A DNA stretch of 64,000 nucleotides from Fonticula alba ATCC 38817 (GCA_000388065.2 KB932203.1), one strand, 5' to 3'; shown: positions 1-64,000, counted from the stretch's first letter. The notes: generated by a model not told the origin, from the letters alone. Numbers and translations: made by a program.

Positions 1-56
1 CCCCCCCCCCGCACAGACACACACCACCACATACATATATATATACGCTCAGCCCC

Positions 57-3000
57 ATGACCTCTCCTCCGTCCGGTGGCCAGAGCCACCTCCTGCAGGT
101 GGGCGTGCCCAACTTGATCCTTGTGCCGAAGAAGCGCGGCGAGAAGGCCCCCATGTCGAATGAGCTGCGCAAGTACGTCAAGAAGACCTACTTCACGCAG
201 GACACCGTGCCGCACCCGTCGCTGCTGGCCACCACGATCCCGCCGCCCGGGAGTGTGGACCCGCTGGGCCGGCCGGCCGGCGCGGCGGGCACCGCCACCG
301 CCACCGCCACCGCCGGCAAGCCCCGGTACACCTCCATGGACGAGGTGGCCATCGACCAGGACATCCTGCAATTGGAGTCCCTGCGCGAGCATCTGGTCCT
401 CGGGACCGCCTACAATGCGGTGGTGCACCAGGCGGCCGAGGCTCCGGCCGGCGGCGGTGCCAGCGATGTGGTGGCCGATCGCCACATCGAGTACATGTTC
501 CAGCTGTCGCACGCGGCTCGGCGCTTCCCGGTCAACGAGAATAGCATCAAGCTGTCCTTTGTGTGGTGCCTGTCGCTGAACAACAAGAAGAAGTACGCCA
601 TGACCAGCATGCATTACGAGCGTGCGGCCATCATGTTCAACCTCGGCACGCACTATGCCCAGGTGGCGTGCACCGCGCTGGCGGACGTGACCCCGGCCGC
701 CACCGGCGCCGGCGGCTTCTCCCAGAGCGTCTCCAACACGGCCCTGTTCGGGGCCCTGCGCGACGCGTGCCACTCGCTGCAGGTACGCGTCTTTCTTGTC
801 TCCCTCTCTCTCTCTCTCCCTCTCTCTCTCGGCTCCCTGCCGCCCTTGGGCTCGCTTGCGCCCTCGGCGTTGGGCCAAGTGTGTGATCTTGGCTTTGCCC
901 TGCCCGGCGTTTGCTCACCTCCCATTTCCCCCGGCGTCCGCCTCCCCTCCCCTCCCGCCCGGAAACCCGGCGGCATGGCGTCCCTGTGTTCCTCGCCCGG
1001 TGTGTTCTGCGGGGGGGGGGGGAAAAAACCCACAGCAAGCTGCCGGGGTCTTCGAGGAGTTGTCCGACTACTCCGCCCGGTATCTGCCCTCCTCGCCGGC
1101 GGGCGATCTGTCGCGGCACTTCACCGGGGCCTTGGCTCGGCTGTGCCTGGCCCAGGCGCACGAGTGCGTTGCCCGGCGGTCGGTCATTGAGGAGTACAAC
1201 TCCGAGCAGTCGGCCACCGCCGGCGGAGCAGCCGACACGGCCCCCTCTCGCCGGGCGGCCAGTGCCGCCACTCTGGTCACCAAGCTCCTGTCCACGGCCG
1301 GGGCCCTGTACGACGAGGCCACCGACTGCCTGCGCGAGGCGAAGAACGCCTACAAGGACCTGTCGCCGACCATCCAGGAGTGGATCACCTTCACCTCCAT
1401 GAAGGCCCTCATGTACCACGCCTGGGCCCAGTGGCGTCTGTCGGTGGTGGACCGCAATGCGGAGCGGGTGCGTGCCCCCAACACCGAGCCCCGCCGGTGT
1501 GGCTGCCCGCCTGCTCGGCCGCCAAGTGTCGGCGTCTGCCGATCGCTCCGCCTCCCTTTGCCCATCTGACACACTTGACTCGCGCTTGCCTGCTTGCTTG
1601 CTCCCTGCGCCTCCGCCGCCCTTTTGCGGCATGTCGCGCCCCCGGTGGCAGATCGGCCCCGAGATCGCCCGGCTCAAGGTGGTCGTCGAGCACCTGAACA
1701 TGCTGAACAAGATTTCCAAGTCCAGCCCCTCGCCCTCGCTGTCGTCCATCACCTCGCTCTCTGGGCTGGCCAGCCTCAGTCTGTCCGGCACGCCGTCGGC
1801 ACAGTCGCCCCTGGGCATGCTGACGGCCGAGGCCAAGAAACTCCTGGCCATGGCGTCCGATCGCCTGGTCTCGGCCGAGAAGAACAACAACCTGGTTTAC
1901 CACGACCCGGTGCCCGAGAATGTGCACAAGCTGGATGAGGGCCGTGACGACCGGATCTCCATTGTCCGCGCGGCCCAGCTGGCCAGCGTGCCGCCCACCG
2001 TGAAGCCGCTGTTTGAGAAGGTGCGTCAAAGTGTGCCGGTCTGCGTCGGCTTGTCATTTTCGCTGCGGCTCCCCCTCTCGCTCCTGCTCGCTGGGCGTGT
2101 GTGGCCCTCTTTCGGATGGGGGCCCCCTGCCACTCGGTCTCCCGCTCTCTCTCTCTCTCTCTCCCTCTCTTTCTCTCTCTCTCTTTCTCTCTCTCCCTTT
2201 GTATCGCTCCCTCCCGCGCACATACTCACACATGCACATGTGTGTAGCTCGTCTCTCCCCTGGTCAATGAGGCGGTCCTTCGGTATACCGCTCTCAAGAA
2301 TGAGAAGATCAATGCCGAGGCCGGTCGTCTGGCTGAGGCTACTCGCTCCATGGGCCGGTACGTGGGTGGTGCCTGATCTTCTCCCGGAGGGAGGCAGCCC
2401 GACTTTTGCCCTTGCCTGCGTGCCCCATGTGCCAATGTGTGTGTCTCTGACAAGTGAGCAACAAAAAAAAATGGTCCCCCCACCGCCACTCAGCACTATC
2501 GCCGAGCTGAACCTTTCCTCGCTGCTGCACCTGAACTCCAACAGCGACCCCTCGCAGGTTATTCCCACCGCCCTGCTGGAGCAGTACGTCGCATGCCAAC
2601 GTCGCTCTCTCTCTCTCTCTCTCTCTCGCCATTCCTTCCTTGTGGCAAATCCCGGAGCATGTGTATGCTTACTAACTCATATGGGCATCATTCTTCAGGG
2701 CACGGCAGATTCGCAACTCGGGCGGTGCCGCTGGCCTGGAGGAACGCTGGGTCAACCTCGGAAAGATGTCCGCCTCTTGCCGGAAGATTCTCAACGACGT
2801 GCGCTCCTCCTCGATCCCCCCCCCCCCACACACACACACATAGGCATACGCATACGCATACACACACACACACATATATATATATATGCCCATTGGTTCA
2901 ATATCTGACCTGCATCCCCCCCCCCCCCTCGCCTCGCCTCGCCTCGACTGCGTCAATGCCCGCGCCAATCCCCATAGGCTCTTGCCCAGCTGGATGAGGA

Positions 3001-4669
3001 GGAGCGCTTCTCGCAGAACCTGCGGCACATGCATCCGACGCGCTACACGGCGGCCCCGTCGAGCGCGCTGACCGTGCGCCTGCGCGAGGAAATTCGCGAT
3101 CGCATGTCTCTTCTGGACCGCGTGGCGGCCAGTGACAAGATCGTGCGCGAGCGCATCGACGCCGCCCGGCCGAAGATGCACATCATCGGCCGCGATGAGC
3201 AGGAGCTGCTGGCCTCGGTTCCCGGGTCTCGTGGCCAGCGAACCACTGACGCCTCCCAGAGCAGTGGCATTTCCGAGCTGCAGGTAAGTGTCCCCCCCCC
3301 CCCCCCCTCCCCCCCTTCATCCTTCTTTCTCCCCTCTCCTTCTTCCCATGCTTCGATCCGCTCCGAGATTGCACCCTGGTGTGGGAGCATGTATGTGGGA
3401 TTCTTGCTGACAAGCACCACGTCCCCCTCCCCCTTGCATGGCCTTAGGCTCTGGTCGATCAGCATCAGCATATTCGCGCGACCCACAACAGCCTCATGCA
3501 GAAGATCCTCGACACCATGGATTCCGACGATCCGTGTACGTGCTTGAATGTGTGCATGTTCTAACAGAGAGAGAGAGAGGGGGGGGGGGGGGAGGAATAA
3601 GGACGCAGGTCAGGTCTGGGACCCCTTGGTCAATGACTGCGACATATGACTGACCACCAGACACACACATACACACACACGTACAGACCCCTCTCTGGCC
3701 GATGCCGATCGTGCCAGCAACATCGACAACATCAGCCCGCTGATGGCCATGCTGGAGACCCGCCTGGACCAGACGTACGCCGGACTGATTGAGAACATCA
3801 ACCAGGAAATTGCCGCCACGGCCCGCTACTGCGAGTCGCTGAAGGACGCGCACAGTCGGTACACGGCCGCCGCCGGGCCGCTGCATCAGACGCGCGATCC
3901 GCTGCAGGTCTTCCTCCAGGACCTGGAGGCGGCCTGCTCCACGGTCAGCGTGCGCGAGGACATCGACAGCGGCTTGCAGTTCTATTCGGAGCTGGACCCG
4001 CTGGTCCGGCGCCTGGCCAGCACCATCGGCGACTATGTGGTCGGCCGGCATATGGAAGCTCGGGAGATGATCGGCCACGATGTGCCGGGTCTGCCGGCGG
4101 CCGGCGGCGGGTCGGCCGGCGGCGGGGCCCCGCATGGTCAGTCGCCCTACCAGCAGCCGCAGCCGCAGCAGCACCAGACCCCTGCGACCGGGGCCCCGGG
4201 AGGTGGCTACCCGCAGCATGGCCACCAGCAGCCGCCGCAGCAGCCTGCTCCCTATCAGTCGACCCCGTATCAGCAGCAGCCGGCCCAGCAGCAGCAGCAG
4301 CAGCAGCAGCAGCCAGTTGGGCCTGGGCATTACGCTCCCGCGGGCCCCGGTGGGTACCCCGGGCAACAGCAGCCTGCCGCCCCGCAGCAGCCGTATGGCC
4401 CGCCGGGTGGCGGCCACTACGGCGCCGCCCCGAGCCCGTATGGGCCCCCGGCCGCTGGCCATCCGTATGCTGGTGCCCCAAGCCCGTACGGCGCCCCGCA
4501 GCCGGGCGGTCCCCCGCCGTCTGGGCACTATGGCGGTGGTTACCCTGGCAGCGCCGGCACTCCGGGCGCCAACATCCCCTATGGCGCCATCCCGCACAAC
4601 CCCTATGGCCCGCCCCCGGCACAGGTGTATCCTGGTGGCGGCTACCCCAACCAGCCCAACCGCTATTGA
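57..4669 (+). CDS. BRO1: BRO1-domain / ALIX-like ESCRT adaptor (Bro1 domain, V domain, Pro/Gln/Tyr-rich tail), about 9 exons
   Basis: Bro1-like segments (YERAAIMFNLG, QAAGVFEEL, LAQAHECV, GPEIARL, NNLVYHDPVP) join in frame across GT-AG introns 783-1035, 1468-1651, 2021-2247, 2358-2493 and others. The last exon encodes a PGY/PYG-rich tail that ends in TGA at 4669. Confidence 0.9.
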
Positions 4670-5395
4670 ATGAGTCCCTCTCCTCCCATGGCCGAGGGTC
4701 AGTGTCGGTGTGGGTGTATGTACGGAGTCAGAAGTCGCACGCGGGGAGAGACAGAGGGAGCAAGGCGGCTGAGCAGCAGAGCATGCACGTGGCCCATTTG
4801 CGAGAGGTGGCGGCCTCTTCCGGACCCTCCTTCCCATCCCGCTGCCCCCCTCTCCTCCTGTCTTCTTCTCTCTGCAGAACATCCCGCCTTGCCCTTTCTA
4901 GCGGACCACTTCTCCCTCTCGCCCTCCCTCCGATGGTGACTCCCCTGCCGCTTCCCGGCAGGGGGGATGAACATCGCGCCCTACATGGGAAGGGGCTGCT
5001 CGCGGGGACCGTGCTGTCGGACCTGCACATACTATCAACAATAAAAAGCTACTCAATTATCGAGAGGATGATGCAGGGGAGAGGGGAGGAGGGGGGGGGG
5101 GGGGCAGGCTCATGGGTAGGCGCCCCTCCTTTTCGGGTGCCCCATGTGCGGAGCACTGAGGAGAGCGGGGAGGAGGGCGAGAAGAGGGACAAAGGTGGAT
5201 GGTGCGCGTGCGGTGAAGGATGGCAAGGGAAAGGGGGCACGGGCCGAGAACTGAATGGGTCTGATTTTATTGTTGGAGATCTATGGTGCACAGGAGTGGA
5301 GGGTGAGGAAGGGGCAAAGGAGGCTGTCGCGTAAGAGTCATCCCTGACACGTTGAGGGGGGGGGGGGGGGGGCGCAAGAACAAGAAGTGGCCCTC

Positions 5396-7434
5396 TCAAT
5401 CGTTCTTCGGGCGGATGCGCAGGGCCTGGATGCCGAGGTAGCCGCAGAAGGCGTTGACCACGCGAACAGCCGAGTACACGTAAAGCAGCACATGGAGAAC
5501 GGCGAAGAGAACGATCATCTGCGACTCGGTGGTCGCATCCCAGAAGGGCTCGCTGAAGAAGGGGGAAAGTCAGTTACGCTGGCGCGGGAGGGGAGGCTGG
5601 CCGGCCGGGGGGAGACCGGATCGCAAGCAGGAAGACCAATGGTGTGCACGCACAGGCCGAACAGCTGCATGGAGAAGGTGTTGACGAAGAGAACAAGCAG
5701 CGGGATGTACTGGACCGTGGCCCAGGGGAAGGGCTGGCGGGTGACATACGCCTGGGTGATCTTGGACTGGGGTGGATGAGAGGGCAGGGGGGGCGAGTGA
5801 GGGGTTTGCACATGGTGCGAAGCAGCGGGCGAACGAAAGACCGGGGCGGAACGTACAGCATGGCGACCGAACGCGATGCCGGCCATGAGCACGAAAGACA
5901 CCGCATTGTTGACGATGATGCGCTGGTCATTGGCAAATGCGATGGAGAAGACCAGCACGAAGTACACAAGCATGGGAATGATCCCGAGCAGGGCCCCGGC
6001 GGAGCTACGGCCCTTGGCGGCATAGTGCCGACGGATGTTGGACACACTGAGTCGGGGGACGGGGGACGGGGGGGCACACGGGACGCCAGGGAGGTCAACC
6101 AGCGTCAATACACACGACGGCGGCGGCGGTGGCGGCGGCGGCATCAGAAGGAGGCAGGAGGAACCCAGAGACGAGGCAAGGCGCAGGCGCAGACATCGGA
6201 AGAGGCGAGGGGGGAAAGAAGCCCCAGTGACAGCACGCACCTCAGGGGGAGCTGGATGACAATGATCAGGGTGAAGAGGAAGAGGAACATGACATCGGTG
6301 AAGGCAGGCCCGGCCTCCGGGTCGCCGTACTCGAAGGCGTTCGAGACGCCGGCCCAGAACTGACCGATGGCGTTCTTCGAGTCCCACCAGCCGCCAGGCA
6401 GGAACTGCGAGATCGGCAGCGTCCAGATCGCCGTTCCGAAAACCCCAGACAGGGCAATCAGCAGCGTGGCCATGATGTTCCCCTCAGTCGGGCCGTTAAT
6501 GTAGCCCAGGTACAGCACGCCGGTGTGGTACTCCTCCCAGGTGGACAGATAGAAGGGGCCCACGGCTTCGAGCAAGGGAGAAGGGGGGAGGTTAGTGGAG
6601 GACAGAGAGAGAGAGAGAGAGGGAGGGAGGGAGGAAAAGGGGGGACAGCGGAAAGGGATGCTGCGTGCGTGCATATGCAGCGCAAGCCAAGTGACGCCGC
6701 ACGGCGACCCATGCGCCGCCAGCAGCTGCCAAGACAAGGCGCGACCGAACGTACTCAGCAGTAGCAGGGCCACCGTGCGCCAGGTGAAGCCGAGGCCCAT
6801 GGCCGCAGCCTGGACAATGGCACCGAAGGAGCAGTTCAGCGCATCGACACCATGATCGAAGAGCTCACCAAGGGGCGAAGAGGACCCAGTCCGGCGGGCC
6901 TGGCGGCCGTCCACATTATCGAGAGTCTGGTATAGGTGCAGGGCAGCGGCGAAGCTATTTCCCGGTGTGTCAGTCCGCATGGGCAAGCAAGTGAGGGGGC
7001 TTGGAAGGAAGGGTGGACATACAAAAAGTACACCCACTGGAAGGCGCTGTTCTCCTCCAGGTCAGGGAAGAGGAGGAAGGTCAGCAGCAGGCTGACGATG
7101 ATGGCGCTGAATCCGAGCAGGGTGATCAGGTTGGGGCTGTGTGTGTGTGTGTGTGTGAAGGGAAGGAGGGAGCAGGGAGATGGAGGTTGCAGGTCAGTGC
7201 CGGCGGGAGAATACAACAGGAGCGGAGGAGAACCGATCTTGGCCGAAGGAGGGGGGGATGCGGAACGCACGCCATCCACATGGGGAAGAGGGTGGCAGCC
7301 CAGTCCCAGTAGGGCTTCATCACATATTTTGTCACCGGGGACTTGTCCACGGCGCCATACTTGTATGAATCCAGGCCCTTGAGGGCCTCCGGGTGGATGC
7401 CCAGATCGAGCATGCCCTGGGGAAGCAATCGCAT
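5396..7434 (-). CDS. EPT1: Choline/ethanolamine phosphotransferase (CDP-alcohol phosphatidyltransferase), multi-exon
   Basis: The CDP-alcohol motif YQTLDNVDGRQARRTGSSSPLGELFDHGVD is present. So are YKYGAVDKSP, PNLITLLG, TWEEYHTGVLYLGYINGPTEG and several TM segments. Confidence 0.92.
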
Positions 7435-7764
7435 GGCGGGATGGGGGGGGGGCGAGGAGCGGCGGGGATGCGAGGAAACAGCAAAAATACAAGGAGCGAG
7501 GAGTGCGGCTGAGGGATGCGAACGTGCCGTCGAGCACCAGGGCAAGCCATAAAGGGCCGATCGACGGGTGTTGAGGGAGGGGGGAGCGGGGGGAAGGTGG
7601 TGGAGGGGCGCAACACCGCCACGCAGACGCAGATCCCGCCGGGGGAGGTGGCGCGGGGGAGAGAACTGGGGCAGAGGTGGGGGGTCAGCTGGCGCGCATG
7701 CTCGCGCGCCCGGTCGCGGCGTCACTCGCATGGTGGTCGGCCGCGCCCCGGGGTGCCTCGCCCC

Positions 7765-7802
<38 letters not shown>

Positions 7803-8715
7803 CGCATGCCGGTGGCCAAGGTGGGGCGGTTTCTTCCGGCCGTGCGTGTTCGACCGGTGCCAGGCAATTTCCAGGATGGCGGTCGGCGCGCGCGCGCCGC
7901 CCCTGGGAAAATGTGCCGGCCGCGGTGAAAATGGCCGACCTGCCAACGGGGCAGTCGCGCTGCCCCTGGCCACCTTTGTGACACCCGCCGGACGGGCCTG
8001 CTTCGCGGCCCGGGCGCGGGGGGCCGGGAGCGCAGGGCGCACGGGGCTCTGGGGGTCGCTGCGCGGGCGCAGCAGCATGATGACCCCTTTGGGCGGTGCG
8101 GTGCGGCGCGGCGCGGTGCGGTGCGGCGCGGGGCCCAGGCCCGGGCGGGGAGGGCGCGGATCTGCTCCTCAAACGCCCAGGCAAGCGGATGGGACGCACA
8201 GCCCCGCCTCCCTGCCCGGGTCCCGGGGACGGGTGAAGAGACAGGCCCAGCAAAGCACCATCCCCCTCGGCCGGGACAGGGCATGCCGCCAGCCGGGCCG
8301 TATATATGTCGCGCTCAATAAAATACGCCGGCTTTTTCCGCACTAGCGCGGGGCCGGAGTCGGAGCCCGATCGGCCCGCTCCCCCCCCCCCCCCCCCNNN
8401 NNNNNNNNNNNNNNNNNNNNNNNNNNNNNNNNNNNNNNNNNNNNNNNNNNNNNNNNNNNNNNNNNNNNNNNNNNNNNNNNNNNNNNNNNNNNNNNNNNNN
8501 NNNNNNNNNNNNNNNNNNNNNNNNNNNNNNNNNNNNNNNNNNNNNNNNNNNNNNNNNNNNNNNNNNNNNNNNNNNNNNNNNNNNNNNNNNNNNNNNNNNN
8601 NNNNNNNNNNNNNNNNNNNNNNNNNNNNNNNNNNNNNNNNNNNNNNNNNNNNNNNNNNNNNNNNNNNNNNNNNNNNNNNNNNCCCCCCTCCTCCCTCGCT
8701 GCTCTCCACTCGACC

Positions 8716-9646
8716 ATGACCGAGTCAACTGCCACACCGTCGCCCCTCACCGTCCTCCGGTCTCCCAACGGGTACGCTGCTCCGAGTCTCGCCCTGCGCC
8801 TATCCTGCCCGGTGCGCCCTTCCCTTACGCGCCATCTCCCCTCCCGGGCCCCCTCCTCCCGGGCCCCTTTGCGGCTTTCTGCTCGCCAGACATGTTGAGT
8901 GGCACCCCGGAACCGTGCCAATCGTCATCTGCGTACCGCATGATGGCCAGCAGGAGGCCGACCATCTCCCCGACCGGCCGCGAGGTATGCCCTGTCCATT
9001 GCCCTGCTGCATTTCCCCTGCTGTCCCTGACCCCCCCCCCACCCCCCCACCCCCCCCATTCACCCGCCCTTCCTCTGCGGACAGGCGTGCACGAGCCCGA
9101 TCGGAACACCCGCGCCGCGGCCCTGGCCATCTCGGAATCCTTCCGGAATAGCCGCAAGATCGCGGCCTTCTTCTTCGGCGAGGCCGTCACCGACCAGCAG
9201 CAGGCCGTGCCGCATTTGATCATCTCCAATCTCCCCCGGTCCAAGCTCGACCCGAATCGCAGCATCGGCGAGGTATGCACCCCCCAGCTCGAGGCATCCT
9301 CCCCCCTCCTGAGGCAGATGTCCTGCCCGTGGGCTTTGTCTGNNNNNNNNNNNNNNNNNNNNNNNNNNNNNNNNNNNNNNNNNNNNNNNNNNNNNNNNNN
9401 NNNNNNNNNNNNNNNNNNNNNNNNNNNNNNNNNNNNNNNNNNNNNNNNNNNNNNNNNNNNNNNNNNNNNNNNNNNNNNNNNNNNNNNNNNNNNNNNNNNN
9501 NNNNNNNNNNNNNNNNNNNNNNNNNNNNNNNNNNNNNNNNNNNNNNNNNNNNNNNNNNNNNNNNNNNNNNNNNNNNNNNNNNNNNNNNNNNNNNNNNNNN
9601 NNNNNNNNNNNNNNNNNNNNNNNNNNNNNNNNNNNNNNNNNNNNNN

Positions 9647-9683
<37 letters not shown>

Positions 9684-10974
9684 CTCCGCTCCGCTCAACC
9701 TCCCCTGGCTACTTGCCTGCCTGCTTGCTCGCCCGCCCCGGCCGGGGGTGCCCATTGGATGCGCGTGCGCAGGCGGCCCAGGGTCTGCCGGACGCCAGCC
9801 GCGCCTGGTATGCCTACCACTCGTACATCGAGCGGGCCAAGCAGCTGGCCTACCGCCAGACGCTGTCCCTGTGCTCGGCGTCGCCGGCCGCGCGGCTGCA
9901 TCTGGCCCGCGGCATTGGGCCCTGCTGGCCGCCACGCGTGCTGCTGATCGACCTGCATGGGCAGTCGCATCCGGAGGACTGGCTGGAGGTGGGATACTGC
10001 ATCCCGGCACACGGCCTGCGGGACATCCGGCAGGCGTCCCTCACAGCGGCCACCCCCGAGGCCAGCCCCTTCCGGCTGTACCATCTGTTGGACATAGTGC
10101 GCAATACGTCGGTCCGCGCAGCCATCGAAGATGAGTGCCTGGCCACCGCCATCGAGACCATCATCGATCGGAACCACCACTCGGATCTGTGCCCGGAGAG
10201 TGTCCAGGCCACCGCCAAGCGGATTTGGTGCCTGCTCGGCGGCTGCCGGTCCCTCGGGTCCCACATCGCTGCGCGCGGCTGGCGCGCGGTTCCCTCACTG
10301 GAAGATGCCCTGCCCTTTGGCAAGGCTCCGGCCAAGACCGGGGCCGGTGTCGAGCCGGCCACCCCGCCTGCCATGACGGTGGCCATGGGGCCGGCCGGGC
10401 TATCCCCCTCGGATCCCCCGCTCCCCGGGGTGCCGTGCATGTCCGGCGGCACGCCCACCACCACGTGCAACTACTTCTTCGGCGGCTACACCTCCATCCG
10501 CCATGGGTCCATGTCCTCGCCCTCGCGCGCATCCCGGTGCTCCTTCTCCCGGCCAGGGCTTGACGGGCTGCCGCAACAGCCCCTCGCCGAGGGGGAAGCC
10601 ATCGACCGGTCGCACAACATCAGCTGCGTGTCCGTGTGCGATGCCTACCAGGTGGAATTGTCGCCGCGCTGCCGCGACCCGAGCAACATCGCCAACTTCA
10701 GTCGAGATTTTTCGTTCGGTGCGTTTCAGGCATTCGCCCCGTTCCCGGGAGCCGGGCGGGGGGGGGGGGGGGGCCTCTCTTCCGCTTTCTTTTTTTCCCA
10801 CCCGGGCGCCCCCCTTTGACCGGCATGTGCCCCGGGACCCTCTCTAACACGCGACGGTCTATCCCAGCTGTGGCGGAGTTCTACGCCAAAAACTACCTGT
10901 CGCCCTCCTTCAACCTGGTGGACGAGAAATGCCGCTGCCCGACCGGCGGGCCGGAGCCTGTCACCGGCCAGTGA
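8716..10974 (+). CDS. N-formylglutamate amidohydrolase-like Zn hydrolase, interrupted by a gap
   Basis: Spliced exons give PIVICVPHDG, EPDRNT, PHLIISNLPRSKLDPNR, AWYAYHSYIE, LLIDLHGQSH-LEVGY, YFFGGY and YQVELSP-CR. This matches the motif order I recall for the FGase-like family. Confidence 0.7.
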
Positions 10975-11932
10975 GCACCCGGGGGGGGGTCTCCTTCTCC
11001 CATCTGGCCGCCAGCAGAGCTGGTCCGGGGCGTCGTCCCATTCTTCCAGGGCGCCTTCCCCGAGGTGAATGGATGCCCCTCTCTCTCTGTCGCCGTGTGT
11101 GTGTGTGTTGTGCGTCTTTTTCCGCGTCAACGTGTCTAGCCGTGCATTATTCGGTCCCAGACAGAAAAAAAGACAGACCAAGGAACAAGGAGAAGAGGGG
11201 ACCAGCGGGCACAGGCTTGGGAGGGAGTCGGTGGCAGCGCGAGCCCCGCACCAGCGATGCTGATTCTATCAATGTAGTTCTATCGTTGAAGATCCATGAT
11301 CGGCGCGTCTAGTGCTGGAATGGCGTTGTCTGGTCATGCTCCATTGTCCTTTTAACTCTCTTTTCACGTGCCCACGGTCGGCCTATCCATGTGGAACCAT
11401 CGAACGGCAGCCCGCGCGTTGCTCCAGCCCCGGCGGTGCTTTGAGGAGTGGGGGGCGGGGGCGGGGGCGGGGGCGGGAGTGGGGGGGGGACGGGGNNNNN
11501 NNNNNNNNNNNNNNNNNNNNNNNNNNNNNNNNNNNNNNNNNNNNNNNNNNNNNNNNNNNNNNNNNNNNNNNNNNNNNNNNNNNNNNNNNNNNNNNNNNNN
11601 NNNNNNNNNNNNNNNNNNNNNNNNNNNNNNNNNNNNNNNNNNNNNNNNNNNNNNNNNNNNNNNNNNNNNNNNNNNNNNNNNNNNNNNNNNNNNNNNNNNN
11701 NNNNNNNNNNNNNNNNNNNNNNNNNNNNNNNNNNNNNNNNNNNNNNNNNNNNNNNNNNNNNNNNNNNNNNNNNNNNNNNNNNNNNNNNNNNNNNNNNNNN
11801 NNNNNNNNNNNNNNNNNNNNNNNNNNNNNNNNNNNNNNNNNNNNNNNNNNNNNNNNNNNNNNNNNNNNNNNNNNNNNNNNNNNNNNNNNNNNNNNNNNNN
11901 NNNNNNNNNNNNNNNNNNNNNNNNNNNNNNNN

Positions 11933-12992
11933 CCCCCTGCGGTGGCCCCCGGTGGCCCTGGCGGCTCCGCCGGCGGCCCTGGTGGCCCCCCCGGTGGTCC
12001 CCCCCCTGATGGTCCCCCCCCCGGGATTGTCGGTGCGCCCCCCCTTGCCCCCCCCCTATCCCCCCCCCTCCCCGCCCCCCCCCCCCCCCCCGGCTTCCAA
12101 CTAACTGGCCCTTCCCCTCCTGACCGGCACTCGCTCGTCCATGTGCGCAGAGGCTCTGGTGTCTTCCGCCACCAGTGCGAGGGCGAGCTCGTTCTCAAGC
12201 TCACCAACGAGAAGATCCCCTACTTCAACGCCCCCATCTTCCTGAACAAGGACACCCAGGTTGGCAAGGTTGAGGAGATTTTCGGCCCGATCAACGACGT
12301 GGTGCGTGGATCACGCATTCCCCTTCTGTCCTGCCCGCCTCCCCCTGCCGAGCAGGAGGGAACACACCAATCATCCCGCCCTTCGTCCTGACATGTGCAC
12401 ACCCTTCTCTCGCCCCCCTCCCCTTTCGCTCCCTCTTGCGACAGTTCTTCACCGTCAAGCTGCAGCCCGGCTTCGTTGCCTCCTCCTTCAAGGTTGACGA
12501 CAAGCTCTTCATCGGCTCCGACAAGCTCCTTCCTCTGGCCCGCTTCCTGCCGCAGCCCAAGCCCGCCGGCAAGGTTGCCCGCCCGGCTGGTGGTGCTCGC
12601 GGCGGCGGTCGCGGTGGTGCCCGTGGTGGCTTCGGCGGCGGTCGCGGTGGCGGCTTCGGCGGCGGTCGTGGCGGTGGCTTCGGCGGTGGCCGCGGTGGCG
12701 GCTTCGGCGGCGGTCGTGGCGGTGGCCGCGGTGGTGGCTTCGGCGGCGGCCGCGGTGGCGGCTTCGGCGCCCGTGGTGGTGGCTCTTTCCGTGGTGCGTC
12801 CACCGCTCTGCTTTCTCCTCGGGGCATCCCGCCTGTGTGGTCTCCCTCCTGCTTCTTTATCTCCCCCTCTCTCTCCGTCGGCCGCGCGCCCCCACACCTT
12901 CTGACATCCCTGTCCCTATGCGAATGTGCTCTCTCTCTCTCTCTCCCTCTCCTCCATCTGCCTATCTCTGGGCTGAAACAGGCCGCTCTTAA
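11933..12992 (+). CDS. GAR1: H/ACA snoRNP subunit Gar1; the 5' end is in a gap or in low-quality sequence
   Basis: Core [40 protein letters not shown]...FTVKL...[19 protein letters not shown] is followed by [10 protein letters not shown] repeats. A mini terminal exon at 12982-12992 ends GRS*. Confidence 0.93.
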
Positions 12993-13488
12993 GGAAGAGG
13001 TGTTCATCCGTAGCGCCCACAAAAGAAAACCCGAGCGACGACACGCATTTCATCATCCCCACATGCTATGTGCATCGCCAGGATTCGCGCGCGGGCCCTC
13101 TCCCCCCTGACAAATCCCCATTTCCATGCAAAAAAGACCGGGCGAGGGGGGGTACCTGTTCTCCCTGCCCCACCCCCCTTCTCGCCTCTCTTCCTGCAAG
13201 AGGCTGGCCTGCTCCCGCGTCGCACATCGCCACGTGCAAGCAATACTCCGTCCATCGCCCACGCGGTCGGACCCCCACCCGCATGCTCACCCTGCACTGC
13301 CGCCCTATTCTCCGCCTGCGCTCGGTCCCTGAGGCCCATCTCTGTCCTGCCTTTTTTTTTTCACGCTCTGACCACAGATTCGCCCCTCCTCCCCTCTCCT
13401 CCCCTCTCCTCCTCTGTCCTCCTTTCTCCCCCTCCTCCCCCCCCCCATCACAGACTAGGTCTCAGGTGCATACCCCTCTCCAAGCAAA

Positions 13489-13653
13489 ATGAGTTTCCGT
13501 GGTGGATTCAACTCCCGTGGCGGTGCCCGCGGTGGCCGTGGCGGCTTCGGCGGCGGCCGTGGTGGCTACTCCGGTGGTCGCCCCGCTGATGGTCCCCCTG
13601 CTGAGATTGTCGGTGCGTCGTCCTTGGTCGCACACTTATCACCAGCCGTCCCA
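13489..13653 (+). CDS. GAR1: GAR1 first exon (MSFRGGFNSRGG...PAEIV), located downstream of the gene body; probably a misplaced contig
   Basis: The ATG at 13489 starts a clean version of the C-error-laden sequence at 11933-12030. A GTGCGT donor follows, then a gap. Confidence 0.75.
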
Positions 13654-13766
13654 NNNNNNNNNNNNNNNNNNNNNNNNNNNNNNNNNNNNNNNNNNNNNNN
13701 NNNNNNNNNNNNNNNNNNNNNNNNNNNNNNNNNNNNNNNNNNNNNNNNNNNNNNNNNNNNNNNNNN

Positions 13767-13937
13767 GCTCTTAAGGAAGAGGTGTTCATCCGTAGCGCCC
13801 ACAAAAGAAAACCCGAGCGACGACACGCATTTCATCATCCCCACATGCTATGTGCATCGCCTGGATTCGCGCGCGGGCCCTCTCCCCCCTGACAAATCCC
13901 CATTTCCATGCAAAAAAGACCGGGCGAGGGGGGGTAC
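13767..13937. repeat. Near-identical copy of 12986-13156 (GAR1 stop and 3' region)
   Basis: About 170 nt direct repeat, gctcttaaggaagagg...ggggggtac, with one or two differences. Confidence 0.9.
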
Positions 13938-14734
13938 TTGTCCTCTCCGTTCTGTCGATGATATCCCCCCCCCCGTTTTTCGCGGGGTGTCCTGCCTGCT
14001 TGTTGGTCCCCTTTCACCCCCCCTCCTCTCTGTGTATTAGCGCGCTCCCTCCAGAAGGGAGAGACGGGAATCCTCCCACACCCACACACGCACGCATCTG
14101 CCCAAGACGAACCTCCCCCCCCCCCACCCCCGCGAGGGAGAACCCGTTCCGGTGGCTGCCCCAATGTGCGATACCAGCCCCCTCCCCCCCTCCACCCTTG
14201 TGATATGAATAGCAACAATATTAGAAATGCAATGCTCTCCACTGGTTTGTCGTGCACGCCCATACGTCCACCGATTGGGAACTAGCCCCCACGCCGCTCC
14301 CTCTCCACCTCCTTTCCCTCATCAGCGTGGCGGCGCTCTTTTTCTGCCTCTCTTCTCCCCTCCTCAGCTGGTGGGGCGGCCGCGCGGTTGGCAATAACTC
14401 GGTCACATGATCTGGCCGATCGATCGAACAAACAATCCCCAACCGCTTGTTGTAGCCCCCGGCCGGGCTTGAAGGCCGCGATTCCGAACCGCACCCACCT
14501 GCGCAGGCAACAGCTTTGAGCACCTGGGGCGTCTGTCTGGAAGTTCTCGCCTGCCTGAACAAGACTCTCTCCCTCTCTCTCTCTCTCTCTCTCTGTCTCT
14601 CCCCCATCCCGCTGTCACCTTGTCCCCCTAGCCCCTACCCTGGCTGTCGATCCGCTCGATCACTCCCCCCCCCCCCCGCGCGTCGGCTGCCCAACTCTCC
14701 TGTACGATATATAGACTCGCGGCCCGAAGAAGCC

Positions 14735-16110
14735 ATGGCGGTGCAGCTCCTGTCGCTCCCGCGGCCAGGGGAGTCTCTCGCGGAGATGTCCGTGTCACCG
14801 GGTCTTGCCGTGGCCTGGGGCCTCTTCATTGGAGTGTCCTTTGTGGCCAGTTTCTTTTTCCTGCGCGTACCGCCGGCCGCTTCGCGCGATGACCCAACTG
14901 TCATCATGGCCCGCATCAAGGCGGTGTCCGCATCTATTGTCATCTCTCTGGTGCTGACGTATCTGCTGTTAAACTATCTTGGGGTCGAGGTACGATCATG
15001 GCGACTGCGAGGGGGAAGGGGGGAGGGAGGGACGCACTGGCGCCCTCCTCCCACTCCAGGACTCTGTGTATTTATCTCTCCCTTGCCCAAGTTCGCCCCG
15101 CCCTATGTGTGTGTATTGACATTTATCCCCCGGACACACACACACACACACACACACATGTGCATTTGTGCACATATGAAAAAACCATCAGGACCCCGCC
15201 GCATTGATGGGCTTCCGGTGGACCGGACTCGGCCTGGCGCTGGTGCTTCCCATCCCCCTGTTTATGTGCTTCTTCCTCGGATCGTTTGTCCTGGCCTACT
15301 TTGAGCTCGAGCTCCCGGGGCAGATGTACTTCAACTTTTCCCGTGACGTGGTCGCCCCTCTTTCTGAGCCGTCTGGGTGGCGCAATTGGATTTTCGTGCG
15401 CATACACCTGCTCGCCAGGCTGTTCGCAGATGCACACCATGCCGACCCCCGCGACTGACCTCCCGCCCCTTGCCCCCCCCCCCCCCTCCTTGCCTGGTCT
15501 CCCTCTCAGGCTCCCTTCGCAGAAGAGTTGGCCTTCCGCTCGTGCATCTTCCCGCTGATGTTCCTTTCTGGCTTTCGGTCGCCGTGGATTCACCTTCTGG
15601 TGAGTTTGTACTTTGGCGTGGCGCATCTGAACCATCTGCGGGACATTCGGGCGCGGAACATTGCCGCCAAGCATCCCCGGCCGACGGTGGCCGCCCTCGT
15701 GGTGGTGCTGGTGCAACTGGTATACACGTCCATCTTTGGCACCTTGGCCGCGTATATCTACTACCGCACTGGGCACATCCTGGCGGCCATCATGTCGCAC
15801 GTCGTGTGCAATGTCATGGGCTTCCCCAGCTTTGGCCAGATCCAGAACCACCCGAAGCAGGCCTGGCGTGCGTTCTCTCCCCTGCCGTGCCCCTCCATTT
15901 CCCTCGTCCCTCCCCCCCCCCCCCCCCCCCCCCTCTCTTCTTTTCTCATCCCTGCCACATGCGCCCGCTGCCTCCACTCACCAGGCCACCCGTCTGCCAT
16001 CAGTAATTTGGGCCTCCTTCGCCCTGGGGATTGGCATCTTCTGCCTTCTGCTTGGGCCTCTTACGGACCCGGTCCTCTTTGGAAATGGGGTTTTCTTCCA
16101 CCTTGCATGA
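14735..16110 (+). CDS. RCE1: CAAX prenyl protease 2 (Rce1, Abi/CPBP family)
   Basis: Motifs RDDPTVIMARI, WRNWIF...EELAFRSC, YFGVAHLNH, YTSIFG and SHVVCNVMGFP, with multiple TM helices. Confidence 0.9.
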
Positions 16111-16211
16111 GTTCCAAGGGCAAGGAGGGGGTCAATATACTCCCATCAAATGTGACCCTCCGGAGGGGCATTGCCAGACAGTGGCCTGAGGGGAGCGGAC
16201 TGAGGTATATC

Positions 16212-16247
<36 letters not shown>

Positions 16248-16289
16248 GCGCGCGCGCGCATATGACAAGATGAAGGCCGGGGGGGGGCC

Positions 16290-19034
16290 TCATCTCCCGA
16301 GGAAGGCAGCCCAGCCACGCGTGGCCGCCGGCTCCTGCGATGCGCGGGTAATCTGCACGCCAACAGTGGCACCGACGGACAGGCCCTCTCCGGCCGGCCG
16401 GGGGGTCTGGTAAAAGGCGGTCAGCGACCGGGCCCCAAGAGCCGCGGCGGACTTGGCCTTGCGGGCCGCAATGACCGGCTTAGGCATCGGAAAGGGACGG
16501 CCTCCGGGTGCATTAGTCGCGGCGGCGGTGGCCACTGTCGACAAATCGAAGAGGAACCCGGCGCGGGCCTGGCAATGGGCAGCCACACGGGACTCCGTCC
16601 AACTGACCTCGGACGCGGCTGGCCCCATGCTCCGTGTCATGGTGGACACGGTCTTCTCGGCGGTGGACCAGGAGAATCGCCCAGGCCCGGGCAGGACCAA
16701 AAGCGGGTCCGACACCAGCACCGGCTCCAGGGACGGGTCCCCGGCAAGGGGGGCGACATTCTTGGCATTGGCTGGTGGTTGGAGGATTTGAGCTGGCGAG
16801 GCGCGGCGCACACAGGCCAGCGAGTAGGCTGCCCCGTGGCCAGCACCCTCCAGGGCCTGGAGGTAGTGCCGGGTGATGGCATCGGTGGGGTAGCCAGAAC
16901 CAAAGCGCCTCAGCGGGTGGACTCGCACCCCGGGGGGAGGGTCAGTCACCGGCGTGGCCACGGTGTCGGCGGCGGTCGCCGCGTTGGCCGCGCCTATTTC
17001 CGCGTCTCCCGACGGGGCGGCTTCGATAGATCCCGAGCCATTGAATGTCGGCGCCATGCCAGTCACCGAGCCATCGGCCGGATGGAGGAAGGGAGCCCAT
17101 GTGGAGGAAAGCGCAGCAATGCCAGCCACAAAGAGGGGGGCCAAGTCCGTGCGCCAGTCCTCCGCATGCAGGGGAACCACCCGGCAGGCGGCCGACGAGA
17201 AGGCCAAAAAGTCCGGCACGGGAGTGCCGTCGGGCCGGGGCCGACCGAGCAGCCCGGCATTGGCCAGGCGCCGGAGAGCGCCATAGAAGGGACTTGTGGC
17301 TGGGTGGCCATCGGATTGGCCGGGGGGCTGCTCGGCCGGGCGCAGGTCGTGATAGGGCCAATGGGCCAAGGCATGATCGCGGATCTGCTTGGCTATGATG
17401 GACGCGGCGCCGGCCACACCGAAGTGGGCATCCGCATGCTCGGCCACCGTCAGCCGGCCGATGTGCACTGGGGACCTGCGCCGGGGCTGCCCAGACCCAG
17501 GGTCGAATCCAGGCCCGGCTCCGGCGCCCAGCCACCGCGCCCACAGGGACCCGGTGTCAAGGGCACTTGCGGGGCCAGTGCGCCCGGTGTCCGCCAGCCG
17601 GGCCAACACCCCGTGTGCGTACTTGACGCCGCCATCGGCACCCAGCGAATCGCACACCACCCGACGGATGTCGGCTCCGCGCTCAAGGGCAAAGTGCAAC
17701 ACCAGTCGGGCTACTGTTGCATGGGCCAAGGTGTCGATGGATTGCTCGCTGTGGCGCACCGCCGGGGAGGAGGGGAGGGGGGGGCGAGGTGGAGAGCAGG
17801 AGGGTACGCGCGATCAGTTTCCCCCCTTGCCCCGGAGGCCGAAGGTGATTGAGAGAGAGAGGCTGGGAGAGAGGGAGAGAGGGAGCGAGAGATGGAGAGA
17901 TGCATGGGTCGACGGAGGTGATAGGACGAACCGTCCGAGCATATAGTGACTAATCTCACCCGGGGAGAGAGAGATGGCCGCCCAGGCGGAGCCAGCCAGC
18001 TCCGGCGGGCCCCCGCTGGGGCGATCGTCCCGACAGGCGGGGCAGGGGGTCGGGGCATCCGCGGCACCGCCGACAACCCCATGGCAGACGTGTCGGCGGA
18101 TGCCTGGGCCCTCGGTGGCGTGGATGATGGAGGAGAAAAGGGCCAGGCGCATGGGGGCTGTGACGACCTTCGAGTCGCGGAAGCCAAAGTCCCGGAGGGT
18201 CTTGTCAGCGGCGACAAGGGCCTCGAGCTCCCGGTCAGAGCCTGGAGCCGGCCAGGACTGGGACAGGGTCTCGGGAGAGGTGGGCGAAAAGAGTGGCATC
18301 AGGTAGGCCGCGTAAACCATCGGGCCTGCTCGCCGGTTTTCCCGAGCAAGAATGGCGGCGTCAGGAGCGGGCCTCGCGCGGGGGAAGCATGGGGGAGGAA
18401 AGCCGACGGCAAAGGCGGGGACGCCTGGGGGGGGGGGGGGGGGGGGGGCGGGGGGAATACACCCGCCGGGGGGGGGCCGGGCCGAAAAGGAGCGGGAAAA
18501 AAGGCCAAGGGGGCTTGCCGGGTCCCCCCCTTGGCTTCGGCCCCCGGCCCCCACCCCCCTGCGCCCCTTTTGCCCCCTTGGGTCCCCCCCCCCCCCGGGG
18601 CTTGGGGCCCCGTTTTGGGGGGGGGGAAAGGGAGAGAGAGGGGGGGGGAGGGGGAGAGAGAGAGAGAAAACCTCGAGGAGGGGAAGCCATTGTTCTGGGT
18701 TGCATTGTGCGCTGTGATGACACACAGGCTCGGCGGCGGCGCGGCCAGNNNNNNNNNNGGGGGGGGGGGGGGGGGGGGGGCTTGGGCAGGAGCAACACGC
18801 ACCGAGGACAGGGCCACGACCGGCCTCATCGATCCCGACAAGGCAGGGCCCAAGGGCTGCAAGGTCGCCGGCTGCCGGGCCAGCGAGGCTGTCCTGGAGG
18901 GCCGTCCCCCCGGCGGCCGGGGCAGCGAAGCCGCGCGTGCTGGCCGCCAGGAAGGTGACGTGCGGCGTCAGGGGGTCCAGGAAGTAGAGATGGTCCTCCG
19001 ACGCAGGGGGCGGGGGCTTGGTGCGGGGCGGCAT
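16290..19034 (-). CDS. RNASEH2A: Ribonuclease H2 catalytic subunit A with long insertions
   Basis: GIDEAGRGPVLG|PMVY, FRDSK, VVCDSLG, HADAHF-VAGAASIIAKQIRD, FGSGYPTD and RFSWST appear in the expected order. Confidence 0.88.
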
Positions 19035-21401
19035 CTCCGACAGTGGGTGGAGGTGGGCAGTAGGGCAGGGCAGGGCAGGGGGGGGGAGATCGACGGTGTC
19101 ACGACCTGACCATGCCCCGGGCCGGCGGCGGGCATCTTTTCCATGATGTCCCCAGTCGCGCCCAGTGGGGATGCCCGTCTCGCGCACCCCCCGAGGGGCG
19201 GGAGAGGGGGGGGGCGGCCGGTCGGAGGCCGGAGAGCGGGATCTTGGCGCGTGCGTTCGATCTCTTGGCGGGAAAGTGCCAACGCTCTGAGGGCGTCCGA
19301 GGGAGCACCCAATACGGGTGGACAAAAATCCGGGTTCTCCCCAATCCTCCCCACAAATGGGAGATAAATAAAAAAGCAAGAATATACATGCTGCTGGTTG
19401 TGGCGGCGCGGGGGGCCTTTTTTCCAGTGCCCCACCGATGAGATAAAGAGGCTCCTCAAGCATGCCGGCCGGTTTGGGGCCAGCCACGCGTGGGTTTTTT
19501 CCTGGCACTTCTGAGGCTGGGCGGCGTACGTGGGTGTGCGCGCTCTCGTGCACAGCGCGTGCTGGCGGGATTCTGCTTCATGAGATCCGCACCCCAGGGC
19601 CGCGTTGAGGCGGGGCCGTGTTGACGACCCGTGCTCGCACACGGACCTCAGCACCGAGGGCGACATGGACCCGGAGGCCTTTTTTTCCGGGCGCCCGCCA
19701 GTCTCCGCTGGTGGCTCGCCTTCTTTCTGTGTGGTTGTCTGAGCGGCCGGTTCTCCCCCCCTCCCCGTCTTGGGGGGGACTACCAGGGGCAGAGGTCTCC
19801 GCGCGCGCGCGCGCGCCCCCCCCCCAGGCGGACTGTCCCCCTCGTCTGGGGCTCCATTGGTGGAGAGAGACCCGTGTGTCTTTGGTCTGCCGGCGGGTGT
19901 GCCGGGCGGGAGGCGCCTTTTCACGGCGGGGGCGCACTGTCGCGGACGGACGCCAGCGGGCAGACGGGCGCATGCCGGCGGAGGGAGGGCGGGATGGGGG
20001 GGAGAGACAGGAGAGGGAGAGGGCCACACAGGGGGAGGGGTGGTTGGGCCGGGTGGTGTGTGGGCGCCCTCCGCCCTTCCCGGCGCGCGGGGCGAGCGGG
20101 AATCGCCGAACGTGTGTCCCCCGGGGGCCGGCGGTGAACCCTGCGCGGGGCCCGGTGGGGGGGGGGGGGGGGGGGGGGGGGAAGGGGGGGGGGGGGGGGG
20201 CGGCAGGGGGGAGGGGGGGGGGGGGGGTAGGGAGGGGAGGGGGGGGGGGGGGGGGGGGGGAGGTGGGGGGGGCCTAGCAGATCCGCCCTCCCCCCAACAG
20301 CGTCCAAGGGCCGGAGGGCGGGGGGGGAGGGGGGGAACCCACGGCCATGCGAGGAGGACTGCGTTCTCCTGCCGCCGTGCAGGCTGCGGACCGTCGCCCG
20401 CCGTTCGTCGATGCCTCTCCCGGCGGTCGGCCGGTCGGTGCTCTAGCACTCTTTGAAAATTGACAGCCATTTGTCAGGCGCCTCCCTTCAACTCCCCTCG
20501 GAGAGAGTCGCTCTCTAACCTCGTTTACTGTTTTTTTTACATCAGAAACTCGAGGTCACGACACGTACGACCTCGCCTCCTCCCCGCTCCTCCTCCTCCT
20601 CCCCCCACCTTGCCGATGCCTCTGCCCTCCTTCTCTCCCTGCCCGTGGCTGCCGTGTCTCTGCGCGTCCTGCGCACGCCTCCCCGATGGCCGCCCCCTCG
20701 CTCCCTCTCTCTCGTTCTCGTGGAAATACTGCCTTCGCGCGCGCGCTCGTGCCAGCGCGCACGCACGCACGCACCCACATGCGCGTGCCTACGTGCCAGC
20801 CTCCTCTCTCTCTCTCTATGTCTCTCTCCCTCCTCTCCCGTGGCTGTCTGCCTGCATACGTATGGCTTTGGTCATGCGTGGATGTGTGCAACGTCTCGTC
20901 GGCGGGACCCCACCGGCCCTCGCACGCCTCGTAGGGCTGCCGGCTAGCGCGCGCGCACGCGTGTGTGGCATGGCGGGATTGCCGTGTCCTTCTCCCCCCC
21001 CGGGAGGGATGCCCGGTCGCGTGGTGGATCTCCTTCTGTGTGAGGACCCACGCCCGACGGCGCCGGCCAGGCCTGTCGGATGCACCTTTCCGGATCTGCA
21101 TCCGATGCGCGCTCGCGCGCCGTGCCCCGCGAGGGAGACATAGAGGAGGAGGAAGAGGACATCGCAGCACATGTGCATGTGCATGTGTGTGTGTGTCATG
21201 GCGGCGTCCACCACGAGGCGCAGAGTCGGTGTTCTCACCATCGGGCCCGAAGGGCCGCGCGCCCTCTCAGCTTATTTGCCGTTGGCTTTTGTCTAACCCC
21301 CCTGTGCCCCGCTGTCTCGCTCAACTGCCCTCCCTCCTTGTGGTTCGCTGTTCTCTCTTTCCTCCCCCCTTACGCGCATGCACGCCCGCCATCCCCGCAG
21401 A

Positions 21402-22485
21402 ATGTCTACTGCGTCGAAGATCGTCAAGGCCAACGGTGCCAAGCCCACCGAGTTCGAGGACCAGCTGGCCCTCCACCTCACCGGCATTGAGGGTAAGGTC
21501 CCTGAGCTCGCCGCCGAGCTCAAGTCCCTGCACTTCACCGCCGCCGAGGAGGTCCGTATCTCTTTTCGCTTGTTTTCCTCCCACTGCGCGGCCGAGGGGG
21601 GGAGAGGGGGGGAGAGGGGTCCAGCCGTCTCCGGGATGTGGAGAAGGCCGCTGCCGGGTCGCATGTCCACGTGCACGGGATGCTGGCCAGGCGATTCGCC
21701 CTTTACTGACCCCCACTGTCTCTCTGTCTCTCTCTTCGTTCGTTCGTTCGTTCGTTCGCTCTCTCGTGCTCTTTCGCCCGCTTCCCTCGCAGGTCGATGC
21801 TGGCAGCAACAAGCGCGCCATCGTCATCCGCGTCCCCGTCCCCCAGCTCAAGCGCTTCCAGAGCATCTCCAGCAACCTCACCCGTGAGCTTGAGAAGAAG
21901 TTCGCCGGCAAGCACGTCGTCATGATCGCCAACCGCCGCATTCTCCCCAAGGCCAGCCGCAAGCTTTCTCACAAGCAGCCCCGCCCCCAGTACGTTCTCG
22001 GGCTCGTTTTTTTCCCTCCGCTGTCGGCGCCCGCCGCCCCCTGGCTCCCTTCCCCCCCCCTCGCTTCTTCGCATCTCTGACCCCATGCCCGACTCTTCTT
22101 GCTCCCAGCTCCCGCACTCTCACCGCCGTCCACGATGCCATCCTCAACGACATCGTCTACCCCGCTGAGATCTCCGGCAAGCGTCTTCAGTACAAGACCA
22201 ACGGCAAGCGCCTCCTCAAGGTGTACGTATATACCTGCCTCCTCCCCCCTCTCCTCCCCCGTGTTCCCCCCTACTTTGCGTGTGTGTGTACTCTCTCTCT
22301 CTCTCTCTCTCCCCGCGCCTGACACCCTCTCTCCTCTTTTCTCCCCCCCTCCCCGATGGCGGGGCACGCGCAGCTTCCTCGACACCACCGAGGCCACCCA
22401 GCTCGACCACAAGCTCGAGACTTTCTCTGCCGTCTACAAGAAGATCACCGGCAAGGATGTCGTCTTCGAGTTCCGCAAGCAGTAA
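21402..22485 (+). CDS. RPS7: 40S ribosomal protein S7 (eS7), 4 coding exons plus a probable 5'UTR intron (~20565-21400)
   Basis: Motifs [34 protein letters not shown] and [21 protein letters not shown], with strong C-ending codon bias. Confidence 0.97.
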
Positions 22486-24988
22486 ATTCGCCCCCTCCCA
22501 GGCGCTCCTCTCTGTTAGCTGATCGAATGCCACCCCCTCCAACTTCTGTTCGTGCCCCCGTCGTCTGCTCGTAGAATCTTTCTTGGGTTTGTCGCGGTCA
22601 AGAATAGATTGTGTTTGAATACAGCAGCCAAACCTGGTCGGGTGTCCCCTGTGTGTTGTGTGTGATATCTTGTGTTGTCTTTACCTAGCGCGCATGGCCG
22701 GGGGGGGGGGCCGCGCCTCGTCTCTCCCTCCCTTTTTCTCGGGCGTGTGTATGTAGCTGCCAGTCGGTGCGGTGCGCGCGCCCCCGCTCTTCTGCTCGAC
22801 GCGGCACCGAGAGTGGTGTGAGGTGTGCAAGGGGGAGCAGACAGGGGGCCGGCCGGGTCTCGTTGCCTGCTTCCCCTGTTCTCGGGGGGGGAGGGCCGCG
22901 CGCCTAATGGCGGCCCTCCCTGCTCCTCCTCTCTTTCCGTCTCCACCACCGGAGACGCCGCAAGGCTTTTGGATGTGTGTTGTAGGGGTGTGCTTCGGGG
23001 GCCAGCAGAGCATAGGCTGGGCGTCGGTGGCAAGGCGCGTCGCGCTGAAAGACTGAAAAGTCAGCCCTAGAAAGGGAGCTACGCGCGCTCTGTGGCCCTC
23101 CTCAACCAAGTGAGGGAACTTCTCCGCTGGCCTGCCTTCCGCTGCCTGCTGCCTGCCCAGTGGCTCGGCGAGGGGGGTCTGGTGTCTTGGCCCGGCCCGG
23201 GGGGGGGGGGGGAGCACGTCGCTTGGGCCTTTGTCCTTTTGGGCGTGCAGCGCCTGTGCGGGGAGAGCCGGCGGCCATATCTGCGACTGCTCCTTAACCC
23301 ATAGCGGAGGGGACCACTACTTCCCAGGGGGCCCCCTGACCAGATGGACGCTCGGCGGGTGGGGGCGCGGCGGCCCGCACCGCCCTATAAACTGAGACCC
23401 TCGCACAGTTACAACCACACACGGCAACGATGCCCGTGGGCGGATGTGGCCTCGGCAAATGGTACCCCTTTTCCAAGCGAACACGGGCGCAGGACAAGCC
23501 AGCGAGCGGGCTGCACCCTTTTGCCAGATCCCCGGCAGGCCCTCGGGGGCAGAGGCACGGAGACGCGCGGCGCGGGCTGGGCCTGTTTCTGAGGGCCTCT
23601 CTCCCCCTCCCTCTCTCTGTCTGTCGCTCGGATCAGCCCGGGAACCCCCCCCCCCCCGAGAGCCGGCACCTTGGCAGTTGCCCGCCTGCGCATGCAAGTT
23701 GACGGGGCTTGCTGACCTACGGCTGCTCGGACTGAGGCAGCCCGTCGATAATCGCCCCGATCGAGCACCGCCTCGGAGCTGGCTCGAAAGCCGGCCGGCT
23801 ATATAGTTGTCAATGCGCGAGGCCCCCTCGGCTTCTTTCCTCCGTCTGTGGGACCGCTCAGAGCGCGGATTCCTGGCGCGGCCCACGGCCAAACTGGTCG
23901 CCTGACCCACTGGTAACTCGTGATGATGCCCCAAGAGAGCGCAACCCCATGATCCGGTTCTGGGCATGATCCCGCCCGGCCATGGGCTCCTCCCTCACAC
24001 GTCCAATGCGGCGAATATTCCGGCACCTCCATCCTCGAGAGACCCGCGGGAGCTGTTGACCGACGGATCGGAAACAGTCCAATCCGATCTCTACAAAGGC
24101 GCAGTTGCTGCCCCCGGCCCGCGATCCCGCATCGGCGCGAGATCTACCCCCNNNNNNNNNNNNNNNNNNNNNNNNNNNNNNNNNNNNNNNNNNNNNNNNN
24201 NNNNNNNNNNNNNNNNNNNNNNNNNNNNNNNNNNNNNNNNNNNNNNNNNNNNNNNNNNNNNNNNNNNNNNNNNNNNNNNNNNNNNNNNNNNNNNNNNNNN
24301 NNNNNNNNNNNNNNNNNNNNNNNNNNNNNNNNNNNNNNNNNNNNNNNNNNNNNNNNNNNNNNNNNNNNNNNNNNNNNNNNNNNNNNNNNNNNNNNNNNNN
24401 NNNNNNNNNNNNNNNNNNNNNNNNNNNNNNNNNNNNNNNNNNNNNNNNNNNNNNNNNNNNNNNNNNNNNNNNNNNNNNNNNNNNNNNNNNNNNNNNNNNN
24501 NNNNNNNNNNNNNNNNNNNNNNNNNNNNNNNNNNNNNNNNNNNNNNNNNNNNNNNNNNNNNNNNNNNNNNNNNNNNNNNNNNNNNNNNNNNNNNNNNNNN
24601 NNNNNNNNNNNNNNNNNNNNNNNNNNNNNNNNNNNNNNNNNNNNNNNNNNNNNNNNNNNNNNNNNNNNNNNNNNNNNNNNNNNNNNNNNNNNNNNNNNNN
24701 NNNNNNNNNNNNNNNNNNNNNNNNNNNNNNNNNNNNNNNNNNNNNNNNNNNNNNNNNNNNNNNNNNNNNNNNNNNNNNNNNNNNNNNNNNNNNNNNNNNN
24801 NNNNNNNNNNNNNNNNNNNNNNNNNNNNNNNNNNNNNNNNNNNNNNNNNNNNNNNNNNNNNNNNNNNNNNNNNNNNNNNNNNNNNNNNNNNNNNNNNNNN
24901 NNNNNNNNNNNNNNNNNNNNNNNNNNNNNNNNNNNNNNNNNNNNNNNNNNNNNNNNNNNNNNNNNNNNNNNNNNNNNNNNNNNNNNNN

Positions 24989-26044
24989 CGGTTCCTTCGG
25001 TCAATCTCCCCCCCGAGCAGGAGTACGTCATGCCCCCCCCCCCCCCCCCTTTACCCCACCTGCCTCAAGCTGCCTTTGTCCTCCCTCCCCCCTCACCCTC
25101 GTCTGGTCTGATCCTCTTCCCTCTCAACACAGACAGGCCGCTCACTCGATAGTGTGCGCATCGCTGGCCGTCTATGAATACCCATCCATGCGTTTGGCAT
25201 ACGAGGCCTCGCTGATGACCACGGTGGAGGTGGAATACATCCCCGGCTTCCTGGCCTTCCGCGAGAGCCCTCCCCTGCAGCAGCTCCTGGAGCATGTGCG
25301 CCAGAGCAGCCCGACCCACTTCCCTGATATGCTCCTGGTCGATGGGAATGGCCTGTTGCATGAGCGGTCATGTGGCCTGGCCTCCTACCTTGGCGTTCAA
25401 ATAGACCTCCCCGTACGTCCTCCCCCNNNNNNNNNNNNNNNNNNNNNNNNNNNNNNNNNNNNNNNNNNNNNNNNNNNNNNNNNNNNNNNNNNNNNNNNNN
25501 NNNNNNNNNNNNNNNNNNNNNNNNNNNNNNNNNNNNNNNCCTGCCAGCTGACATTCCCATGCTGATCCCGGTTCCCAGACCATCGGCGTGTCCAAAACCT
25601 TCTTCAAGCTGCCGGGAATCGAGGCCGAGGACGTGTCCAGCCGGGCGGCCGCGGAACTCACCCAGTCCGGGTCCTTCTTCGATCTGATCGACAGCTCAGG
25701 CAGGGTCAAGGGTCGCGTGCGCACCACCTCACCTTGCCGCCGCGCCACGCCCACCTCCTTGGCCACAGCTAACCCCTCCCCGCTCCTCGCAGGCTATGCG
25801 CGCAACGAAGAAGTCCTCCCGGCCGATCTTCGTGTCGGTTGGCCACCGGGTCAGCCTGGACACGGCCGTGCGAGTGGTTCACGGATCGTGCGAGTTCCGG
25901 CTGCCGGAGCCCATCCGCCACGCGGATCAGGTGTCTCGCACCCTGCTCAAGGCCTTCTGCCTCAATGCCTCGACCGGCCAGCGGCCGTGGTCCCTGGCCG
26001 GGGGCCCGGAGTTTTCGGAACGTGTCTTCCCCACTGCGAAGTAG
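24989..26044 (+). CDS. ENDOV: Endonuclease V, 3' exons
   Basis: Motifs YIPGFLAFRE, LLVDGNGLLH..CGLASYLGV, IGVSK, PIFVSVGH and RLPEPIRHADQVSR. Confidence 0.92.
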
Positions 26045-26229
26045 CACGCCTCCCCGTGAATACACTCACAACTATGCCTCATGGTCGAGCCACGTCGATA
26101 CACATGTGCACACTGGTGCATGTTCGCGCTGCTGGCGCACATATATTGTGTCATGCTGCCCCCCGGCGGCAGATCCGGGGCTACACACACACACACACAC
26201 GCACATACACACTCGTGCATGTGGCCGAA

Positions 26230-27511
26230 TTACGCCTCATCGCCGGAGCTCTTGCACAGGGCCAGGGCAGAGAACTCGATCGACCCCTCGGAGTTCTTAA
26301 AGTAGATGTCGTCGATGACCTTGCAGGCGTCCTGTGCTCGTCGGCAGGGAGAGAGAGAGAGAGAGGGGGGGGGGGGAGCGGCATTTCCCAGGGGCAGGGC
26401 GGGCAGGGCACGAAGGGGGAAGTACAGCGTTAGCCATTGGTCATGGTTATTCAAGCGATCTACCGCCGCCACCGTCGCCAGATATCCTGGCAGGCAGCAG
26501 GGGGGCATGGGCGGCAGCATGCCCGCACACGCACCTCCAGGAGACTGGACTCGGTGGTGGTGCCATGGAGGACCGGGCCCTCGCGGCGGCCATCCAGCTC
26601 GTAAAGCTTGCCCTCATGCTCAACGAAGACCACATAGTGGTGGTTGGTCAGGTTGTCCTCGGGGATCTCGGTCTCGCCCTCCTGCGCCGAGTCATGGTGG
26701 TGGTCGCGGATGTCGTCGGACAGCTCGAATGCGCGGGCACGCTCCTCCACCGACAGGTCCTTGTTCTTCTGGTAGAAAATGTCCAGCACCGACTCCTTCT
26801 CTGTGTGCAATAGATGTTCACATATGCGTGAAGATGCGTGAGTATATGTATGCGTGCACTCACGTGCACGCACACATTCGGTGCGTGCGCGGGGTGTACG
26901 GTGAGAACCAGTGCATGGACGGGGAGAGGAGGACGGACCGATCGGAAGGGCCTTGCGACCATTGAGCAGCGAATGGAAGAGTGCCACAGTGCCGCAGGCA
27001 TTTTCGACGGTCTGCTGCATGAAGAACACCGAGGCGCTGGTGTCGGCCTTCTTGCCAGCGTACAGCCGAGTTTGGAACTCCTCGATCTGGTGGTCCGAGC
27101 AGGAGGCAACACGGCGGGGGGGGGGGGGGGGGGCGGCATTCACATGTGAGTATGCGATTCTTGGGACAGCCCCCAAGGGGCTGGCAATGGAAAGGACCAC
27201 AGAGACCAACTGGGGGAGGCCGTACCTCCGGAGTAATCGGGTAGATCAGCAGAACAGCGTACACCGGGCGCGGGACCATCGACAGGAGCTCCGGGTCAAA
27301 GCCGAAGATGTCCTCGAATGAGGCGGCCGGACTGCCGAGGCGATGGGCGAGGGTGGTGAGGCTCTGGATGCGGGGGTGGTTGTGGTTGTTGTCAGTGGTA
27401 AGGAGCGGGAGAGGGGTCGTTTTTGTTGTTTGCTGGACAGTGCTGGAGGATGTAGGCGCAGCGCACCGCGGGAGACGACTCAATCGGGGTCCAGAGAGCA
27501 TTAGAGGACAT
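26230..27511 (-). CDS. UCHL3: Ubiquitin C-terminal hydrolase, UCH-L3/Yuh1 family (C12)
   Basis: MSSNALWTPIESSP, FEDIFG..ELLSMVPRPVYAVLLIYP, QQTVENACGT (catalytic Cys) and HHYVVFV..GKLYELDGR (His/Asp). Confidence 0.93.
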
Positions 27512-28091
27512 GGCTGGGGTAGAGAGAGGGGGGGGGGAAGATGAAGAAGGCGAGGGAGAAGGTGAAAGGGGGAGGGGGAGGGGGGGGGGAGGGCAGTTCG
27601 TCTACTACCCAGAGGCGGTGCCCCTTTAGTGCGTGGGCGATTGCGCCAGCCATCTTCGGCAGGTACAAGCGCAGGCACTCGCCCACTCGCGCACTCGATA
27701 CACACTCACGCACGGACGTCCGCGTCACAGTACTCATGGCCCGCCGGACGCCCGGGATTCGGTGGTGACACCCGGGCCGCTAGTCCCCCGGTGTGGTGGG
27801 CGAGAGCAGCCCCCAGCCCCCTCCGGGGGACAGGGGCGCGGGCCCCTCTGAGCGACGGGGATCGTTGGCACTTGCGGGCCGCGATCGGCTACTCATGGTT
27901 GTGTGTGTGTCTTTCTTCATCTCTATTGCTGGAGGAGCGGCTTGGGAAGCTGGGCGTCGTCGTCGTCGTAGCCGGCCGGCGCGGGGCGCACCCGGGGATG
28001 ATGGATCGGGGTGCGATGAAGGGGCAAGGGGACAGCCGCCTCGGGGTCAGCCCCCCCCCCCCCCCCTCGCCCCCGGCCCTTCACCTTCTCT

Positions 28092-28673
28092 CTAGGCAAA
28101 TCGGAAGAGGACGTTGCTCTGTGTCACCCGGGCGATAGAACTCCCAGCCGTGGCAAAACGCCTCAGGGGCAGGAGACAGGTCTTTCCCCCGGCCTCTGGG
28201 AGCATCTCGAGACGCAGGAGAGAGGTGTTGGTCTGGAGCGCCTGCGCGACTGACTGGGCGAACTGGCGCAGGGTGGCTCGCGAGCGTGATTCTGTGCTTG
28301 TGGGTTAGAAGTGGATCCAGATGCGTGTTCTCCCCCCGCCGCTTGGCCTGTGCTCGGCGCCCTGTTCCCCCCCCCCGCGTGGCCACCCGCTGGAAGGAGC
28401 CGCAGCGCACCTGGAAGGAAAAGTTTGCGTGCATGTGAGCTCCCTGCGCGAATGGACCGCAGGCAGCAATCCGTCTCCAGGAACCAGACCAACACATCAT
28501 GGTAGGCGTGGAATTGTTCGGCGTTGCGAAAGTGGTTCTCTAAAGGTCGAGGGGGGAGGGGGGAGGGTGTTGGCCCGCATGTGTGTCGTGTGGTAAGTGT
28601 GTGGCTCTCGTGGAGCGCATCGGCCAAGCCCCTCATTCCTGCCCGTCTCTATGTCTAGCCCTCTCGCTCGCCC

Positions 28674-28743
<70 letters not shown>

Positions 28744-31700
28744 CTCCCCAGCCTCGTCCAGCCACGAGCCGCCTTGCTCCCCCGCCTGTGCTCGCTGCCC
28801 CCCGGCCCTGGCTTCCTCACCTTCGAGCCCTCGCCCCGGCCGCCCTCCTCCACACCATGCCCATGGTTGGCGAACGCCCCGATGCGCCGGCCATTGCCCC
28901 CGAGCCGTCCACCGGCCAGGCGGGCCTTCCCTCCGAGTGCCGGAATTTGCCCTCTGGCCCTGATGTTGAGGCCATCAAGGATGCCTGGAGGAGGTGCGTC
29001 TTCCCTTTCTCCTCCCCCACGCCATCTGCCCTTTGTGTCAGCCTCGCCCCCCCGCTGGACGCCTCGTCCCTGACGCCCGGATCCTCCTAAATCACAGAGT
29101 CCAGGACGCCACCTCCGCCCGAGTGCTTCAAGTGGATCGCTTGCCAGACCGAGTGGCCAGGGTGCTGGCCGAGCCGGCGACTGCCGCGTCCAACATGTTC
29201 CTCCTAGGAGGCTTGGATGTCACATTCATGGCATCGGTTCCTTCGGTCAATCTCCCCCCCNNNNNNNNNNCCCCCCCCCGTGGAGCGGCACACCACCTCG
29301 AGTGAGAGTGCCAGATGGAAAAGCCAGTGCCGGTGAGGGCAGGGCGCCAGTCATGCGCACCTGAGATGTCCAGGAAATCCAGATCATGTCCCAGGAACGA
29401 GGTCCCGGCTCCGCGGCTGGCGATGGCACTCCGATCGACCAGCGGGAAATCCGGCCACGTGGCGGCCATCCAATCGAAAACCGGGAGCAGACGATCTGCG
29501 ACGGCGCCTCGATGGGCAACCTCCTTGAGGGCCGCACACAGGAGCGACCGCCGACTGGCCGGGGCCGCCAGAGTCGGATCGAGCAGGAGCTGCGCGGTGA
29601 TGGCATTGAAGTTTTGGAAGGTCTTCTTTGCTTCGATGAGGGGTTGCGTATCCCGGCCAGCCTCCAGAGGGAGGAGCAGGCCCCGTGACAGGGCAAAGGG
29701 CTTCATCTGGTGCAGGGTCAAAAGCAGACCCATCTCCAGCTGCAACTGCGGGAAGGGAGACAGGAGCCCGACCCCGTGTGCCGGCGCCTCCAGAGCCTGC
29801 AAAGCCACCTTCAGCGAGGTGGGGTCCACGTTGCAGTTGCGCAGGGACAGAAACTTCAAGCCCGGCGGCTGGGCCATGGCATCCACCAGCCCGGACGCCA
29901 GGGACCCATGGTAGTCCTGCCTCAGGAGAAGCCCCAGCGCCAGGGCATTGACCCCTTCCGGGTCTAAGGCCAGTCCACCGAGGTCCAGGGCAGCCAGCTC
30001 ACTGACGCCGGACTGCCAGAACCCCGGCGGGAAGGGGGCCGTGTCGCGTTGCACCGAAAGCGCCACAAGCGCGCAGCACCGACGACACAGGGTCTTCGGC
30101 TCGGCCAGAGCCGCCAGGATGCCACCGGCCTTGCGACCCCTTCGGGCTCGATCGCCGGCCGACGCCGCGGCCATGGCCGCCATCTCCTTGGACCAATCGA
30201 CCAAGGAGGCCACCAGCTCCGACTCGGCCAGCTGCAGGAGGAAGATGTCACCGATGCGCGGGGCCGAGTTGAGCCCGGATGGCGGCACGGCAGCGGCGAC
30301 CTCGGAAAAGGGCAGCCCCTCGACTCCCTGAAGGAGACGCACCTGCGGAGCGAAGAGGGCCGACAGGCACACTTGCGCCGCCACCGCCGACGGCAGGGGG
30401 ATCTGGCCGATCTTCAAGCCCTGGAGTTTGCGCCCGATCGAGCGTGTCTGGCGGCCGATGCTGAACTGCCCATGCGGCCGGGGGAAGCCGCCGGCAATGG
30501 CCAGGCACAAAGACCGCAGGCCATTGACCGCGAGTAGGGGGTTTCCTGGCGTCGGGCACCGGGGGAAATACACCCATGGCCAGGGTGAGCGCGGGGAGCT
30601 TCAACTTTTCAAAGGACCCAAAAGTGCGAGACGCGAACACCCCCGAGCAGGGCCCCTGTCGAGGGGAGAGAGAGGGGGGGGGGCGGGGCTCTGACAGGGC
30701 ATGTAGTTCTGCCTCACACATCGACAGACGCACCAATGAGGCCCAGGCGCCGGAGAAGGGTCACTTGCCCGAGGGGGATGTCCTGTGTGTTGTGCTGCTG
30801 CGAGAGCAGCAGTTCCGCGATGCGATCGCCCGCCTCGCCGGAAAGACCGTTGGCTTCGCGCGAAGGGAGCACGCGCGAGCCCGGAGCAGGGCCGAGGGGC
30901 CGGGCGCGCAGCGGGCCGAGGCTCAGTCAGAGGGAGGTCACCGGGGACCTGCTGCTCGGTATGGGGATCATCTCATCGTACCGGAAATGTCCAGGTCCAG
31001 CCAGGGCACAATCCAGCAGGCTGGCCGCAGCGGGGACAGCATGGCCGGCATGCGGCGCCGCAGCCGGTAGCCCGGGGCAATCTGCGCACTTGGGAAGCAG
31101 AAGTCGCATGCTGTCACATTCTGATGGAAGCTGGCCAAGTGGTCCATAAAGTACTCGACCCCATCATCCTGAAAGAGTGTGACTGCGAGCGGGGCCCCTC
31201 GGTCGGGTGAGTGGCGTGCCATTGCAGAGAGAAGCCATGGTGTCGGGGTGGGGCGAGGTGGGGCGAGGTGGGGCGGGAGGGGGGGGGCGGGTCTGTATCC
31301 GCGTGTCTGCGATTGCGCACTTCGTAATCCCAGGAAAAGCCCGGGCATGGCTGTGGAGAGATGTCGCCAAAATGCCGGCACTCGAGAGGCTGGCAACCCG
31401 GCGACGAGGGTCCTCAGCGCATCGCACTCGACCGGCTGCACCAGCTGCCCCAGGATGACGGCGCCGCGGTATTCCAGGGGATTGCCTGTTCCCGGGCAAG
31501 AGAGAGAGAGAGCGGCCGGTTAGCTGAAAGTGCCATGCCGGGCATGGGGGCCTGGTGCCGAGAGCTCGTACCACTCAGTTCCAGATGGCACAAACGGGGG
31601 CCGATGGCCCGCTCAATGCAAGCAGGCAGCCCGACCAGGATGTCCTGTCCGTCGCCGGCCAGCACCGTCAGGGCGCGGGCCACCCGCTGGAGGAACCCCC

Positions 31701-33241
31701 GGCGGCTGAGGACGATGTGTCGGACCATCACCGCAAGGCCGCGCTTGGTGATGACATTTTCTGACCGGGCCCCATTTCCGCGGCCAGGAGCGTGAGTGGC
31801 TTGACGGGTGAGTATGATTACGCGTGGTGACATCCGCCCGCCCCCCTTGGCGGCCGGCTTGCCGGGCGTGGCTGCCATCACGCACGGCTTAGGTCCAGTC
31901 GCTGCAGGCCACCATCCCACAGGCTGCCCTTCCGGCGAGAGGTCCGCCCTGTGTCGGCTGCCGAGCAGAGCAAGTATCTCCCGATGGCGGCAGCACCGCG
32001 GTTGCCGATGACATTGTCTGGGGAACCGGCCAAGGGGCGTCAGTAAATGGCACGCCGGCGGAGGGCTGTCCCACGATGTGGGCCGGCACACGACGCACCT
32101 GACAAATTCAGCGTCAGCAAGTTCGGCGCAAGCTTCGCCAGGGCCCGGGATAGGAGGATGACATGCGTGCATGTGAGGGTCGACCCGTTGAGGGACAGGT
32201 GGGCAAGGATGCTATAGCGGCCGAGGCTGCCACATAGCCGCGGCGAGGCCACAATCCGGACCACATACGACAGGGAGACGTCCTCCTTGACTGGTGACCG
32301 GGGTGAGGGGGTGGCGGGGGGTCAGTGATCGNNNNNNNNNNNNNNNNNNNNNNNNNNNNNNNNNNNNNNNNNNNNNNNNGCCTCGGACGAAGACGCACCA
32401 AACAGGGAGACCGCCACCTTTTCCGGCAAGCAAGCCTGATCAAGGATGTCGGCCAGTGAATGCCGAGCCCGGGAGGCGGCCATCGGCATCGGGGATTCCC
32501 CCGGGGCCGATGTCGCACTGTCCGGCCGGCTGGTCGGGGCAATGGCCGGGCCGTAGGCATTTCTGGCGCGCCCTTGCGAGCCCGAGGATCGCTCCGGATC
32601 ATTGAGCGCCAGGTCGGAAAGGGAGCTGGAAAGGAAGGACTCCGTCGGACGGCCTTCGAGGATGCCCGAGCGCAGGGCCTCGGACGACTGGCTAGATACC
32701 AGATCCAGGGTTGCCAGCATCTGTGAGGATGTTGACAGCAGGGCAGACTCCGAGGGCGAGATGTCACTGGAGCTGCTGCGGCCCGGTGGCGAGGGGGTGC
32801 GCTGCCGGAAACTGCCGCAGCCGCATGGGCTCGGGGAGTTGCCGGCGGCCGGGGCCCCACGTTGGGCCCCGCCAAAGCGTCCCGAAAGTAGGGTGGGATA
32901 AAAGTGGTCGCTCGAGGCCTCGGCCGAGGATGGAGGCTGGTCATTCAGCCACAAGCGCAGGGCGCGAAAATGTTGCTCAGCTCGAAGCTTCAGCCGCAGC
33001 GGCACTGTCGAGGGGTAGTGCGATTCGTAGGGCAATACCAGGAGAGGCTCCCGGTGCTGGGCGATGAGGAAGCACTCGTCGGCTGATGGAAGGGCAATGC
33101 AAGGATGCCATCAGTGTCAATGGCCCGGTCATGATGGCGCGGCGGGAATGGCAGGAAGGATGCAGATCTACCCTCAAGGAAAATGGGCTCGCCCTTGCGC
33201 AGCAGGCGCCCAGGCCACGCTCCATGCTGGTCATCTTCCAT
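28092..33241 (-). CDS. Large RNI-like leucine-rich-repeat protein of unknown family; start codon uncertain
   Basis: LRR units LAHLSLNG, LLTLNL, LAALDLGG, LKFLSLRNC, LDFLDIS|ENHF (intron 28540-29360) and VAQALQTNTSLLRLEM. Stop codon at 28092. Confidence 0.7.
28857..29260 (+). CDS. ENDOV: Endonuclease V, 5' exons (displaced relative to the 3' exons)
   Basis: MPMVG...DAWR|RVQDATSARVLQVD...LLGGLDVTF (first catalytic Asp). The last 27 nt equal the first 27 nt of the contig at 24989. Confidence 0.85.
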
Positions 33242-34182
33242 CCTGTGAGGCGAGCCGGGGCCGAATCGGGCGATGGAGGATGGGCGGGGCGCGGGGCGTG
33301 GCGGACCGGGGGAGCTGCAAGGCCATCAAGCAGGAGGATGGGCGAGGGCTCAACAAGGGCCTCTCCGTCTCGCGGAGGGGGAATCCGGCGAGCGGGGGGG
33401 GGGAACGGGGGTTAGGCGATCCGGCTAATGCCTTCCCTCTCGGGTCAAGGTGTGCAGCAGAGAAGCAGGGCGGTGGGTGTGTGTCTGATGGAAGAGGGCG
33501 GGGGGGGGGGGGGTGTTTGTTCGTGCTCGGTGCGCGCCGCACCCGGTATGGTGGCCGCACAAAAACCCACAACTCTCCAACTGGCTCAGTTAATGGCCCA
33601 CTCCCACATCATCGGCCACGTGATGTGCATGGTCATCCGGAGATTATCCCGTCTATGCCAGGGCTGGGCCAATGCGGCGGCGCCTGGCGACAGAGGATGG
33701 CGGGGGGGGGGTGGGGACGATTCTCCCTGCCAAGCGTGTGTATGTTGTTTTTTTCCCTCCGTCTTCCTTGTGCCGGCTCTCCGCCCCCTCTCGAAAGGGT
33801 GCATCCATGCACGCACCGCCGGCCTCCTCTCCCTGCGGCCTTCCCCTGGCTCGGTTGCGCCGATGCTCGATGCCTCGACGGCTCTTCTGGGAAGTTAGGA
33901 CGTGTATTAGGTATTTGAAAGGCGACCATGCTGGGCAGGAAGAGGAGCAGAGACACGGCCAGCGGGCGCTGAGAGGAGGCCGCGGCAATATGTGCGTGTT
34001 TGTGTTTGTGTGTGTGTGTGTCTGCGTGCGTGCGTGCGTGCACGTATATGATGGAGAGAGGGGAGAGATCGCTGCGCACACACAAACACACACACGTGTG
34101 TGTTTGTGCGTGTGTACGATGCGCCTCAGCGACTCCATCGCCCGCCCAGCCTGGAGGGGGATGCGGCGCGGCTGGCCATGAC

Positions 34183-34862
34183 TTACTGAGAGGAGGAGAT
34201 CTTGGGAGCCTCGCCGGTGCGCTGGCCATCGAAGAACTGGGTCAGGAAACCACCGCGGGCAGGGTCGATGACCACCTCCGAGGGGCGCTCGAAGAAGCGC
34301 ATGATGTTGGTCTTCTGGTTCCAGATGTTCATGGTCTAATCCGTGGGGAGAGTGGGTGAGAGCGTGGGGCGGGCACACCCCGCCTCTGAGTCAGATCTCA
34401 CCTTCAGGCAGCAGAGCAACAGACAGCATTGAGCACAAGGAGGGCGCATGGGAGGGAGCGAAGCACGAACCTCCTCAAGGTGGAGCTGACCCTTGTAAAC
34501 GAGCAGAGCGCGGGCCGGGACGTCAGTGACGTAGTTGACACGGTCGAACTCCTCGCGGATCTTGGCGCGCATGTAGGGAAGGGGCATGTCCAGCTCGTAG
34601 ATCTTGGCGATGAGAGGGAGCTGCATGTACAGCAGGGAGGAGGGGAGGGGAAGGGAGGGGGCGAGTGTCAGCACCGCTATTGTGGTGGGAAAAGGGGGTT
34701 GGGGAAGGGGCCTTGGTGAAAGCCGCGAGAAGAAGCCGCTTGTGGCAGCGGGGCCCGTACGTTGCGGTTCCAGTTGCGGTACAGAGTGCGGGCGGCCGCG
34801 GACACCTCGGCGGCGGTGGCGGTGCCGGGGTTGATCATGACCTGGACAAAGCGGTTGGACAT
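34183..34862 (-). CDS. NDUFA6: Complex I accessory LYR subunit NDUFA6 (B14)
   Basis: TLYRNW, YELDMP..AKIREEF, LLVYKGQLHLEE|TMNIWNQKTNIMRFF across three exons. Confidence 0.9.
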
Positions 34863-35254
34863 GGTTGTAATAGCGATGGGGCGAGAGCGTTCCGACCAAA
34901 ACCTGATGGCAGCGCGGCGGGTCAGTGGAAGTGACAGGGGCTGGAGGAGGAGGAGGAAGAGGAATTATGGNNNNNNNNNNNNNNNNNNNNNNNNNNNNNN
35001 NNNNNNNNNNNNNNNNNNNNNNNNNNNNNNNNNNNNNNNNNNNNNNNNNNNNNNNNNNNNNNNNNNNNNNNNNNNNNNNNNNNNNNNNNNNNNNNNNNNN
35101 NNNNNNNNNNNNNNNNNNNNNNNNNNNNNNNNNNNNNNNNNNNNNNNNNNNNNNNNNNNNNNNNNNNNNNNNNNNNNNNNNNNNNNNNNNNNNNNNNNNN
35201 NNNNNNNNNNNNNNNNNNNNNNNNNNNNNNNNNNNNNNNNGGGGGAGGGGATAG

Positions 35255-35430
35255 GGAGGGCAAGGAGGGCAAGGAGGGCAAGGGGGACAAGGAGGGCAAG
35301 GAGGGCAAGGAGGGCAAGGAGGGCAAGGACGGCAAGGAGGGCAAGGAGGGCAAGGAGGGCAAGGACGGCAAGGAGGGGAGGACGGCAAGGAGGGGAGGAC
35401 GGCAAGGAGGGGAGGACGGCAAGGAGGGCA
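35255..35430 (+). repeat. Minisatellite (GGAGGGCAA)n grading into (GGAGGGGAGGACGGCAA)n
   Basis: About 12 nine-mer units and 3 longer units are visible. The array abuts a 270-N gap. Confidence 0.9.
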
Positions 35431-36202
35431 GAGGCATACGTGGAGGAGTCAGAAGGAGGGGGTGCCCTCAGCAAGGGCCTCCTGCGTCCATGGTGAGATC
35501 ACTTCAATCGGCTCAGAGCGCGAAACAAACCAACGCCCGGGAGGCCTGTCTGCCTGCGCCGGGTGGCTCTCGTGCCAGGCGTCAGCCGGATGGGATGATG
35601 GCCTCCTTGGCCGGGAGGACAAAGCCGGCGGCAGCCCGGCGAGTCGGAGGACGAGGCTGCCATACTGACATTCCGTTCTTCGCTATCGACACTTCCCAGG
35701 CTGTAGCACCAGAATCTGGGGCACCAGCTCCCGCCCGGGATTCAGTATGTGACAGATCCAATCCCGGTGCCCTTCACTGGGCACGGCGGCCTCGATCGTT
35801 GGCAGGCGCCGGGCGCGGCGCATCTTTTGTTATTGGTGCTGACTCTGTCCTGGCCCTCTCCCCCCGCCCCGCCCCGCCCCCCCCCCCCCCCCCCCGCCCC
35901 CCCCGGCCTCCTGCCTAAGGCCGCCGTCTGGCGCAAAGGCCGCCTCTCGAGGCTCCCCATGATGTGTGCGGTCAGGGCAGCCCGGCCACCTCTCGAGAGA
36001 CACCACGCCAGATGTGGCGCTCGCCCGGGGAAGCGCGACCCACAGCCCCCTCCCTGGTCCTCCCTCTGCGACGCCCCGCCCTCTTGCTGCTCCATCCTGC
36101 GCCCTCCTCCCCCCATCGCCCCGCAGCTCTCTCTCTCTCTCCCCCCCTGCCGCCTGTCCGGAGCCACGAGCGGCCGTGCACTCTGCCCGGCCTGTGACCG
36201 CC

Positions 36203-39200
36203 ATGAAGCTCTTCTTCATCACCACGCTCAACGGGTCATCGATCTACACCCCGCCCTTGGTGCCACCGAGTCTGCATGAGAGCCACGTCAAGACCCTCCG
36301 CTGGCGGCACCTCCGAAGCACAGCCCTGCGGACGATCTCCTCCCTGCAGAAGGTCCGCGTGGAGCCTTCGGCCCAGGGGCTCCGCTGGCCGGTGGAATTC
36401 ACCAATTACCTGTGCTCGCCTCTGAGCGGGACACAACAGTTTTCCTTCGTGCGCAATTGCCCGGCCCCCTTTGCGCGTGCTTTGGGCCCCACGCACATGG
36501 CCGTGAGATCCACCTTCCGCGTGCTGACCGTCGACTTGTCGCCTCCTTCTCTGTACCCCCCTCCCCCCCCCCCCCTCCCCTGCCTGCCCTCTTGGCCTGG
36601 CATTAGGCCACATTCAATCAGCGCATCACCTCCTTCAAATTGACATGTGGCTCGACCATGTGTGTGCTTTTCTACGAGGTGGGCCGGGACTGTACGCTCC
36701 CCCTGTCGAAGGCCGCACGCACGCCGCCCAGCCAGCCGGATGATGACAACCCGGGCGACATGCCCTACCAATTCCCCTCGCTGGTGGCGTACGCCATCAC
36801 CGACTCCAGCGAGCCGCTGGACACCCTGCGCTTCCAGCTACGCATCCTGTGCGATGCGCTGGTCATGCGCTTCGGTCCGCTCGAAACGGTGCGCGACCCC
36901 CCCCCCCCACACACACACCGCCACCACCACCACCACCACCACCACGCGCCTATGGTGCTGGCGTGCATGATGGCCGACGCGCTCCGATTGCCCCGCCCGA
37001 CTGACCCCCAAGCGCCCTCAGTTCATTCCCGAGAACTACATCATCAACGTGCACTTCCAACAGTATCTCAACCCGCTGGTTGATGCCCTTCTGTCGCTCT
37101 CGTCCAGCTACGATGTAGGCCTCCTGCTGGGGTCGGTCAACCGTCTGAAGCTGAGTGATCCCATCGACCAGCAGTGGTACGCCCCTGCCTCCTCCCTCAC
37201 TCGGATCGCTCTCCGATGCTTTGCCGCGCCAAATGCTCCCCCGCCCCACGCTAACTGCATTTGACGGTGTTGCCCCTGCCCAGCCATCAGGCGTTGGAGG
37301 CCGCGGCGCAGGCGGCGTCCAAGCCGTCGGATGCCTTTGCCGGGCTGGTCCGGCCGCCGCGGGTCATGCACCTGCTGCTGTTCATCGGCAACAAGCTGGC
37401 CGGGCACTATGCGGCACCAGGGGCGCCGACGCTCGGCGGGGCGCCCGGGTCATCTGGCACCGGGTCCGGCACCGGAGGCCCGGGCTCCGGGGCCGGTGGG
37501 TCTGGAGCCGGCAACAACCCCGCCCTCAACAGCCGTCTGTCCAAGTCCGAGCGGGCCAAGCTGCTGCAGCTTCTGCAGCACGAGGCCGAGACGCCGGCCT
37601 TCCACCTGTCGCCATCGGACCTGCTGCAACTGACGCTGCGTTTGCAGGCCCGCCGTGCGGCCGCCCGCGCCGAGTGGCGGACCCGCAAGTCCGAGTGGCG
37701 GTCCAGCCTGCAAGCCTTCGAGGCGGAGCTGCGTGCCTTGGCCGCGGCCGAACCGCCGGCCAGCGTGGCCGAGGACCTCTCTCAGTCGAGTTCGCCCGTG
37801 CAGCCGGATGCCGTGTCGCCGGGAGCCGAGGCCGAGGCCGAGGCCGAGGCTGGGGAGTCCTCGGCGCGGGTCGCTCCCGAGGATGATGCGTCGACACCCG
37901 GTGGTGATGGTGACCTGGATGATGCGCCGGCGGGGGATGGCGACTTGGCGCCTCTTCCGGTGGACCCGGTTCCCCCGGCGGAGCCGGTTCATCCCTACAC
38001 GGAGCTGATCGAGTGCACGACGCCGGCCGCCCGGGCCGAGCTGGTCCAGCAGTACTGGAGCCCGGATGTGTCGGAGAGCCTTTTCCTGCGGACGTCGGCC
38101 CCCTTCGGGGAGATTGCGCCCGGCGGTGCCCCCGGCGGCCGGCGGCCCTTCCGTGTGCATAGCGGTCTGCTGCGGTCTTCGCAGTATCAGGTCCAGGGGC
38201 CCGATGGGCCGGCCATCACATACATCGCCGTGACCGAGGTGCCCATCCGGAGCCGGTCTTCGCAGCACAGCCTCGCCCCGGCGGCCCCGCTCTCGGCCGA
38301 GGAGCTGGACAAGGTGGACGCCGTGGTCACCCGGCGCGTGCATAACAGCCTCCTGGAGTCGCTGGCCCCGATCTTGGATATCCTTTTTGTCCTGAGCCTG
38401 GCACACATGCGCGTCAAGTCCTTCGTGGCCCTGTGCCCGGGGCTGGTGCACTTTGCCCTGGTTGATCGGAGCAGCGGGTGGATGGTGGTCCCGCGGGTGG
38501 AGCAGCTGACCTCCTACGACGGGGGCCCGGGCGAGGGGTCGAGCAACCACTCGGCCGCGGTGCCCTCCTCCGGGGGGGACGGCGATGCCGGTGCCGGTGC
38601 CGACGGCCGGCCGGCCAGCCCGCCGGACGGGGACGACTACTTCGACCTGGACTCGCCGCAATTCGGCGATGGGGCGGCTGTCCGCTCGACGCTGGACCTG
38701 CTGCGGCAGCATTGCGACCGGCGGCGCATCTCCCGGCGTCTGGCGGACTCGATCTACCACGCGCGCGCGCGCATCGCCGAGGGCTATACATCGGGCATCG
38801 CGCGCGTCGGGCCGTACCAGTACTTTCACAATGTGTGGTTCGAGGCGCCGCAGCCCAACGGCACGTCGGAGATGTGCGTCTCTTTCCCCGCCCCATGTGC
38901 TCCCTCCTCCCCCTCGGGGGAGGGGAGGGGGCTCCGCTGTGCATGTGCACTCACACGAATGGCTCCCTCTGCTCCCTGTCGCGGCTTCTCCCCCCCCCCC
39001 CCCCCCCCCCCCTTTCTGCTTCCACAGCCTGCCCATCGAGCAGGCCCTCCCCCAGCCTAGCCGTCTGAATGACCACTTTGATTACTTCCGGTGCGGGGCC
39101 CCCTTCGCTATGCTCCCTCCTCTTTTGGATGCACCCTGCTCACCTGCCGTTTTTTCCCCCGCGTGCACGTGTGTGCGTGTGGCCATGTGTATTCGCGCGC

Positions 39201-39555
39201 GGCCAGCTCCTTCGTGCCGCCGATCATCTTCCCGGAGCTACATTCGGCGGCGGCGACGACGCCGGTGTCAGCCGAGTCCTCCTCCTCCAGTGGGTCCTTG
39301 TCGGATTCCCTGTCCAACCTGTCCTTGAGCAAGCCGCGGTCGCTCTTCTCCTTCGCCTCCTCGGCGCCAGCCAGCCAGCGCGCCGACAACGGGCTCCCCC
39401 TGATCCAGGGCCGGACCGGGTGTGTGACGCCGGTCAAGTGCTTGGAGATCTACACCGTCTTTGTGGGGACCCTGCCAGAGCATGAGGTCATCTCGCAGAC
39501 GCGTCGACTGGTCAAGCGCCTGCGCGAAACGGAGAGTGACAAGATCTTCATCTGA
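36203..39555 (+). CDS. HPS1: HPS1 (BLOC-3 tri-longin subunit) homolog
   Basis: HLLLFIGNKLAGHY...LSPSDLLQL, CPGLVHFALVDRSSGWMVVP, YFHNVWFE and KCLEIYTVFVGTLP..VISQTRRLVKRL parallel the HPS1 motifs I recall. Confidence 0.8.
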
Positions 39556-40250
39556 CCACGATGCGCGGCCACTGGGCGCCTCCCCACTTTGTCCTCTTTC
39601 GCACAGTGCCCCATTCTCCTGGATGGCGAGGGGGCAGGGGGAGGTCGAAAGAATACACGCGTATTGCCAAGCGCAGTGGGCAGCCACTCCTTGTTTTGTT
39701 CACACACATCGCGCGTGGAGAGGGGGGGGGGGGGGAGGTTGGGGCGGCGAAGGGTCGCGTCCCCCCCCCCCCACATGAAGGTGGACACCGAGAAACCGAG
39801 AACCAGTTGTTTTTTTTCCCTTGGCACAATCGATGTGTCCCGCGCGCGTGTTGAGAAGAAGGCCCGCCACCACACGACACACACTCCCCCTTCCCCTGGT
39901 GCCAGGAGAGGAATCGCCTCTGATGGGCGGCACGCGAAGTTGCCCAGCCCCCCCACTGCCCGAGGCCGCCCACCCCCACACGCACGCATTCCACAGCAAT
40001 ATACCGCAAAAACAAATCAAGAGAGGGGAATGGGAAAGGCGAAAGGGGGTCATCTATTGAGGGAGGAGGAAAAGGTGTCCGCCGCGGGTGTCTTCGCTCC
40101 AGGAGGAGACCTAAAAAAGGCCACATAGGTATGTGTTGCTCCATTTCCCATGCTGCGAGGCGACAGGGGCCTAAAAAGGAGGAGGGGAGGAAATGTCAGA
40201 AGAGGAAGGCAGAAAGGAGAGAGAGGGGGAGAAGCGCCGAGAAGGAGGAG

Positions 40251-40327
40251 AGGTGCTTCAGTTACCGTCATAGCTAAAAGCTATTATCATAGATAATCAG
40301 CGACGATTGTGTCATCAAAAGACACCT
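40251..40327 (-). ncRNA. Box C/D snoRNA, snR79-like (18S Cm1007 guide)
   Basis: Terminal stem AGGTG/CACCT, box C TGATGA (40317-40312), D' CTGA, C' ATGATA, box D CTGA (40261-40258). Guide CUAUGACGGUA is complementary to conserved 18S UACCGUCGUAG (one G-U pair). Confidence 0.85.
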
Positions 40328-40761
40328 CACTCTCTTGTTGGCACTTGCCCCGAGGCTGGAGGGGGGGAGACAAGGAGAGACGCACCCAGAGGAGAAGGGG
40401 GAGGAGACACGCATGGGTGCGCGTGTGCACGGGACACAATGGCCGGCCACACGGTGGCATGCACGCCGGCCCACCGGGCAGCATGTGCGACGGGGGGGGG
40501 GAGGCGCAGCATCCACAAGGTATCCACACAGGGGCGCGTGGTCACCGGGTGAAATGAAAAAGAGTACGCCGAAGCCTCGGGTGGTGGGCGGACAGGCCGC
40601 CCCTGGTCCCTCTCATGCGGGGGAGCATGGGGGGAGGGGCGCGCGCGCACACACTCACGGGCAGCAGCGTCTTCAAGGGGCGGAGAGAGAGAGAAGCAGG
40701 GGTGGACATGTCAGAATGGGCAAGGGAGGGGGAAAGGGAGAAGGGAGGGAGGAGGAGCATT

Positions 40762-40858
40762 TCGCTACCCTCATGGAGATTGGTAGGCTCCCAGTGGCAA
40801 AACTGGCACCTATCACCGGACATCATCGTCTAATTAAAGGTAATCAAAGGAAAAGCGA
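40762..40858 (-). ncRNA. Box C/D snoRNA candidate with variant boxes (C TGATTA / D ATGA)
   Basis: Terminal stems TCGCT/AGCGA and CCT/GGG, D' ATGA, C' GTGATA and an internal hairpin. The 3' end lies 91 nt from a branch point/polypyrimidine/AG 3' splice site. Confidence 0.6.
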
Positions 40859-40980
40859 GCTGGCTCGAGGGGGGGGGGAAAGGAGAGGAGAGGGAGATAC
40901 GAACATCTTGTCGGGATGGCGGAAAAGCCAGGTGAACTTGTCCCTCGGGTCTCGATGTCCCCGGGCTCCGGGCGGTCCCC

Positions 40981-40987
40981 TTTTATA
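40981..40987 (-). promoter_or_regulatory. TATA box (TATAAAA) upstream of the snoRNA host transcript
   Basis: Canonical TATAAAAG in otherwise GC-rich DNA, about 85 nt upstream of the first donor. Confidence 0.5.
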
Positions 40988-41304
40988 CCTCTCTTGCCCG
41001 TGTGCGGCGGGATCCCCCGGTGGCGACGCCGATGCCTCGATTCCGGCCAGCACATGGGGCACGGATGCCACCCGCCGCTGCTGTCGGCGGAGACGACCAT
41101 ACCTCGCCGCCCGCGCCCCTCCACACCCACTGCGCAGGGTGTACGAGGGGGGGGGGGCGAGAGTTCCGGCGAAAAAGGGTCGGCTCGTGGGCAGCTCGCC
41201 GGACCGGGGATGCTTCCAGCTCGCCGACGGACCTGTTTTCCGTCGGAAGAAGAAGATGCTATATAGTCGGTGGGGAGTGGGGGTGTGGCATGGGCGACTG
41301 CCCG

Positions 41305-41305
<1 letters not shown>

Positions 41306-41398
<93 letters not shown>
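41306..41398 (+). repeat. (CA)n microsatellite, about 46 units
   Basis: Perfect dinucleotide run, directly visible. Confidence 0.97.
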
Positions 41399-41400
<2 letters not shown>

Positions 41401-42438
41401 CTAACACGCTCACACGGGGGGCGGATATGCGCACCCCCTGGCCTACACATGCGGGGATGGCCGGGCCTCTCGTCCGGCTGGCCCCCCTCGTGCAACAGGA
41501 AGGGAGTGACCCACCACTTTCCTTGCTGCCCGGGGCACGACCAAGCAAACAGGGTGGGTGCCACAACCCTGCACCATCGGCGGGCGGAATCGCGTTCCCT
41601 TTGGGGTATTTTAAACAACATTCTCGTCCCTCCGTGGCCCCACATCACCCTATTCGTGGTCGTGTGATCATGCGGGCAGGCGACCGCCGCGATGTCTCCG
41701 AGCAGGGCGGCAGGCGGGCGTATGCCAGCCGCACAAGACCAGCACGCTGGTGGGCGGGCACCGAGCGGAACTTGCCCGCCCCTCGGACGGAGGGGGGGGG
41801 GGGGGGGGGGAGGGCGGGGCCTATGCAGCTACACCCCAACAAGAAAGCCCAGGGCAGCCCAGTGGATGTTCTCCTGTTCGATGAGAGAACGGGCGGGAGC
41901 CGGCTGCTGGGCAGAAAACAATGCGCCAGGCTGCAGGGTTCGGGGGAGCAGCCCAACAAAAGAACTACCCTCGGCCGGGGGGGGGGGATCCACGAGAGGA
42001 TGGGGCACTGCCGCGGTGCGCATGGGTAATGTTGGCTCTCTTGACGCCCAGACCAAGAGCTGGACCGAGAGGAAACCCGGCTCTTACAAGGGGGCGTGTG
42101 CCCGGGTCCTCCGTGCCCGGGCCTGCTTCCTCACCAGGTCCCAGCTGATGGAGGGGGGGGGGGGGGGCGGGGGGGAGGAGGCAGGCGGGGAACGGGGGGC
42201 CGGCCCCGCTGGAGGGGCCGGCTCCGCTGGGTTGGTCCTCCTCCTCCCATCCCCTCGGAGGGGCCAGCGGAAGCCAGTGGTCGAGATGGTTTTTGCGCCA
42301 CCGCCGGCAGAAGCCGGGGCCCCTCTGCGCGGGGCGCCTCCCGACACAGCCTGGGTAGACAGTGACTCGCTCTCGCCAACTACTCATCTCCCTCCTCCTC
42401 CTCCTCCTCCCCCTCCTGCTCCTGCTCCTTTGTGCACC

Positions 42439-43234
42439 ATGTTCCTCCGCCGCGCCCTTGTTTCCGCCAACACCCTTGCCGCCCCGCTGCGCGGCGCCAA
42501 GCCCGCCCTGCGCTACGTCTCGGCCCCGAACCCCCCTGCCCTGCCGGCCCACTCTCCCCAGGCCCTCGAGTCTATGTTCCAGGTGCGAGATCAATGCGTC
42601 CGCAAGCACGGGAAGGAAGCGGGAGAGAGTGAGGGCATGCGCGCCCTGGATGACGCTTCTCTCCTCCCGCGAGGAATGCCCGCTGACCGAATCATCTTCT
42701 CTCCCTGCGGCGACTCCTTCATGGCGCCGATGTGGTGGCTTGACGGCCTCCCATTGGCCGCGCCCTCTCCTGCCCTCCCTCCCCACCTTGCACCTCCTTC
42801 GTGGGATGCTTGCCTGGCACTGTGCATGCCCGTTCGCGTGTGGCTCCCTTCGCCGCATTCAGAAGGTGCGCATGCATCCCGCCTTGTGCACAGTTGCCTT
42901 GGTTTCCTGCGACCGACACCTTTCTCACATCCTCCTCCTCCCCCTCCCTCGCTCGCCGGCGCCCAGTTCGAGCAGACCAACAAGACCCCCATGGCCTCCC
43001 TGGTCCTTTACTTCACCGTGGCCTTCATCCCCCTGGCCTGCACCGTGCCCAACCTTCAGTGCGCCCCCCTTCGCTTCCCATTTCCAGGTTGCCAGTTAAC
43101 TTGCGCGGGCCCTGGCCTGCCCCTCAGAAGCTAACAACCCACACACACACGCACACACACAACTCGCCAGCAACTCCCACTACTTCGGCATGCACCTCCG
43201 TGGCCGCCTTGCCGAGGCCAACGCCTCCTACTAA
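42439..43234 (+). CDS. Small (~99 aa) single-pass protein with a mitochondrial-type presequence, family unknown
   Basis: Three exons join in frame: MFLRRALVSANTLAAPLRGAK...MFQ|FEQTNKTPMASLVLYFTVAFIPLACTVPNLH|NSHYFGMHLRGRLAEANASY*. Codon bias is strongly C-ending. Confidence 0.7.
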
Positions 43235-45577
43235 GGTGCCGGTGGTGCTCTCCCTCTTTCCCTCGGGCAAAGCGCCCCGTCTTCCGGGGGCGATAGAATG
43301 AGCGGGAGAAAGAGAAAGAGACGCGACCCAAAGAAGGGGAGGCCGCCACGGCCAGACCGGTGCGTGAGCACCGCCAACAGGACAGGGGTAGACCCCTGTT
43401 CGGTGTGCTGCGCACACGTCGCTCTCGTCCCGGGGCCAATACAGATCTCCCCAAGTGCATCCCTCCTCGGCATGCATCCCCTCCGCCGGTGGTGAAGGAG
43501 GACCAGGCGAGGACGGTGCACCCTCCCTCATGGCTTCTCTCGCCAGTACCAGAACATCCCCGCCCCGCCCCCCCCCCCTGTACAACATTGCTTCAGTTTT
43601 CCTGTCTCCTTCACCCGTCCCTGGGCCCGTGTGTGTGTGTGTGTGCAAAGAGCGTTTCTACCTCCCCCATCCGCTGACAAGGTAGAACGGAGTCGTGAGT
43701 GTCTGTGTCTGTGTCTGTGTCTGTGTGTGAGAGAGAGAGTGTGTGTGTGTGTGTGTAGCAATTCGACATCTTGCCGGAGGTGCCCTTCGAGGAGAGAGGC
43801 GATCGAAGGGGGGGGGGGCATCGAAATCGGCTGTCCCTCTGCTCTATGCTGTGCCCGGGGATATAGTTGAACATGCCGGGCAGGCCAGACACGAGAGAGG
43901 GAGAGAGAGAGAGAAAGAAAGAGAAAGACGGAGGGTGGGGGGAGGATGGGCTTTTGGCGGGAACCCATACTCTGGCCGGAGGATTGTCATCTCCCTTGCC
44001 ATGGCTGCTGCCACCGGGCGGGGGTGGGTGCCCTCCCGGTGGCACTTGGCGCCCGGGGATGAAAGCTGCAGAAAAGAGCGCGGGGGGGGCGGCACATCCG
44101 GCACGGGCCGGCATTGCACACTCGGGGGCCGGATGCCTCAGGGTCCGTCCTGAACCGGCCGCACTCGCCCCCCTCCCCCTGGGGCGGAGGCCGGGTGCCG
44201 AGGGTTTCACCAGGACGCCGGGGGGCCCGGGGCCATCCAGGTACTCGCCCTAGCGGCAACAGCCGTTGAGGGAACACCAATGGAGGGCCAAATGACAGAA
44301 AGCCGCTCAGGAATATGAAAACGCACACATGCGCCACCAATGTCCCGTGTGGGAAGGACGGCGCCCGGGCGCCTGGGGGCGCTCCCTGGCGGTTTTTCCT
44401 CGCAGACACCTTTGCCCGTTTACCGCCTGGCAAGACAGCGCACGTCTCAGGACCGGAGGGGGGCGGGGGGGGGGGGCATCGCCAGTGGCCTTGCACACAC
44501 AGCGTGTCCCCCCCACCCGGCCGACACACATGCGCCGGAGTGCGGTCGTGGGCGTCAGTCTGGTCGGCGACGGCGCGTCAAGCCGAGGAAGGCCGGCTTT
44601 CTTGTTGCTGGACCAAAAGGACTGCATTTAAAAAGACCGGATATATTCACACTTTATCCAGGAGGATGTATTCGCCAGCGGAAATCCCCTTGCATGCGTA
44701 TTACTCGCCAAGGGGGCGTGTGTGAGCATATCCCCGGCTTGTCGGGGGGGGGGCCGGGGGACACCTACTCCGGCGGTGCGGCGCTGTGTGCAGCATGAAT
44801 TTGGGAGGGCGATTAGGCTCTATCTCTGTTGCGTCGGTCGCGGGACGCACCGCCACTGACGCACCGAGGAGCGCATCGACTCACATGAAGATGCGCTCGT
44901 CCCCCCCTCCCCCAGGCGGCCCCCCCGGCGCCGGGGAACCCATCCCGGCCACCCAGGGGCGTCCGGTGTCTTGTCGGTTCTCTGTTGTCCCCGGCTCACC
45001 GGGGGGGGGGGGGGGGGCTTCTCCGCCGGGGTAGGAGGGTGGGGCCTTGTGCGCCGCCGTCGCAGGGCCGCGCACCGGCCCACTCCCAGGCCCAGTCCTC
45101 GCTCGCCCACGTCCGCGCCCGCGCCCACCCCGAGGGGGCGGCGACCCGCCGTTGTAGCCCAGGCCACCGGGTTCTCTCTCTTTCTCTCTCTCTCTCTCTG
45201 TCTCTCTCTCACCATCCCGCGGGCGGGGCCAATCAACTGGCGCCAACACCGGCCCGCTTCCCCCCCCCCCCCCAGCTCCCCGCCCCCATGGGTGCGTTCC
45301 CAGGACGCTCTTTGTGTAACAGGAGGATCATGTTGACGCGGGGATTCTCCCTCTCCTTCTCGCTCTCTGTCGCCCCCCCCCCCGGGCCAGCCCTCTGTGG
45401 TTCACGCTTGACCCCCCCCCCCTCCCCGGGCGGGCAGGCGGATGCCTGTTTATTTCGGGCCCCTCCTCAGGCAACACGGTGATCCCCCCACCCCTCACGG
45501 ATCCCGCCCCCTGGCCCCTCCCACTCCCCCTCCCTTCTGCCCCCTCCTCGCGCGCACTTCCCTCCACTCCCACAGCT

Positions 45578-46421
45578 ATGGCCACTAAGAACAAGTTTGA
45601 TATCCTCAACACCGACGTGTACGTCCCCTCGTCCTCGTCGCCGGATGCCACCAATGCCAACCGCCCGGCCAACTTCTCCAAGAAGCAGCAGCCCGCCAGC
45701 ACTGCCAGCGGCGCGGATGACATGGCCCTGACCGAGGCCGACCAGCGCAAGCTGAAGCGCATGCAGCAGTCCATGGGCAAGGGCAAGAAGTCCGGCTCCT
45801 CGCGCAGCAGCGGCCACACCAGCCCCAAGGCCAAGAGCTCCCCGAGCCAGTCGCCGCCTGCGTCGCCGGCCGCCAAGCCCATGGCCCCGGCTACTGCCAA
45901 GGCCGCCGCCCCGGCCAAGGCCGCCACCCCGGCCAAGGCCGCCACCCCGGCCAAGGCCGCCGCCCCCGCCACCAAGGGCGTCCCCGCTGGCAAGATCGAG
46001 CTGCTGAACAACCGTGACCCCACCTCCAAGGGCGGTGTGTCCGGCTTCTTCTCGGACATTGTCTACTCCGCCTTCCACCCCGGCATCAACCCGAGCGTTC
46101 TGCTCCTGGTGAACATCACCTTCGTCCTGCTGCTGTTGTCCCTGTGCTTCCTTGGCTACGTTTGGGCCTTCAACTTCCACATCTTCTTCCTGATCGCCAT
46201 GTCGATCTTCCTTTGGGCCTCTCTCATCTGGTGCGTACTGGGTTGTGGCCTTTGCCACCCATGTCCTGTTTCCTCTGCTTTTGCTAACCGCGTCTCTCTG
46301 CCTTTGCCTGTGCTTCTGTCTCTGTCTTTATCTTTATCTTTGTCTCTGTCTCTGTCTCTGTCTCTGTCTCTGTCTCTGTCTTTGCCTCTGTCTTTGTCTC
46401 TGTCTCCCGCCCTCTCCCTCT

Positions 46422-46452
<31 letters not shown>

Positions 46453-46609
46453 CCTCTCTCTCTCTCTCTCCCGCTCGACTCGTCCCCTCAGGTTCCTGAG
46501 CCAGCTCCGTGGCGCTTACATCAACGCCGATAGCGGTAGCGCCGGCCCTGAGAAGGCCTCGGGCAAGTCGTCAGCCACCGCCAAGCCGACTGCCTCCAAG
46601 CGCAAGTGA
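45578..46609 (+). CDS. PKR1: V-ATPase assembly factor Pkr1 with a long basic N-terminal extension; possible upstream 4-nt exon ATGG at 45288
   Basis: FFSDIVYSAFHPGINPSVLLLVNITF...NFHIFFLIAMSIFLWASLIW|FLSQL matches the Pkr1 pattern. Confidence 0.82.
46315..46470 (+). repeat. (TCTCTG)n and (CT)n microsatellite in the PKR1 intron
   Basis: Directly visible tandem hexamers and dinucleotides. Confidence 0.9.
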
Positions 46610-47298
46610 GTCCCACGCTTCCCGCCCCTCCCCCCCTCCCCCCTCCTCCTCCTCCTCCTTCTCTAGCGTGTGTATAGGCGCTCCCCCCTCTCCATCCCCC
46701 TTTGTCTTCAGCCCCAGTTCTCTTCACACTTCGCCCTCCCCCCACTCCCCTGTCTCCATCCCTGCCTATCCCGTCGGAGCCACTCCCCTCCCCCGCCAGC
46801 GTTCACAGTTACCACCCGCCCCCTCGTGTCGTCTATCGGCGGCGCGCATCACGCGGCGTGCATGTGTGGATGTCTGTGCGTAGACGTGAGAAGGGAAGCA
46901 AGAGAGCAGGCGGGCCATTTAGTGTGACAGTGCCCCATTCAAAGAAAAACAGCAGCAACAAACACCACCCTTGTCCTTGTGTCCAGGCTCCCTCCCCCCT
47001 TTTTCCGCAACACATCGGGAAGGATGTGCGGTGACCACAAAAATAGACCTTGCATCTTTTGATGCTCGTGTGTGTGTGTGTGTGTATGCATGCGCATGTC
47101 TGCAGTTTTCTTTCACCACCGCGCGTGCACACACGCACGCACACACATATGCACAGGCACACGCACATGCACATGCACGCATATTCTCCCCTCTCCTGCA
47201 GATGTGTTTCTTGAAAAGGGCAGAGGCGCAAGGGAGGGGGAAGGCGGGACGCAAAAATGCAAGGCATTGCGGAAGCAGGACCCTCTTCTCTATTTGCA

Positions 47299-48945
47299 CT
47301 AGTTGTCCACCGTGAAGCGCTGACGCTTGCGCGGAGAGGTATAGGAGGCATCGAAGTGGGCCGTGGGAAGCGCGACATGCTCCCCGGGGGGGTCGCCCAT
47401 GTCGTCGTCCTCCTCAGCCGAGTAGTTGAAGTCCTCGTCGGAGGGGGACCGCGAATCCCGGTCAGATACATCCCCCAGCATGGTCCCGGCAACAAACTCT
47501 GCCCGGTCACTTGCAGCCTGGGGGTTGTGCTCGTCGGCGGGCGAGTCTTCGAAGCTCAGCTCAATGTCTGATGGGTCTTCCCACCCGGCGCCGGCCGCGC
47601 CCTCGTCTGGGCTGATGGCATCATCCATACGAGGCACCGGGTGGAATTCCGGTGTACTGGAATCGACCGCCCACTCCGCGATCGAGGGGGAGTCCTCCTG
47701 CTGTGGCGGCTGCCGCCGATGTTGTTCCTGCGCTTCCCGGGCCTCTTCCGTGCCCTGCCCCGTCCCCGACGCGACGGGGTGCCCGGTCTCGAGCTCGGAC
47801 ATGCTGTTCTCGGCGGCAAGCGGGTACATAGGGCTCGCCGGGGGGCGAACCGCGCGACTGGGGACGAGTGTCCCCCTGGCCTCGACAGCGGCAGCGGCAG
47901 CAGCATCAACGACAGCGCCCGACCGGGTGCCCTCCTCTTCATCATCAATCAGCGAGAGTTCAATCTCGACTCCGGGCCCGGGCGGGGTTTGCCGGATGGA
48001 GACCACCTCATCTGGCGAGGAGATGTCCACCGCCTCATTGGGTCCAGGGATGTGTGTCCCCCGCGGGCGTGGGCGCGGGCGAGGGCGTGCCACCGCCACC
48101 GCCGCAGCCGCGGCCGCCGCCGCCACCGTCGCGCTGTCATCCTCGGAGTGGTCTGTGCGGCTGCGAACGTGTGAGGCCAGCACAGTGGTGCGGGCATTGG
48201 GCGGCGCCTGGTCCAGGAACAGACGAATGCAGTTCCGATATGAAATGGGCTCCCGGCAAATGGGGCACAGGGCCCGGGAGGTCGGGCTGGCCTGCGAGTG
48301 TCTTGGGGACGCAGCCTTCAGCAAAGCCAGCAGGCATGGCCGGCAGTAGACATGTCCACAGGGGGTGGCCATCGGCCGGCGGATGAAGGTCAAGCAAATG
48401 GAGCAATCCAACAGAAAGGCCGTCGGTCGGTCTGCCTCTTCAGCAGTCGGGGGTCTGTGGGACGAGGTTAGGAAAGGGGAAAAGGGAGAAAAAAAGAAGC
48501 CAAAACGCCCAGCCACTCAGAGACACATGTGCGGGGGCCCCTCGGGAAAGGTGGAAGCAAAGGGACGCACTTGGACGAAGCGGCCTCGGCCGCGGGAGCC
48601 ATCGAAAGGCCGACATCCGCCGCCGGGGGAGAGGAGGCCGCCCCCGGGCCAGGTCGAGCTGCCCCGACATTCGGGAACGTCAGGTCGATGACCGGTGCCG
48701 GGGCCTGTCGCGAGGAGGCCGGCCCAACGCCCACACGCATGTGTGCCGGAAGATTGTTGATATCGTTTGGATTGTCCGGGGGCGTCTGCATGTGTGTGTG
48801 TGTGTGTGTGCGTGTGTGTGTAGGGTCAGTGACAGCCGCATCGACGGGGGGGCATGGCCGATGCAGGGCGCACAAAGAAACCCAGAACCGAGTAGTCCGG
48901 CGAGGGGGACCGACTCGGCTGGTGGTGGCGACGGCGGGGAGCCAT
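47299..48945 (-). CDS. C3HC4 RING protein with SUMO-interacting motifs (RNF4/Slx8-like STUbL candidate)
   Basis: RING CSIC...PCGHVYCRPC...CPIC, SIM-like PVIDLT, AVDIS, EVVSI and VEIELSLID, an acidic C-terminus and an NLS-like PRKRQR. Confidence 0.78.
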
Positions 48946-49894
48946 GCCGGAGGAGGGGGGTGGAGGGAGGGGAGGTGGCAGAGGGCGTGAGACTGTCGGG
49001 GAGCAGGGGGGAGGGGGAGAGCGGGGGCCCGGGGGGGGGGGGGCGGGGGGGGTGGAGTGGGGAGGAGGGGGGTGGGGGGGTGGGGGTGGTGGTGGGGGGG
49101 GGTGGGGGGCGAGAGGCACTGCCGGGCCAGGGGGGAGGGCGAGATCTGGGGCCCGATGGGGGGGTGGTGGTGGTCGTGACGAGCGATTAGGGGCCGCGCC
49201 CTCCGCGGGTCCAAACCAGGTGGAACTTCAGTGGTGGAGAGCGATGGCGAGCGGCCGGTGGCGTGTGGATACGCGCATGCCCTTCCCAGACGTGTGCGCC
49301 CGTGCCGCAGGTCCCTCGAAGGTACACCCAGCCCCGGGGCCGGGTCGATCTTCGTCCCCGTCCTCCGTCTTCCGAAGATGGCGCTCTGTTCTCTGTGTCC
49401 CCTTAGATCGGCGCGGTCCGTTGGGACCGGGTCACACCATCTCCCGGGTCACGGAGGGGCTTTTCCGTCAAAGCCCCAGTGGCGATGCGTCTTTTGTGCG
49501 AGGAACATGTGCCCCGGGGACTCTTGTTTTGGATTGCGGACAATTCCTTTTCCGCACGGGCTGCCACCACCCAGCGGGGGGGGGGGGGGGGGGGGAGGCA
49601 CCCCGGGCAGGCGAGCGTGCCCGGGGGGGGGTGTTTCCCCCCCCCCCCCCCACAAAAAGGCTAATTTCCTGGGGCCGGGGGGGGGCCAGGGGCCGCTTCC
49701 TGGGGCGTCCCCCCCCCCCCCCCCGCGTCCCCCTCACAGCTCCGAGATCCTGCTGGGCCGCCATTTCGGCCACCGCCAGATGGCGGGGCTCCGGTCCGGG
49801 ACACATCCCCTTCTCCTCGGCATCGCATGCCTCCTCCTCCTCTTTCTTCTTCTTCCTCCCCCGTTGCTCCTTCCCCCCCCCCCCCTCCTCGAGC

Positions 49895-50985
49895 ATGAGC
49901 GGCTACTACCCCGACAGTCACGAGGCTGACATCTGGGCCACGACCACGGCCACGGCTGCGCCGCCGTACAACCCCGCCACCGACCCCAACATCAGCACCA
50001 GCGCCTTCGATCCGTATGCGGCTGATTTCAACCCGTGGCTGGGCACCGAGCAGGCCCGGCCGGCCAGCTCGGTCTACGGCCACGATGACCTCTCCCCTTT
50101 CGACGCCTATCCCGCACAGCCACCTCCGGCGGCGCCGGTTCCCACATCGGCGGCCAGTCCCGCTCCAGTGGCCGACCCAGGCACGCCGTACTTCCTGACG
50201 GTTGGCGCGGCGCCCGTCAGCCCCATCGCCGAGCCCGGCTACCCCGCGCAGCCCGCCCCACAGCAGCACCTCTTCATGGCCGGTACCGCTCGGTCTCCAG
50301 GTCCCGAGGTGCCGGTCGAGCCAACCCCGGCCGCGGCATCTGGCCTCACCATGGACATGGTCCTGGCCGGGCACCATGGCGGCAAGCCCCTGGAGATTGA
50401 TGAGGAGGGGTGCGTCTGGGCAAATGCCATCTCCCTGCCTGCCCGCCTTTCCATGTTGCCTGGCCGCTGACACTATTTTGCCCCAATACCGCCGCCGTCG
50501 CCAAAGGTCCCCGCTGGGCGAAACCACGCAGCACCTGATTGCCATCAACCGGTCGACCAAAACCTCTCGCCTGGGCATGGAAGTTCGCGCCACCAAGCGC
50601 AAGGGCGCGCTGGTGCTGAAGGTGTGCATCTTCCCGCCGGCCTTCCTCCCTTCCCTCCATTCATCAGGCTGTGACTCACCATCCCACCTCTGTGTCTCTT
50701 TCTTCCTCTGTCTCTCTGCCTCTCTCTCTCTCTCTCCCGTCTCGCGGTACATCTGAGCAGGTCTCCAGCGGTGGTATGGCCGCCCTGAGTGGCATTCAAA
50801 AGCTGGATCGGATCATCCAGATCGACGGCCAGAGCATCGTCGGCTGGGACCATGCACGGGTGACCAGCACCCTCCGCGCTGGCAAGTTCGAGGAGCTGCT
50901 TGTTGAGCGTTGCCGGATTGAGGACGTTGCTGTCGCCCCGGCGCCCTTCTACGCCAAGGGCCAGAAGCCGCCCAAGAAGAAGTGA
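49895..50985 (+). CDS. Single-PDZ-domain protein with a Pro/Tyr-rich N-terminus
   Basis: Three exons. PDZ signature RLGMEV...VLK|VSSGGMAALSGIQKLDRIIQIDGQSIVGWDHARVTSTLR. Confidence 0.82.
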
Positions 50986-51374
50986 GCCCGGTCGGCATGC
51001 GCCTGCCCTTTCCTTACACATAGCTCTGCTGGCCAGCGCACGATGTGCCTTCCATTCTGTCCACCGCTCCAGTGTGATACATTCCATGTTTTCCCAAGCC
51101 ACGGGCTCGGTGTCATCACCCCCCCCCCCCCCCCCCCTGCTTTGCCAAGCAGTGAGGGGTGAACAGGGGGAGGACATAAAGGTAAAGAGACCGTGGGCAT
51201 GCGCCCGCGCGGTTGACAGAGAGTATATGTATATTGGGGTGACAAGGACAGCACGCGAAGGGAGAGGGGGAGAGGGGGGAGGAGAGGGGAGAAACAGATC
51301 CCGACGTGGGCATGGGGGATTGGGGGCGCGCGGCTACCCAACCCGGGGCAGAGATGGCACGCGGTGGCCAGGCA

Positions 51375-54997
<3,623 letters not shown>

Positions 54998-56681
54998 GAC
55001 TCTCAGGCGGGTACGGGCGGCTGTGTATGCGACAGCGGGCGAAGGTGCGGACAGTGGCAAGAGGGGGGGGGGGGGGGGGATCGAAAAGGGAGGAGGGTTG
55101 GGGGGGGAGGGGGCAAGAGAGGGGGAAAGGGGGAGAGGGAGAGGCACTGTGTCAGCATCTTGGAGCCGGAGGAACGATGGCATGGCTCGCCAAGAGGTGC
55201 CAGCAGGCCAGTGCACCTCCGGCAGGAGACGCACACACATCCCGCTGCCGGAGGTACAGGCGGTCGCCCCCCCCCCCCCTCCCCCCCCCCATCTGCCGGC
55301 CCTCGCCCGCTCAATCGTGACGCCATCCTGCCTGCGGGTCCGGGGCGGGGCGGTCCAACCGGGCCGTCGCCGCGCTTGGCGCCCCGCACGTCGGGGGAAC
55401 AAAGAGGGGCCGAGTCCCCTCTCACCTTTGGGTGTGATGGTCCTCTGCCGGGCGGGGCGCCAGCGCCATGCGGAGTAGCGAGACGGAGCAGACACTGAGA
55501 TAGGTGCCAACGTGTGTGGCGTGATATGCAAACAACATTAGCCGACCACGGGACACACCTGATTTTGCATATGACGTGTCACCGCGCTCTTCGCCTGGCA
55601 AACTCGCCGGCCGCCGGCCGGCTGCCGTTCCTCCTGGCTTGCGGGGCCGAAGTGTCGAGGGCCTAGTGTTGTTTTCTTTTCCTTTCCCTTTTTTACATAG
55701 ATGTTGGCCCCTGCAGATCGCGCGGCGTCTCAGATCTTGGAGCACCTGGCCCAGCCGCCCTGAGATTGAGGGGTATTCCGGACCGATGGGCCTTCGTCAG
55801 GGTCGCCCAGCCGGGGGGGGGGGGGGGGGGCAAGGTGCGAGTCACCCGGGCGGGCCTCAGGGTCTGGGGATGGTTTTGGCGCCAAGACGGCGTGACTGGC
55901 GCCCCTGCGGCTGCCCACCACGCCGGGACCTGCTGCCACAAGGCGCGAAGGGGCGAGCTCACCCTGCCCGGGGTCCGGCGATGTGGCGTCCTCCAGCCCG
56001 CCCCGCCCCGGGGTGCTCTGAGGGGTGGGGGTGGGGGGCGGGCGGAGGGCAGTTGTCTCCGAGTCCCGATGCATCCCCCGGTGTCGATCCTTAATTTCTC
56101 CACCTGCCGAGGCGATTGCCGAGCAAGCTGGACGCGGGGGTGTTCCCCTTTTCCAGGACCCCCACTGCCTTTCCAAGTTGGGGCAGTGCACCCGGGTGGC
56201 CCCCGGCTGTCAACGCCGCTGGTCTCTACGTCCTTCGCGTCGGCTCTCGGCCCCCCTCCCCCCTCCCCCTGGCCGGGGCGCCTAGGGACAGGCCGGGTTC
56301 TGTTACCGGGGACTTGGGAGCTCGCACCGGCCTAAGTGTGCCGGCTGGCGGCGCCTGGCTCTCGCGGCTCGGCCGGATGGTGGCTCACCGGCGTCGGTGT
56401 TTGGCTCGCCCCGAAGCGATCTTCCCCGGGGGCTCTTTCACCATGGCAGGCGGGGAGCGCCGAGACTGCGCTGGCGAGGCGAAGCATACGTGCGTGCCAG
56501 CGGGACGATCGTTTCCGTACCGTGGGCAAGGGCAAAGGCGTGAGGCGGCCAGGGCACCCCATGGCCGGGCCCTCAAAACGCCTATCCGCCTCTGCACGCA
56601 AGGTGCCCCGGTGAGCCAACACCGGCTTCCTTGGCCGGAGCTGGTGCTATTCACGGGTCGCTCCTTTGTAAAGGCGTGAGC

Positions 56682-56712
<31 letters not shown>

Positions 56713-57192
56713 CGTGCTTTGTGAATGTGCGCCGTGGATGTGTCCGGCGGGTGTGCTGAAACACACGCGGCCCGACAACCTGGCTCCGTCTAGACTGGCG
56801 CGAGTGCCCTTGCCCACGGCCGTTCGAGCCCCTCTGCCCAGCATGGCACGTGCACACGGCGAGATAGGCCCGCGGGTGTGCCCCCTCCAGAGAGGGTATG
56901 CAAACTCTGGATCCCCCCCCCCCCCCCCCCCCCGGGCCTCACCCGTCCTCGTATCGCCTCGCACCGCGCCAACGTACACAATACCCTGCCTCGCTGCCTC
57001 TCGCTCCCGCCTCTGTTCCCCTGCCTCTCTCTCTCTCTCCCTCTCGCGCTCTCTCTCGCTCTCGCTCGGTCACTGTCTCGCGCGTTCTTGGCCCTTGCGC
57101 TTACTAACGCCAGGCCCCCCCCCCCGTCCCTCCCGGGCGCCGCCGGACGCATTTCCCTGCTCCCTTGTAAAGCAGCCCCCCCCCCACTGGCC

Positions 57193-60100
57193 ATGAGGGT
57201 GCTCGCAGCCCGCAGCGGCCCGGTGCTGCTGATGGCCTTGGCGACCCTGCTAATTCTCTCGGCCAGTTCATGCCAGTCTGGCGCTCGGGCCAGTGCGCTG
57301 AATGCCACGACGTCGCGCGGCCGCCGCGACCAGGAGCCCGGCCACGCCCCGAGGCAGGCCATGCCCTACAAGGTCCTCTACCCGACCGATCGGGCAGATG
57401 ACGAGGAAGATGACCTCCGGCCAGGCGCGGCGCCCATCAACCCGGGCCTACCACCCGGGCACCCGGACTACGAAGGCCTGACTGCCCGGTATGCGGTGCG
57501 GTTTTCGGCGCGGGCCTTGGCCGACGCGCGCCGGGCACGCCGGGGGATCCTGTCACAGCGGCACCTGTCGGCAGCGGCCACCCCGGAGCAGGTGCCGGCC
57601 CTGCTGGCCGGGCAGGATCTCCTGGCCCGGATGATAGCCCAGCTGGACGATCGCCAAGAGGCCGGCATGCAGCGTCGCAGCGAGGCCCTGGACCCCCAGG
57701 CGGCCCGGCAGCTCGACGAGGAGCTGGCCCAAGTCCGGCAGGCGCGCAGTGGCCTGGCCGGGGCCCGAGTCGAGCCGGTCGGGCACTTCCTTGATACGGT
57801 GGAGATCACCCTGCCCCTTGGTCTGGTGGAGAGCCAGCGCCTCGGGCGAAATGTGGTCATCGTTCGGCCCTCTCCGGCCGTGGGGGCGGACCTCCTCGGC
57901 GATGGCGGAGGCACGGGGCCCGGCGGGGCCTCAGCAACAGCAGCAGCAACGACACCACCGCCGCCGCCACCACCGGGCCAGCATTCCGTGCTGTCCTACC
58001 CGACGGTGGTCCTGACGCCGGAGCCGCCGGAGCGGGCGCCCTCCCAGAATCTGGGCGACTTCCTGCGCAGCCTTTTCACCTTCAACCGGCGTCGAGATGA
58101 CATTGTCTGGTTCGAGCAGCAGGAGGCCCGGTGGCGGCACCGCCGCGACCGCGACATCGGCGCCGACCGGGGGGAGGATCTCGCGGCCGAGGGCCAAGCC
58201 CTCAACGCGCCGGAGGCTCCGACGCCCGACAATGGGCGGACCTTCTGGAGTGATCCCATGTGGCCGGACCAGTGGAATATCGTGCGTGTGCCGCGTGCCG
58301 GCAGCCAGTCGGGGCCGGGCTCGGGCCCGGCCGCGGGCGGGCCGCGGGGGGATCTATGAGAAGGGGCCGGGCCAAGAAGTGCATGGGGGAACATCGAGCG
58401 GGAGAGCAAGCGGCGGAGGCCCAGGGGGGAGGGCAGGGGCCTCTGGCTTCCGGGCTGGGGCGAGGCGGGCGGATGGGGGAGGCGCATGCCCCGAGACAGG
58501 CGGACGGAGGAGAGGTGTGCGTCTTGGATTGGGTTGCGCCTCGCGCTTGCCTTTTGTGCAAGCACACAAGCGCATGCGCCGTGGGGCTGTCCTGTCGCCG
58601 CTGCACCGATGCACAAGCATGCGCTTGTGCATTCTCCTCCCCGTCGAGGGGCCCGCGCATCCGACCTGCATCCCCCCAATACAGGCCCCCCTCCGGTCTC
58701 CGCTTGTGATGCCCCCCTCCCCCCCCTCTGCCTGGGACATGCCCCGGTGGCTGGCCCTCCGCGCACTGCGGCCCCTGCGGCTGCCTCGCCCGGTCTCGCC
58801 CTCGCGCCTGCACACCACACGGACACATTGTTGACAATCGACACCGGCATCCCCTGCGCTCTTCCTCCTTGCCCCGTAACGCCGGCCATGCAGCTGAACT
58901 ACGGCCAGAAGGAGCCCACCACCCATGGGAATGATCATGGCATCATGTCCGTCTGGCGGCAGGGTATCCTCGGTGAGGGCGTCACCGTGGCCGTGGTGGA
59001 CGATGGCATTGAGCACACGCACGAGGACCTCAAGGCAGCCTACGTACGTGATCCCTCTCCCTGAGAGGCGGCACATCCGCGCCAGCCTGGCAGCCGAGGC
59101 GGGTGCATGGCCCGCCCACATGTCACACACACATACATGTCACACACAGTCACAAGCCCGGGACCGAGCACGCTCGACCGCGCCTGCCGCTCTCCTCGTC
59201 CACTCCGCTTTTCATCCTGTGTCTTCTTGCTCGGGTTCTGACCGTGTGCGTATGCCCCTATTGGTCGACGTGCCTGTCTCGTGCCGCCGTCGCTCCACTT
59301 CATACACACATGCACCCACGCACCCACACGCACACGCCCAACCACATGTGGACAGTATCCCCAAAGCTCGTATGACTTCAACGGCAAGGATGCCGACCCC
59401 TTCCCCGGCGGGCAGTTCGACTACCATGGGACCCGGTGCTCCGGGCAAATTGCCTCGACCCCGAACAACCACATGTGCGGGGCTGGCATCGCGCCCAAGG
59501 CCCGTGTGGCGGCGCTGCGGCTGATCAGCTCGCCCACCACCGACACCGATGAGTCGCGTGCCCTGTCGTATGCGCGGTCGGTGAATTTCATCTACAGCAA
59601 CAGCTGGGGCCCGACCGATGACGGCGCCACCATGGAAGCCCCGGGGCCACTGGCCTCGCGTGCCCTCTGGGAGGGCGTGGCTTTTGGCCGCGAGCGCCGG
59701 GGAAGCATCTTTGTCTTTGCCTCCGGCAATGCGGCGCGCGTGGGCGACACATGCGACTACGATGGCTATGCCAGCTCGTTGTATGTGATGGCCATCGGGT
59801 CGATCGGCGAGCATGCCCGCACTGTTGCCTACACGGAGCCCTGCGCGTCGCTCTTTGCGGTGGCCTTTTCCTCGGGCGGTGGCGATTCGATCGTGCGTCC
59901 ACATTGTGGCAATGGCAAGGGCCCGGGGAGGGGGGGGGGGGCGGAGGGAGCGTAGTTGCACGTGTGTAAGAACATCTATGTGTGTGTGTGTGTGTGGGCG
60001 GGTGTTGGCCCGGTGGCACGCCTCCTGTTTTTTACCAGCCAAGGAAGTAGGCTTTGCACGCGTGGCAGGGCCAACGGGCGGGCCACCGGCCGGTCCAAAA

Positions 60101-62589
60101 CTGACACACCCACGCACACATGCACGCCGGCGTACACGTCGGAAATGCGCACAGACCACCGTCGACCGGGACAACCGCTGTACGCGTAGTCACTCCGGCA
60201 CATCGGCCTCGGCCCCCTCGGTGGCGGGGATCCTGGCGTTGCTGCTGTCGGCTCGGCCGGACTTGACATACCGCGATGTGCACCACCTGGTGGCCAAGAC
60301 CGCGGTGGTGGTGGACGCCGAGCACGCCGCCTGGCAGGTCAATGCCGCTGGGCTGCCTTTCTCCCGGCACCATGGGTTTGGCCTGATCCGGGCCGATCGG
60401 CTGATCGAGGCGGCGGCCTCCTGGCAGACGGTCGGCGGCTACGAGTACTCGATCCCCTGGCTGACCAAGCCCCTGACTCTTGGGGTATGTTGCAGACCGA
60501 CACCGTGTCCGCCGGCTGTGCTGCATGGCCAGCAAGCGCCGGTCTTGGGGCCGGGGACTGGGGGGGGGGGGGGGGGGCGGGGCGGAAATGGTGAGGGCGA
60601 GGCCGAGCGATGGCCCGCCAAAATGGCCAGGCCTTCCTTATTGCTGTCCCAGACGCCCTCCTTTTCCTGGCCTGCCATGTATAGCGCGCTGCGCACGACC
60701 AAGGTCCACGCGCGATCTCCGTGTGTCTAACAGCTCTCCGCTCGCCGACCTGTCACATATGGGCCCATGCCCACGCACGCGCACGCGCACGCGCACGCGC
60801 ACGCGCACAGACCGCCATCGGCACGGCGCAGACCGGCCACGCCATGGAGTTCTCCTTCCACGTGCCGCGCGAGCCAGTCGATGCCGACGGGTTCACCGTG
60901 CCAGAGCTCACCGAGCGGGTGGCGCTCTTGGTGGACTTGCGCCATCCGCAGCGCGGGGCCGTGGCCGTGACTCTCACCTCGCCGGCCGGCACACGGGTGG
61001 TTATGGCCTCCGGCCGGCCGGATGACTGGAACCGTGATGGCTTCCGGAACTGGACCTTCACCTCGGTCTTCTTCTGGGACGAGGACCCGCGCGGGGAATG
61101 GCGGGTGCAAATCCGCGACCTGGCTCCCCAGAGCATGCCCCAGATGCAGCGCCAGGTGGTCTGGTCGCAGATGGCCATCCATGGGCGCATGCGCGAGCCC
61201 ACCAAGCCGCGCCAGCCGCCGGGCCGCGACTACACCGGTCCCCTGCGCCCGGGGTACAATCTCGGCCTGGGCGGCGGCGAGGGTGGCGGCCCGGGCGGCG
61301 GCAGTGGTCCCCACCTGCCGGACGGCGGCCCGGGCGGCGGCGGCGGCAGTGCCGGCCCCGATGACCGGCCCATTCTCAGCATCCCGGTGGCCCTGACCCT
61401 GGGAGTGGTGATGGCCCTGGCCATGGGGCTGCTGCTGCACCATGGGTTCCGCGCGGCGCGCGAGTGGGTGTCCGGCCGCGGCCCGGCGGCCGAGGGGGGC
61501 TTCCACAGCCCGACTGACCCGCCGCCCCCGGGGCCGGGAACCGGTTCATCCAGGCGAAAGCGTCGCCCTGGCGCCGGCCGCCCTGGCCGGCCGAATGATC
61601 TCCAAGAGGCAGGCCATGTGGCCGGCGGCAGCCCCGGCGGCATCGACCCCCGCTTCGACCTGGACAACGATGACTATGATGATGATGATGATGATGATGA
61701 GGATGATGGCGGCTACGACTCGGACGGGGCCTTTGCCTTCGGCCGGGTGGCGGGTGGCGGTTCGCGCCGGGCGGCCGGCCCGGGCGGCGGCATCCCCGCT
61801 TCCGCCTCCAAGACCGGGCTCCTGCTGGGGAAGCTGACTGGCGGCGGTGGCCCCGGTGGGGCTGGTGCGGCGGTTTCCCCGAGTGGCGGCCCCGCCGGCA
61901 TCGGCGAGGACTACGAGATGGAGGATCTGTCCTCGGCGTCCTCCAGCGGCCTTGGTGGCCCCTCGCAGCACTCGTACCAGCCGCCCGGCCATCCTGCCGC
62001 CGGGGCGGCCTCTTCGGCTGGCCCCGCGACAGATGTCGAGGCGATTCTCGGCTCCGGCGGGCGTCTGGCCCCGCCGCCAAGCGCATCCGCTGCCAGTGGT
62101 GGTGGTGGTGGTGGTGCGACGCAGCACAAGACGCGGGCGACGGCTTCCGCCGGGGGAGGCTCCAGTGGCGGCCATGTTGGCATGGGGGGAGGCCCCGGTG
62201 CCCATCCCCGAATGGACATCCTGGCTGCCGGCTCCAGCACCAGCCCCCCGACGAATGTCCCGCGGATTTACTTCATCGGCACTGGTGGCAGCAGCAGCAC
62301 CGGCGGACCAGGGCCGGACGCCCAACCGTCGCCGGTCACCCCGTCCTCCATCGGCGGGGGCGCCACCGGCACCCCGGAGCACGACCTGTCATCCTCCCTG
62401 CTGCTGGTGGCAGGCGGCACGCGCGGCGGGTCAGCCGCCGCCAGCCCCGGCCTCTTTGCCATTCCCCGGCCGCCGAGCGCCACCACCGCGACCACTGCCA
62501 GCAGTCCATTGGTGGGAGCCGACCTGCGCCAGCGAGCAAACGTCGACAACTCGTGCAACGGCACCCTCAACCTTCTTAGCCTCGATTAG
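57193..62589 (+). CDS. KEX2: Kexin/furin-like proprotein convertase (signal peptide, prodomain, S8 domain, P domain, TM, long tail)
   Basis: Catalytic VAVVDDG, HGTRCSG, FASGN and SGTSASAP. Prodomain cleavage site RHRR|D, P-domain HPQRGAVAVTLTSPAGT, a TM segment near 61380-61440 and an acidic cluster. Confidence 0.94.
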
Positions 62590-62638
62590 AGCCGGCAAAA
62601 GGGGGGAAGGGGAGGGAAAGCGGGGCGCGCACGAGAGA

Positions 62639-62674
<36 letters not shown>

Positions 62675-63400
62675 CTCAGCGACGATCATGGCTTGCGTGT
62701 CGCACCGGGAACACATACACCACACAAAAGCTCCGCATGCTGCCCTTTCCCCGGGGTGTTGCGTTTGTGTGTGCATGTGCCTGTTTCAGGCATCTCTCAC
62801 TCGCTCTCTTCCTCCCTCCCTCCCTCTCTCTCCCTCCCTCTCCCTCCCTCCCTCTCTCTCTCTCTCTCTCCCCCCCCCCCTCGCGCAATATACATCATGT
62901 AAATACCGCCTCTTTTTTTTGATGTGCCCGTGTCTACACGTGTGAGCCGCTCTCGCCTTGCATGCGCGCTTGCGGTCCTCGGCTGTGTACGTGCCCCGTT
63001 CGGGGCCGGCATGTGTACACCCCGCGAATGTGGTGGAGGTAGTGCAGGTATATTTTTCTCGACCCCGACCGGGGGGGGGGGGGCGGTGTGCCTTTGTAAG
63101 GGGTGGAGTGGACAGGGGTGGGGAAGGGGGGAGCGGAGGGACACAGAGAAGGCAACACCTTTGCGAGGGAGAGAGATTCGGCAAAAGACATGAGAGAGCA
63201 ACACGCTCTGGCAGGGGGAGAGGGAGAGAGCGAAAGAGAGGGCCGCGAACCAGACACGCTCCGAGCTGGGCCCGATTTGTCTTTCCTCCTCTCCTCCTGG
63301 CTCTCGCTGGCTCGGAGCCTGTGTCCCTTTCACACTCTGCTCCGCATTTTTCCCTCACTGGCTCCCCCCCCCCCCCGCCCCTCGCCATGGCCCTCTCTCT

Positions 63401-63923
63401 TTAGAAGTCGAAGTCGTCCGTGGTGGAGAAGGGCGAAGCAGGGTTGCTCCACTGGGCGGCGGGGGCAGCAGGGGACCGGTTGCCGGGGCTGCCAGGGCCA
63501 GGAGCCACCGGCGAGCCGGCCGCCACGCCGAAGGGCGAGGCCGAGGACGGCGATGCCGACGGCTGGAGGCCTGTGAAGAGCGGACTGGAGGAGGTGCCCG
63601 GCGGCTGGGCCGCGGTTACGAGAGGCGAACCGCCGCCGGGGCTACCACCGCGGCTGAGCCCCGGCGAGGAGGGGGACGAAGAGGAGGAGGCCGCCACCGC
63701 CCCGGAGCCGCCGCTGGCGAAGGTAGGCATGGCGAAGGGGGCGCGTGCTTCGCCGGCCGCCGGCGGCGGGGCCACCATCGGCAGGGCCGCCAGCCGGTCC
63801 TCCAGGCCGGTCGTCAGCGGGGTGGCAGCGCCGGCACCTGGCATGCCCGGCGACCCTGCCCCGCTGGCGGAGAAGCCGCCGTCAAGCGGCTGCGCCTGGC
63901 GCGAATACGAAGCGAGATCCTGC
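63401..63923 (-). CDS. Last exon of a gene extending beyond the window; Ser/Pro-rich tail ending DDFDF*
   Basis: Acceptor cctgcag near 63925 and an open frame with coding-like codon usage to TAA at 63401. Confidence 0.65.
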
Positions 63924-64000
63924 AGGGGGACAAGTGGCGCGAGGTCAGAGCCGTGCTATGCGATGGCCAGGGCACAGGAGAGGGCAGAGAGAGAGAGAGA

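Follow-up and report, generated by a model that had tools for sequence, protein, structure and literature searches.

A putative non-coding host gene with one box C/D-type RNA in each of its two introns in Fonticula alba

The DNA analysed here is a window of 64,000 nucleotides (64 kb) from contig 3 of the Fonticula alba ATCC 38817 genome assembly (31.3 Mb, 214 contigs), and the region of interest lies on its minus strand. The motif TATAAAA is present there at 40987-40981 and occurs only once in the whole window, counting both strands (expected number, 0.19). A putative first exon (40901..40957), the 5' end of which we place ~25-30 nt below this TATA box, contains its first ATG at 40906-40904; this ATG is followed by TTC and then by GTATCT, the 5' splice site of intron 1 (40671..40900; 230 nt), so that the exon translates as MF up to the splice site. 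Intron 1 contains the branch motif CTGAC (40714-40710, with the branch A at 40711) and ends with the first AG downstream of it (40672-40671). Between this AG and a perfect GTGAGT lies a micro-exon of 12 nt (ACGCUGCUGCCC; 40659..40670), the letters of which at 40670-40659 are ACGCTGCTGCCC. Intron 2 (40171..40658; 488 nt) extends from the GTGAGT to TTTTAG, the first AG after its own branch motif CTGAC (40199-40195, branch A at 40196), and is followed by the last exon (39990..40170), in which the short ORF of the spliced transcript ends with a stop codon at 40113-40111. The initial annotation of this DNA had proposed the TATA box, both introns, the 12-nt exon and a CTGAC motif downstream of each intronic RNA, and all these elements were recovered at the same minus-strand positions. 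Note that the position 39990 was an arbitrary choice of that annotation for the 3' end, and no AAUAAA was seen in the exon 3 region. The 12-nt exon and the AAG acceptor are unusual features of the model.

We interpret the region as a small spliced non-coding host gene with two introns and one C/D-type RNA in each of them, a reading to which we assign a probability of about 70%. The gene would be transcribed from the TATA box by RNA polymerase II on the minus strand, from ~40957 to at least ~39990, and the transcript would be spliced at the two GT-AG introns. The joined exons, which would have no meaningful ORF, are probably a disposable by-product, and the excised introns would be debranched and trimmed by exonucleases down to the core protected in the snoRNP. 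From the DNA sequence, we infer that the host is transcribed and spliced, where its snoRNAs begin and end, and that these form snoRNPs and guide methylation.

The RNA predicted in intron 2 (sno2; 40252..40326, minus strand) has the features of a canonical box C/D snoRNA of the snR79 type. These are a box C UGAUGA at 40317-40312 (UUGAUGA over 40318-40312), a first guide region of ~10-11 nt (D' guide; 40310-40301), a box D' CUGA (40300-40297), a box C' UGAUA (40289-40285), a D guide (40274-40263), a box D CUGA (40261-40258) and a terminal stem GGUG(U)CU/AGCACC of 6 bp with one bulge (duplex energy, -7.9 kcal/mol). When the two strands of the window were scanned, sno2 was the sole candidate combining UGAUGA, CUGA and a terminal duplex. 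The box geometry alone is not decisive, because first-order Markov simulations of the window yielded 2.4 such candidates on average, and in ~7% of the simulated candidates the guide could form 10 or more Watson-Crick pairs with some rRNA site. The decisive weight for the proposed identity would thus be carried by the site on which the guide lands.

The nuclear 18S rRNA gene and most of the 28S rRNA gene of Fonticula were absent from the assembly in a genome search: the SSU and LSU matches represent mitochondrial rRNAs, and the assembled nuclear rDNA is limited to a 5S gene and the final portion of the LSU, both located where contig 8 ends. Predicted targets were therefore tested on the rDNA of other eukaryotes, that is, on metagenome contigs that had been retrieved with a pattern built on the predicted target. 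In three of these foreign but highly conserved units (L088, L011 and L030), the bounds of SSU, 5.8S and LSU were set by Rfam. The D guide of sno2 (GCUAUGACGGUA) pairs with the SSU sequence UACCGUCGUAGU of all three units over 12 bp (10 Watson-Crick and 2 G-U pairs), and the targeted 18S segment (...GAUACCGUCGUAGU...) is identical in 106 of 113 metagenome matches. According to the +5 rule, the guide points to the second C of UACC, numbered 1012-1016 in the reference SSUs; the yeast numbering of this target was mapped by inference, not by alignment with the yeast sequence. The D guide would act as snR79 does, directing 2'-O-methylation at the 18S cytidine that corresponds to yeast Cm1007. Across the genome (31 Mb), the complement of the guide is the only sequence close to the 18S motif, and sno2 would therefore be the only guide of the snR79 kind in this organism. 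The fold z-score of sno2 is -2.1. On this evidence, sno2 is very probably a real box C/D snoRNA.

The 18S Cm1007 of yeast has been assigned to snR79 (PMC5199042), and the Neurospora crassa counterpart CD18, which is intronic, carries a D-box guide for Cm1004 (PMC2780460). Similarly to snR79 and CD18, sno2 possesses a D-box guide complementary to UACCGUCGUAG that places +5 on the same C. The second guide of snR79 was reported to be inactive (PMC3116282); in agreement with this, the second (D') guide of sno2 is short, and a conserved rRNA target for it was not found in the reference rDNA. The AUCGUC of the D' region has a possible partner in GACGAU, directly 5' of the target, with the reservation that six pairs are no proof. 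Unlike the snR79 family, sno2 has no detectable match to an Rfam sequence family, its top hit being SNORD105 (13.9 bits, E = 9). In the covariance-model search that the initial annotation had suggested as a check, no family reached its gathering score in the window or in the region; weak matches to SCARNA2 and mir models were rejected as artefacts of (GT)n and G/C runs. In yeast, snR79 is an independent gene and is not intronic.

The genome contains at least one further gene of this design. A host gene on contig 1 (L124) carries snR57, a SNORD33-like RNA and snR61 in three introns that follow the same plan, with a TATAAAAG promoter; the CTATAAAAGAGACCC upstream of the gene is similar to the TATAAAA of the present one. 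This host resembles the present gene in having one C/D RNA per intron, C/T-rich spacers, a 3' splice site at the first AG and branch motifs (CTRAC or CTCAC) 59-61 nt past box D (61, 61 and 59 nt, hand count). It differs from the present gene in its three introns, longer exons and Rfam-recognised snoRNAs. Its snR61 is the canonical one of the genome (L124:1462-1536; RF00476, 51.2 bits), with the guide CCAGUUCUGCUU directly before CUGA. The SNORD33-like RNA has a conserved guide yet deviant boxes, AUGAGGA and CUGC.

The initial annotation had placed a C/D-box RNA in each intron. This stands for sno2 with its canonical boxes; the RNA of intron 1 (sno1; 40763..40857, minus strand, ~95 nt) is not canonical and has no CUGA. 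Its ends can pair as an outer stem (40857-40850 with 40770-40763; CGCUUUUC with GGGUAGCG in the MFE fold), which encloses, in 5' to 3' order, UUGAUUA (40847-40841), a first guide (40838-40827), AUGA(UGU) (40826-40820), GUGAUAG (40816-40810), a second guide (40808-40797), CUGG (40794-40791), UACCAA (40785-40780) and AUGA (40774-40771). The consensus boxes C (RUGAUGA) and D (CUGA) are lacking, and every box deviates. From the C-like boxes to the branch site there is no CUGA, and the single CUGA of intron 1 belongs to the branch motif (40714-40711). We considered this CUGA as box D of sno1, with a 10-bp guide to the LSU sequence AAUGGGYAAG, and rejected it, because it would require a 53-nt pyrimidine insert and would deprive the intron of its branch site; in the contig-1 host, the same CTGACATGTCC comes after a complete snoRNA, which also counts against this assignment. 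The degenerate box set of sno1 is the mildly unusual point of the locus.

Both guides of sno1 have conserved counterparts in the LSU. The first one, UUUAAUUAGACG followed by AUGA, pairs with LSU UGUUUAAUUAAA (12 bp, 10 of them Watson-Crick), and the second one, UGCCAGUUUUGC(CA) followed by CUGG, pairs with LSU GCAGAACUGGCG (also 12 bp, 10 Watson-Crick). In an anchored search, both guides were located 0-2 nt from the CUGA-like boxes AUGA and CUGG. The second guide with its box (GCCAGUUUUGCCA followed by CUGG) is in the register of the snR61/U38 family consensus, and the +5 position counted from CUGG falls on the LSU A in GC[A]GAACUGG (1117 in L088 and 1116 in L011; the equivalent of yeast Am1133). 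Like snR61/U38/Z1 (RF00476) and DdR13 (RF01563), sno1 thus has the antisense element GCCAGUUUUGC two nt from the box and the same target A, and Rfam aligns the same letters of sno1 with DdR13 of Dictyostelium, at its 3' guide and D box (GCCAGUUUUGCUU followed by CUGA). N. crassa CD38/snR61 guides Am1114 (PMC2780460), and an extra base-pairing beyond the guide has been described for snR61 (PMC3116282). The UACCAA of sno1 could make this extra pairing, as it is complementary to UUGGUA, which directly precedes the snR61-type target. Unlike members of the snR61 family, sno1 has CUGG rather than CUGA beside the guide and non-consensus C/D boxes, and the family model does not detect it. In the proposed mechanism, sno1 would be a C/D-type RNA with one snR61/U38-type guide (for the 25S Am1133 equivalent) and another guide to LSU UGUUUAAUUAAA. 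An earlier assignment of the first guide to 18S Um1269, the target of snR55, was rejected: counting along the 18S sequence places Um1269 in GGUGGUGCAUGG and not in UUGUCUGG. A guide of the Um1269 type is carried by the SNORD33-like RNA of the contig-1 host.

If the intron-1 element were a relic, e.g., a former snR61-like copy that the canonical gene on contig 1 has made redundant, only sno2 would be at work and the gene would be a one-snoRNA host. This is unlikely in our view, though it is the alternative to be taken most seriously, given that sno1 has no CUGA as box D and none of its boxes agrees with the consensus. No Rfam family matched sno1, and the snR61 model, which scores 51 bits on the contig-1 copy, reported nothing in 40240-40860 at E values up to 10. 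The local alignment of sno1 with the canonical snR61 of the genome did not score above shuffled sequences, so no paralogy of the two is shown, and the fold z-score of sno1 (-0.8) is unremarkable. On the other side, sno1 has two anchored rRNA guides in canonical order, whereas only 5 of 300 shuffles of its 101-nt core gave at least one anchored conserved guide. Read from the sequence, UUGAUUA and the terminal AUGA would retain the two sheared G-A pairs of a k-turn along with its U-U pair, with U-A replacing G-C. Furthermore, a closing stem is present, the branch site is 60 nt away, a distance shared with other snoRNA introns, and deviant boxes also occur in the SNORD33-like RNA of this genome, whose guide is conserved.

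On balance, we regard sno1 as probably a genuine C/D-type RNA with degenerate boxes, with clearly less confidence than in the case of sno2; it could be a decaying copy. A further step would be to take sno1 for a working methylation guide despite its lack of any canonical box, with a terminal k-turn formed by UUGAUUA and AUGA and a compensatory U-A pair. We put this forward tentatively and consider it rather doubtful. Note that the terminal k-turn and the branch-site spacing call for another box (AUGA, 40774-40771) than the CUGG beside the snR61-type guide. The same proposal would place this guide at an internal CUGG that is separated from the terminal D box by 20 nt, an arrangement that is conceivable without being the likelier one. 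If it were true, it would indicate, together with the CUGC D box of the SNORD33-like RNA on contig 1, that the snoRNPs of Fonticula tolerate far looser box rules than any current snoRNA finder.

The position of both RNAs within their introns argues for their release by splicing. Box D ends 60 nt (sno1) and 62 nt (sno2) upstream of the branch A, and beyond each RNA come a C/T-rich spacer, CTGAC, a run of pyrimidines and the first AG. The 3' end of sno2 is located 81 nt from the 3' splice site and that of sno1 ~92 nt from it (putative end at ~40763), in good agreement with the 80-91 nt given in the initial annotation. The 3' signal set was defined by two features: a CTRAC with the A placed 48-62 nt downstream and, from there to the first AG, which had to come within 15-50 nt, a pyrimidine content of at least 75%. 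This set is present at 0.18% of the window positions (0.0018 per position), and both RNAs have it, which agrees with the claim that their spacing is that of intronic snoRNAs; the joint chance of two independent sets is ~3e-6.

Tighter limits for this spacing did not hold. A rule of 59-62 nt was dropped after the survey had been widened by pattern searches with other gap ranges and the inspection of eight further loci, as eleven more loci showed 48-62 nt plus outliers at 75 and 88 nt. In other hosts that appear to be non-coding, box D and the branch site are 48, 49, 52, 53, 54 and 59 nt apart (hand count), and the two outliers belong to protein-coding hosts. Altogether, 9 of 11 other intronic C/D RNAs of the genome are located 48-61 nt from a CTRAC (hand count on printed sequences). 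In mammalian introns, a box C/D snoRNA is best placed ~50 nt from the branch point, as reportedly found by Hirose and Steitz in 2001 and by Hirose, Shu and Steitz in 2003, the latter study being listed in PMC11028025. The usual spacing of ~48-62 nt in Fonticula resembles this mammalian optimum.

Most yeast and plant snoRNAs are cut from unspliced precursors or transcribed on their own. The two RNAs described here could likewise be real and yet not be released by splicing, being part of an unspliced di-cistronic precursor or having their own transcription, with GT-AG and branch signals present by coincidence. The 12-nt micro-exon and the AAG acceptor, which are the weak points of the splicing model, would speak for such a scenario, as would the existence of another snoRNA cluster in this genome (L134), where two neighbouring snoRNAs leave almost no space for an exon. 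This scenario is nevertheless improbable: besides the low joint chance of the two 3' signal sets, one of the 18 GTGAGT motifs in the window (both strands) is located 12 nt past the first acceptor, the same layout is found in the three introns of the contig-1 host, and no promoter-like element was found directly upstream of either RNA.

For the spliced host transcript that we prefer, the coding potential was evaluated on the minus strand. The first AUG opens an ORF of 25 codons, as the initial annotation had stated and as was reproduced by exon-by-exon translation (MF from exon 1, TLLP from exon 2, then 19 codons and the stop). A protein-coding host could in principle use this 25-residue peptide or another ORF in exon 3, where ATG-started ORFs would reach up to 198 codons if the transcript extended to 39548, or the exons could represent the 5' UTR of a downstream coding gene. 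We consider all these variants very improbable. The minus-strand ORFs of at least 70 codons in 39450-41566 show no GC3 excess: their GC3 is 0.49-0.72, close to their own GC1 and GC2, as compared with a GC3 of 0.84 and a GC2 of 0.58 in the neighbouring plus-strand coding ORF. A Pfam search of the minus-strand ORFs gave no match. In addition, there would be no room for downstream minus-strand coding exons, because the convergent plus-strand gene, judged from ORF translation, appears to end near 39555. (The neighbouring ORF, which had been named HPS1, had no match in Pfam or in the protein atlas.) The host transcript is thus apparently non-coding.

The proposal of a dedicated non-coding snoRNA host agrees with the promoter and splice signals, the spacing and the absence of a coding signal; its weaker part is the lack of canonical boxes in the RNA of intron 1. 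The novelty claimed for it was overstated, however. Non-coding hosts had been described as best known from animals, but they are documented in N. crassa, in which introns contain 45 of the 55 C/D snoRNAs and the hosts of five clusters (I-V) have only short ORFs, similarly to UHG (PMC2780460); within Fonticula itself, L124 and L134 represent further cases. With the UHG-like hosts of N. crassa and with mammalian UHG and GAS5, the present gene shares its (here predicted) transcription by RNA polymerase II, short ORFs only, one box C/D snoRNA per intron and exons without apparent function. Host transcripts of the UHG/GAS5 type are often 5'TOP RNAs. The present gene differs from the N. crassa UHG-like hosts in having only two introns and a 12-nt internal exon, and its combination of an snR79-type RNA with an snR61-type guide is not among the conserved fungal clusters named (PMC2780460). 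It also belongs to a non-fungal holomycotan, in contrast to the fungus N. crassa.

Genes laid out in this way have been described before in fungi and animals, and the Fonticula genome contains further examples. The locus opens no new question; its practical value lies in annotation and in serving to test snoRNA finders on degenerate boxes. For the genome of Fonticula, a key outgroup of fungi, it would contribute a gene missing from the annotation and two guides for rRNA modification. Considered together with the other hosts of this genome, it suggests that non-coding hosts with one snoRNA per intron, located ~50-60 nt before the branch site, are not an animal speciality, and that such a layout is probably older than the split between animals and fungi.

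The predicted snoRNA host gene of the window (about 40957-39990, minus strand) is flanked by low-complexity and structured sequences that generate misleading matches to RNA families. A strong hairpin at 39712-39780, formed by about 13 consecutive G residues opposite about 12 consecutive C residues, sits between convergent gene ends and is responsible for spurious microRNA-family matches on both strands. Similarly, the weak SCARNA2 match in the window is explained by a long stretch of (GT)n microsatellite at 41185-41421, which lies upstream of the TATA box. The 599-codon ORF at 37261-39060 (plus strand), which the initial annotation labelled HPS1, has a clear coding codon bias (GC3 0.84). This putative HPS1 matched no Pfam family at E values up to 0.1, and a protein atlas search gave nothing usable.

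Further C/D-like RNAs are present elsewhere in the genome assembly. The snoRNA host gene on contig 1 (L124) contains a SNORD33/snR55-like snoRNA (L124:1764-1834, corresponding to about 1829215-1829285 of the contig, minus strand; 27.5 bits, E = 0.018), whose boxes are AUGAGGA (C) and CUGC (D) despite the presence of the conserved guide ...CAUGCACUACCAU. It is a second case of non-consensus boxes in the Fonticula alba genome. A cluster on the minus strand of contig 5 (L134, 707300-708800) comprises at least four C/D-like RNAs, and the C/T-rich spacers between them carry CTRAC...AG signals. As only 2 nt part one acceptor-like CACAG from the next GT, the exon layout can be read in two ways, either with micro-exons or with several snoRNAs sharing a single intron. 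C/D snoRNA-like elements were also detected in introns of two apparently protein-coding genes of contig 1 (L136 and L137, about 963887 and 2929796, respectively). In these introns, the nearest CTAAC lies 75 and 88 nt downstream of the element, i.e., at a greater distance than the branch motif in non-coding hosts.

Of the nuclear rRNA genes, the assembly contains just a 5S gene and the 3' portion of the LSU, the latter including a 20-N gap, at a contig end (contig 8, 1854190-1855630; L003, L008, L009); nuclear 18S and most of 28S are missing from it. Contigs 214 and 211 also give SSU and LSU matches, but these represent mitochondrial rRNAs and are accompanied by tRNA clusters.

The 11-mer CTGACATGTCC is common to window positions 40714-40704 and to L124 (about 2082-2072; both minus strand), and in each of these two different host genes it forms the branch region of one snoRNA intron. 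The 13-mer YTCTGACATGTCC occurs only four times genome-wide. The sharing of CTGACATGTCC may be due to chance or may reflect a preferred extended branch site.
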